From Takakia lepidozioides (taxonomy: Eukaryota; Plantae; Bryophyta), in assembly GCA_030704615.1 (NCBI GenBank), contig CM060734.1, positions 4,216,001-4,280,000 on the forward strand: a stretch of DNA of 64,000 nucleotides. Direction: 5' to 3'. The notes under the pieces were generated by a model. The model was not told where the DNA came from. It did not search any database and saw only the letters and a list, made by a program, of their open reading frames with translations. This document shows, piece after piece, positions 1 to 64,000 of this stretch. Position numbers and translations under genes: made by a program. The stretch's first letter is position 1; the number at the start of each line of letters is the position of its first letter.

Positions 1-507
1 CCCTACATTGCTTTGCCTGGCTACATCCCCACTTCTCCCAGGGCGCTTGCCCGGACGCTGAATCATCTGTGCGCATCTACCATGGCTGCAAACTCGAGCG
101 CTATAGTGTACTGACCTCCACACGAGCACAAAGCCACATTTCGGTGCAGAGGGGGAGTATGTCGGGTTGCCGAAAAATATCTATGCGTCCGATACCACCT
201 GAAACCGGGGTCAGTGTTCCTGGAGGAGGAAAGGAGGGATTCAAATGGAGTTATAGTCGAAAGTATTGTTGTGCTCCATGATGATTTCGGCGGCAGCAGG
301 GAATGGCGAGTTCCACCATCGGACAACGTCATATACAGGGCTGTTGGAGACTTCATTTTCCCGCCAAATGCGCCTTCTTGTCGCCCACCTTCCACGAAAG
401 AATCCGCGAATCTGAGAGTTGGAACCTCGAAGACATAATTCTGCAACGAAGATAATCCAAAGGCGACGCCATCACTGAAGGTGAGCAAGAACGCGGTTGT
501 TCACAAC

Positions 508-755
508 TGTCGAACGGCTTTTACTCACCCATCCCTTAGCTATCCAAGGTGGAAACTCCAAGATGGAAGAGTTGGAAATCTCTAAGCACTCAGCCTGCTC
601 AGAACAATCAGTCATGACCTACAACTAGTGTATCATGCGGGTGCTTCCTATTTGTATTCCTTCTCGCATTCATATTAGCAAGTTACCTTATTGTCTATGA
701 TTAAGTATCAGATTGCTTCTGCAATCTTCCATGTTCCATCTACCCCAGCATTCCC
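508..755 (-). mobile_element. Truncated LTR fragment (3' end) of the Athila-like family
   Basis: Reverse complement aligns to ~10940-11174 (e.g. CTTTTACTCACCCATCCCTT..CTATCC.AGGTGGAAACTCCAAGAT); begins exactly at the LTR terminus TGTCGA at 508. Confidence 0.85.
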
Positions 756-1136
756 AAAAATCCACTGTCTGATTTTTCATGAACCTGGTCTACGAAATGC
801 GGCCCTGCTCTTTGGCAATAACTGCCAACGGTATGCAGTCAGAAGGCTGCAGACCGGTGCAGGTGCCCTGCGCAAATTATTGACTACGGCGTCTGACGAG
901 AGGCGTGGGGGCGAGTGTGCATGATTTCAGTTTGGGTACAAGATTGAAGAGTGCTGGACCCTCTCAGGCAAAAGTGCACATTCAACAGAAATCATCATTG
1001 CACAGAAACTGGAACTTTTGTTCAATAAACACTTTTATTCATATATTGAACTGACAACTATGCATGGCCTCACAAGCCGAGGTAAGCTTCAAGTATGCAT
1101 GCAATCTATGCCATTTGCTGCCATGTTGCAGTGTTG

Positions 1137-1874
1137 TCACCAAGAAGTTGGAACCTCAATTGGCCTCTCAACAAGCTCATGACTGATTGAGTGTCGGTAG
1201 GTGAAGACAATCCATGCAGTCCGGTCCCCTTTGCTGTAGTGGACAACGGTGTCATGTCTCCCGATATACGCGCCACTGTAAATGGATATTTTGGCGGTGG
1301 AAACTCTGTGCCCGTAGGACTCATCCTCGTAGCTTATGAGAATGTCCCCATAGACTGGTTGCGAGGGAATTCGCGGCGGCCTGTACGTGGCACCGATGCA
1401 ATCGTTGTAGACCCACTGGCAGCACCTCCAATAATACAGGAAGGCCGTGCGGCTTTTGGGGATGTCGCATGCAGGCGGCACATCCAGATCGATGATTCGT
1501 AGGCACCAGAGCCACGCAACCCCGTCCCCGCGAGGCCCATCGTGGAAGCCAGGAAGGTACTCTAGAGCGGTCATGCTCACCTGCCTTTGCTGAGACTCGT
1601 TTACCCAATCTTGCAGGAATATGAAAATGTCTCCTGACCTGGGCGAGAAGTTCCACGGGGTGAGATCCCTGTTGGGGCAATTGCTGGTATGCCGACACGC
1701 CAACACTTTGTGACTGAAGCCGAGCAAGAGGCCGGGAAGCAGACCAACTGTCCTGGGAGTATGGGAGGAGAGGAAGTGGGAGGAGCGGACGAGATGAGCT
1801 TGACTTGCTTCCCAGATTTGAACGCAGTGGGTGTAGGTGGTAATTTGGACAAGTGGCAAAGAAAAAAGCAACAT
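1137..1874 (-). pseudogene. AlkB-like 2OG-Fe(II) dioxygenase remnant
   Basis: ORF contains LEYLPGFHDGPRGDG (cf. AlkB-family NxYxPGxgIxPHxDG), GDILISYEDESYGHRV (second His) and WIVFTYR (cf. RxxLTFR). The expected H and R are each one transition away (CGC at 1532-1530; TGG at 1214-1212). Confidence 0.5.
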
Positions 1875-1966
1875 TTAATATGCCCGTACCCGGGAATGAC
1901 TCACAACATTTATTTCGTGGTCCGCTCCATAAAAGCGTGTCTCGGGAGAGCTCCTGCGGGCTGCAA

Positions 1967-3200
1967 GTGGCGGCCGGAATCCATCCCCCGGATGGTAATA
2001 TGGCGCCGAATTTCCATCCGACAGGGGTTGGATGAAGTCGTCTCGGGGGGAGAGGGCTCCACGTGGCTGCCAGAATCCATCCCCCGGATGGAAATTTGGC
2101 ACCGAATTTCCATCCGAGAGGGGGTGGATGAAGTCGTCTCAGGGGCAGAGGCCTGCACGTGGATGCCGGAATCCATCCCCCGGATGGAAATATGGCGCCG
2201 AATTTCCATCTGGGGGGTTTGGATGAAGTCCTCTCGGGGGCAAAGGCCTCCACGTGGCTGCCAGAAACATCCCCCGGATGGGAATATGGCGCCGAATTTC
2301 CATCCGAGGCCTCCACGTGCCTGGCAGAAATCATCCCCCGGATGGAAATATGGCGCCGAATTTCCATCCGAGGCCTCCACGTGGCTGCCAGAAATCATCC
2401 CACGGATGGAAATATGGCACCGAATTTACATCCGAGGCCTCCACGTGGCTGCCAAAAAGCATCCCCGGATGGAAATATGGCGCCATATTTCCATCCGAGG
2501 CCTAAACGTGGCTGCCAAAAAGCATCCCCGGATGGAAATATGGCGCCATATTTCCATCCGAGGCCTAAACGTGGCTGCCAGAAATCATCCCCCGGATGGA
2601 AATATGGGACCATATTTCCATCTAAGGCCTCCACGTGGCTGCCAGAAATCATCCCCCGGATGGAAATATGGCGCGGAATTTCCCTCCGAGGCCTCCACGT
2701 GGCTGCCAGAAATCATGCCCCGGATGGAAATATGGCGCCATATTTCCACCCGAGGCTGGAACGTGGCTGCCAGAAATCACCCCCGGATGGAAATATGGCG
2801 CCATATTTCCATCCGAGGCTGGAACGTGGCTGCCAAAAATCATGCCCCAGATGGAAATATGGCGCCGAATTTCCATCCGAGGCGTGCACGTGGCTGCCAG
2901 AAATCATGGCCCGGATGGAAATATGGCGCCATATTTCCATCCGAGGCTGGAACGTGGCTGCCAGAAATCATGTCCCCGATGGAAATATGGCGCTGAATTT
3001 CCATCCGAGGCTGGAACGTGGCTGCCAGAAATCATGCCCCGGATGGAAATATGGTGCTATATTTCCATCCGAGGCCTGCACGTGGCTGCCAGAAATCATG
3101 CCCCCGATGGAAATATGGCGCCATATTTCCATCCGAGGCTGGAACGTGGCTGCCAGAAATCATCCCCTGGATGGAAATATGGCGCCGAATTTCCATCCGA
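1967..3200. repeat. Tandem array, ~62 bp units (~83 bp at the left), each with hairpin CGGATGGAAAT-ATGGCGCCGA-ATTTCCATCCG and often a CACGTG
   Basis: About 18 directly visible units; source of many spurious repetitive ORFs. Confidence 0.95.
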
Positions 3201-3617
3201 GAGCTGGAGCAGTACTTCCGAGCGGCCAAGTTGAGTGACGAGGATCGGGTGGAAGTGGCTCCCACCTATTTGAGGGGCTATGCTCAACAATGGTGGCAGA
3301 AGCGCCTTCATGACCAAGGGCCAAACCCATAACCTTGAGCTAGAGTGGGTTCAAGAAACTTATGAAAAGACAGTTTGTGCCCCTCAACGCGTCCTGGCTC
3401 GCCCGGGACAAGATGAGGAATTTGAAGCAAACGGATGACATTCGGGAACCAGAAATGGTCTTCAACTTTGCGGCGGGACTGGCCCTATGGGCCAAGCGGA
3501 AGCCAACTAAGACATTGAACGTGGCAATTGAAAGGGCTGAATGTTTCTCGGATGTCCCTAGGGGCGAAAGACAAGGCCATACGGAGCTGAACCACAAGAA
3601 GGCCCAGCAGGAGGGTG
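3198..3617 (+). pseudogene. Gag fragment of an older copy of the Galadriel-like family
   Basis: Near-duplicate of ~4775-5243 (ELEQYFRAAKLSDED...MKRQFVPLNASWLARDK), with a stop and internal deletions. Confidence 0.9.
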
Positions 3618-4341
3618 TGTCGCGGCCCTTTGCCTTGAGGGCAGGGGGTCGGGACGTAGAGGGGCGGCCCCTGTGGTGGGGGCGGTGGTAGCAATAGGTA
3701 CGGGGGGCTGAAGCATCCTTGAGTGCCCAAGGCACTCAAGGAGGCGGATGCACTCACTAGGTGGAGCCCCGCACACCGGGTTGCGGTGGGGGTGGCTCCA
3801 CAAGGGGTGGTGGTAGCTTAGTGGGACTTAGTGGGGTGGCATAGGACTCACCATGGGGCGGAGACCTTGTGGTGGGAGTCGTGGGGAGTCTTGGGACTCA
3901 CCACGGTCCAATGGGGCCGTGGTGGGTGGGCCAAGACTCACCGCGACTCATCACCGGGAATCGAGGGTCTTCGTGGTGGTTTGCCATAAAATGACATGGT
4001 TGTTTGTGAAACCCCCGCGGACAGTCACAAAAGTATATATAGGGAGTAGTAACCCCAAGAACGGTGCAAGCCCGTTGGTGACCAAAAACTAGTGAGTAAG
4101 CGTGCGAACCGGAAAGCGACCAAGGAGTGGGGAGCTATTCCGGACTGCCATCTACCAAAGGGAATTTCCACTAGGCCCAAATTGGTGGAGGGGCTGTTGG
4201 GGGAGAAAAGGGGGACCGTTATGTCCCGGTGAGCAGCCGAAGCTCCGAGTTGGCCCGACGGCCAGGTTGGGAGTTAGGTGCGCGCATCAAAGCGAGTAAC
4301 TATGACTTGAAGGGGAGCTTACCGAAGCGAGGTGCGCAACA
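3618..4341 (+). repeat. 5' LTR (724 bp)
   Basis: Termini TGTCGCG...CGCAACA, TATATATA at 4034-4041, PBS immediately downstream. Confidence 0.85.
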
Positions 4342-4343
4342 CT

Positions 4344-4355
4344 TGGTATCAGAGC
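4344..4355 (+). promoter_or_regulatory. Primer binding site, tRNA-iMet
   Basis: TGGTATCAGAGC, 2 nt after the LTR end. Confidence 0.95.
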
Positions 4356-4396
4356 TTAGAGTTTAGTACGCAATCGTCCTTGGGATTGGCCTCATC

Positions 4397-5458
4397 ATGG
4401 GGTCGGGCAAGCCAAAGCGAAAGCGGAACGGCCCGAAAGATGATGATCCTGGTGAGCCCGATGGGGGTGACGTGTCACCGAAGCGGCCATTTGAGGAAAC
4501 GATGCATGCTTTTGAAAACGAGGCCTCTCAAGAACGGGAGGAATCTGAGGAGTCGGAGCCCGAGGAATCTCTGAGAGCTCCGACATACCAACAGATGCCT
4601 CCCATGCCGGCAGCCTTTTGGAAAGGGTTGTTGGCACAGTTTGGCGGGACGTTGAAAGACGTGTTGAAGGCGGCTAATGCCACTTCCACTAAGGCAAAAT
4701 TTAAGGTGAAGCCTAAGGAACCCGACACCTTCGAGGGCTTCCGAAATCGGAAGGCACTCAACACCTGGCTCATGGAGCTAGAGCAGTACTTCCGGGCGGC
4801 CAAGTTGAGTGACGAGGATCAGGTGGAAGTGGCTCCCACCTATTTGAGGGGCTATGCTCAACAATGGTGGCAGAAACACCTTCACGACCGAGGTCCAAAC
4901 CCGGAAACCTTGAACTAGAGTGGGTTCAAGGAACTGATGAAGAGACAGTTTGTCCTTAACGCGTCCTGGCTCGCCCGGGACAAGATGAGGAATCTAAAGC
5001 AAACGGATGACATTTGGGGATATGTTCAGGCTTTTAATGTGCTATTCGCGGACATGGCAGAACCAGAAATGGTCTTCAACTTTGTGGCGGGATTGGCCCC
5101 ATGGGCCAGGCGGAAGTTGGAGGAGAAGCCACCTAAGACTTTGAACGAGGCAATTGAGAGGGCTAAATGTTTCTCGGATGTCCCTAGGGGCGAAAGACAA
5201 GGCCGTACGGAGCTGAACCACAAGAAGACCCGGCGGGAGGGTGACTCCTTTCGACTGGAAAAGAAGTGGGATAGGCCATGCGGCAACAATGGCACGTGGA
5301 AATCGAAGGGAGGGCCTTCACACGCCAAGACGACACTCGGTGCTCCAAAAAAAAAATCAGGTGCGACGCCTTATGGCGGACAAAAGGCGACCTTCGATGG
5401 AGTGTGCTTCAATTGTGGGGAGCCCATGCACATGGCCAAGAAGTGCACGAAACCCTGA
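4397..5458 (+). pseudogene. gag: Gag with CCHC zinc knuckle, one in-frame TAG at 4916
   Basis: KPKEPDTFEG capsid-type motif and CFNCGEPMHMAKKC; ORFs 4397 and 4937 share a frame. Confidence 0.9.
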
Positions 5459-5461
5459 CAA

Positions 5462-7525
5462 TTGAACATGACTCGGGCGACCACAGAGCTGTCGGAAGAT
5501 TCCATCAGCCGCTTGGTGGAAGCGGTGGTCGCCAAGACTTGCAAGGTAGGCAACTACTCTTGTGAGTTGTATCAGGAAATTGGCGCCTTGCGTAAAGAGA
5601 GTCAGTTAATGTTTGTGAGTGGGATAATCTCCGGAACTAACGTGTCGTTGTTGGTGGGCACAGGAGCGTCGCACTCCTTCATGACACCGGCAATGGCACG
5701 GAAGCTGGGACTCCCGACAAGTGATGAGGGGGCCTCTATTGAGGTGCATTCTGCCAAAGGAGAACCACAACTGGCAACGAGGTTGGCGTTCGATGTTCCT
5801 CTTCAGCTCGGGAGTTGGGAGGGACGTGAGAACTTCACCATTTGTGAGATCGATGGAGTGGATCTCATTTTGGGGATGACATTTTTGAGCAAATCCGGAG
5901 CGGTTATAGATGGCCGCAAGAGAATAGTCACGCTACCGTGTGGGAATGGTGGTGAAGTTTTACGGGTGTCAGAAACGCCCAACCGAGTGGGAGGGCAAAT
6001 AAACCTGCTGACAACAAAGGAGTGGGCCGTGGAGGAGTCACACGAGCCCCAGTTTTTGCTTTATGTTACAAGTGAAGGGAGAAGGCGATGGGGAGCTGAG
6101 CCCAGATTGGATCAAGGGGATCCCAGAGAAATACCAGGATGTGATGCCATAGGATTTACCAAGCTGCTTGCCACCGTGAAGAGGAGTTGACCACAAGATT
6201 GAGGTGATACCGGGATCGGAGCCGCCTGCCAAGGCGCCCTATCGGTTGAGCCACAGAGAGTTGGTTGAGCTGAAGGCCCAGCTCAAGGATCTAATGTCAA
6301 AGGGGTACAGCCGGCCGAGTAAGTCACCTTACGGAGCCTCGGTGCTATTCGCAGACAAGAAGGATGGGACGCTGCGGATGTGTGTCGATTACAGGGCTCT
6401 GAATAAGGTAACTATAAAAACCGGTACCCTTTGCCAAGGATCAACGACCTCTTTGATCGGTTGGCAGGAGCAAAATATTTCAGCCAAAGTCTGGGTATGG
6501 AACACCTTTTGTGGTCAAGCTTTTGTCGAGCTGAAGCAGCGGATGGCGGAAGCTCCAGTCCTCAAATTCCCGGAGTTCGACCGTCCATTTGAGATTCATA
6601 CGGATGCGTCGGACTTCGCTATAGGGGGTGTACTCATGCAGGATGGACGTCCAGTGGCTTGCGAAAGTAAGAAATTGAATGAAGTGGAGCAACGGTGGCC
6701 TACGCACGTGAAAGAAATGAAGGCGGTGGTGCATTGCCTTGAGCTTTGGCGCCACTATGTTGGTTCCAACCCGGTGAAGGTGTTCACAGACAATATCACG
6801 GTGAAGTATTTTGCCACACAGCCTAAGTTGTCCCCAAAACAATTTAGGTGGCAAGACACTTTGGCAGTGTTCGACGTGGATATCCAGTACAAACCTGGAC
6901 GGGACAACGTGGTGGCCGATGCTTTAAGTAGAAAGCAGCAGCTCATGTTGGTGTACAGGGGCGAGATGGCGCTCCAAAGGAAGATCCGGAAAGCTTACCA
7001 GAAGGATAAGATGACAAAGTCTGTGATGCGGGACTTGAGGTTGGGGGTGAAATCGCAGTTCCACTTGCACAATGGACTGCTCCGGTACAAGCAAAAGCGT
7101 CTCTACGTGCCGAAGGGAGAGATCAGAGATAGTATCTTGAGAGAATGCCATGATGGCCGGCTTGCGGGCCACGGCGGAGCCAAGTACACCGCGGCACTCT
7201 TGAAGAAAGAGTATTTCTAGCCCAAACTGAGGGCGGAGGCCGAGGAGTATGTCAAGACATGCACCACATGCCAACAAAACCGGAGCGAGTACAAAAAGCA
7301 AGCGAGACTGTTACAACCGAGGGGGTCTTGGGGGTCTTGGGAAAGTGTCTTGATAGATTTCATGACTGCTTTGCCGCTGTCAAAAGGATTCGATGCAATC
7401 ATGGTGGTGGTGGATAGATTTAGTAAAATGGGCCATTTCATCCCCACCAAAGAGACGACAACGGCGCTGGAGACGGGGCGACTTTACTTCGCCCACGTCT
7501 TCAAGCATCATGGACTCCCGTAGGA
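5462..7525 (+). pseudogene. pol: Pol (protease, RT with core deleted, RNase H, partial integrase)
   Basis: LLVGTGASHSF (catalytic D mutated to G); [12 protein letters not shown]; jump at ~6485 from AKYFS to the WVW..CGQAF region; HHCC zinc finger (CHDG..GH...CTTCQ). Confidence 0.9.
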
Positions 7526-10255
7526 TGTGTCGGACTGTGATAGACTGTGACTGACTGTGACTGACTTGATAGGCTATGATAGGCTGTGATAGGCTGTGTC
7601 AGGCTGTGACAAGCTGTGTCAGGCTGTGTAAGGCTGTGTCAGGCTATGACAAGCTGTGTCAGGCTGTATCAGGCTGTGAAAGCCCGTGACTGACTGTGTG
7701 AGCCTGCCTACCACCCCTAAGGCCTATGTCTGTCACCCCTAAGGCCTCTGTTGGTTTGAGCCTACCATCCGTAAGTCTGCGCAAAATTAAGGGTACCCCA
7801 CAGAACCCGTAAAATTGTCTAAGTCCCAGACAGCCCTCTAACATTATCCCTCCCCCTCTAAAAAAGCTGTGTCCTCACGGTTTATTGTTTAGGATCAGCA
7901 AACCCTTATGAACGAGCACCCTTCTGCCGGTGAGAGTCCCTCGGAGGGCTTTGTGTGTGAGCCCGAGCCATGTCGCTGGTTGGTGGGGATGAATGTCGAC
8001 TAGATGGAACTGACTGCCCTGCCTTTGGCTGATAAGGAGGTAACTTCTCAGCCATAGGAGATCCCCGTCGTTTCTTCTCTGCCATTTGTATCGCATAATC
8101 CTCAGCCATGTCAAAACTCCCCTCCATAGAACCAGTAGTATTTGAATCATCTTCCCCCCGGTGGCCTTTCGGTGCCCCGACCTTATGTGGCTTCTCAGGA
8201 ATCCTGACTGGCATACAGTGTATGCCCATCATGTCTGGAAGCTTAAACTTTAAGACTTGTATCAACCGCTTTCTGGCAAAATTAGTGTATGCTTTCAGTT
8301 CATCGTCTGTATAGCTGAGTGGTGTGCCAATGACATTGGAAAAGTGTAACCACTTTCTGGCTTCATGCCCCTTAGGAGAAATGTGGTCAAGACCCAAGTT
8401 TTCCTTGGCCAAATTCTCCAGAGCAAAAGTAAACCAATAACGAAGTTGGGGATCCTTCTGAAGCATGATCCTTACATCATACAGATATGTATGTGATGGA
8501 ACTGAACGTAACATCCAATGCTCCCCATTGGAATAAGTCTGAAATCTCATCTGCATCTTTTGCAGCTCAATGTGATAGCGTGAAATAAAACATGCAGCAT
8601 AATACAGTCCACAACCCATGACCAAACTAGGTCCCTCCTTGGTCTTGGTGTAGATGTATCCATGAACAATCTGGAAGGCTATTAATTCCTTTAGCATGGT
8701 GCCTGCCTCAGACCAGTACCGTGCAAAATGGTGATCTTCAATGGGTCTGTCATTTGGAAGAACTTTAGTCCGAGTTGCCACTGGCAACCAAATGCGCATA
8801 ATCTGGTAATAGTGTGCCAAAGACTATGGAGGACTGAATTCTTTCCAAGCCAAATCCATAACAATGGGAATTTGGTTGAAGGGCATGATCATAGCCCGAT
8901 TGTATTCAAGTGCAGCAGGAGTAGTAGGTGGGTTAAAAGAAGCATCACCCCAAGCCTCAGACAGTGATTGTTGCATTGCTATGGTATCAACACTGTCGAC
9001 CTGGCATGGTTGCTGTAATGCGGTTGCCACAGTCCCTCCTGATGTTGGCAAGTCGTGCACTTCCTGTGTTGAAGATTGGAAAATCAAAGTCCCGGCGTGC
9101 AGATAAGTAGCCATGAGCTGTTCCTCAGGAACAAAGGCCATTTTATCAATGTTGGAGCTCAAGTCATCCACTTGAGTCTGCAGCCCTTCCACATCCTCCT
9201 ACAACTCAGCTATCCGACTATAGACATTGTCTATAGTGGTTGAGGCAATGTTTTGCACCCGTAGCCTGAGATCATTCATCTCATCTTGGGTGAGCTTTCT
9301 TGGTGTCTTCCCTTGTGTTAACCACTCTTGCAAAAGATGATTATCCACCAAGTTTTGTGTAACACCACGGAGATCCTGCTCCTCCTTGAGTTTGTATGTG
9401 TCCAACTGCTGTTGTAAAGTTTCTATGCGTTTCGCATGAGGCTCAACCTGAGTTGCATAGGTAGCCGATAGATTATTGGCTTCTTTCCAGGTTTTTTCAC
9501 TCACAGAAAGTTCATTGTCCCTTACTGTGATGGTTTGCTGCAACTCAAAGATGCACCTGTCCTTCTGGGCATCAACCTGGTGGAACTGCTGAATAGTATC
9601 TTCATTGTGACAGATAGTAGTCTTCATGTTAGCAATGAGTTTCCCCTGCTCCATTAACTTTGTTTCCGCCATTACACATCTCTCAGCTTGGTTCTTAACT
9701 TCTAGTGCAGTCAGCTCCAGAGTAGTCGTTAGTGTGGCACACTGTATGATCATTCTCTGATGGACTGCTTCCAACTCTGTATGGAGCAACTTCACTTCCT
9801 GCAACTTGCCTTCATGCTTAACCTGCAACTGATATAGCTGTTGCTTATGCACTTCATGCAACTTCTCCTGCTCAAGACCTGCTTCAATTAAATTTTCCTT
9901 CGCAAGCTGTAAGGTAGCCTTAGTGTCCTCCAACTCTTTCTGTAACATGAGGTTGGCCTCCACATCCACCTTGTTTGCACACTCAGTGGCAATTCTTGCC
10001 TCAAACTCTTGCTTGAGCTCCTCCCGTAATGCTGCCAATTGAGTGGAAGGAACATGGGTCTTAATATAGGTGCCCAACAGATTGAGTGTCCTGCTTATGG
10101 AACTCATAAGCATGGCCTACTGTGGGTCTTCATGGAGAACTTGCTGCTATTTTTCCCGATTCTCCACAGTTTGATGTTTCACAAACTAGTCAGGCCATGA
10201 TCCCACATGATCTTCTTCCTGAGCAACCTCATCCTCTAGAGGTGCTGCAGTTCCC
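7526..10255 (-). mobile_element. 3' part of an Athila-like element: extra ORF, PPT and start of 3' LTR
   Basis: ORFs 9199-10113, 8824-9192 and 7906-8820 are one frame broken by stops; the first two are homologous to 19920-21265. PPT at 7846-7859; LTR starts TGTTAGAGGG at 7843. Confidence 0.85.
7846..7859 (-). promoter_or_regulatory. Polypurine tract
   Basis: AGAGGGGGAGGGAT directly before TGTTAG on the minus strand. Confidence 0.8.
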
Positions 10256-10267
10256 TTGCCCAGCATC

Positions 10268-11174
10268 AGGCTTTAGGGGGGTTACACAGCCAACACAGCC
10301 CGACACAGCCAGTCACAGCCAACACAACCCGACACATCCAGTCACAGCCCGACACAGCCGACACAGTCCGTCACAGTCAGTCACAGCCGACACAGCCCGA
10401 CACAGCCCGCCACAGCTTCGCACAGCCCGACACAGCCGACACAGTCCGTCACAGCCAGTCACAGCCGCCACAGCTTCGCACAGCCCGACACAGCCTTACA
10501 CAGCCAGTCACAGCTCGGCACAGCTTGACACAGCCTGTCACAGTACATGGGGAACAATTATCATTGGCAGGGAACGACTATGAGGGAACGACATCTGCAG
10601 AAGGAACGTGTTACTACAGGGATGATGGTTAATTAGTTAGGTGGTTAGAACAGCTTGCGGGCAGATAAGGGGAGCGGCAATGGAAAGAGGGGACACTTGA
10701 CGGGGAAGCGTTGCTGGGTGATGGGAAGAGGAGATCAGGCGGAGAGCAAGAACGAGAGGACAAAGAAGGAGAAAAGATGAACAGTAGATGATTATTACAT
10801 GCAAAGCTGTAGTGATACTGTAGGGCGGATTAGAGTCACCTTGACATTGGCCTAGTACCTGATAAATCATAATCTGATACTTATTCGATACAAGCACACT
10901 GTGTAGAGAGACATGAGGGAAGCTGTGAAATGAATGCATGATAAACTGGAACTAAGTAGATACTGAAGCAATCTGATGCTTCAGTATCAGATAAGGTAAA
11001 TTGATAACATGAAGGCAAGAAGGAATACAAATGGGAAGCACAACCATGATTCACTAGCTGCAGGTCATGACTGATTGTACTGAGCGGGCTGAGTGCTTAG
11101 AGATATCCAACTCTTCTATCTTGGAGTTTCCACCTCGGATAGCGAAGGGATGGGTGAGTAAAAGCCGCTCGACA
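10268..11174 (+). repeat. 5' LTR (5'-truncated) containing a CACAGCC/GACACAGC ~10 bp minisatellite at 10285-10545
   Basis: The same minisatellite is in the minus-strand LTR (7527-7700); the 3' end matches the fragment at 508. Confidence 0.8.
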
Positions 11175-11176
11175 TT

Positions 11177-11194
11177 TGGCGACCATACTAGGGA
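11177..11194 (+). promoter_or_regulatory. Primer binding site, tRNA-Arg type
   Basis: TGGCGACCATACTAGGGA, 2 nt after the LTR end; resembles TGGCGAC-type Arg PBS. Confidence 0.75.
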
Positions 11195-13722
11195 CCTGGG
11201 TCATGAACAACCAGATGTGACAGGCATCTGGTGGGATCAAGGTGGTTGGAGAATTAAAGAATTTGATGTGAATCAAATTCCCTGTAAAACTGAGAAGGAA
11301 ATATTGTCCAAACAATTCTTTCAGAGGTTCTTGGAATTGCTAGACGGTCGTAAAGAAAACATTCTTAAGAGAGTGCATGATGCTGACCATGAGTGGGGTC
11401 TGGAGAAAGGGGTGATAAAGATTTATCAGGTGGCCTGTAGAGGAAGAGCACGTTGGTTACCAACACTGGTTTATGTGATAGCATTGCTATCCATTAAGCG
11501 ACTAGAGTTTGAAGGCTGGGAGGAAAGGAAGGTGAATGTTTATACTCATATGCATGAAGAGCTTGTACTGGTAAAGAATTGGATTCCAAAGGATATTCTG
11601 TGGATCAAACTCACACCAAGAACAGCTTTCCAGACTTGTTTGTCATATGGTTATATGGTAACGGAGACTTCTAGTATAGCCAAGGGTGCATTGAAGCTTG
11701 AAAGAAACCCAGGCATATACGAGAGATACTACAGAAGAGAGATTTGGTTATTGCCACATTAAAGAAATGAAAGACATGGGACATGAGTGATGAAAGAGAA
11801 GCTAGACTCCAGAGATATTCAGCAAAAAGAGAAAGTTATCTGAAAGCTAATTATCCATATCTTTGGGAGAGAGGAATAGACATAGGGGAATCATCTGGAC
11901 CTCTCACACCATTAAGATCAGAGAGTATATCACCCATACCGGAAGAACTAGAGTTGGATGCCACTCCTTCTTTTTCTTTGCAAGAAAGATTAAGGGAATT
12001 GATACTGGAAGAAGATCAACCACGAGGTGAAAGATCTGAGGTACATCCCTGGATAAAAGATTTGACAGAAATCTTTGATAAGAGTTGGCATGGAACACCA
12101 AAAGCAGGAACTCCAGTTTCTGAAACGGAAGGTGAAGAAGGAGGAGAGGATGTGGCAGAGCCAACGGAGAGTTCAGACTCTCCAACACCATTGCAGTTGA
12201 GTTACATGAGTGAAGAAGAAACCCAAGGGCAGAACTTGGAGGATGAAAACAGAGAGAAGAAATTGGAAGAGGAAGAGTATGAAGAAGTAGACCCAACAGC
12301 TGAGGTTGAGACTACAACCAGGACATCCCAACCCGTTGGACCTGGATCAAGTGGAGCACTTGGAGCACCGAAGGTGTCGGCTCAGGGGGATCAGGCGGGT
12401 AGCTTGGATCTGGCTCTGGGGGGACAGGGAGTGTGGGAAGTAGTGCAACTGGAGCTGGGAATACTGTGAATATTGTGGGGCCAGTAGCAGGGAGTGCTCA
12501 GGGGCCACCACTTGGTGGAAGTTCCACCACAACTACAACAGGTCCTCAAGGACCAGCACCAGCAAGGGGGCCAGCATCTGTCAGTGGGCAGAAGGTAGGG
12601 CCACAGATGGCGTTACAACCAACACGGGCAAAACCACCTTTTCCAATATATTCAGGAAAAGGGGATCCTGATGTACACATTAGCCAATTTGAGCACATGT
12701 GTATTGTGAACAATGAGAATGGCGATGATGCCAAGATGAGATTGTTTCCTTGTTCACTTATCAAGAAAGCAAGTGAATGGTATGCAAGATTCCCTGATAA
12801 TCATTTCCTAACCTGGAATGGCTTGAATACAACATTCCGAAATAGGTTCAGGACAAGTAAAACTGAGGATGAAGTGTATGGAAGTTTACAACAGTTAAAG
12901 CAAAAGAAGCATGAAACTGTTGAGGAGTATATGGAAAAGATGGAATTGATGATGAAAAAGCTGACTGGTGTACCAGCACCAAGTTTACAGAAGACTTGGT
13001 TTGTGAGTGGACTAAGACCAGAGTTGCAAAAGAAAGTGGATATGTTACCCCATAATACAGTGGAGGAGGCATTTGAAACAGCGAACAGAATTGAGCAATT
13101 GGGAATGCTCAGGAGAGAGAAAAGGGATGATGAGGACTCTGAGGATGAGTCAGATGAGGAAGAAGAGCAAGAGTTGAAAAGGAAGAGTAAGAGGAAGGAA
13201 AAGTTGAAGAGGGATAACTATGAGAAAAGATTAGAAGAAATCTTGAAGAAGTATGCCACAGAGGCTGCAACACATTGGAGGAAGGGTGTTTGGTGTGCAA
13301 AGTGCCAGAATGAAGGCCATACCACCACTGAATGCCACATGAAGAAGAAACATTGTACTATCTGTAAGATGGATAACCATTCTACTGAGAATTGTTACTA
13401 CAACAGAAGGACAGCTGCAAGAGAACCTAGGCAAGTAAGGGTGCATCAAGTGCAGCCCCAGCCAAGAAGAAATAGTGATCAGGACCACTATGGTAGGCCT
13501 GGTGGTTATAACAATGGTATGGAAGGGAGATGTAATCCAAGAGGGAATTACCAAGGAAATTCCAGGGGCAACTATCAGGGTAATCCAAGGGGGAACTACC
13601 AACCAGGGAATCAGGATTACAGAAATAATCCTAGAGCAGATCAAGGGCGAGGACCCAATGGTGAAGAACTGTGTTACTATTGTAATCAGGCAGGACATCG
13701 CAAGGCAGCCTGTCCATTCTAG
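11190..13722 (+). pseudogene. gag: Gag with long N-terminal extension and three CCHC knuckles (frameshifted)
   Basis: YSGKGDPDVHISQF...LFPCSL..ASEWY capsid motif; CAKCQNEGHTTTEC, CTICKMDNHSTENC, CYYCNQAGHRKAAC; NPRGNYQG repeats. Confidence 0.85.
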
Positions 13723-13740
13723 ATCAGACACCAGAATGAG

Positions 13741-16700
13741 ATGAGAGCTCCTGTGAATGAGGGGCTAGTGGTGGCAGCTCACATGGTTAGGCCATGTGTT
13801 GTACCAGAAGTAAATACAATGATAGTAACGAGAAGCAAAGCCAAACTAATACCTCCAGTAGATGAGGAAGATGATAATAATGAAGATGGCGGTGATGTGC
13901 CTGAAGATGATGAGGCTTGGAGAGATGAGAAGGAACTGCACAAGGAAGTGGCAGATACCATAAGGGAAATGCAGAAGAGTACTGATATTCCTATGGCAGA
14001 TTCCTCTGATTCTGAAAGAGAAGAGGAAGTGAGTGAGGATGAAGGGAAGAAAGAAGCTGCAGACATGCAGAGTAATGAAGGGACTTTGGCTGAAGTAATA
14101 TGCCAGTCCAAAGCGGAGATTACCATTGGACAGCTATTGGCTGTGGCACCTTATTGTAGACACAGGCTGTATCAAGCAATCAATCGAATTGCCATGTGAC
14201 AGGGAACACAGACCTGAACAGCAAGGTGACCAGTTATAATGTGAAGCCGGAAGGGCGAGAAACAGTCATGGACTTTGATGATTCTATGCCAGTAATCCAA
14301 TTGAGAATTGGAAGCACAAAACTAACTGATGTACTGATAGATGGAGGCTCTGGAGTGAATATCATGACAGACCAATTAAGGCAGAAGCTTGGTCTAAGTA
14401 ACATGAAGCCAGCCCCATTTACACTAACAATGGCAGATCAAAGAAGTGTACAGCCACTGGGATTGATAAGAGGAGTTAAGATACAGATTCAAAAGATGAT
14501 CTTTATGATCACAGTAACTGTGTTAAAAATGGATGAAGTCATGGAAGCTTACTCCTTATTGTTGGGACGTCTGTGGCTGAAACAGGCCAGGGTATTCCAT
14601 GACTGGAATTCCCAGTTACTAACTGTGCATGATGGGATGCACAAGATACAAATTACCACTAAGAAATCTAGTAGATTACCTGCTACGAGAAGACCTCGAG
14701 GGGTCAGAGAGTATGACTGGAGGGGAGGACTTGTTTAGGAGCAGGAAGCTACCCTGTTCGCTGCACACCCAGAGTGGGAGCAGGTTGCAGAGATGCAGCT
14801 GGAAGGTATATGTTGTGGTGTAGTGACAACAACACCAATTGAAGGTGAAACAAGCAATTACCCACCACATTTCTATGAAGAAAGAGAAGGAGAAATGGAA
14901 ATCCTAGAGGAACCAGCCACTGTGAGTTTATAGGATGAAGTGGTGACTGGTTGGACAATCACAGCTGATGAGCAGGTGAGAGAAATAAATGTGGGAACTG
15001 AAGCGGAACCGAGGGTGGTGAAGGTAGGGGCTGATTTGGAGCCAGAATTCTTTGAGGAAGCTAAGAGTTTGTTCATCAAATACAGAGATGTATTTGCTTG
15101 GAGCTACGAGGATCTAAAAGGGATACCACTTGAGATCTGTCCCACTTGAACTGGAACCAGGGTCAGTACCAATCAAACATGCAAGGTACAGAATGAATCC
15201 CAACTATGCACAGAAGGTTGGAGAAGAGATTAAGAAGTTGGCTGAGGCTAAGTTTATATACCCGATAGAGTATACAACTTGGTTGTCACCCATTGTGATA
15301 GTTCCCAAGAAGAATGGTAAACTGAGAGTTTGTGTGAACTATAAGAAGTTGAATGCTTGCACGAAGAAAGATCCTTTCCCTTTGCCATTCACAGAAGCGG
15401 TATTGGACACTGTGGCAGGCCATGAGATGTACTCATTCATGGATGGCTTCAGTGGTTATAATCAAGTGCAAGTGGTAGAAGAAGACCAGGGAAAGACAGC
15501 TTTCATCACAAACTGGGGTGCTTATGCATACAAAGTCATGCCTTTGGGACTTTGTAATGCACCAGCAACCTTTCAGAGAGTGATAAGTGAATCTTTTCAT
15601 GCAGGTGTTCTTGGATGATTTCAGTGTGTACAGCTCTAAGAATGAGCACTTGCATAAATTGGAGTTATGTTTGGCCAGATGCAGGATGAGAGGTCTGGGC
15701 CTAATCCAGAGAAGTGTACTTTCTGTGTGAACTCAGGGGTGCTTTTGGGACACATTGTGTGTAAGAGGGGACTTCTTGTGGATCCCAGGAAGACAGAGGC
15801 CATTAAAGCCTCTCCACCACTAGTAAATGTTAAGAGTCTAAGGAGATTCCTTAGACAAATCAATTATTACAGAAGATTTGTCAAAAGGTATGCACATATA
15901 GCAGCACCATGGAGCAACCTTCTGAAGAAAGATGCAGTGTTTGCATGGACAGCTGAATGTCAACAGACTTTTGAGGAACTTACATTGTCAGTAACAACTA
16001 CACCTGAGCTGATTAACCCTCACTGGCATGTAGTATTTCATGTTCACTGTGATGCCTCAGGAGAAGCGTTGGGAGCGGTGTTAGCCCAAAATGTTACAGG
16101 AAATATAGATTCACCTGTGTACTATGCTAGCAGGTTGATGAACAGTGCTGAAATGAACTATAGCACAACTGAAAGAGAAGCACTGGCAATGATTTATGCA
16201 GTCAAGAAATTCAGGCATTACCTATTGGGAAGAAAATTTATGTTTTATGTGGATCACCAGGCTCTGATATATCTGGTGAACAAACCTTTGATAAGTGGAA
16301 GGATAGCAAGGTGGTTAATAATCTTGCACGAGTTTGAGTTCGAAGTTGTTTACAAGCCTGGCCGTTTGCATCTTGTGGCAGATCATTTGTCACGCCTAAC
16401 AACAGGAGAGCCCGCCACAGGATTAGATGACCAATTACCTGATGCGAGTTTATTTGCAATGGAGGTGCAGGGAAGTGCAGATGAATGGTTAGATTGGCAG
16501 TGGCCAATCAGATACTACCTTACTCATAGTCAGTGCCCACCTAGTTATGGTAAGGAGCAGAGGAAGAGAATCGTTATCAAGGCTTTACCTTATACTATGG
16601 TAGGGGGCAGAATGTATAAGCTAGGACCTGATGGAGTACTTAAACGATGCTTGTACCACCATGAAGTAAATAAAGTCTTGGAGGAAGTTCATAAAGGAGT

Positions 16701-17856
16701 GGCTGGAGGTCATTTTGGAGAAGAGACTACCAGTAGGAAGATACTACTTGCAGGTTACTGGTGGCCTACTTTGTTCAAAGATGTACACAAGTATTGTCAA
16801 AGTCGTGATGAATGTCAGAGGCTAGGACCTTTGCAGAGATCTGGGAAGATGGCTTTGCATCCTACGATGCCTACTGAACCATTTCAGAAATGGGGACTAG
16901 ATTTTGTTTGACCAATTAACCCACCGGCCAAGAATACACAGAACAAGTACATAATTACAGCCACTGATTATACTACGAAGTGGGTGGCAGCTAAAGCTCT
17001 GAGGGACAACACAGCCAAGTCCACAGCAAGGTTCCTGTATGAGAACATACTTACACGATTTGGCTGTCCCTTGGAATTTATCGGTGACCAGGGAAGTCAC
17101 TTCATTAATGAGACCATTGAACTATTGACTAAAGAGTTCATGATTGTGCATAGGAAGAGTACAACGTATTACCCACAGGGTAATGGGCAGGCAGAGGCTA
17201 CCAACAAAATACTATGTACTATCTTGGCTAAGATAGTCAATGCAAACAGAACGGATTGGGATACAAAGCTGCTGACAGCTTTGTGGTCATACAGGACTTC
17301 ATATAAAGTCACCACTAAGTATACACCATTCCAATTAGTTTATGGTATGGAAGCTTTACTTCCAGTGGAATTCTTGTTACCTACCATGAGAACTGAATGG
17401 GGAAAGAGAATGGAATTGGAAGATTCAATTAAGGTCAGGAAACATGAATTATACCATGTGGAAGAAGTACATGCTGATGCAGCTGATAACATGACCAGAA
17501 TTCAGATGAAGAGGAAAGAACAGTTTGATGAAGGCAAATTAAAGACTTTTAAGACAAGAGATTTGGTTCTCTGGTTGCAGAAGAATGGGAAGATTAAAGC
17601 TTCTAAGCTTAAATCACCATGGAAGGGACCTTATGTCATACAAAAGATGTATGATAACAACACAGCCATGTTACAAACCATTAACAAAGAGATGTTGGGA
17701 AGAGTCAATGCCAATAAATTGAAGGGGTACAGTGGTATCCATGACAAACCATTGCAGCACGATTTGCATGTTGAAACGCAAAAGCAATCACGGGCTGCGC
17801 CAGTGATACCAACGGAGTATGGAGCACTTGTCGTTAAGCCGAGCGTGTATGACTAG
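13741..17856 (+). pseudogene. pol: Pol (protease, RT, RNase H, integrase) with several stops and frameshifts
   Basis: LIDGGSGVN; FMDGFSGYNQ; FLDD at ~15608-15619; CDASG..TTEREALA; GGHFG..YWWP; WGLDF; DQGSHF; GQAE; WKGPY. Confidence 0.95.
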
Positions 17857-17873
17857 GGCGGGAAGTACAAGTG

Positions 17874-17985
17874 TCACACAGCCTATCACAGCCCATCACA
17901 GCGTGACACAGCCTATCACAGTCCACCACAGTGCCACACAGTCTATCACAGCCCAACACAACCCATACAGGTTACACAGTCCATA
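17874..17985 (+). repeat. Internal copy of the LTR CACAGCC minisatellite
   Basis: CACAGCCTATCACAGCCCATCACAGC repeats just after the pol stop. Confidence 0.85.
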
Positions 17986-18685
17986 GGGTCCGTGACAGGT
18001 GGACACGAATTAACGTTAGAAAAGTGGCCATCAAGTGAAGAAAAAGTTTGGAAGTCAAACTTGGAGAATGTGCCACGCGGAGAGGGGAAGTCGGGGGCAT
18101 GTTTAGAAACGGACACGTGGCCGCTAAGGCGAAGCACACCGCGCTGCATCGATTGCAAAAGTGAGTTTCATCATGCAAGAGGACAAATCGGGCCGTCAAA
18201 GTACCTACCCGGTACAGCAACTAATACAAATTGTGGGCCCATTAATGCATTCAGTGTAAGGGTAACGGAACCCTTTCCGAGTAAAAAAAAAAAAACCTAT
18301 GCCACATGTGCTGTCCTACTGGACATTCCAGGTGGGAATGTCCATGGAGGGGGGTGGAATTAAGAAATTACCTAAGCAGTCCACAGCCAATCAGGAGTGC
18401 GAATTACATGCAGGTAGTTCCCTCCAAGAAACAAGAACAAGAAATAGGAAGTGTTATGAGCGGAAGAGTCGGGGTGGCTCGGAATACCCAAGGTCTTGAC
18501 GGCAGGGGCAATCAAAGACTAGTTTTGTAGCTATGGCAGATGTAACGGATTACACACTCGCTTTACTTCTCACGCAGTGGCGCAAGGACGGAAGCATTGA
18601 GAGTACATTTTCTCTCACTCGTTACTTGCAAGCCCCATAGGCTTACACGCACTTACCTGTTCCATTCTGTGCCAACCATACCTTC

Positions 18686-21082
18686 ATGCTCTGTGCCCTG
18701 CAAGCTTTCCTTCAATTGTTTCAAACAAAGTCTTTCTGTTTGTCTAGAATGAAGAGAGTGAGGGGAATGGAGGATATCAGGGTGAAGAGCACCACGATAC
18801 TGCAAAAGCAAACAATTGCAGCACCACAGGTAGTACAGTTGCTAAGGGAGTTGCGATCGGAGGGGCTGCTACGCAAGGACTGGTCCTTGCATCATCGGCA
18901 GTTCATGATACAATTTCTTCAGAATTTTGAGCCTCGGACGGGAGTTACTCAGGTGAAGGGAGTAGATATAGAAATTACTCCCCAGTACCTGCAGCAATTG
19001 TTTGATTTGCCATCAAGACATATGGATGTGAATGAGCACAGGGCAAGATTGCAGATAGGGAATTTGTTCCAAGAAGGGAGTTTCTTTAAAACTCAAGGTT
19101 ACGCTTGTACCAAAGCCGAGTACCCAGGGCTTAGGGAAGTTGGCCAAATATTGAACGTTCTGTTTGCCATGAAACAGAACCAACAGTATTTGAGCAGGTC
19201 ATTCACAGAGGAGATCCTGAAAGCTTTGAGGGGAGAGGATGTCGCTTGGGCGGAGTTAATGTACAACGGATTGGTGGACGAGATGAAGAGGTTACAGGGC
19301 ACTGCTGCTAAGTCTCCAATCATTGTGTCCGGTCTAGTCATTGCCCAAATAATTCTTGATTCTTGCATACTTGATACTCGGGAACGTAAGGAGATGGGAG
19401 TGTTTGAGGCAGAAACCACTGCAATTGAAGAGCAAGGCTCTTCACACAGTGAGGGTGGACTGGCAGGGCAACACCAATCTAAGAGACAGAGGCGGGGTAT
19501 GACTGTAGTGGCGGATCCACTGGCTTCACGGAAACCGCACGATAATGTTTCCCAAGCTCTTGTGCAAGATGGGGCACAGCAGCACAGAAAGCTGTTATTA
19601 TTGGAAGCACAACCTTCGGAAAGGGAAGAGGAAGTCACTTCGATACCACAGCCACCACAACCAATTGACTCAGTTGTTTTAGAGGATCCACAGTTAGTAC
19701 ATGCTGTGACATCACCCCCAATTGCTCTGGAAGGAGAAAGGTTGGACATTCCCACTACAGAGCAAGTCGTGGCAGAAATTGAGAAGGGTGACCTTCTCTA
19801 TGAAAACTCTGGCTTGGTAGGGGAATCAGTGGTTCCAGAGGTGCAGCGGTTGTCCAGGGAAAACCCTAATGTGCATGTAATACCCACACCTATGATGGAG
19901 GTACCAAGGGTAGCATATCAGGACACTGCAGCACCTGTGGCGGATGAGGTGGTTCAGGAAGAGAATCTGGTGGGGCAATGGCCTGAATGGTTGGTGAGGC
20001 ATCACACTGTCAAGGATCAGGAAGAACAGCAGCAAGCTCACCATGATGACCCTCAGCAGGCCATGCTTATGAGTTCCATAAGCAGAACACTTAATTTGTT
20101 GGGCACTTATGGGAAATCCCATGTTCCATCTACCAAATTGGCAGCTTTGAGGGAGGAACTCAGGAAGGAGTTTGAGGTTCGACTTGCCACTGAGTGTGCA
20201 AACAAGGTTGATGAGGAGGTCAATCTCAAGTTACAGCAAGAGTTAGAGGACACAAAGGCTGCTTTGCAATTGGCCAAGGGACATTTGATTGAAGCAGGCC
20301 TTGTGCATGACCAGTTGCACGAAGCACATAAACAACAGTTATACCAAATGCAGGTGAAGCATGAGGGCAAGTTGCAAGAAGTGAATGCAGTACATACAAA
20401 GTTGCAGGCAGTACATGAGAGGATGACCATACAATGTGCTACACTCACAACTACTCTTGAGCAAACTGCATTAGAAGTTAACAGACAAGGGGAGAGATGT
20501 ATGAAGGCAGAGGCAGAGATAATCGAGCAGGCAAAACTCATTGTTGATATGAAGAATACAATCTGTCGCAATGAGAATACTTTCAAGCAATACAGACAGG
20601 TTGAGACTGTCCAAGAGAGGTACATCCTGGAGTTGCAACAAACAGTCATGGTCAATAGAAATGAACTCTCTGTGGCTAACAAGGAAGCCAATAATCTCGC
20701 TGCTGCCTATGCGAGTTTGGTTGAACCTCATGCGAAGCGCATGGAGGCTTTACAACAGCAGTTAGATGTGTACAGACTCACAGAGGAGCAGACTCTCAGA
20801 GGTGCCACACACGACTTGGTGGATAACCACCTTCTGCAGGTCTGGTTAGCACAAGGGCCGGTGGAAGGCAAAGCACCACGGAAGCTCACCCAGGGCGAGA
20901 TGAATGAGCTCAGACTGCAGGTGCAGAACATTGCTACAACTACTATAAACAATATCTATAGTAGGATAGCGGAGCTACAGGAGGATGTAGAAGGCCTGCA
21001 GACTCAGGTGGATGACCTGAGTTCAAATATTGACAAGAGAGTCTTTGTACCTGAGGAGCAGCTGATGGTTACTTATTTATAG
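18686..21082 (+). CDS. 3' extra ('env-position') ORF of the Athila-like element; N-terminal plant-transposon-type domain plus long coiled coil
   Basis: 798 aa open frame; FMIQFLQNF...VKGVDIEITPQYLQQLFDLP resembles Athila extra-ORF N-termini; heptad-rich C half; homolog on the minus strand at 7906-10250. Confidence 0.75.
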   Translation: MLCALQAFLQLFQTKSFCLSRMKRVRGMEDIRVKSTTILQKQTIAAPQVVQLLRELRSEGLLRKDWSLHHRQFMIQFLQNFEPRTGVTQVKGVDIEITPQYLQQLFDLPSRHMDVNEHRARLQIGNLFQEGSFFKTQGYACTKAEYPGLREVGQILNVLFAMKQNQQYLSRSFTEEILKALRGEDVAWAELMYNGLVDEMKRLQGTAAKSPIIVSGLVIAQIILDSCILDTRERKEMGVFEAETTAIEEQGSSHSEGGLAGQHQSKRQRRGMTVVADPLASRKPHDNVSQALVQDGAQQHRKLLLLEAQPSEREEEVTSIPQPPQPIDSVVLEDPQLVHAVTSPPIALEGERLDIPTTEQVVAEIEKGDLLYENSGLVGESVVPEVQRLSRENPNVHVIPTPMMEVPRVAYQDTAAPVADEVVQEENLVGQWPEWLVRHHTVKDQEEQQQAHHDDPQQAMLMSSISRTLNLLGTYGKSHVPSTKLAALREELRKEFEVRLATECANKVDEEVNLKLQQELEDTKAALQLAKGHLIEAGLVHDQLHEAHKQQLYQMQVKHEGKLQEVNAVHTKLQAVHERMTIQCATLTTTLEQTALEVNRQGERCMKAEAEIIEQAKLIVDMKNTICRNENTFKQYRQVETVQERYILELQQTVMVNRNELSVANKEANNLAAAYASLVEPHAKRMEALQQQLDVYRLTEEQTLRGATHDLVDNHLLQVWLAQGPVEGKAPRKLTQGEMNELRLQVQNIATTTINNIYSRIAELQEDVEGLQTQVDDLSSNIDKRVFVPEEQLMVTYL

Positions 21083-21269
21083 GCCAGAACTCTAATTTTT
21101 CAGTCTTCTTTGCAAGGGGTGCAGGAGATGCCAGTGGTAGAAGGGCCAGTGGTACCAATACCACAACAAGTGACTGTGCAAGTAGCTGACCCAGTTGTTA
21201 CTACAGCCACACCACAGCTTGAGGTATGGGGGGATGCTAACCCACCTAAGACTCCTGCTGCACGGTACA

Positions 21270-21750
21270 CAAAAGGTCTGACAGCGGCCCTGCAATCTTG
21301 GCAAAATTTCTCACATACTTCCGGTAATAGGAGGCGAGTCCTAGGAAGGATCGCACTCCCGGGACCGAAGTCGGAGGCTCCCAGTCCAAGATCGCCCTCA
21401 CCTTTCTGTCATCCATTTTGATCCCATCCTGTGTAATTACATGCCCTAGGAACTCCACTTTTGTGACCCCAAATTCGCACTTTGAAGCTTTGGAATACAG
21501 CTTCCCTTCCCGCAATTTCTGGAACACCCTTTGAGGTGCTCCAGGTGCTCTTCCTTTGTTTTTGAGTACACCAAGATGTCGTCAATGTACGTGATCACAA
21601 AGTCATCCAACTACTCCTAGAAAAGGCTGTTCATTAGCGTGCTAAAGGTTGCGGGTGCGTTGGTGAGCCCAAAAGGCATCACCAAGAACTCATATGAACC
21701 ATATCTTGTTTTGCACGCGGTCTTCTCCTCATCTCCATCCGCCACTCGGA
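21270..21750 (-). pseudogene. Chromovirus RT core fragment
   Basis: [61 protein letters not shown]. Confidence 0.95.
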
Positions 21751-21822
21751 TGAAGTCGTCTCGGGCGGAGTGGGCTCCACGTGCCTGCCAGAGTTCATCA
21801 CCCGAATGGAAATATGGCGCCT
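21748..21822 (+). repeat. Single unit of the 1967-3200 array
   Basis: GGATGAAGTCGTCTCGGG..GGGCTCCACGTG.CTGCCAGA..ATGGAAATATGGCGCC matches 2030-2105. Confidence 0.9.
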
Positions 21823-22581
21823 TTTTTCGGGCAGATGAAGTCCTGTCGGGGTATGACTCGGACAGGTGTTGCCCTGGACAAGTTCGCAACCTGTCACAAT
21901 TATTCCCGGCGGCCCGCATTTATGTTCCGCCATCTTCCTTTTTGAACCCGGATCGTCCGCACGGATTCCATGCTAGCTTCCTGGCTACGCCTGGAGCCAC
22001 TGATGTGACGTGTGGATGAAGTTCCTTTCTCCTAATGCCACAACGCATTACGCGTTCGATTTTACTGTTAGTCGGACTTATGCCGCGTGGAGAAGGGCGA
22101 GGCTCTCCTCAGAGAAACCCCCCATCGAGGCCGCGGCGCAAACTGAAACCTTTGTACTACGGGCCACGACCAACGTCTCGCATGGCCAGACTGAAGCTAC
22201 AACAAGAGATACCCTTGTCTTGCTCGCAGTCCGCGCTAACTGAAGCCGAGCACTCTGAGGTGAGCGCATGTTTCTTCCGCTTTTTGTAGATGTGTCATCC
22301 TCTTCTTCGCGCCCGAACATTTTCTCTGTGCTTCTGCATGTGCGATTGCAAATGATTATTGGCGATTACTTGTATTTGCTTTCATGCTTATCTGTAGGAA
22401 CATAGTTGTTTTTGCTTTCATGCTTATCCCTACTCTGCCTGTCATGACTGTTGATTTGATTTGGATGGTGCCGCCCGTGTTGGGGATGACAAAGTGAAGA
22501 CGATCGGGACACAGTGGTGGTATCCTCGACTGCTCCAAGTCGACGAGCGGTGACTCCAACCCATCGACCGCAGTCTGACAG

Positions 22582-24763
22582 TCATGGATAGCAGTCTGCG
22601 GACTCTAGTATTCGCATTCTCGGGTCGCCTACGTGGGCGCTGGAGGCCAATCCAAAACTAGTTCCTTTTGTTGGCGGAAGAGAGGTGCTGGAGCGGGAGT
22701 ATGCCCAAATAGGCATTCGGGAGATTGCCTCTGCAGCAGTTGGCATGGCAGGTGCAGGGCGACGGAAACAGGCGGCAGATCCGCCCATCCATGAGGTCGA
22801 TGCACAGGTAGGGGGGCCCGCCCACACGAAGAAGAAAAAAAAGGGGAAGCACATGCAATCCCCAGCCAAAGAGCAGGCACACGTTGCTGAGGGGGGAGTG
22901 AACAGAACACCCACCAAACACCAAGAGGGTGTGACTTCCTCGGGGTTGAAGGTGGTGGACCTGGAGGCCTCACCTACAGCCACGCCATCTAAGAAACAAA
23001 AGGCCCGAGAGAGGGCAAAAGACAGGGCAGAGAGAAGGCCAAGGATGAGGCAAGAGAGAAGGCCACTGAAAAGACCACAGAAGAGGCAATGACACAAGCA
23101 CTGACAGGCGAGAGAGGTACCATGACACCTGAACCAGACAGAGCCATTAAGAAACCGGCAGAGGGAGAGGAGAAAACACCACACACACCGGGGTATGGGG
23201 CAGGTGGAGGGGAAGAGTCACGTGCCACATTGCAAGGCACTGTTGAGCTTCCGTTGGTACATGTCGGATATGAGGAGGAGAGGACCTTTCTGACCAGGAT
23301 GACATCCTCCCGGAGATCCCTAGGGCCCAAAGCCGGAGCATACAGGCTGGATTTGGTGGTTCTGGTGGGCTTCCAGAGAACCCCCCTGCAGCAGACGTCA
23401 TGTCGGAGGCGGATATGAAGTTGGCCGCTGCCAGGATGTTGGAGGCAACCCACATCAACATTGGCAGGGTACTGGGAGGCATGGTCTACCCAGCAAAGCT
23501 ACGGATTCTGCTCTGCCGCATGGTATCGATGCAAGTGGTCAGACCTGCCTTTTTTGGTGATATCAACAAGCTCAAATTCTCTTTTCGGGATGAATATCGT
23601 ATGGGGTCTGCCTCGTTTTATGTCTCCATTGAGAACCATCATGGAGCTTCTGGCGTATACACTTCTGACGATTTCGCAAAGTGGGGCCCCCATTGGCAAA
23701 CCCGAAACAGCGAGTTCGAGAAATTGATTGTTAACGATCCTCTTTTCCAACACTTGTCCGGAAAAATGTTCTTTGTATGGGACGGGAACCATCGGCTTGC
23801 CGCATGGATGGAGCACCTAGCCCAAGTACACCCCGACGAACTAGATTGGCATTACGCCATGGAATGTGTTGTGCTGAAGGTGGCGGGTATGGCGGATCGC
23901 AGTCTTCTCAAGGCTGCTATGGCGGACATAAACACGTAAGTTCAAATGCTCCTTGCACTGGAACTTGAGATTTGGCACATGCGAGGAGGTTCTACATGGA
24001 GTCAGAGGAGAAGAAACTGACCCTGGGTGCACTCGAATCGTATGTCAGCGTTGCCGAGGCAAAGGCGCGCCTCAATTACAAGTCTTGGATGGTGAAGTAC
24101 GTGGCCATTGCTGATCCCGCACTCGGTGACGACTTTCTTGTGGAGGTGGGGAAGCACTACTCACGGGCTCTTAAGCCAACAATGACAATCGAGAAACTAC
24201 ATCGTCTAGCCACAACGTGTGTGGATGCAACTGAGAAGGTTAATCATTCTGAATCAACTTGGACTCTTCATGCAACAATGTGTTCCCTTACTTTATTTCA
24301 CTTACTAATATCCACGTTGATTCGACAAACCCGGTGGCTCCAAATCTGGAATGGGTCTCAGAGTATTCGGGACATGTGGAGCTTCCCAAAACTTCACAAA
24401 CTGTCCGACCCCACATTCGACCTCTGGATGAACCGCATGACATGGTGGTTTCAGGTTGTTTTCAAAAAAATTTGGTGCTTCCCCTCTTGTATCACGTAGA
24501 TTTCCGGCATTTCTTGAAGAATGCTGACTAATGGGGACTGTCCTCAGGTCACCACAAATGCGCAAGAGCAGCTGGACACCCAAGCCCACCAGTTCAAGCT
24601 GAAGATAGCGGCAGGAGCACAGAGCCTCACCGACTATGTGACGAGGTACTTTCTGCTATTCAAAACCGACCTATTCTATCGAGAGATGCTGCATGCCCGG
24701 AGGAGTCATGAGTTCACCGATCAGCCGAACGCGGACAAAGCGGCAATGCGCCTTCTATACAGG
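22582..24763 (+). pseudogene. Intron-containing gene with ParB/Sulfiredoxin-like domain (frameshifted)
   Basis: LCRMVSMQVVRP...INKLKFSF...FYVS...FFVWDGNHRLAAW (23778-23795); low-complexity basic N-terminus; GT donors near 23936, 24239, 24454 and 24763. Confidence 0.7.
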
Positions 24764-24834
24764 TAAACCTCCTGGGCTCTTATTACATTCGTACCCATTT
24801 TCTATGTCACCCAATTCTTTGGCGTGGAAATGGT

Positions 24835-25455
24835 TGTCCCATGAGCGGCTAAGTTCCATGAGTGCCTATATCCAAAACAGCCAAGTCCCATGACATCGGA
24901 AACTACTCGGGGACTTAGCCATTTTGGCCCCCCATACTGGAAATTCGGCACCATATATCCAGGTTAGGGCCCAAAATGGCTAAGTCCCATGAGCGCCTGT
25001 ATCCGACTCTGGAAAAATGGCGCTGCATTTCTAGATTTGGGCAAGGCCACCCCTGCGACTTAGCCATCTCCGGCCGCACACTGGAAATTCGGCGCCATAT
25101 ATCCAGCTTGGGGCCCAAAACGGCTAAGTCCATGACATCGGACGGTACTCGGGGACTTAGCCATTTTGGCCCCCCAGACTGGAAATTTGGCGCCATATAT
25201 CCAGGTTCGGGCCCAAAACGGCTAAGTCCCATGAGTGCCTGTATCCGACTATGGAAAAATGGCGCCGCATTTCAGATTCGGGCAAGGCCACCCCTGGGAC
25301 TTGGCCATTTCCGGCCGCACACTGGAAATTCGGCGCCATATATCCAGGTTGGGGTCCAAAACGGCTGTCCCATGAGTGCCTGTATCCGACTCTGGAAAAA
25401 TGGCGCCGCATTTCCAGATTCGGGCAAGGCCACCCCTGGGACTTAGCCATTTCCA
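24835..25455. repeat. ~242 bp higher-order repeat with CTGGAAATTCGGCGCCATATATCCAG inside GACTTAGCCATTTTGG/CCAAAATGGCTAAGTC hairpins
   Basis: Units start at ~24889 and ~25131; the core motif is the reverse complement of the 1967-3200 motif. Confidence 0.9.
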
Positions 25456-25844
25456 AGGCAGCAGCTATTAGAGCTCGTCAGGCTCGTAGATTTGTCTTGG
25501 ATTCTGCTGAGGAAAGTGGGGGAGAAGAGGCAGAAGATTCCCAGGAGGTGAGGTAAACGGTTCCCCAAGGAGAGGACGATATTTTTGAGAGGCATAGTGG
25601 AAGTGATGCATTGCAGATGTCAAGGGATGAGGGGGATGAGGAGGCAGGTGGGGCAAGTTCCTCGGAGGGTGTAGGAGAGGAGGATAGTAGTTCCCATTCC
25701 GGCTATGACAGTTAGGACAGTTGTATAGATCTGGCTCGCCACAAAATTTGAAATAAAATGTTGCATTTCATTGTTATGATGAGTCCAGTGGTGCCCACAT
25801 TCCAACTTCACATGACCCTATTTCCGTGGATACACAATGGTCTG

Positions 25845-25919
25845 CTCATGTTTTTTTTTTCCCGCTCATGCTCATGCCGCTCATGAAATAGCAGCCCCCA
25901 GTCCAGCCCTTGCATAGTG
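25845..25919. mobile_element. Putative CACTA right terminus
   Basis: Ends ...CCCTTGCATAGTG (reverse complement CACTATGCAAGGG), preceded by four GCTCATG repeats; CATGAG also recurs in 24840-25380. Confidence 0.5.
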
Positions 25920-26423
25920 ACAATTGAAGTCACTTGGTGTGACTTTTGGCAGCCTGTAGTGCTGGAATTGGCGGAAGTCAGGGACCGATATCCGAAGAAA
26001 GCTTGATCTTCACTCCTCCCAATCAGGAAATTACATGTTGGCTCACTGCCAGGCCATAAACATCCTTGTTAGTAAATCAACTTGGCGAGGAAATAACCAG
26101 AAAGGAAGAAGGTAGGGTGTTTGTACTTGTGTACAAACACCACTAAGTACACTGGAAAGGAAGAGTGGGAAGATATTCATGTCATGTCAAGACATGGACA
26201 AGACCCACTAGGGTCATTGTCAATTAGAGACATAAACAGCCCAAAAACAGGGCACCATCTAACACTTCCATTCTTGTCATAGCTTACCAATTGACATCAC
26301 CCAATCATTCATGATAAAACAGGGTGGGAGGGCAGGGTTTATTCATGTAAGGGGTATGATACCATGTTGCTGCAGTTATGCAAGAGGCAAGGCATCTGAA
26401 CCATCATGTAATTTTTCCCAGAA

Positions 26424-26907
26424 TTCATAATTACCCCAAGACATGCATCATGCAAGGCATCTTGGGCAAGTAAGAACAGACTGCCATATTACAGATTCAA
26501 GACATGTACACACAAGTATCTTGATGGACCAGCCTGCAGTTTTTCAGATTCCAGACATGCAACCAAGTAACCCTCTTGGGCATGACAAGACAGATTGCAG
26601 CCTCATTCTATACCATTCGTAATTATCCCAAGACATGCATCATGCAAGGCACCTTGGACAAGTAAGAACAACATGCCATATTACAGATTCAAGACATGTA
26701 TACACAAGCATCTTGATGGACCAGCCTACAGTTTTTCAGATTCTAGACATGCAACCAAATAACCCTCTTGGGCATGACGAGACAGATTGTAGCCTCATTC
26801 TATACCATTCATAATTACCCCAAGACATGCATCATGCAAAGCATCTTGGGCATGCAAGAACGGCCTGCCATATTACAGATTCAAGACATGGACACTCAAG
26901 CATCTTG
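26424..26907. repeat. 192 bp tandem repeat, 2.5 copies
   Basis: Units start at 26424, 26616 and 26808 (TTCRTAATTAYCCCAAGACATGCATCATGCAA). Confidence 0.95.
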
Positions 26908-27045
26908 AGTACCCGAGACCAGGCCCTATTGGCCAAAAAATCCATACATTGCAGGTCACTGGCCTGATGGGATGACAAGGCTAAAATATATGGCAAAGGT
27001 CCATTAAAGCTTATCACCACTGTTTTCCAGGAGGCTTATGCCAAA

Positions 27046-27700
27046 GCTCGGTTGCAAGCCGACGTGATGTGACGTGACGTCGGTGTCAGCGACACTGACG
27101 GGATTCGGGTCACACGTCACGTCAGTAGGTAAAGACATGGGTATAACATTGCCACGACCTTAGACAGCATGGCACAATTGTCGGTGAGCCCAAGGAGGTG
27201 GCAAGTGTGACGCCAAAGTGGCGGTCACCTCGGAGCCAGTGAGCTGGCGTCGGTCGCCCCGGAGCCGGGTGAGGTGGCGAGGCAAGCGCCCGCCTCAGTG
27301 GCGGTCGCCACTCTGCCGGACGTGGTGGTGATCTCGGCAACCGCCACCATGGCGGTCGCCTTCAAGGCGCCTGAGGTGGCCATGCAGATGACCGTCATAG
27401 TGGCGGTCAGGCGGAAGGGGGGTGCCCAGAGGGCGGGCGGGACGACCGCCACGTGCAGGTCGCAGGCGGGAGAAGAGGGCGACCGCCACGTGCCGTCGCC
27501 TGGCGTGCCGCGGCTGCAATACGAGCACGTGGCAGGGTGGGTGGCTGGGCGACCGCCACGCGCGGTCGCTGGCGGGACCACCACGTGGCGTCGCGTGCGA
27601 GATGGGCGACCGCCATGTGGTGGGATGCGGGTGGGGGGTTGGGTTTGGGGGTATGGGCGGGGGGAGGGTGGAGGGGGTATAAAGGGGCAGGCCTCCCCCC
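27046..27700 (+). mobile_element. Terminal region of a hAT-related element (GC-rich variant)
   Basis: GCTCGGTT start, then TGACGT/ACGTCA repeats, then GGCGGTCGC/GCGACCGCC motifs and TATAAA at ~27678; same order as at 32719-33930. Confidence 0.5.
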
Positions 27701-29959
27701 CCATTTCTTCACCTTTGCCTCCCTGTTCTCGAGCTTGAGGGTACTTTGGATGCTTCGCGTTCTGAGTCCGAGAGTTTGAACTCGAAGAGGCAAGGGTGCT
27801 TGGCATTGGAGGGGGGAGGTTTTTAATTTTTTTTCCCCTGAACTGACGATTGGTTTAGGCAAGGGTGTTTGGCATTTGAGGGGGGAGATTTTTGAGTTTT
27901 TTATCCTTGAACTGACGAGAGAGTTGGTTTGGAGTCACGTCCGGTGTGTGACCGAAAGGGTGCACAAACCGATTTGTTATATCGGGAGGGGGAAGGGTTT
28001 AGGCCGGTTGAGGGGGGATGTCGGGAGTGACAATCTATTTTTGTGCAGTTTGTTCCAAGATCTATTTCATTTCCTTGCCATAACATACCAAGCAATGTCT
28101 GGAACAGGGTCTAGCACTTGGGACGGGAAGTTCATCAAGGAAAAAGAGGAAACATGGATCGGAGCGTGTGACGAGCCCTGAGCGCGCGCGGTCAGGGTGA
28201 CGGCATAGTAGTCTAGGGGGGCCGAGGTAAGTTGCGGTGTAGGTTGGGCTCACTGAACCGCCTACCCGACTGCGGTTAGTGCAGGGGGTCCGTGGTCGTA
28301 CATGGTGGCTATGATCACTATCTAAGTCCTACCTGCAAAGAGAAACCACGTACTCATCTTCAAAGGGCGAGTTTGCGTTTCTAAGTCCTACGGTATCCTA
28401 CAATCTACTTAGTAACTGCCTTCCAAGTCTTTGTGTTTTATTGTCTAATTCCTACCGCCTAGGCCTCCGAGCCGCCTGTAGCCGGGACATGTTTTAATCC
28501 CTTCACAAGGCACCTGCCAAGCCTAGGGAGAAGAGGGAAAATTGTCCTCTCCCAATGCCCTCCTTCGGCGAGGGCTTGAGTTCAAGTCACCTCTAAATGG
28601 AAGGGCCAACGCTTCCTACCCCAGTGCCTAAATACTTTGTGTTAGCAAAGGAGTGGCCAAAATGCCCATCGTCGTCCAATAGGTTCACTCAATTCAATAA
28701 GGTGGTTCTAAGCCCTTCAACTCAACAAGTTCAATCAGTTTAATCAATGCCCTGCAGGCTATAACGAGCACCACGTGCATCTATCCTATTTAGGCAACTT
28801 CGCAAATCATAAATGCTGGAAAATAAAAGAAAGTAAGAAAATCAGAAAAAATACCTCCCCTATGGGAAATCATGTGGAGAGTCCAAAGATACCCTTGGTG
28901 CCTAAAGATGCCCTTGGGAACCCAATGAGAACCGAGGAACACCTGGAAACCGTTCCCTGCCGCGGGGAACTGTCGCGGCTCTATCAGATGAATGAATCTC
29001 GCTGAGAGCTCATCCCTGCCACTACATTCGTTAGTCCAGAACATGCACGCGTAAATAATAAAATAACCACTGGTGGGTCCAATCAAGATTTCACCCCCCT
29101 TACATTATTTTAAGGTGCTGGTGCGCTTTCCCTCCGTGGGAAAAGTCATCCTCTACCTTGGGCTCTGACACAAAGGATCACTGTAGCCGAGTTTTTAGGA
29201 CAGAGTACTTTCTCTCCTCCCTTGTCTCTCGAGGTCTCCGCCTCTAGCTCACTGCTCCCAGGCCCGCTTGGCTCTCTCTTGGAGTCATAAGAACGCTCCC
29301 CTCCAAGGCTATGTCCTCCCAAAATCCTAGATTTTATCTACCACCGGCGCCTTAGATAATGGCTCCTAACCCTTAGAGGGGTATAAATTGAATCTAATAG
29401 CTAAAGGTAAGAATACCCCTCTTTAAGGGAATTTGCAGATGCATTGCCCGCTGGATAAAACGCCCCCGCCACGTGGCGGGGGCGCAGATCCGCGCGTAGC
29501 GGTCCAAACCGTGGACCGTTGCGGTTAACGCCAGCGTCCGCCGGTCCGTCTCAACTTTTGGTTATCCAGCGGGTAAAGACCCGCACCCTGCTCGCACGCT
29601 TCAGGGCCTCACGCCTGAGCCACGCGGCTGATGTACTTGATCTCAATACGACTTAAGGTCAGCGTTGGGGCCCCGCTCCCGTACGTCGTGGCTGGGCCAC
29701 GGCTGCCTCCACGCTTTTAGTAATTGAGTCCCTACTCTCTAGGCACAACACCCGGGCTCCTCCCGGGCTGCTCGCGACTTTGGGGCAGTTACTGTCAAGC
29801 AAAATTAACCCGCCCAAACCCCAATAAAAAAAAATACAACCCACCCTCCCCTAGGCCTCCATGGCTTGCTAGTGGGGGGGCAAAATTAGCACATAGTGGC
29901 CTTATAGTGGCCTGATATCATAGATCCAGCCTACTGGCCTGCCTTTGCCAGGGCTGGCT

Positions 29960-30520
29960 ATATTTCAAATTAGTAATCAAACACAAAGATTCCTTCTTCC
30001 AACAATTCCACAATGCACTCTCCTCTTTTGAAGAGTCTAAATCAGATTTTCAACTTCAAGCTTTGCTTGGAAAATAAATGAATCACATACACAAATGGTG
30101 AAATGGTAAGATGGGATCAACCTTTCTATGCGAGAGTGCTTGGGATGCTCTGTCGACTCAAGTAATGGTACTCTATGCGGCCTCCACTTGGGCTCTCGTC
30201 CATAAGTCCATACCAGCCCCTCCTACTCGTCCTCAAGTCACTTTCCTCCAAATGAAATTGCCCTCTTCCTTCACAAATGAAAATGGCTCAAAGGCCACAA
30301 TTGAAATGGCTCAAAGGCTCACAAGCTAGGCCACTTGCCTTAGCTTACAAGAATCCTACCTAACTAGGGAGCTTCAAGCTCCACTCCCTAGGATCTAGCC
30401 CCTCCTCAAGCCAAAAGCCTGCAAGCACTACAACAACAAGCAAGATGAAACTAAGCAAATGAGTTAGATGAAGAATAAGAGAAGCCTTGCCCCCTCTTTT
30501 ATACTGTTGTTGTGCCTAAT
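29960..30520 (-). mobile_element. LTR-like remnant
   Basis: Minus-strand TATAAAAGAGGGGG at ~30490-30503 followed by T/C-rich leader typical of LTR U3-R-U5; ends not delimited. Confidence 0.3.
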
Positions 30521-30934
30521 AGACTAATGGAAAATATTCATTAAACTATTGTTTCTTTGGAGGATCTATAATATACTATTCCACATGGATGAAAAGTCTT
30601 AGAGGCAAATGAAAGCTGTCTTTTCATCCATCCAATTGGATGACCAGTTGGCACGAGTTGTCATTTCATCCATCCAGCTCCTCAAGGCGAATTCCAGGAT
30701 TTTTCATCCATCCAAGAAGTAGAAAATGCAAATAATAGGCCTTGTGAGTGCCGTCGACTCAATAATTTGGCCCCGCTGGTAATCAGCTCCATAAATCACC
30801 AAACTTGGTGACAAACTACAATTATATACCCCGTATCAGCCTATAAAATCTCAGCTCCATCGGTGGTAAAAAGTTGCACTTCTCGCCATTCGTCGTATTT
30901 TCGCTACACACATATTTTGTGGTATATTTGGAAA

Positions 30935-31681
30935 TCAAATCCCTGGTGATGGCTCTGGGGTCTTTGACCCTGCCACTGAGTCATAGGTTGTCCGGAGTCC
31001 CCTCCAGTTGTCCCGCACCGCTAACAAGTCCACGCTTTGCCATTTGAAGTCGTCCTGACCTGCTGTCATTCCGATGCGGCCAATTGCTTTGTTGCGATAT
31101 TTCATCGCTATACATGTCGCTTCCACCAATTGCCAAGCTCCTCGCCGTGTGTTCCTACTGGACTTGAAAGGCGGGAGAAAAGAGAGATCGCAATCTGGGA
31201 CTGGAACAGTCGTCCTGTATTGTTCGAACATGATTAACTCGCCGTTTCTGGTACTGAATTGACAGCCTAATCTGCTGTCGATGCAGCTTCCTACGGTCAT
31301 CTTGACGCCATAGTTCCACTCCATGGTTGTCGCAGACACTGTCTAATTTCCTACGTGCTTTACCAACGATTTCCAGACAACTAACAAACTAACTTGTTTT
31401 GGCAGTACAATGCCGAAACCGCTTGTCTTATGATAAAAAACGATATGAAAGAAAAGTGTACCAATATATGCATCTACATATATGACAACCAATGGGGAAC
31501 ACTCGTCCCGAGTGTAAGAGAATCCAGGATCTTTGGTTCGTAAAAATCCCCCTACTAGGGTATCCCTGATATCCCTTGGAGTCAACGACTCCCTTGCGTA
31601 AAGATAAGAATAATTCCCCTCAGGCTCTTCCTCCTCGGAGAGAGTTCGAGTCTTCCGGGAGAGAGGAGAAAATAAAAGCAA
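30935..31681 (-). pseudogene. Unknown degenerate coding remnant
   Basis: Two in-frame ORFs (112 and 134 aa) separated by one stop inside a T-rich, intron-like stretch; no recognised motif. Confidence 0.3.
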
Positions 31682-32718
31682 AAGCCAAAAAAAAATGTTT
31701 CAAAACTACCCAGCTCGCCCTCTTTGGAGAGAGTTGGAGTTCCCAGATAAAAAATACTTCAAAACCGCCATTCTGCCCCACCGGACTGGGTTCGAATCCC
31801 CTAGATGATGTAAGAGATATATGCGCGGTGCAAATTGATGATTCTACTCTAAAATAGCCTTGGAAGGACTTTTGGTTCTACCCTACTAGACATGGCTTGC
31901 AATGACCTATCATGGATGTGCACAGCTCATGGTAAATCGCTCACTGCGAACTACGACCTCGACTCGAATCCGGAAGGGTCTAGAAGCTCCTAAACATGAT
32001 GCTTCTGGGAGTCCTAATTCTTGGCTCCCACAACAACAGAAAAGATTGGATACCCGAGGACCCTACCCATGAAATAAACGCATCATTCCTAACTACGATC
32101 TAACTTGGTTCATGACTCGCAGGGACCTCTCATGGATTTCGCAGAGCTCATGATGAAATTCTTGACCTAAGAAATGATTGGATTTATTCTGCACCTCAGA
32201 GGACCATACCTGGAACAATGTAACATTCTATCTGAAGAGGTCACAGGCCCTTCTGGGTTTTCCTGTGCCTGACGCCCTTCACTCATGTGAGGGGAGCAGC
32301 AACCACTGCTCTACAAGTCACCTTTTACCTCCTCACTGCTTCTGATTTTTCTCTCTCTACGAGGAATGCTGCAGCGGGGTAAGGTGAAAATGACAAAAAG
32401 TTTAAGGTTTAGAATCCCCGTGCGTGTGCTCCATGCAAGGAGCACCAGTATACTGCAGAATGCTTGATACAACAAGCATTTACTTTTTCTCGAGATATCA
32501 TTTGAGCAGACACAGATAGACTCTGTGATAAGAAAAAAACAAATGATGATCGACAGTGTGCATTGAATAAGAGTGCATATATTAGCGTAACTACGTTGCC
32601 CCGCATCCCAAGATCTACTCTCGGAACTCCAAGAAAGGGTGTCAATAACCTACTTGGGTAAGAGCCCTACTGACTTCTTCCCATTGCAGAAGTTTCATTG
32701 GATTATTGCAACTTAGTT

Positions 32719-33780
32719 GCCCGGTTATCAGCGTCACGTCCGTCAGTCAGCGTCAGGTCACGTCAGACTTGACGTTGACGGGACCTCCGTCACGTCAGAT
32801 TCGGGGAATCAAAATTAAAAAAGAAATAGCGACCGCCGTATTGGCGGTCGCTTCAAATGTTTTTTTTTTAAAAGCAAGATTGGCGGTCGCACTGGCGGTC
32901 GCCTTATTTTTCGAATTAAAAAAACAAATAGCCACCGCTATGCTAGCGGTCGCTTCAATTTATTGTTTTAAAAAAACAAGATTGGCGGTCGTATTGGCGG
33001 TCGCCTAATTTAAAAAAGAAAACAAGCGACTGCCGTATTGGCGGTCGCACGGTGGCAAATATATTTTTGAAAATTAACAAAATGAACGCGACCGCCAATT
33101 ATGGCGGTCGCTTTGTTTTTCGAAATTAAAAAAGAAATAGCGACCGCCGTATTGGCGGTCGCTTCAATTTCTTTTTTTAAAAGCAAGATTGGCAGTCGCA
33201 CTGGCGGTCGTTTTATTTTTCGAAATAGCAAAAGAAATAGTGACCGTCATATGGCGGTCGCTTCAAATTTGTTTAAAAAAAAAACAAGATTGGCGGTCGA
33301 ACTGGCGGTCGCTTTATTTTTCGAATTAAAAAAATAAATATCGACCGCTATCTTGGTGGTCGCTTCAATTGATTTTTTAAAATAACAAGATTGGCGGTCG
33401 CATTGGCGGTCACCTAATTTAAAAAAGAAAACAACCGACTGCCGTATTGGTGGTCACACAATTTTGTAAATATGTATAGAACAAGCGACTGCCATATGGC
33501 GGTCGGATAATTTCAAAAATATAAAAAAAAAACAGCGACCGCCATAAAATATAAAGATTAAAAGCGACCGCCTTACTGGCGGTCGTGTTTTTTAATAAAT
33601 ATTAAAAATAAAAACGACCACCATATTGGCGGTCGCTTTATTTTAAATATATTAACAAATGAAGCGACCGCCATACGGGCGGTCATTTAAATTTAAAAAT
33701 ATACAAAATAGAAGTGACCGCAATATTGCACAAAATGAAAGGAAATAAAAGCGACCGCAGTAGTGGCGGTCGCTTGTTTC
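32719..33780 (+). repeat. hAT left terminal/subterminal region: CGTCA repeats, then an array of GCGACCGCC-N-TGGCGGTCGC palindromes spaced by A/T tracts
   Basis: About 20 motif pairs or half-sites upstream of TATATAA (~33921) and the transposase. Confidence 0.85.
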
Positions 33781-34019
33781 TCATAAAAAATAAAAATACG
33801 GACCGTAGTATTAGCGATCGATTAATTTCAAAATTACAACAAATATGGTTGTACAGCCTTTTTCGGGTGGGCGCTATTGGTTCGTCATTTATTCATTTCA
33901 CTTTCATCCCTCTTGGATCATATATAAGGGATGAGGGTCACCAAGCTCCTCACTTCTTTTGGCGCAAACACTTGAGGTTGCTTTGGATGTTCTCTTCCAT
34001 TGAACAAGAATATAGCCCA

Positions 34020-36098
34020 AGATGAGGGTGCGCACATTTTGCCGTTGTGGCTTTCACCAAAGCCATTTCAGCAGAATGTCTTTGGATCTGGACATGACCT
34101 CTGAGCAGAACACTTCATCTTCCCGTCAGGATGCCCCGATTAGTACCTAGGGCGACTCTTGTGAGGCTTCGGATGTCCTTGGACAAGTGGGTTGTGCCGG
34201 AGCAACACCTGCTTCAACACCTCTTTGTACCCCTACACTTCAACGGAGTAGAGGATTACAGCAGCAATCCATGCAAGAAGGTCTTAACTTGTCTGCGAAA
34301 AGACAGTTGGATAAAAAATGGGCGTAGTTTTTCTTCGAGGCCAACATACCATTTAATGTGGCAAGGCTTCCGGCATTTGTTTCTGCCGTTAGAGCAACCT
34401 CGGAGTCCAAATCCACGTAAATGTCTCCGACTTATCACAATCTCCGCACATGATTGCTAAAAGACGCCATGACCGAGCTTATCCAAAAGGTCAACGATAG
34501 GACGGGCGAGTGCATCAGAAAATATGGAAGCACTATATGTGCCAATGGTTGGAGTTCTGTCACAAACAAACCGTTGTTCAATGTCATGCTCGTATGTCCA
34601 GCTGGGGAACAATTTTTGGGATCGGTCGACACTAGCGGCGAGAAGAAAGATGGACGTTATCAATGCCAACTATTGACGGACTTCATCGAACAGGTTGGAA
34701 GTGATAGAATCGTGCAAATATGCACAGACAATGCCGCTAACATGAGAAACATTGCAGACATGTTGTTGACACGTTATCCCCATATGTACTATCAAGGTTG
34801 TGCTGCTCATATCCTTGACCTCATTTTGGAAGATTGGGGAAAAAAACAGTGGGTGAAACAACTTGTCAAGCGAGCGAAGACTGTTGTGTCGTTCATCCAC
34901 ACACACCACATCCCTTTGGCAATATATAGGAGGCACGAACCCAAATACAGCCTCCGCAATCCAGGCGAAATTCGTTTTGTCACTAACTTCTTGATGGTGG
35001 ATCGGTTGGTGACGGTGAAGAGCAGTCTGAAGCACACCATCATCGATCCTTAATGGGATGCGTACACACGGACATTGCGGGACTCCAGAAAAGCCAAGTT
35101 ATTGGGCAAAAGTCGAAAAGTTTGAAATAACATTCGTAGCGATGATTTCTGGAAGAAATGTGAAAACTTTGTTTATATGGTAGAGCCGGTGTTAATCGTC
35201 TTGCGGGAGTTTGATGGAAAGCAACCAGTAATGGGCAATGCATGGTTACTAATGCAAAATCTTGATAAGCACGTCCAATCCTTGAGGCATCCTCCCTTCT
35301 CCTTGGAACCTGAACTTGCGGACAGTGCTAAGGATGCATTTTACGACCGTCGTTCGATGGTTCGAACGGACTTGCATTATGCGGGGGCTTTGCTCAATCC
35401 ATTCTTGCTCGACAATACCATGCTCCGAGGCGACGTTGATGCCAAGGCTGGCCTCGTGCGAGTGCTTATGTGACTGGCTCTGCCGAACCATGCAGAGAGA
35501 GCTATATCCGAGTATCAATGCTTCTCAGATCGCTGCGACCCTTTTGAGGACATTGGCTCCCATTGCGAAGCGTATTCTTGCTCAAGTGTGCTCTGCCTCA
35601 TCTTGCGAACGCAATTGGAGCAGTTACTCATTTGTTCACAACAAGATTCGCAACAGGTTGAATTCCGCGAGGGCTGACAAATTGGTGTATGTGTATATCA
35701 ATTGCCGACTGCTACGTGAGAGGGCAGCGGATGATGCTGCAGCATGGTATGAGAGGAATTTGCATTCCGAAGACTCTGCTTCTGAGGCTGATTCGATGAG
35801 TGACGATACTGAGCCTCAGAGAGAATCATCTGCCTCCGATAGTGAAGATGGATCCGATGATGCTCCCGAAAGTGCGTATGACCCGTTTACATTCATAGAG
35901 GAGGATGTTTATATCCAGCCGACCTTTGATGACCTTCTTGAAGAACTGCGTATCGCAGATGAAGGTGAAGCTGCAATTGTGTCATCCCCAGAACATGGTC
36001 CTCAAAATGAGTTGGGGTCGACCCTCGCCCCCCACTACACGCTGAAGTCACCGGTAGTGCCTCAATGGAGCTTAGGGGTGATGTACTGCCATGACTGA
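34020..36098 (+). pseudogene. hAT transposase (DUF659 plus C-terminal dimerisation domain)
   Basis: FFFEANIPFNVA; ICANGWS (catalytic D to N); QICTDNAANM; GCAAHILDL; SASSCERNWSSYSFVHNKIRNRL..KLVYV; stops and frameshifts. Confidence 0.95.
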
Positions 36099-37024
36099 TC
36101 GATGTACGCAACCCTGTTCATACAAACGATGGTGTCGAACCCATTGTACAGTCGACGGGACGGGATCATGCCTCACCAATACGACCAACTCCACCACAAT
36201 GCCAAAACCGATCCAGCTCCCCATCAACACAGCGGGCATTATGGAGCAACAGGGTTAATCTGTTTTCCACACGCATGCATCATTCTGCTGCATTGGACCG
36301 GACGGAAGTTGAAGCCTCGGATGATGACAACCTGCCACTACAATTCCACCTTAACCGACGTGTTGCGCAGCAGACCCGTGGTTCCTCACATGCCGGACCA
36401 TCTAATGCCGGTCCATCTCGGGCAGCCCCCCCTCCGGAACCTCCTTCGATTACGTCCCAAGTCCATAAACGACAGAGAACAGTCCAACCTTTTGTAGGCG
36501 ATCGGCCTACAAACAGGTCAGATACCGTGGATGGTATTCAAGACCGGAGTAGGAGTCGACCTCAGAGAGAACTAAATGTGGTTCGAGGTCGCTTGCAGAT
36601 TTAAAGGCCTGGACATATGAGGTCGGATAGGGAGGACGATTCCAGCACTGATCATGGCAACGGTGGTGAAGTCGAGGGTGACCCGGATTTTCAACCCATC
36701 GGAGCATTAAGATTATGATCTTCTTCGTCCCGCCGTCGAAGCAGTAAAAGGAATTGAAGCAAAACAACTGTAGGCATGCATCAGCACTTTTTAGTGGACA
36801 TGTTTATATTTCTGTACTGAAGTAATACCAATGTGATCATTGTCACTATGAGTATTTGTATTGATGTTGTGTATGTATTGGAAAATAAAAGATGTTGCCC
36901 ATGTGTATACCAGCCAAAATGTCGGCCAAAGGCACCGTCACTTGCTCATGTTTGTGTTCGGTGATTTGTTTGTGGAATGGAGAACAATTGTGCCATGCTT
37001 CCAACTGTGCATTCATTTTTATTT

Positions 37025-38260
37025 AAATGGAGCGATCGCCAAGGTGGCGGTCGCTTCTACGAGGTCTGCCCTCTGCTTGGAGCGAGGAATGAGGGGGGGG
37101 GGATATAAGCTCCCAGTCATTATCTTGGAAATGAAGCGACCGCCGTTTCTGGCGGTCGTTTTTTTGTTTTTTTGAGCAAAATGGAGCGACCGCCATTAGG
37201 GGCGGTCGCCGTTATTGTTGTTTTTTGTAATTGCAGCGACCGCCAAGGTGGCGGTCGCTTCTACGAAGTGTGCCCTGCGCATAGAGCGAGGAGTGAGGCG
37301 GGGGGCATATAAGCTCCGGGACATTCTCCCCTCACTTCGCTTGAAGTTTTTTTTTGTTTTTATAAATGCAACGACCGCCATTACTGGCGGTCGTTTTTTT
37401 TTTTTTGGCGAAATGGAGCGACCGCCATTTGTGGCGGTCGTTTTTTTTGTTTTTAAATGGAGCGACCGCCATGGTGGTGGTCGCTTCTACGAGGTCTGCC
37501 CTACGCGTAGAGCAAGGAACGAGGCGGGGGGGGGGGCATATAAGCCCCTTGTCATTTTCCCCTCACTTCTATTACTGACACTTTTTGTTTTTACAAAATG
37601 CAACAACCGCCATTTCTGGCGGTCGCTGTAATGGTTATTTTTTAAGATGCAATGACCGCCATTACTGGCGGTCGCTTTTATTTTAATTATTTTGGAAATG
37701 AAATGACCGCCTATGTTGGCGGTGGCTTATTTATTTTAAAGTTTTTGAAAATGAAGCGACCGCCTATGTTGGCAGTCGCTTATTTATTTGAAATGTTTTG
37801 AAAATGAAGCGACCGCCTATGCTGGCGGTCCCTTATTTTTTTTTTAATTTAAAAAAAAAATGAAGCGACCGCCTATGTTTGCGGTCGCTTTTTTTGTTTT
37901 AAAGTTTTTGAAAATGAAGCGACCGCCTATGTTGGCGGTCGCTTATTTATTTTAAAGTTTTTGAAAATGAAGCGACTGCCTATGTTGGCGGTCGCTTATT
38001 TATTTTAAATGTTTTAAAAATGATCGTCTATGCTGGCGGTCGCTTATTTATTTATTTTAAATGAAGCGAACGCCTTTGTTGGCGGTCGCTTATTTTTTTT
38101 AATTTTTGTAAAATGAAGTGACCGCCTATGTTGGCGGTCGTTTTTTTTTTTTTTTTTCCCGGAAAATGGAGCGACCGCCAAGTTGGCGGTCGCTTCTAGA
38201 AGATTCGCCCTGCACGTGGCCCGAGAAATGAGGGCGGGGGGGGGGGATATAAGCCAAGGG
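37025..38260. repeat. Second GCGACCGCC/GGCGGTCGC array, including four copies of a motif-plus-TATA cassette
   Basis: GCGACCGCC..GGCGGTCGCTTCTA..GCCCT..GGGGG(G/C)ATATAAGC at ~37028, 37233, 37458 and 38167. Confidence 0.9.
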
Positions 38261-38567
38261 AGGCTTATTCTCCCCTCACTTCCTCTCACACTACTTCTGT
38301 GTGCGTGACATTTCATTATTCCACGACACGTAGTCACGTGGAGAAGGAGGCCATTGGTTGGGTGGGGGGTATTTTTTGCCGCAATTTCTGTGAGGTCGTT
38401 GCAGAATGCTCCCATAGGCCCTCCTCTGGCTTCCAGGATCATTTTATTCTACAAAATTAGCTTTTAGGAACTATTTTGACACCTACTCAAACCTACTTAA
38501 CGGGGGAAGGGTTTAGAGTTACGTCTTTTTAAAAAACATCGTTTTGTGTTGCTCCGATTGTTGTAGA

Positions 38568-40866
38568 ATGGCAGAGGGCCAGGACGATGACCATCATGGA
38601 AGAGATGACCCCAATGAACATGGACCGCCCCCTAAAAAAATCAAAGGGTCAAGGCAAGACTTGAATTGGGAAGTATTTGGTGACCTTGGCATACTAGCAG
38701 AAGAGGGTTGGGAGGATGTTCCGGAAGAGTTCCGGTGGCCGATGGCGAGATGCAAAAAATTCGTGAAATGGTACCACATCAATCGATTGTGGCCTTTGGA
38801 TAGGCATGACGTGCAAACCCGAAACAATTACACAGAGTCCAGGTCTTGCACGAACTTGCATTTTCATCATAGGGCGAATGAGGTGCATTGCACATTGTGG
38901 GGTCAACCTCTCTTAAAGGGTCAAATCCCGTACACCTTGGCAGCCATGTTGTACGTGGAGGTCATACTCTTGCGTCCAGTGAATTGGCAAACTGCTAGTA
39001 GGAGGAACGCAAGGTTGCTATACAATTTGGAGTACATCCCGGACACGTTCGGAATACAACCGGCGCAACGTTAGAGGAACAACTGGCGGAAAGAGACCAG
39101 CGAATCAGGACCCTACAGGACCGACTAGACTGGCAAACACTGCGCATAGCCGAGTTGGAAGCTAGATTGCAAGACATGCCTCCAAACAATGAAGGTACTG
39201 TTTCCACAATGAGGATTGAACAAACGTCATGGACATGGACGCGGAGTTTGCGATACCCGATCGCAGTATTGACCTCATCATTCAGGAAGTTACGGACGTC
39301 CTTGACCCTGTGGCCGATGAAACCATGGTTGAGGAACAGTGAATTGCGGATGAGAGAAGGAGGAAAGGAAAAGAACCAGTACTGGAAACCGGGGAATGCT
39401 CGAGGGTCGCCATTCAACCGGAGATGAACCCGATATTAGATGTCGACCGCGTTATAAAGGAGTGGGACATTGCCATGGCAACTGCATGGCGCTTGTCCAA
39501 AACGCTGGAGATTCAGGCATGGGTCCCATTGAATGGCGATTGGGAGAATTGGATACAATGGGCGACCCATTTGGCCTCCAAAGAAGCACGGGTAGAGCGG
39601 GCACTGTCAGGCTTGCAACGTGTCGCACGCATGTCGAACCGGTAGCGTAGATAGCATTTATGCCAACATGCAAAGGTATAACGATCTCCGTATTGCATCA
39701 AACGTGTTCGCCGGGTATACCAATTGGGCAGATGTGGATTCTATGTTCGATCGATGTGAGCACATAATTTCGGGGTCGAACAGAAGCATAAACTGGGAAT
39801 TGGAGATAGAGGAAGAGTGGGACACCACAACAAGGATGACCAGCCACATCAAACCGGCCTAGTGGGAGGAGATACCACGAGGCGTTTTGCCATCATGGAT
39901 ATCAGATAGCACAGTTTGTTCGATGTGTAGGAATCCGTACGGCATATGTTCCATCTCACATGTCTTATCCCGCAAGCCTTGCGGACGAGCGCTTGCCTAG
40001 AATGTCGTACACCAATCCATCGCCGTTTCTATGAGCTGGTGGGCTTGGAGGATCAAATGCCCATAGGTTTTGAATACAATCGACACAACCTCCCATTGGA
40101 TGGGCTACCATACACATTTCTGAATTGTGTGCATTGGGGCAATAACTTGGTATGGGATGCAGACAGAGAGATGCATGGCATACATGCCGGAAACCCGACA
40201 TACATCAAAGATCCCCAGTATTTCTGGGTCAATTGGGAGATAACCATACATGCGGGAGGTATTCGAGATTGGTGGGAGAGATAGAAGTTTTGCCGCAATC
40301 TGGGAGGGCATTGGAGTCAAAGAAGGTCGAGGTTTATCCGGCTCCCATAGGTTCCATGGGTGCCGGAGGAGAACGAATTGTATGACCGACAACCGATTGG
40401 GAGACATTTGTTGCTGTCCGAACTGGAAGATGCTATAATATATCAACGCCGAATGAATGATGCGTACGAGGTGGCTTATCATCGAAACGACACAATGATT
40501 AGGGACAGGGCCCGCGAGAGGCAGTTGGAAAGTTTCAAAAGTATCATCAAGGCAGTTGTAGAGAAATGGAGGCGATTATGGACAGACCGTTATCATCGTG
40601 TTTCGGAGGCTGTATTGCCGGATGTGGATGGCCTCGTTGCCAATTTGCATGCAGCCCGAGCACTTGTTCTCGATCCACCTCCGCCACGTCGTGAGAGTGA
40701 AGAAGAAAGTCAACTTTCGCCACGAAGTAGGCGGATGCAGGCCAGAATTGATCATATGCCATTGGGCCCCTCATTGACCACGAAATCGCGGTCGCAAGCT
40801 CTGCCAATTGGCAGTGAAAATCAAGCCACGACATCAAATTCCACATCCTCGGATAGTGACGACTAG
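38568..40866 (+). pseudogene. Cargo gene: NLS-like PPPKKIK, unknown N-terminal domain, coiled coil and RING-H2 finger (frameshifted)
   Basis: CSMC..[deletion]..HMFHLTC...CLECR at 39917-40010; LEEQLAERDQRIRTLQDRL coiled coil; chain of same-strand ORFs. Confidence 0.7.
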
Positions 40867-41317
40867 GCTTTTAATGACTGGCAGCGTAGTACATATACAA
40901 TATGCATTTTTGTTGTACCTTGAATATTGTTGGAAAACACAGTGATGGCATTCCGCCAAGTTTGTATATCACCAATTTTGTTAATACACAATGCACATGT
41001 GCGGCACCTGCCAAATTCAATTGCATGAGCAGTGTTTTCTTCACATTTACACTCGTGTGATGGGGAAGAAGTAGTTCACCCTGTAAACAAATTTACAATG
41101 GTGTCATATTTGGTCATGACGTGTATATGGGTATTTGCAATGAACTCCGAAAGCTGGAGAACAAGGAAAATTGATGTTAACAAATAAGTTATAACGAGTT
41201 ACGAACGGTCATCTTTCAAACAAATTTCGCCTGGTCCCTGCGTATTTCATAATCATTTCGCAAAATCTATGATCTTTCTACGAACATACCCACAAAGTTC
41301 TCAAAGCACAAAATAAT

Positions 41318-42690
41318 TTCGATTGATCTCATATTACACTGGGACGTATCAGAGGGTACATTGAACACACTGGCCAAGTTTCAAAGCAAACAAAAATCAT
41401 TTGGATGGGCAACCATCCGTTGGCCCATTGAACGAATTTCGATTGAACTCATATTACTCTGGGGCCTCTTACATGGCACATTCCAAGTCTCAAAGCGAAC
41501 CAAAATCATTTCGATGGCCAACCATCCGTTGAGCCATCGAATGAATTTCGATTGATCTGATATTAGTCCGGGACCTGTGAGAGGGTGTCTGGAACGTGCT
41601 GGCAAAGTTTGGAAGCTAACAAAAATGATTTGGATGGACAACCATCCGTTCACCCGTTGAATGTATTATGTTGGAGCTGTTATTGCTTTGGGACCTGTTG
41701 GACTGTGTTTCGCGTGCTCATGATTTTTTTTTTTATTCCATTTTTGAATGGGGCGTGTAATGTAGCCATATGCAATATGCGTGCCAAATTTGGGAGTGAT
41801 CAAAATTCATTTGGACCCAAAACCACAGTTTCTTCCCTGTTTTGCACTCCAAACTTGATTTGTGTTCTACTTCATGCACTCTTTATAGAGAATTCTGCAA
41901 TAGTGAGCGAGAGAGAACATTTTTTTTTTTTTTGGGCATTTTTTATTGGTCCAAATTTTGGCGGGGGAGTAGCCGTGGGATACTGGAAGCCGCAAAACAA
42001 AATTGAGCCAAAAACAAAATGGATACGTGCCAGAAACCCCCACTGAAAGGCAGTGCAAACCTATTTATTGGCTTAAAATAAATTTAAATTTAATTAAATT
42101 GTGGAATGGCTCGAGGGGGGAGCGCGTCGATGGGGAGGCAAATGATTTATTCGTCTGTTGTGTCTTCGCACATGTGTCGCACACATGTTCAAGCATATGC
42201 GGGCAAAAGAGGGGCTTCAACCACATCTGTTCAATGGATGCAATAGCCGTGCACGCATTGCAGGATTTTTTTTTCGCATTGAACAAAAACCAGATGACAA
42301 GTGAACGCCTCATTGGACAATTGAATGATTTTCGATTGATCTCGTATTACACTGGGACGTATCAGAGGGTACATTGAACACACTGGCCAAGTTTCAAAGC
42401 GAACGAAAATCATTTGGATGAGCAACCATCCGTTGAGCGAATTTCGATTGATCTCATATTATAGTGGCCAAGTCTCAAAGCGAACCAAAATCATTTCGAT
42501 GGCCAACCATTCGTTGAGCCATCGAATGAATTTCGATTGATCTGATATTAGTCCGGGACCTGATACATGGTATGTTGAACATAGTGGCAAAGATTGAAAG
42601 CAAACGAAAATCATTTGGATGGGCAACCATTCAATTGCCCATTGAATGAATGGGGTTTCGTCTTCGATTATACTGGGACCTGTTACATGG
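41318..42690. repeat. ~110-120 bp minisatellite in two blocks (41318-41660, 42330-42690)
   Basis: TTCGATTGATCT.ATATTA..GGGAC...AAAATCATTT.GATGG.CAACCATCCGTTG units with an internal hairpin. Confidence 0.9.
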
Positions 42691-42711
42691 TATGCCCTTT
42701 GAAGCTTTTTT

Positions 42712-42994
42712 TGTAGTGTCTCATGCCTCGTAATGCGGTGCTTCTCCATGTCCACTTTATCCAATATGTTAATATTCTCCACCTGAAACAGATCCACATA
42801 TAAGTGCATAAATCCTTAAAAAAACAAATGACCATCTCAACTTTTATAAGCCTCATCCCCAGCTTCCAGTTTTGATGGTCATTTGTTTTTTTTAAGTTAT
42901 ATACGCATGTGTGGATATGTTCTAGATAGAAGATGTTAGCATTGGAAAAATAAGAGTTGGAGAAGCACCTCATTACGAAGCAAGTGACATTACA
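42712..42994. repeat. Foldback 1 (arms ~130 bp, loop ~25 nt)
   Basis: CTTAAAAAAACAAATGACCATC / GATGGTCATTTGTTTTTTTTAAG and CGTAATG.GGTGCTTCTCCA / TGGAGAAGCACC.CATTACG. Confidence 0.9.
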
Positions 42995-43124
42995 TAAGAC
43001 CTCAGCGTGTTGAACATCTGGATGAAGAACCTTGCTCATCGTCGCTTCAAAGTTCTAGCGCTTCTGAAATGATCACATGTTTGTTGGTGGAAGCAGATCT
43101 CGTAGGCCACATTGATCTCGTACC

Positions 43125-43255
43125 CATCGAAGACTCCCGTAGGCCACATAGAACGGTTCATGTGATACATTTTCACAAATGCGAAATGATACATTTGTGA
43201 AATGGTATCACATCAACCGTTTAATATGGCCAATGCACGTCTTCCGCACCATGGC
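43125..43255. ncRNA. Foldback 2, pre-miRNA-like hairpin homologous to 38758-38787
   Basis: 30 bp near-perfect stem 43152-43181 / 43192-43221 with a 10 nt loop. The hairpin is directly visible; RNA function is inferred. Confidence 0.5.
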
Positions 43256-43297
43256 GGAAATGTTCGTCACTTGAAAGCACAAACACAAATAATCCGT

Positions 43298-43680
43298 GCA
43301 AACAATCTCAAGAATCATATGTACTGCAAGGTGTTTCATACTGCCAATGTTCATGCAGCAGAATTATTTAGGAATCGCTTTGCTACTCCCATGCCAACAA
43401 CATTATGTCCACTGCGACTGTCATATTCCGAATTCCGTATCAGCCACCACGAACATGAAACCAGGAACTTCGCACAAAATCTCCAATTCATTCAATTTAT
43501 GGTGGGCCATGGCTGCAGCCTGCAAGCTGGCCGGGGTGGCTGACACGTCCGTTTGAACATGACAGTCTCAGAGGACGTTGGCATAGGAATAGCAAAAAAA
43601 GTACTACAGAATTCAGCTAGAGGAACAACAATAGCATGAAACACCTTACCGTAAATATGATTGTTGACATTGGTTGTGAC
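43298..43680. repeat. Foldback 3 (diverged arms ~130 bp)
   Basis: AATCATAT.TAC.G.AAGGTGTTTCAT...TTTGCTA.TCC.ATGCCAAC on both strands; ORFs 43202(+) and 43492(-) give similar peptides. Confidence 0.8.
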
Positions 43681-43743
43681 AGCTCCAATCAATAGAGAAC
43701 TCGCACCATCAGTTGCGCTCCAACAGCAGTACCGGTCCCCCGA

Positions 43744-44276
43744 GTAAATAAAATTCCGTTGTAAATAATAAATTGCATACGCTCGAACCTCACAAATGTC
43801 ATTTCAACACAACCGGCCGTGTATTGTGGCATTGTTTGTAACTGCGAATGTTTCAATGTTTCTGACAGGGTACTGAGAAAATGATATATTGGATTCATAG
43901 GAGTTAGACAACAAACGTTCTATATCTCATTCAACTGTGCGATACTACTATGAGTGACATGGATAAAAAAGTAATAGGTGTACATGCGACCTCCGCACGT
44001 TTAAGTAGAGACCTAGTATCAAACGTTCGGAGGTCGCATGTGCACCTATTACTTTCCGATCCATTCGTCTCATGGTAGTGTCGCACAGTTAAATGAGAGG
44101 AGACGTTTGTTGTCTAACTCCTACGGAACTAATACATCGTTTTCTCATAACTCTATCCAAAACCTTGGAACATTACAAATATAAACAGTGAGCCAGTACA
44201 CAAACCATTTATGTTGCGGTGACAGGTGCCAGGGTCGAGTATATGCAATGTAGTATTTACAATGGGACTTTATTTA
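43744..44276. repeat. Foldback 4 (arms ~257 bp, loop 18 nt)
   Basis: AGGAGTTAGACAACAAACGT / ACGTTTGTTGTCTAACTCCT and AGTAATAGGTG.ACATGCGACCTCCG and its inverse. Confidence 0.95.
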
Positions 44277-44359
44277 TTACATGTACGATCAAAATTGAGT
44301 TATGTCTTCATAAAAGAACCATTGTACCGCCATAAATCTCATATCTACAAGACTATGGT

Positions 44360-45744
44360 CTACTCCGTCCTATATACGTCTTTCGGCTCAGGCCAATTGA
44401 ATGGCTTGCCCATGAATCGAAGTACTACATGGGCTAATGTGACTCTCTCATTCTTGTTGTTGTCGTACAACCTTTGTAGCATTGAATGCCAACAATCTCC
44501 CGTAAATTGGTCCTGGAACATACTTTGATCATAATGAGCGCCGCCATTTATTCGTACCGCTATCTTCCCAACGGAAAAGGCCTCCGACGTCATGTCCTTG
44601 GGGGGGGGGGCTAAGCCCCAATCACATACCCCAATCTTGATCTCCTCGGTGCCATCTGGAAAATGCAACAAGATGTTGTCGGGGGACAAGTCGTTGTGCA
44701 AGATACCGTTCTTGTGGACAACATCTATGATGCACACCAGTGCCCATGCAAGTTTACTGCGCACTTTCCGGAAACGAAGCAAGCGATCACATTCCTGGAA
44801 CTCTGCTTCCGTTCCCTTTGTTCTAAAATCACCATGTTGTCCGAATCGTTGCCCCATTTTCTGTCAAGGTTCATCATGTCGCGTATTGTCCCCCCGTTCC
44901 ACCAACGAGTGTAACCCTCTACCTCAGGTGTATTCACAGCAAAAAACGAGATAACACCCGGATGCTGGAACTTCACTACCAAACACTCGTCGATATGTTG
45001 TCTCAACGTATTTTCTGGATTTTTGGACTTGGGTTTTTTTCCCGCTAGCTCCCAACGCTCCGGTATTCTAGAATCGCCAACAATCCTACAGTGACGGACC
45101 TTAGCATACCCTCATTCTTTGTAAGGGCCAATCTCTACCACCTTCGCAGTAGAGTTCAGGTAATAAGGACCAGTTGTGCCTCCCCCGCTCGATGACCCCG
45201 CCTTCCAAGAGACAACCCTAGTTTGGCGATGTGAATTCTGACTTGCCGAGCAAGCCCAATACTCAACACGCCGCATTAACTCAGCTTTGGCGGAGGGCAC
45301 TCGACCCTCGGTTGTTCTACCCTTCCATGTCTTCATTAGCTGCCTCAAATTCCACGTGACGTTTTTCGCCCTACTTTGGATCCACCGATTGAACTTCGGC
45401 TTGTCCCTATCCGCCGTCTACTTAACCCCCGCCAAAACGTTTGTCATTTTCCTCTCCATATTTTGCTGAAAAATCTGCAACCCCTCCCATCCATCCTATC
45501 CAAGGCATCCGGTCTCGGGTAGTCTGGCTTGTTGACCTGGCTATCCCGCTTGTGGGCACGTTTTCTCTTCCTCCACCCCCCAGACGATCCCGCCCCAGAA
45601 CTTGAATTCACAACCCTCGACATTGTATAAACCTTTGCCCATTACAGGATCCAAAACCTCAGAAAAATGGAAATGAACGCGTGTGGATGGTATCTTTGTA
45701 GTTTTCTGCAAAAAAACAGGCCGCCGGAGATCCGGAAACGGCAA
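44360..45744 (-). pseudogene. Apparently intronless Ser/Thr-type protein kinase, degenerate
   Basis: E*GYAKV Gly-loop, LAGK, HPGVI, ILHNDLSPDNILL, IGVCDWGLA; activation segment/APE deleted; stops. TATA (CTATATAAA) at 45875-45867. Confidence 0.9.
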
Positions 45745-46185
45745 AATGGTGATACGATGATTGTACCGTGAATAAGTGTGTGGGACTGACCAAGTCTGAA
45801 CTACAGGATGCCAAGGAACCGCACCACAAGAGGGGCAAAAGTGATCAGAAAAGAAGGGGGGAATGCTTTATATAGGCGCCCACCAGCCCCCCCCCCCCCT
45901 CCCCTCCCCAAAAATAAAATAAAATGGCATTATGCTTGAAAAAGCACAACAGGCCAGTAGCACCTCGCCACGTGTCAGCGCGGCGCGACTGGCCAGTCGC
46001 ACCTCGCCACGCGTACCCACATGGGAGAGGTCAAGGGTTCAAAACCACCTCCCCCCATCCCATTTGTTTCGTTTTTCCTGACCCGTGGCACCTCGCCACG
46101 TGGCTGGCCGAGGCGCCGCTTCATGATTAAAAATAAAAAACAAAACGCCACACGGCGGGTCCCTGGATTTCTAAGGAAAAAAAAA

Positions 46186-46270
46186 ACACGCGACCGCTGC
46201 ATGGCGGTCGCTATATTTATAAAAACAAGAAGAGCGACCGCCACATGGCCAATGTAGGCGGTCGCTTATT
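46186..46270. repeat. Truncated GCGACCG/GGCGGTCGC array upstream of the kinase
   Basis: GCGACCGCTGCATGGCGGTCGC and GCGACCGCC..GGCGGTCGC. Confidence 0.8.
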
Positions 46271-46931
46271 TTAAAATGTGTGCTTTTCTTGTACTGATGG
46301 TGGAAATATCCTGGGTGGCTCTTCACCGTGTTTCCAACAATTCATGGTTCCCACAAAGATATACTAACACCTTGGTCTGAGCATGACAAAAGGTTATCAA
46401 ATATGTTCCTGATTGAATTGATGAACCCAAGGCAATGGGAAGGCCAAAGCCATGAGATATCAGCCTCCTCTCCCGCCATGACCATGGTGTGGAGCAAGCA
46501 AGTCCTTCATAAGGTAAGATCTTCTCCAGCAAAAATATGTTGGCTAATTGGGCATGGAGAGTAAGGCATCCTTGAAGGTACCTGAGATAAGCATAGAACA
46601 TCTATAGGGCTTCTGAATGCTGAAATTTTGAGCTAGGCCTTGGTAAGACAGCTTGCTGGAGTAGACGTGTACACCTTATACATGATCCGGTCAATGCACA
46701 TTACTCTTGTTTGCCGGTCCCCTGTAGCCGATGCCTTATGTCAAATTTAGATACCTTATGATAAGAATGAGTTCCATTTCTTTGGCTCAAATGTTTCTAT
46801 GTTTCTCCTAGTTATGGCTTTGCTCGTTATAGCACCATAAAAAATACCCAATTCTGATATGCTGCTGGTAGAGGTTTCGTCTGAATACAAGGTGGTAAAC
46901 CCCTGCCAGACTTCATTACCTAAGTCCCAAT

Positions 46932-47404
46932 ACCTGCCCCCTTTGGTTTTGTACACATGTTTTTACCCAAAACAAGGGGTGGGTAAACACTAAAAGTCTG
47001 ATATAAGATTCTTTCCTGATTGTTACTTTATGACCTTGGGAATTGAGGGTTCTTTCACTGGCCTCTTCTTCCGGTCACCAGAGCTTATATATAAACTAAA
47101 AGGTAAAACTCTACATTTTGATGTATGTGTTGATGTACCTTCGTTTGTCACAACTTGCCAACTTGGAACATGCCAATGGCAGAAAATTCATTACCTAAAC
47201 CTGCCCCCGTTGGTTTTGTACACATGTGGTACCCAAAAGCATGGGCTAGGTAAACACTAAAGGGTTGATAAAAGTTTCTTTCCTGTTTGTTGCTTCGTGA
47301 ATTTCGGAGTTAAGGTCCCTTCATTGGCCTCATCTTTCCATTACCAGAGCTTATGTGTAGCTCAAAGGTAAAACTCTACATTCTGATGTAAGTGTTGATG
47401 TACC
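46932..47404. repeat. Diverged direct duplication (~205 bp x2)
   Basis: CCTGCCCC..TTGGTTTTGTACACATGT...AAAGGTAAAACTCTACATT.TGATGTA.GTGTTGATGTACC at ~46932 and ~47200. Confidence 0.85.
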
Positions 47405-47809
47405 TTTGCTCGTCATGGCTTGTTTTGTTTTTTGACCTTGGAGAGTTGAGATTGTAGGCATGTTTATTTCTATGGTTCCTTTGTAACCAGAAGTAAAAGC
47501 TACAAAGAAGAGGGAGGTCATTTATGTGATGGGGTCTGGTATGCACTCCCTTACGGGGTGAGTGCATACCACACTCACTCCATAAGGAGCTGCCATACCA
47601 GGGGATGGTTGGTGGGTTCCCTCTCTCTCCCTCTCTCTCCCTCCCTCCATGGATCTGGCTGGGTCTTTTAAAACTCGATAGTTTAAGACCAGTGGTATGT
47701 TACCTAACCCCTAATTAACCTTATTGGAATTTGGTTAATTTCGGTTATTTACATGACCCGGATTTTTGGTATAAGGTCACGATCCTAATGGAGCCATCCT
47801 ATTATTTAA

Positions 47810-47990
47810 TTTTTTCATCCATAAATGGATGTCATCCTCAGAGGATGACACAGATGAAAAATCGAGAGACAATTTCATCCAACGCGGATGAAATCATGAT
47901 AGATTTCATCCTACGCGGTAGAGTTCATCCCGTGTGATGGATTTCATCCCGAATGAATGGATGAAATCGCGGGAAATCGTGCTTCATCTC
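47810..47990. repeat. TTTCATCC/GGATGAAA motif cluster (also at 30586-30712)
   Basis: Many copies in both orientations; looks like a transposon subterminal region. Confidence 0.7.
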
Positions 47991-49139
47991 TTCCCTGCCC
48001 TAACCCTCTGCATGACGATCGTGCTCAAGGGATGGCTGAAGCTGAGAGATGGTGGCGGGGGGCGCATGGAGCTCGATTCAGGCGCCCTTGAATGCTATGG
48101 AGCTGCGCCATTAAGGCATTTAGGTGTTCTGGCAAGATTCAATACCTTCTTCCCCTCTTGGAGTGCGCAATGGCGGCAGTACTTGCAATTTCCCTGTGGC
48201 GGTTGTCTCTAATGCTTGGCGGGCGATCTACCTGTGCTGTGGTTGCTTGCTGTGACCTTCATTGATCATTAAGATACAAGCGGCGAAATTAAGGCCTCAG
48301 GGAAGTGTCTGAACTCTTTAAGTTTGGGCGATTCACTTTCTTTGTGCATGCTTTGTACATTTTTGTTGTGCATTTTTGTTTACTGGTCTTGAGAGCTATG
48401 GCGCAGGCCTCTCTTCCACAAGCCATCAAGGTATTGGCTTGCATATGCTCTGTTTCCTTTCTGCCCCTGCTTTGTATTGCATGTTGTACAGCGATAACAA
48501 GCGTGAGACCTGCGATTCACCTGGGGTTCCACATCGTCTCTAACTTAACTGTTTCTGATTGCGTGTGATGGGACCAGGTGAGGGTCCTCACTTAACATGG
48601 ATTTTAAAGCTTGAAGTGGATTGGAATCGAGTTGAAAAAGCGACGCCATCTGTATCTTTGGGGGAGAACGATCCTTTCTTCCTCTTTCCTTTGATCTTGA
48701 TGGCTCCTATGTTTAACCTAGTATGGTGGACAATCAATCATTAGGGCGACTATCTCTTGTTCCCTATGGCATACTGATGTGACAATGGAGCAATGATATG
48801 ACATGCTGATGGCTTTAAAGAGATCTGGTAACATGCTACAATGTAGGGCAACATCATTTGCTTAAGAATAGGTCTGCAAAGCCTCCATCCCAGCCCCTGC
48901 ATATCCTGCGATCACCGCGTTCCATGACACAACATATCTCTCGGCTCGATACTAAGAAAACATATGGTGTGGCACAGGAGAGAAAAAAACCCAAAAGGAG
49001 GCTAAGTCCCAGCCCTCTCTTCACGGCTACCGTACTTAATGGGCAACCCTATAAGCAATTTTTTGAAATTTTTTAACCTTTTGCACTTTGATCATTGATG
49101 AATGAACTCATGATCCAATGGATGAATACATTCGTGTAT

Positions 49140-49460
49140 ATGCCTTCAAAATGACACATGTAGTGATGTAGTCGTATAAATAGAACTGTGAAACCATCTT
49201 CAATCAATCATGAAGTCATAAGTTCCTATGAAACGTCGTCCACGTGTAGTAAAACATATCACACTAGTCATATAAACCATCCCTGACATCGTGTTTGACC
49301 AGTGCTCCATATATTTCCGGAGTCATGTAGTGATATCTATTACTACAGAGTGATAAAAATATCTCTACAATGCATTTCATGGCTCTGTAGTCGTATATAT
49401 AGTGACAGTTTTATGACTCCGCAAAAGCCGTAGTCATAAAAACCTTAATTTGTTGTAGTG
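49140..49460. mobile_element. CACTA right terminus
   Basis: Ends TTTGTTGTAGTG (reverse complement CACTACAACAAA), with GTAGTCRTAWA / GTAGTGAT subterminal repeats. Confidence 0.8.
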
Positions 49461-49519
49461 AGGGGAGCAGAGTGGGGGAGTGAAACCTGACGATACAGGG
49501 CAGTGGAGAATACCAGACA

Positions 49520-50760
49520 GCAGGGGAGCAAGGCACAATGAAACACATGGGAACAGAGGAAGCACGGTTACCTACGTTGCCAACCACTTCTTTTGCGCAA
49601 GCACTCCACGATGGAAGATGGCGCCAGATGCAATGTGCTCTACAAAGGCCCCATACCAACCATTCTCTCCATATTTGAGGAAAGTAGGCGGCAATAGAGT
49701 TGTATCCGTATCCAGGAGAATGAGTGTTCCCAGCTTTATAATGGAATCACCATGGACGACTATGAAGTCAACTCTTTTAATTTCCTCCACAATAGTTTGC
49801 ACCTGGTTGCGTATGAAACCAACTCCAACAACTGACATGGGGGTAGCCTTTGAACTCTTTTCTGTCTAGTGATCGGGTGGCCCCTTCGCTCCCCTACTGT
49901 GCTACCCTCTGCTCCCCTTTGGGTCTTAGCAGGTTGCCTCGACCCGCATCGCGTTCCTTCCTCTTCTGCCCCGGGGGGGAAGACTCTGTTTGCTCAGTAT
50001 CAGACTAGGCAGAGTCTGCGGTCTAACAGCTTTTTTTTTTTCCAATTCTCAGCTTTCTTCTTCGCCGTCAGGTCATTTGTAGGAATGGGTCGGCGGATGG
50101 GATTGGCACCTCATAGCCTGAGTACAATTGCTTTGTCCTCCTTTGGGTTCACGACAGTGGACCACGGTTTTGCATCTTCGGGTGCAAGTGGGTAACCCTC
50201 CCCGTCAACCAAATGACGATTCAAACGCATTTTCTCCCTCTTGAGGCAGCCACATAATTTGCAGATATAAGGATCCCGCACAGTTCCACCAACTGCAGCC
50301 TCCGCTATCATCTCGTCATATTGCTGTGGGTCATACCAGTAAGGGATACGGTTTCCCTTTCTGCTGGCGTGCAAATATATTCTCATTCCAGGGGACGTGT
50401 TCTGTCACACCACCCGAGACAAATACTTACATGGAATACGGTCAAAATAAATAGAACAACATGTGTTGTGCTCATGGGAAGCTTGGGTGGACACTGGCAC
50501 ATGGATCCAACATGGAATGAGAATATTTTCGCGCGATAGCCACATGATATCCTAGTAGGTTGTTGGCCGCACCATTCAAAACAATCGGACATTCGGAGGC
50601 AAGAAACTCATCATCATATCGCAAACCATAAGAATAGTCTAAGAAGAAAGAACATAACCGTCACACGCGAAGAAGAAACCCTCATCATGTGTAGAAGCTC
50701 CACTTATAGATCGTTTGTGGAACGTCGATGGAAAATGGACGGCAAAGATTGGACGGTTAG
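49520..50760 (-). pseudogene. Unknown transposon-borne gene remnant with C2H2-like finger
   Basis: YICKLCGCLKREKMRLNRHL in ORF 50111-50386; chain of broken minus-strand ORFs. Confidence 0.4.
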
Positions 50761-50779
50761 AATAGGCGAGACAGGGGAT

Positions 50780-51749
50780 CAGAGGTACCGGGGAGCGGGA
50801 GAGCGGAGGAAGAGGCGAGCGGAGTGGCGCGAGAGGGGAGCAGAGTGACCGGGGGTGCGAAACAGGGGAGCATTTGTATAGGGGAGCGGAGGAGGGGAGC
50901 ACAGAGCGGTGCGGGGAGGCGAAACAGGGGAGCACAGTGATAGCGGAGTGGAGAGCGCTGCGCCGGGGTGAAATAGGGGAGCGAAGGAGGGGAGCGGAGC
51001 GCCCGCGGGGGCCAAACAGGGGAGCATAAATATAGGGGGGCGAAAGATGGGAGCGGAGAGCGCCGCGGGGGGCCAAACATGGGAGCATAGATACAAGGGA
51101 GCAGAGGGGAGCGGAGAGCGCCCGGGGGGGGGGGGGGGAGGGGAGCAGAGCTACAGGGGAGCGGAGAGCGCCGGGGGGGGGGGGGGGGGGGGTGGGGGTG
51201 GGTGGGAGCAGAGATACAGGGGAGCGGAGCGCGGGGGGCCAAACAGGGGAGCATAGGTACAGAGGAGCGGAGAGCGCCCGGTGGGGGGGGGGGGGGCAAC
51301 AACAGGAGAGCACTCGTACAGGGAGCGAAGGAGGGGAGCGGAGAGTGCCGTGGAGGGGGTGAAACAGGGGAGCAGCAATACAGGGGAGCGAAGAGGGGAG
51401 TGCAGAGCGCAGGGGAGGGCGACATGGGAGCATTCGTACGAGGGAGCAAAGAAGGGGAGCGGAGAGCGCCGTGGGGGGGCAAACAGGGAGCAGAGAGGGC
51501 GGGCCGCGGGGACACGGCGGCGCGGAAGAGGGGAGCAGAGAGACCGGGGCACAGAGAGACAAGGGAGAGCAGAACAGGGGGGCGGAAACATGGGAGTGGA
51601 GAGAGAGAGAGGGGGGTGAAAGGGCGGGGCACGGCGGGTCCCGGGGGCGGCCCCAGGGGCAGGGTGGGGATTTGACCGGGGAGCGGCTCCCGGGGGGCAG
51701 GACCCTCGCTCTCACTTGCGGGCGTTCAACTCCCATCCTATGTCTAGTG
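50780..51749. mobile_element. G-rich GGGGAGC(A/G)GAG subterminal array and DNA-transposon end (CACTA-like or Helitron-like)
   Basis: Dense repeats ending ...CCTATGTCTAGTG (reverse complement CACTAGACATAGG; also CTAG|T with an upstream imperfect hairpin). Confidence 0.55.
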
Positions 51750-52385
51750 TAAACCCCTAAGAGGTAGCTATCAAACTTTTAGAGCCTTACTAGCATACAG
51801 GACACCCAATGTGTGCTGGAATAAATGTCTACTCTTGTGCATGAAAAAATACTTAAAGTTGAAAAGTATTTCTCTCAATTAGCAGTTAGAACAAGAAAAT
51901 CTGTGATTATCTCGGAGATCTCTCTTGTTCTGGACATGGAAGACCATTCGCCTCCCTTCTCCAAATATACTGCCTCCATGTCAACAACAGTTCTCCAACC
52001 CAGCAGTGCCTTCATTTCCAGCTTCACCAACAAATCATCAGCCCTTCCGGTCATTCAGGCTACTTTCATTGCTTTTCTTGTTTCTGAGATCAGGTGTGAC
52101 ATGCACTTGGTTGTACATTTTGTCTCCCTGACCTTTCAACATTTCCAACCCACGTGACCACTGTTTTACTGCCTTAGGTGAATGGGGGTGCTTTGAGCCC
52201 TCTTCCTTCGCCATTCAGGAAATGTCACCGTATCTACTTTTATCTGAAAATACTACGGGCTTATCCCCAAAACAAGAAATTTTCACAATCTCCAGCTCCC
52301 ACTTCCAGGAATCTTCATCTCTTCCAAAATTGATGACCAGATGCATCACTACCATTCCTTCAGGGAAATCAAGGATTGAAGGACC

Positions 52386-55300
52386 TCAAGCTTTCAAAAG
52401 AAAAGCTACGGTCGAAACCGGGCTACCTTCAGCACCTCCAAACTGAAAGGTAGGGTAGGTGCGGACATGGTCAATGTACTCAAAAGTTGGTCCTGTTGAA
52501 ATTGACAGACCATTAGGGTCCTCGTCTTCTTTCATGCCATGCCCATTGGTCTTCCATGAATGAGACAGAGTGTTCACTTCTGCTACTAGCTCATCCTTGG
52601 TGTGGTTACATGATGTGATCACCTGTCAGCATGTTCCCAGCCAATATATACACTCATGCATGTCAACAACAACCCAGGTTCCAAAATTGTTAGATAGGGA
52701 GACTGCCAACATGCGTGTGAGACAGACGTATGCTCGGCCATCACGTGGCTGCCATGGCTCTATGACTGTATATCCATGTGACATCAGTTGTCTTGGGTGG
52801 GTGACAAACACGGGTGGAGATGCCAGAGCCCTTCCATTGCCACGAGCAATTTGATAGGATGAATACTGAACTAGCTGGGGTGCATGACTGTAACATTGGG
52901 TAGCCAAATCAGGGGTCAATGGCACCAAGCCTACTAGCAAAGTCTGATATAGAGAATCAGAGAATCTCGCTCTATCCCCAAGACTGGCTCTATGAAGGCT
53001 CAAGTTATGGAAGATCAACAAACACCTCTCCTGCAATCCCTCTATAGGTGTAAAAAGCAAAAGGCCGTACCAGAACACCACCAGGAGCAATGAGTTTACA
53101 AATAGCCTTCCAATACAAAGCTCTGCATACACCCACCACGGGTCATTATACATGGTTACGTATGGGATAATGGCACACCTACCTCAGCTTAGAAATAGTG
53201 CAAGTCACAGATTTGAGGGGTCCAGACCCTTAGTAAGATACCTTCCAGTAACCCTTGTCAAATCTGAAGTTTTACTGTCACCGCTGTGCACCAAAGAGAG
53301 ATTACGAAGCCACTTAGTGCGTGCTTAGCATATAGTCTTGCCATGCTCATTTGCTGTTACTGTGGAAAGAGCGATAATGAGAACGTGTGGAACAAACCTG
53401 TGTGCTGGACCATCAGGGTGCAGGCCAATGGCATCAAGAGTGCCCTTGTCAGTGACTAACTTGAACTGTCGGTCCAGCTTGGTGTCCAGCACATCATCAA
53501 CCTGCAGACACAAACTCCTTGAAGTTGCAAATATGCATACCATGATGTTTATGTTCAAAGTTCATAGGAGAAAACGAGAAATTTGAACTTGTTCTTTTAA
53601 CCAAATTTGTCTGGGAGATGCCCTGACAAAAGTAACAAGGTTTCCATCTATCTGTCTCCTCCCTCAAGTGAAGGTCACTAATAAACAATGCTAACAACAA
53701 CTTACTTCTCCTGGCCTTCAGTAAGTTGCCAATTAGTAGACCAAGCAGCAGGTGGACACAAACAAGGACAACGTCAAACAGAAAGGTCAATCGGGGAATA
53801 TACCATGAAGGAGAAATTGCCCACGTTACTGCGCTCTGCCACAGCTTGTGCAAGCTCCACTGCCCCCTCACTGTAGTCTGTTCCTGTCAGGTCTGTGAAT
53901 CTGTTCCAGGAAACCATGAAATGTCATGCGTGCTGGCTTTTAGCATGACAAGACTTTCCAAAAGCTTCCTGACTACTCCAGATTTCAGCCTTCTCTAGCT
54001 TCTGCACTTTTTGTTACATTATGACCGTGATTAACTGCATAATGCAAGTTCACAAAGCAGAACTAAAGTCATGCTTGATTCCCACCAGCACTTGTCCAGT
54101 ACTTGGATATGACCTGGTCAGTCGGGGTTACTAAGAGTTGAATGATCCTACATGACTCCAAGCAGTGACCTTAGTTCAAAGGAAATGGGGACACAAACAC
54201 AACCTACAGTTAAAAACTAAGGGATTGGGCATTTAGCATAACACGACTTTCCAGCAGAACGAACTGCTTCCTGTAACTAGTCAAGATGTCAGACTTCTCT
54301 AGCCTACGAACTTTTTTTTACATTATGACTGTGATTTACTGCATAATGTCAGTTCATAAAGCAGGATTGAACCTGCTTCATTCCCATTGTCGCTCGTCCA
54401 GTCCTTGGATATGACATGGTCAGTTGTGGTTGCTAAGAATGCTTAATCCAACATGACTCCAAGCAGTGACTTTAGTCAAAGAAAATACAACCTACAGTTC
54501 AAAACTTGATGTGGCTTATGGATTGGGTTGATATCATCCCAATCCTACTCTGCACATTACCGGTGCCACGAAAGGCACAAGGATTCTTGCTGAAAAGACA
54601 TACCCTTGCTTGCGCAAAGCATGAAGGAAGACGCCATTGCCAGTGCCAAGGTCAAGAACGTTCCAATTGGCTAGCTCAAATGCCATGGATCCACTGGCTG
54701 AAAAATCTGACAGCCTGCATGGCACCAATGTAAAAACATTGACAGAATCAAAGGGAAGGCCTGAAGCCACAGTGAAACAAATTCTTGCCGTCCATGTTGC
54801 CACTGTCTCCATCACTTCTTCCCCAAACCTGAAAATCACATCCATTGTTGTTATGTCACCTGGGATGGTGGAATTCAAATGGATCTAAAACAAGAAATGG
54901 AACATGCTAGACGAATTGCCTATACACGACACGTAAGAGGTGGCATGCACAAGAGCAGTTAAGATCAAGACTGTTCCATAGAACAATACAAATACAAATA
55001 TCTGAAGATGTTACAATGAAACTGCTTCTGGTTTTCATGCCAACAAATCGGAAATGCTGGGTAAAATTTCTTACCAGATTTCCCCGGCATCACCATGCTC
55101 ATGGAAATTCACCAGCTCCTCTGCATAAGTTGAGTCCCAATGTGACTGGAGGCCCAGCATGGGCAGTTCCACCTCGGCATCTTGTTCTTCTTTGTCTGAA
55201 CTGCAAACCAATTAAACTGTTAGCTTCCCATTTCGATCACTGCGGAAATGGTGCAGACTCCCATTCAACTTACTCCTGGAAGACTAGTTTCAACGTTTAG

Positions 55301-55995
55301 ATGTAGTACAACCACCAACTGCTGCTCATCATAATTCAACTACCAACTGTTGTTGGATTTTCCTAACACACAGACACAAAGCATGTATCAATCTAGACAT
55401 GCGGAGTTGACACCAACAGTACAATAAAGTTCACCATTAACTCAACACTGCAGGTCTCCTGATGAATCTGAGGTTGACAACTGCTACTTTGAGGCTGATC
55501 GCACGTTGCATCCAGAGGACGGCAGTCCCGGAGGAAGAGGACGACAGAGGACGAAGTAAAGAGGAATTTATGTGCCTACAGAGTGTCTTTTCAAGCTCTC
55601 TCTTATTGGTGGTCTGAACTTGCACAGTATCAAAATGTACTGGACTGGTTTCCATAACTACTGGTGCAACTAGCTCAGAGGTCTCCTCACTCAACATAGT
55701 GTATATGGCAATGCCAAAAGCATGTTAGAGGATCAAACGACTGGGAGTAGCCATCATACAGATAATCTGATGGACGTAAAGTGGCTGCCATTACGTCAAC
55801 CGCATCTGCATTCCTTTGATCTTCACCATCAAGTGTGCTCCCGTATTCACTCTTCACAGACCACGAATCCGCAGCCACTGATCGCTCATCGTCAGAGTAA
55901 TGCGTGCCTACGTCAATATCCGCCTGACGACTACCCTCCCCGCGCCCGGAGTGCGATTGTTCGCCTTCTTCTGGCGGCCACCGAATGCCCGCCAT
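52386..55995 (-). CDS. EEF1AKMT2: EEF1A lysine methyltransferase 2 (METTL10/EFM4-like). Exons 55995-55760, 55200-55075, 54828-54604, 53900-53804, 53501-53398, 53122-53071, 52622-52386
   Basis: All introns GT-AG and phase-consistent; SDDERSVAADSWSVKSEYGSTLD, HGDAGEIWFG, VLDLGTGNG, DKGTLDAIGLHPDG, ITSCNHTKDEL, YPTFQFGG. Confidence 0.95.
53945..54540. repeat. ~300 bp diverged tandem duplication in intron 3
   Basis: Shared blocks TTACATTATGAC, CTTGGATATGAC.TGGTCAGT, ACATGACTCCAAGCAGTGAC, CAACCTACAGTT. Confidence 0.85.
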
Positions 55996-56385
55996 GCCCG
56001 TCACCGTGCCAATTTCAATCCCTATCCTTCCAATTCAAGTCTCAGTCTCTTCTACTCTGGTGCCCCTTCAGCCCTAATCTACAAATACTCGATCAAACCA
56101 CGATGCCCCTGGTTATGGCTGTCTCTCCTCTTCAAACTTCAACCTTCACAACTACACAATTCCCCCGAACCGAGACAGTTTCGGCACCGGCTCGGTGTAA
56201 TCCCGTTCTCTTAGTGGGAACAATCTATGCTAGGGTGCTCTGCTTGTTGGGAACTTCGTCTTTCTTTCCCATCGTCTCGCAGCAAAGACAGTTTGTTTCT
56301 ATATAGCCTAATCCGAACAGCCTTCTCATGGTCTATCGCATACACAAACGAAGTCCTATTCGAGACTGCCTTAGCTTAGCAGCGC
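55996..56385. promoter_or_regulatory. Bidirectional promoter region (390 bp between start codons)
   Basis: Divergent ATGs at 55995(-) and 56386(+); TATATA at ~56299. Confidence 0.75.
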
Positions 56386-59300
56386 ATGGAAGCCCTAATA
56401 TCTGCGTATATCTCAGTGTCTCATTCGAGCGATGGAGACAAGGAAGATGATGACACAGCAGAGGTTACCAAGCGGCGCAGGCTGATAGGCCCTCTTCCTG
56501 CTTCGCCTCTTCGTCAAAGGCCTCTTCTGTCTGTAATCACTGAGAAGCCCTCTCCACAGGACCCGCCGCACCTCTATCCTGAAGGTCTGTGTCCAAATTT
56601 CAAAGACTGCGGTTTAGCTGTGTAGTTTAGGTGGAAGGTTCATACTGAGAAGTATAAAGATCGTGCTACAGTCTGGGAGGGGTGGAAGGTCTTGTGGAAC
56701 ATGCTGAAGGATAATTACAAAAATATGTATATCAGTACGAAGTGCTTTTGACACTGCGTGTCAGATATGTTGATTAGGAATCCAATTTAGCCTTCGTTAA
56801 GTAGTTGGGGACAGCATAGAATAACTCCAAAGTTGTCTACCAACATTGGGTACCAACCCTATCACCTTCTATGTAGTGCTGCAAAACAAAGACTGTAAAG
56901 TTCTTGACCTTACGAGGTTAACTGAAGACCATACATAACTAAGAGCAAACACATTCTGGACTGTTCCCTAAACACCTTTTGATGGTCAAGGTCTGCTCAT
57001 CACATCACTCTCTCTTTGTTGCAACGCTGAAAAACTACATGTCGTTCATCCTCATTCGAGACTTCTGCACCTGTTACAACACGCTCTTTGCACCATTTCT
57101 GTCTACCCTTAAAGATAAAATGTCACAGGATGGTATGATACTAGTAGTGCTTGCTCTAAGACCAACTCTAGAGCATAGTGGCACAGCGCGATACTTTCTA
57201 CGGCACCTTCTCGAAGTAGTTTGAATAACTTTTTTTTGCTCATCACTTAACTAATGATATCACACCCTTTTTTTCGTGCATCGATTGGTTCTCATGCATG
57301 GACCTAGAGAACGATTTAAAGAGCGCATTCCCTAGATGACGGTCTTAGAGGTCCTCACAGTCGTAGGGCAGGATACCTTATTATCAAATCGCACCTTGTC
57401 TTATGTGGAAATACGTAAATGGAAGGCCATATTAATTGCTAACGAGGGTGGTTGCCTCATATCTCTACAGCATCTCTCTGATTTACAGTACTGGATTAAA
57501 CTGCAATTTCTAGTATGTGTCAATGCCAGCTTCTAAATGCATGGTCAATTTCATGTAAAGGATTATCATCGACTGTGCGCCATGAAATCAGAGTACCGAC
57601 TCCCCGAGTTTATCATCCTGTGAGGACTACAGCCTCATATGTACCTCATGGTCAACTGAACAGGAACGGTCAAAGAGGCATTGTTTCATGCTAAAATTGT
57701 CAGACATTGAGTCATGCAGTCATGGGTAAAGCAATTATCCCTTTGCCTGGCAGTATTTCTGTCTATGAGATGTGTTCTGTCTGTTGTATTAGCACGGGTG
57801 GGAGGCAGATATGTGTCAAAGAGAGAGCGCGTGGCAATGGCTGTCTCTGTCACAACCTGGACACCCTCTCCCCCGGTCCATCGGCCACCTGGTTGTCTCT
57901 TGCTTCCATTGCGCTAACCCTTGCAAACCACTTCTATTATGAGGGACTTTGCTGGCAGAAAGTGAGGAGACATCTATGAAGACTACTTGAGGATGTCACA
58001 TGTTGCAGCTTCACTACCTTCTCTATGGCCATCTCTGATTTTGTTATTCCAGGCAGACACATGGGCATGGGCATGTAACTAAGAGATAGAGAGATGACGC
58101 CAGCGTAAATGAGAGCCTCTTCCCCTTGTTGGGTACTAACCCCCTTTCAGGAGTGGGCTCTATGAAGTGGGTCTAACTATACTACAACTAGTCCATTTAC
58201 AGTTTTTTGCTTGTTAAGGACAAGTGCTGTAAGAGATCTAATTGCCATAACATGTAGAGAACGGGCATGTAACTATGATTATCCTAGCAAAGTCTTGAAG
58301 AAAGTCTCTGGTTGCAAATGACTAAAAGATAAAGCTGGCCTCTGGAAGAGTAACTCAAGATTGTCCTCCTTTGTTTAAGAAATATACTTGGTTCTTTCAT
58401 TGGTGGTGTATTTTGGATTTCAAAAGGTGCTTTAGAGACTACCAGACATTGAACGATGACATACTTGCATAATTCAAAGCAAGCTTTTGACAGATAATCT
58501 GTTCTGTAGAAGGTTGGAGTAGCTAGGGGAGGACATGGGGCCCTGGTCACAGTGTAAGGGGTTTGCATCTTGGAAAAGTACCACTAGCTCCACCTGGCAG
58601 TATTCTTTTTTGTCTTCTAGAGTTGAGGGATTTTCTGATGCAACTCAGCATCTCCCTTCAGATAGACGGGGAGCCACACCATCAGATGGGGACCAACGCA
58701 CGGTAGTGACAGCCTTGGTGTGACCGTTGAGCTGAGTGACCTGCCCCTTTGAGTGACAATTACGACATCCACAGCCCTCCCTGCGAATCTCTTGAGCATA
58801 GTCCAATCTTTTCTGAATGTGATGGGGTAGCTTCACATCAAACAGGCTCTCCAGCCCTGCTCATACCACCAGCAAAGAGAACCTTAGTCTGAACTTCAGC
58901 TTGACTTAAAAAACTTAATTCTACGTGAGAATCCTCTGTTTGGTCCCATGCCCCACCCAATACCTCCACTCATTACTCCATGTGCCAATCATCTCTAGGA
59001 CCAGCTAGAGTAACCTTCAACCTCATGCATGTCATGGGCTGTGGGAGTCATGTAGTTCCATGTTGAGAGTATCCCCAGGCGGCATAAATCCTGTGGCGCC
59101 TATGAATAACGGCAAAGCGTAACATTGTCTCTTGCCACAATGTAAGTCTATAAGCCTGCACAACCGCTGGTGAACAAAATAAATGTCCAGTTGAATTCAT
59201 TTTCATTATGCCATCAGAAGCGTCTAGTATGTGTTGGTTCTTGTCTTCTAAAACGAAGTCATTCTCCATTCCAAAAAGCTTCACCAGGCTCAACTATGCA

Positions 59301-61268
59301 CCACCAGTCCATTTTTGAGGTAGATGTTACAAAAGAATCTATTCACTGAAGGCCCACCGGGCCCAAGGGAGAGAGAGAAGGAGAGTTTGTTTGATTAAAG
59401 ATATGTTTAATGAATCCAAGAGATATGCCTTCTAACAACGAGCTGTAAAACCCTTCGTTTGCACAGGTGCCCTGCTTGCATCGGGGGGGATGGATCAGAG
59501 AGCGTACATTTGGAATGTGTGGAATGCACCAGGCCACCAGATTGCACAGATGCTCTCTTGCCACACGGCAGCTCTTAAAGATATCCAGTGGTCGATAGAT
59601 GGGAGCTCTTTGCTCAGCTGTGGATTTGACAAGACAGCCAGACTAAGTGACATCGAATCAGGTTCCCAGATACAAGTTAGTGATTTTGTTCTCCATGATA
59701 GTATTTGCAGTTTTGATGCCGCAACTGGAACTTGAACCATATTGTATCAGAGACACCGAAAAGAATCTGAGGATCACTCGCGTAAGTATTCTTGTTTGAG
59801 ATGGATAAACGTAGCAGTTCACAGGCCATTGAGCCACTGTCCCCTCAGCATGCAATACAGATGCCTCCCTCACAATCCTTGTACGGAATTGACATGGTTC
59901 TTGTACAGGAATTTGGAGAATGAGCTTTACTTAGTGATCCCAAACACACATGATACTGGTTGGTGAGTGGAGTTGCACACCGCTCCCTCAGGACATTGGC
60001 TAAGGCATGATCTTGAGAATATAGTTTCTGCTTGATACTAATCCCCATGCAGGCGCTCGTGACCTTTAACCCAAAAGGGTGTGCAGGATTCATGGACCAC
60101 TATTTGGCTATGTAGTGTAGATTAAGTGGCTAGAAACCATAGTGGAAAGCATAATGTGTATAGCAGTGCTGCTACTGTAGCCATGCACATGAAGACATGT
60201 TACTTGTAGTTGTTGTTTTGCCAGTCTAACTGTCGAGATCAAGGGGGGAGGGTAAATATGAGACACATGTTTCATACTCTCCCTTTGTATAGTAGCGAAG
60301 TTTTGAGTCACAAGAGGAAATGAGGAAGTCTAGTCATTATTGATGCTTTTATTCATTCACTGTGGGACTGGGGTTGTGGAATAGATGTTTACAGAGAACC
60401 AATTTGTCAATGTGGTGAGGTTCCACCCTTCAGAACAGGAGCTCTTTCTATCAGGAGGCTCAAAAGGTGCCATTAGGCTGTGGGACTTGCGCACGGGAAA
60501 ATCAATACGGGAGTATACCAAAGGCCTAGGTCAAGTCATGGACTTGGACTTCAGCCCGGATGGAAAGCGGTTTGTCTCTACATCTGATATTGCAAAACGC
60601 AATGCAAGTGACAAAGCAATTGTTGTCTGGAATTTTGAGACACAAATCCCACTGTCCAATCAAGTAGGTCTCCACTCTTCAAACTATGCTTCATCTTTTG
60701 ATATTATCACATGGAGTAATTCATCATGATGCATCAAGGACAACTGAAGCCGAGATAATCTTGAATGAAAACTAGCTGTCTGAAATCCCATGAGCAGACT
60801 GGTTTGATGAATTCCTTCAACCGATATGCTATATTTGTGTGCCATCAATGTTCTGGAAGTCCAATTGTATCTCATCATTGGTCTGCTGGCCCACAGGTAT
60901 ATCTGGAGGCCTATACATGTCCGAGTGTGCGATTCCACCCGTATGAGGAGACATTTGTAGCCCAATCAAATGCCAACTACATTGCCATTTTCTCGGGGCG
61001 CCCCCCCTTCAAGCTGAACAGATACAAGCGGTTTGAAGGGCATCAGGTTGCTGGCTACCGTATTCAGTGCAATTTCAGCCCCGATGGTGAATGCATTGTT
61101 ACAGGCTCTACTGATGGGTGCATTTATTTTTACAACTACCGGTCATCGAAGCTCTTAACAAAGCTTCAGGCTCACAATGGTGTTTGCAGCGATGTTGTCT
61201 ATCATCCGGTTTTGCCATCTGTGGTCGCATCTTGTGGATGGGATGGTGTTGTAACAGTATATGAATGA
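56386..61268 (+). CDS. WDR25: WD40-repeat protein WDR25-like. Plus-strand exons 56386-56584, 57793-57891, 59467-59675, 60385-60663, 60897-61268; exon 3 is on the minus strand
   Basis: GRYVSKRER, LLASGGMD..IWNVW, IVVWNFETQIPLSNQVYLEAYTCP..FHP..FVAQSNANYIAIFS, FEGHQVAGY, VASCGWDG; canonical splice sites. Confidence 0.9.
58680..58856 (-). other. WDR25: WDR25 exon 3 in inverted orientation (177 bp, phase 1-1, open)
   Basis: GAGCAG|GG..LESLFDVKLPHHIQKRL...QLNGHTKAVTTVRWSPSD G|GTGTGG; supplies the missing GH start of WD repeat 1 and joins exon 2 to GALLASGGMD in frame. Confidence 0.9.
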
Positions 61269-61965
61269 CATGCTACCTCAAAAGCCTCACATCGACAAAT
61301 AAAGTAGCAGATGAACTGCATTATGTTAAGTAAAAAATTGGAAATCAGCTGTCATGATCATACAGCAACAAACATGGAAATTTATCCAGTGTCCCTTATG
61401 CTACACCAAAGAGAATACGTTCTCAATCTTGCCAGTGCGGTTTAGGGAGAGGTCCACCACCTTCCCAACAGGTACTACATCTGCTCTGCAGAGTTCCGAC
61501 ACCATGTAAAGAAAGTCATAAATAATTAATCCTATCCCTTGTACAATTTCAAAGAACAGTTTGTCCTGCAAAATAAAGTGCAATCTAAAAGCCTCTAAAC
61601 TTTGTAATCACCTACTTCTGTGGATCATTCCATAACTACACTCAAGGACCACAGAAGACCACTTCAAGATCAGAAAATGGTCTTATTGGGCAATATTTAT
61701 AGCTTACAAGTGTCAATACCTCCATCCAATCTCCACAACATTCAAAATCTATCTTTGTCGCTGCATTGTTCATGTGCTTGAGTCCACAGTGGAGAAATTG
61801 GTGCCAGTTGCCACATCCGTGCTCATTTCATGCAATCCATGTGTGCGAAGGTTGATATTTGCAGGTAAAAGTAAAAAAGTTTGTTTAACGTCCAGTGAAT
61901 TTACAGAGCCTACTGCTCAACACACAGCCCATGGAGGGGCCAGTGGACGGTTGAAGGCACATGTT

Positions 61966-62030
61966 TGAAGGATTGAACCCAAGATCACCCAGGTTATGGC
62001 ACAAATACCCAACCACTGGGCTACCGACTC
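61966..62030 (-). mobile_element. tRNA-derived SINE-like head
   Basis: A box GGTAGCCCAGTGG and B box GGGTTCAATCC at tRNA-like spacing; no intact cloverleaf. Confidence 0.6.
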
Positions 62031-62891
62031 AAGTGCAGGTAGAAGGTTTGCTATCATCCAAATGCAAGAAAAGAAAATAAGCCAGAAATACAGAAAGCAG
62101 GAGTAAAAAGCCAGTAATATTCACTGATCCTTTCGATTGTCATCTTGCCACCATCGTCACCATCAAGGGCTTCTCTGCCTATTTGCTCTGTTCTTGAAGT
62201 CGTCACCTCAGATTGGAATGCGAGCCCTCCTGACATTGGAGACTTGGCAATCTTAAGGTATCGCTCTCCTGCAGCCCAGCCATTCTTTTATTGGCGATTT
62301 ATCGCCAAATTGCGACTTTGAACGGCCTCTCATTTTACAATAATTGGGACGTTATGGCGCACGCGCGAGCTGACCGGTGGGCCTTGCGCACGGACGCCCG
62401 GCTCCCCCCCACCCGGACCCCCCCCCGCCCGCCGCTGCGCGCAGTCGCCTAGCCGCGCCCGCTGCTGCCGCAGGCGCAGCACCCGCGGCCCACCAGCCGC
62501 GCCCCCGGTCCGCCGCGGCCAGTCAGCTGCCCTCCAGTCCGCTTCCCCTCAGTCCGCCAGACCGCCAGTCTGCCGGCCAGTCCACTGTGCACGCCAGGCC
62601 GCTGTGCCAGTCCCCTCACGTCCACCCTGCCAGTTTGCCCGCCAGTCCGCTGCCCATGAGTCCGCTTTCCTCCAGTCCACTGATGATGCCGCATCTGGAC
62701 CGTCCGTTCGTAAATGCCATCTGAGCCCTCCATTTTTAGGGCATGAATTCAAACCTTATCCCTGCCGCCTGCCACTTGTCAGCAGCCGCGAACGTGCGCA
62801 CTGATGCTCCTTGCACGTTGTCCATCGTGTCCAGTGTACTGCGGCGCGTTTCTTGCAGGTTCTGAAGCGTGTCCTCTGTGCTGTACAGGGC

Positions 62892-64000
62892 ATGGACGTG
62901 GAAGCAGAAGACGACGATGTACTGAAAACGAGAAGTTGGATTATACGGCCTCTTCGACAAAGTTTGCAAACACCCAAACCAGGACCCTTCAACACGAAGG
63001 ACCTCCATTGGAAGAGAGACATGCAATATGGTTATATGGGTGCGCGAGTGAATGTTCAGAAGGCCTGCATACCGTGGGATAGAGTTGATGACTTTCTCCT
63101 TGGAGAGGAGAGTTTGGTGGACTACCCCACTCAGTTTTGGGTGAATGTCCATACTAAAGTGCAACCCGACATGCTAAAAGAGCCGAGAGCCAACAGTTTT
63201 CTGAACAGTATCATATGTGCACCATCCTCATCGTCCTTTTGTAGTCTGATTGCATGTCTATTGCCATTTTTCGTACCCACGTACTGTGATTTCATGCTTC
63301 CAGAAGTCGATGGATATCGATTGTGATTTTTATGTGGACGTATCAATGCTGCTACGGTCCAGATGACAAGCGCACCAACAATGCGATAGTGGAGGATCCC
63401 AAACTAAAACGTGGAGGACCTCTTGTGCTGGAACATCTCACCCTCATAAAGGCCCAAGAAGAAAGAAGTCGAAATATGGAGAGTCTTACAAGCGTGGTTG
63501 CCAATGTTGTTTCAAGGTCCAGCAATGCTATCTCGCCCTCGACATTTGTGTCCTCACGTACTACAACAACATGGAGCATACAGACGCGAAAGGGAACGCC
63601 TGTCATAGGAAGTCCGCTGAGTTCAGGAACACTCGCCACGCCTATGCACCACACATTAGCGAGGAATTGAAAGCATGGGTCATGGAGTGTCTGTGCCGAG
63701 GCCTGTCAGTTGCCCAAATCATGATGGAACATTAAGAGCACGTCATGAACAATACCGGGTTGGGGGATGCATGGACATAGGACGATTTTTTGTTAGAGCA
63801 GGATGTGCGCAACCTGGCCGAGAAATGGGCGTGACAAATATTCAAAAAACATGCCAACGATGTGGAGAGTGTCCGCATGTGGAAAGACCAGAACCCGAAA
63901 TCGGTCTTCTTCTATCAAGAAGAAGAGAAATTGGTACCAACATTCAAGCACTGCGACTTAACATTCACAATCGGCATACAGACTGAGTGGCAGAAGAAGC
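62892..64000 (+). pseudogene. MULE-related / SWIM-finger family transposase-like N-terminus, runs off the window
   Basis: IPWDRVDDFLLGEE, YQCCYGPDD, KRGCQCCF..HTDAKGNACH, YAPHISEELK, DDFL, SVRMW..VFFYQ, FTIGIQTEWQ; several stops; GC-rich CCAGTCC repeats upstream (62377-62720). Confidence 0.8.

What the first reader, a model, noticed from the sequence alone, without database searches (positions are those of the whole stretch)
58680..58856. An intact exon of WDR25 sits on the opposite strand of its own gene
Seen in the sequence: all other exons are on plus, but the 59-codon exon ending LNGHTKAVTTVRWSPSD is on minus, in the correct positional order (between exons 2 and 4). It has CAG acceptor, GT donor, phase 1-1 and no stops, and the rest of the gene shows no decay. 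Established: this segment carries the GH start of a WD40 repeat. Inference: either a recent intragenic inversion (cis-splicing would skip the exon in frame and give an incomplete propeller), opposite-strand trans-splicing of the mod(mdg4) kind, a switchable DNA segment, or an assembly error. Only a weak ~30 bp inverted similarity (58512-58542 vs 58942-58971) was found as a possible breakpoint pair.
Basis: partly seen in the sequence, partly recalled or inferred. Interest (0 to 1): 0.85.

Follow-up and report, generated by a model that had tools for sequence, protein, structure and literature searches.

The report
Flipped exon in a moss WDR25 gene
One intact exon of a bryophyte's WDR25 gene (a suspected minor-spliceosome factor) really does lie backwards inside its own gene, most likely through a small DNA inversion, and the limited RNA data give no sign that the exon is rescued by trans-splicing.

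Summary
A six-exon WDR25 orthologue lies on the + strand (56386-61268), but coding exon 3 (58856..58680) is on the minus strand. It sits in the right order, with an AG acceptor, a GT donor, phase 1-1, no stop codon and every strongly conserved residue kept. Land-plant orthologues align to it only on the minus strand.

It is not an assembly artefact. There are no N gaps. A contig built independently from the source sample's reads covers 58098-61500 without a difference at single-copy depth, joining minus-strand exon 3 to plus-strand exons 4-6 without a branch. The organism is a bryophyte, probably a moss. Ceratodon purpureus and a closer relative have all exons on one strand, so the inversion is lineage-specific.

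RNA contigs show exons 4-6 spliced. Exon 3 is covered only by one low-depth contig that runs unspliced through its acceptor. No strand-changing joints were seen.

Best reading: a real break-and-rejoin inversion between introns 2 and 3. Cis-splicing would then skip exon 3 in frame and remove two beta-strands of the propeller. Trans-splicing, a DNA switch and an undetected second copy are not excluded but have no support. First readers flagged many other small inversions in this genome. I did not check those.

The parts
56386..56584 (+). WDR25 coding exon 1 (starts MEALISAY..., ends in phase 1)
   Evidence: ORF and donor G|gtctgt. N-terminal M-[DE]-A-L-x-x-A-Y motif shared with the orthologues.
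57793..57891 (+). Coding exon 2 (..GGRYVSKRER..HRPPG, phase 1-1)
   Evidence: Acceptor tattag|CA and donor CTG|gttgtc. The GRYVSKRER motif has invariant residues in the orthologue alignment.
57892..58679 (.). Interval that must hold the left inversion breakpoint (position not resolved)
   Evidence: It lies between the exon 2 donor and the exon 3 donor. No inverted repeat or intron homology marks the break.
58096..58127 (.). Core of a dispersed repeat in intron 2; the DNA contigs break here
   Evidence: The depth bin 57970-58146 that contains it reads 185 against about 27 beside it. Contigs from X1, X5 and X6 leave the window sequence at both edges.
58680..58856 (-). Coding exon 3, inverted (LESLFDVKLPHH...LNGHTKAVTTVRWSPSD)
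   Evidence: Open frame, AG/GT borders, phase 1-1. The four residues conserved at 90% or more in 110 orthologues are all kept.
58857..59466 (.). Interval that must hold the right inversion breakpoint (position not resolved)
   Evidence: It lies between the exon 3 acceptor and the exon 4 acceptor. It is wholly inside read-derived contig 8 of run X1 (58098-61500, 0 differences).
59467..59675 (+). Coding exon 4 (G-ALLASGGMDQRAYIWNVW...)
   Evidence: Acceptor cacag|GT. Donor confirmed by the RNA joint 59675>60385. RNA contig 12 of X5 starts at 59466.
60385..60663 (+). Coding exon 5
   Evidence: RNA joints 59675>60385 and 60663>60897, both GT..AG. tblastn.
60897..61268 (+). Coding exon 6 with the stop codon
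   Evidence: RNA joint 60663>60897 in X5 and X6. 76-85% identity to moss orthologues.

Best explanation
A real, lineage-specific DNA inversion turned coding exon 3 of this bryophyte's WDR25 gene onto the opposite strand. It spans at least the 177-bp exon and at most about 1.57 kb, with one break in intron 2 and one in intron 3. No repeats flank it, so the likely origin is two double-strand breaks rejoined end to end; this is inferred. The plus-strand pre-mRNA now carries the exon as antisense intron sequence, so cis-splicing cannot include it. The expected product joins exon 2 to exon 4. That junction is in frame (phase 1 to phase 1) and removes 59 residues: a helix and two high-confidence beta-strands at the start of the WD40 propeller. 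The allele is therefore probably weakened or null for the full-length protein, while exons 4-6 are still transcribed and spliced. Because the exon, its splice sites and its conserved residues show no damage, the event is probably recent. Shown here: the exon's orientation, its intactness, read support for the arrangement, the normal orientation in other bryophytes, and splicing of exons 4-6. Inferred: how the breaks arose, the skipped mRNA, the effect on the protein and the age.
For: Geometry and intactness. Read support: Logan contig 8 of DNA run X1 (3808 nt, depth 27) covers 58098-61500 with 0 differences and no branch. Contig 7 covers 57320-58125 including exon 2. Depth is uniform at 27-29, as for single-copy DNA. 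No N gaps. Normal arrangement elsewhere: Ceratodon purpureus has the same six exons and phases, all on one strand. RNA contigs of the closest relative carry exon 2, a retained intron 2, exon 3 and exon 4 colinearly. Two further moss fragments join exons 2-3-4 normally. No flanking inverted repeats. The skip is in frame and occurs naturally: Diphasiastrum complanatum has annotated isoforms with and without the same exon, with the same borders. The AlphaFold2 model of the Ceratodon orthologue places helix 91-102 and strands 114-119 and 125-130 (block pLDDT 95-98) inside exon 3. RNA: joints 59675>60385 and 60663>60897 are confirmed. The X5 contig on exon 3 (58753-59021, depth 4.8) runs unspliced through the acceptor, at about the same depth as an intron-4 contig (3.4) and well below exons 4-6 (13.5).
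Against: All DNA evidence comes from the one sample that was probably the source of the assembly; no independent individual was tested. The breakpoints are not located. The exon 2 to exon 4 junction was not observed: exon 2 has no RNA contig at all, and holes occur even inside well-covered exons, so the mRNA form is unknown. The exon is perfectly preserved, which also fits continued use. Exon 3 shows no clear excess of lineage-specific changes (counts are small).
Confidence: 0.68

Rival explanations
1. The inverted exon is still used. The minus strand is transcribed across exon 3, and two trans-splicing events (exon 2 to exon 3, exon 3 to exon 4) rebuild the full mRNA, as in C. elegans eri-6/7 or Drosophila mod(mdg4).
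For: The exon, both splice sites and all strongly conserved residues are intact. An RNA contig does cover part of the exon and 165 nt upstream of it on the minus strand. X5 contig 12 begins exactly at 59466, which fits a graph branch at the exon 4 acceptor with an upstream partner ending in G. Exon 3 and exon 2 both end in G (inference).
Against: No strand-changing joint is listed in either RNA run. The only exon-3 contig passes through the acceptor unspliced, at intron-background depth rather than exon depth. 58680-58752 has no RNA cover. There are no flanking repeats or complementary intron stretches of the kind that bring eri-6/7 transcripts together (PMC11414722). An internal exon would need two trans events, and I know of no precedent for that.
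Confidence: 0.08
2. This locus is a damaged duplicate, and a second intact WDR25 copy elsewhere in the genome does the work.
For: It would explain how a haploid plant tolerates the lesion. Only this 64-kb window could be searched directly.
Against: DNA depth over exons 3-6 stays at 27, the single-copy level, at a threshold of 90% likeness, so there is no close second copy in the reads. The RNA contigs for exons 4-6 match this locus with 0 differences. No second copy in the window.
Confidence: 0.08
3. Assembly artefact: the segment was placed backwards by the assembler or scaffolder.
For: Small mis-orientations do occur in assemblies. Contigs 7 and 8 of run X1 meet only through a roughly 30-nt repeat at 58096-58127, so that one adjacency is not proven by the k-mer contigs.
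Against: There are no N gaps. A de Bruijn contig built from reads alone carries exon 3 (minus) and exons 4-6 (plus) on one unbranched path, with 0 differences and at full depth. The opposite orientation of exon 3 and exon 4 holds whatever happens at the 58096-58127 repeat.
Confidence: 0.06
4. An old inversion whose exon has taken on another role, for example as part of a minus-strand transcript, or a programmed invertible segment.
For: The exon is preserved. RNA covers 58753-59021. First readers noted many other inversions in this genome.
Against: An in-frame TGA lies 6 nt upstream of the acceptor and the exon frame has no ATG. No Rfam match. No inverted repeats. No heterogeneity in the DNA contigs.
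Confidence: 0.05

Closest known systems
C. elegans eri-6/7 locus (inverted eri-6 rescued by trans-splicing; Zhang, Felix and Andersen 2024, PMC11414722)
   Same: Part of one gene lies on the opposite strand from the rest after an inversion, and the flipped exons stay intact.
   Different: There, whole 5' exons are flipped, direct repeats derived from Polinton terminal repeats flank them and mediate trans-splicing, and the chimeric mRNA is documented. Here a single internal exon is flipped, no repeats flank it, and no chimeric junction was seen.
Drosophila mod(mdg4) trans-splicing of exons encoded on both strands (PMC13490949, PMC4387717)
   Same: Exons of one protein are encoded on opposite strands.
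   Different: mod(mdg4) uses alternative 3' terminal exons with their own promoters and defined intronic trans-splicing motifs. Here the exon is internal and constitutive, and none of that was demonstrated.
Ordinary small intragenic inversions from double-strand break repair (structural variants)
   Same: No flanking repeats, and a small segment between two introns is flipped with no other damage. First readers noted many similar events in this genome (unverified).
   Different: Nothing essential differs. The unusual points are that exactly one intact constitutive exon of a conserved single-copy gene is affected, and that the plant is probably haploid (my knowledge of moss biology, not tested).
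WDR25, sister paralogue of PRP17/CDC40 (Vosseberg et al. 2023, PMC9887622; PDB 9xu3 chain W)
   Same: The Ceratodon orthologue, which is 73% identical to window exons 4-6, matches human WDR25 at E 2e-72 and PRP17 at about 1e-53. The window gene shares the N-terminal GRYVSKRER motif and a C-terminal WD40 propeller.
   Different: In this genome the exon encoding the first two propeller strands is inverted.

Membership tests
WDR25 orthologue (PRP17/CDC40 sister family) | Best matches are WDR25 proteins over the whole WD40 body | tested here: met
   Window exons 4-6 are 73% identical to the Ceratodon orthologue and 55-69% identical to other land-plant proteins named WDR25. The Ceratodon orthologue matches PDB 9xu3_W, human WDR25, at E 2e-72, ahead of PRP17.
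WDR25 orthologue (PRP17/CDC40 sister family) | Conserved N-terminal GRYVSKRER motif and the same six-exon structure with the same phases | tested here: met
   The motif is in exon 2. Ceratodon has the same six exons and phases.
Trans-spliced split gene (eri-6/7 or mod(mdg4) type) | Exons of one protein on opposite strands | tested here: met
Trans-spliced split gene (eri-6/7 or mod(mdg4) type) | mRNA junctions that join exons from the two strands | tested here: inconclusive
   No strand-changing joint in two RNA runs. The exon-3 contig is unspliced at the acceptor. Only sparse assembled contigs were available, not raw reads.
Trans-spliced split gene (eri-6/7 or mod(mdg4) type) | Flanking repeats or complementary intron sequences that bring the two transcripts together | tested here: not met
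   The best inverted match between the two gaps is at chance level (181 of 200 shuffles as good). No direct or inverted repeat family brackets the exon.
Trans-spliced split gene (eri-6/7 or mod(mdg4) type) | An independent promoter and transcript for the flipped exon | not testable with these tools
   Contigs carry no strand information or transcript ends.
Programmed invertible DNA segment | Inverted repeats at the borders and both orientations present in the reads | tested here: not met
   No inverted repeats. One unbranched DNA contig at full depth. Minor variants could have been dropped by the contig builder.
Assembly mis-orientation | Gaps at the borders, or reads that contradict the assembly | tested here: not met
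   No N runs. The read-derived contig agrees with the window over 58098-61500.

The most novel reading that the evidence does not exclude
The flipped internal exon is still built into WDR25 mRNA by bidirectional transcription and two trans-splicing events. That would be the first internal exon known to be restored this way, in a plant, and in a gene that is itself a suspected minor-spliceosome factor.
Probability: 0.07. Interest if true: 0.85.

Novelty: new member of a known kind. Interest (0 to 1): 0.4.

Why it matters
It is a cleanly documented natural case in which a single constitutive exon of a conserved, apparently single-copy gene has been flipped in a plant that is probably haploid. 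WDR25 is the sister paralogue of PRP17 and is suspected to act in the minor (U12) spliceosome (PMC9887622, PMC11874965). If the allele is impaired, this species is a natural test of what WDR25 does; retention of U12 introns would be the readout. If the exon is still used, it would be a new kind of trans-splicing. It may also be one visible example of what could be a genome-wide excess of small inversions in this assembly, which first readers noted repeatedly and nobody has yet checked.

Tried and rejected
- **Flanking inverted repeats.** None were found.
- **Breakpoints from intron homology.** Comparison with the closest relative's short exon 3 to exon 4 spacer was not significant (z 0.3 and 0.8).
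- **Breakpoints from T/A strand skew.** This genome's introns have almost no skew (about 0.05), so the test is uninformative.
- **Relative-rate test for decay of exon 3.** With Ceratodon as outgroup the counts are 11 changes in the window lineage against 8 in the relative. With Marchantia as outgroup they are 9 for the window against 5 for Ceratodon, compared with 14 against 37 in exons 4-6. The numbers are small and the tree is uncertain, so I draw no firm conclusion.
- **Closer relatives or other samples.** The metagenome scan with the exon 3 peptide found nothing, and the scan with exon 4 found only distant, probably bacterial WD40 proteins. The protein search with exon 3 found nothing. The search with the Ceratodon exon-3 region found only two Ceratodon-like moss fragments. 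Exact look-ups of two window ORFs found nothing.
- **Rfam.** No match over 57800-59500.
- **Second copy in the window.** None.
  - The joined (spliced) protein model was never searched or folded; exons were searched singly by reference.
  - Junction probes for exon 2/3, 3/4 and 2/4 have no reference and were not sent to any collection.
It was redone from coordinates only.

Full report
**What is there**

The window carries a compact six-exon gene on the + strand. The coding exons are:

| Exon | Coordinates | Strand |
|---|---|---|
| 1 | 56386-56584 | + |
| 2 | 57793-57891 | + |
| 3 | 58856..58680 | - |
| 4 | 59467-59675 | + |
| 5 | 60385-60663 | + |
| 6 | 60897-61268 | + |

Coding exon 3 is 177 nt and is flanked by ...tgagcag|GG and GATG|gtgtgg. 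It reads LESLFDVKLPHHIQKRLDYAQEIRREGCGCRNCHSKGQVTQLNGHTKAVTTVRWSPSD without a stop. It starts and ends in phase 1, which fits the phase-1 end of exon 2 (..CCT G) and the start of exon 4 (GT GCC ..). All other borders are GT..AG with consistent phases. The window has no N runs and no second copy of the segment.

**Identity of the gene and the organism**

- A search of 1.8 billion representative proteins with the last exon, followed by a search with the best hit, returned WDR25 orthologues of land plants.
- Window exons 4-6 are 81% identical to a set of RNA-derived proteins from an unnamed relative (P0001, P0151, P0263). They are 73% identical to Ceratodon purpureus KC19_10G166800, 69% to Marchantia paleacea and 66% to Diphasiastrum. 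The organism is therefore a bryophyte, most likely a moss.
- With tblastn, every land-plant orthologue tested that contains the segment, except the angiosperm-like P0051, places its exon-3 part on the minus strand at 58854..58675 and the rest on plus. For Ceratodon this is residues 81-136, E 1e-12.
- Against solved structures, the Ceratodon orthologue matches human WDR25 (9xu3 chain W, E 2e-72) ahead of PRP17/CDC40.
- WDR25 is described as the sister paralogue of CDC40, with a distribution typical of minor-spliceosome proteins (PMC9887622, PMC11874965).

**Is the inversion real?**

Four DNA runs from one sample, probably the source of the assembly, hold the whole stretch.

- Laying run X1, a contig built from reads alone (3808 nt, depth 27) covers 58098-61500 with no difference and no gap. 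It carries exon 3 (minus) and exons 4-6 (plus) on one unbranched path.
- A second contig covers 57320-58125, which includes exon 2.
- These two contigs meet only in a roughly 30-nt dispersed repeat at 58096-58127. That is the one adjacency the k-mer contigs do not prove.
- Depth is a uniform 27-29.

Whatever happens at that repeat, exon 3 and exon 4 face opposite ways in the reads. An assembler or scaffolder error is therefore unlikely. The absence of a branch argues against a sizeable fraction of molecules in the other orientation, although the contig builder can drop rare variants. No independent individual could be tested. A plant metagenome (X7) holds identical 151-nt pieces of exon 4 and intron 4 only.

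**State in relatives**

- Ceratodon has the same six exons with the same phases, all on one strand, and introns of about 100-380 nt.
- In the closest relative, one RNA contig retains intron 2 between exon 2 and exon 3 (L003). Another has that intron spliced out (L004). All three contigs carry exon 3 and exon 4 on the same strand.
- Two more moss fragments join exons 2-3-4 normally.
- The inversion is therefore specific to the lineage of the window.

**State of the exon**

- In an alignment of 110 orthologues, the exon-3 columns conserved at 90% or more are L, the H of GH, W and S. The window keeps all four.
- Two less conserved residues are changed: Pro in 68% of orthologues and His in 88%.
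- Relative-rate counts are small and show no clear decay.
- The event is therefore either recent or the exon is still under selection. With no close relative available I cannot tell which.

**How it arose**

No direct or inverted repeat brackets the exon. Intron homology to the relative and strand skew did not locate the breaks. Two breaks rejoined in reverse is the simplest origin, and this is inference. First readers of this scan noted more than fifteen other small inversions in the same genome. I did not verify those notes. They suggest the event may be one of many.

**What the gene now makes**

Two runs guessed to be RNA (X5 and X6, from other samples) were laid as assembled contigs.

- Exons 4-5-6 are joined at 59675>60385 and 60663>60897, both GT..AG, with 0 differences from the window. 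The 3' part of this locus is therefore expressed and spliced.
- X5 contig 12 starts exactly at 59466. That fits a graph branch at the exon 4 acceptor with an upstream partner ending in G. Exon 2 and exon 3 both end in TG, so this does not discriminate between them (inference).
- Exon 3 is touched by only one X5 contig (58753-59021, depth 4.8). It runs unspliced through the acceptor at 58856. Its depth resembles an intron-4 contig (3.4) rather than the exon contig (13.5).
- 58680-58752 has no RNA cover, and exon 2 has none in either run.
- No strand-changing joint is listed.
- All laid records of X5 and X6 can be accounted for, so no junction contig is hidden. Holes occur even inside exon 6, so absence of cover proves little.

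The data give no support to trans-splicing but cannot exclude it. The exon 2 to exon 4 skip is expected, not observed.

**Consequence**

The skip is in frame. The same exon, with the same borders, is present or absent in annotated isoforms of Diphasiastrum complanatum. An AlphaFold2 model of the Ceratodon orthologue (mean pLDDT 83) places a helix (residues 91-102) and two strands (114-119 and 125-130; block pLDDT 95-98) inside exon 3, directly before the first strand of exon 4. A protein without exon 3 would lack two propeller strands and is probably impaired. This is inference from general WD40 architecture.

**Verdict**

The rivals are trans-splicing (0.08), an unseen second copy (0.08), artefact (0.06) and other roles or a DNA switch (0.05). 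It is a new member of a known kind, a small intragenic inversion. The open and testable question is what mRNA it yields.

The joined spliced model and junction probes were not searched, because they have no reference. 

Noticed in passing
L001:176-246; L003 about 846-873; L004 about 2590-2645: In the closest relative, three RNA contigs from three samples keep a spacer of 71, 26 or 52 nt between exon 3 and exon 4. None has a usable AG at the ancestral acceptor (aat|GT instead of cag|GT), and in all three exon 3 is out of frame with exon 4. The called proteins therefore start at exon 4 or read exon 3 in the wrong frame. Two lineages thus show different lesions at the same exon 3 to exon 4 junction.
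   Followed up: partly
window 55071-56983: A neighbouring gene lies head to head on the minus strand; its N-terminus looks like that of a METTL10/EFM4-type methyltransferase (..WDSTYAEELVNFHEHGDAGEIW, from memory, not tested). Abundant RNA contigs (depth 28-50) run colinearly from below 56200 to 56657 and 56983. They cover WDR25 exon 1 and pass its donor unspliced.
   Followed up: no
window 57970-58146 and 58952-59005: Pieces of dispersed repeats sit in the introns beside the flipped exon. The first bin has about 6-7 times single-copy DNA depth, and its 58096-58127 core occurs inside other transcripts. The second is a 54-nt match (2 differences) to an abundant transcript (depth 64). Neither was identified, and there is no Rfam match.
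   Followed up: partly
window 56930: RNA contigs of both X5 and X6 carry an 11-nt insertion (ATTTGCAGCTT) that the window lacks. This is either a difference between strains or another copy of the repeat that fills 56731-57350.
   Followed up: no
P0166 versus P0006 and P0156 (Diphasiastrum complanatum O6H91_18G061000): Annotated isoforms with and without the exon-3 equivalent, with the same borders as in the window. In-frame skipping of this exon therefore occurs in a lycophyte.
   Followed up: partly
same genome, other pieces (notes s1-474536, s1-493614, s1-462592, s1-473920, s1-470404, s1-461797 and others): First readers flagged many small inversions (0.16-34 kb) that split genes or transposons and that restore the frames when flipped back. 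If they are real, this genome has an unusual load of small inversions.
   Followed up: no
PDB 9xu3 chain W: A solved structure that contains human WDR25 now exists. The chain letter W is also used for PRP17 in three of the spliceosome entries matched (8xi2, 8ro0, 9l5r). I could not read the entry's title.
   Followed up: no
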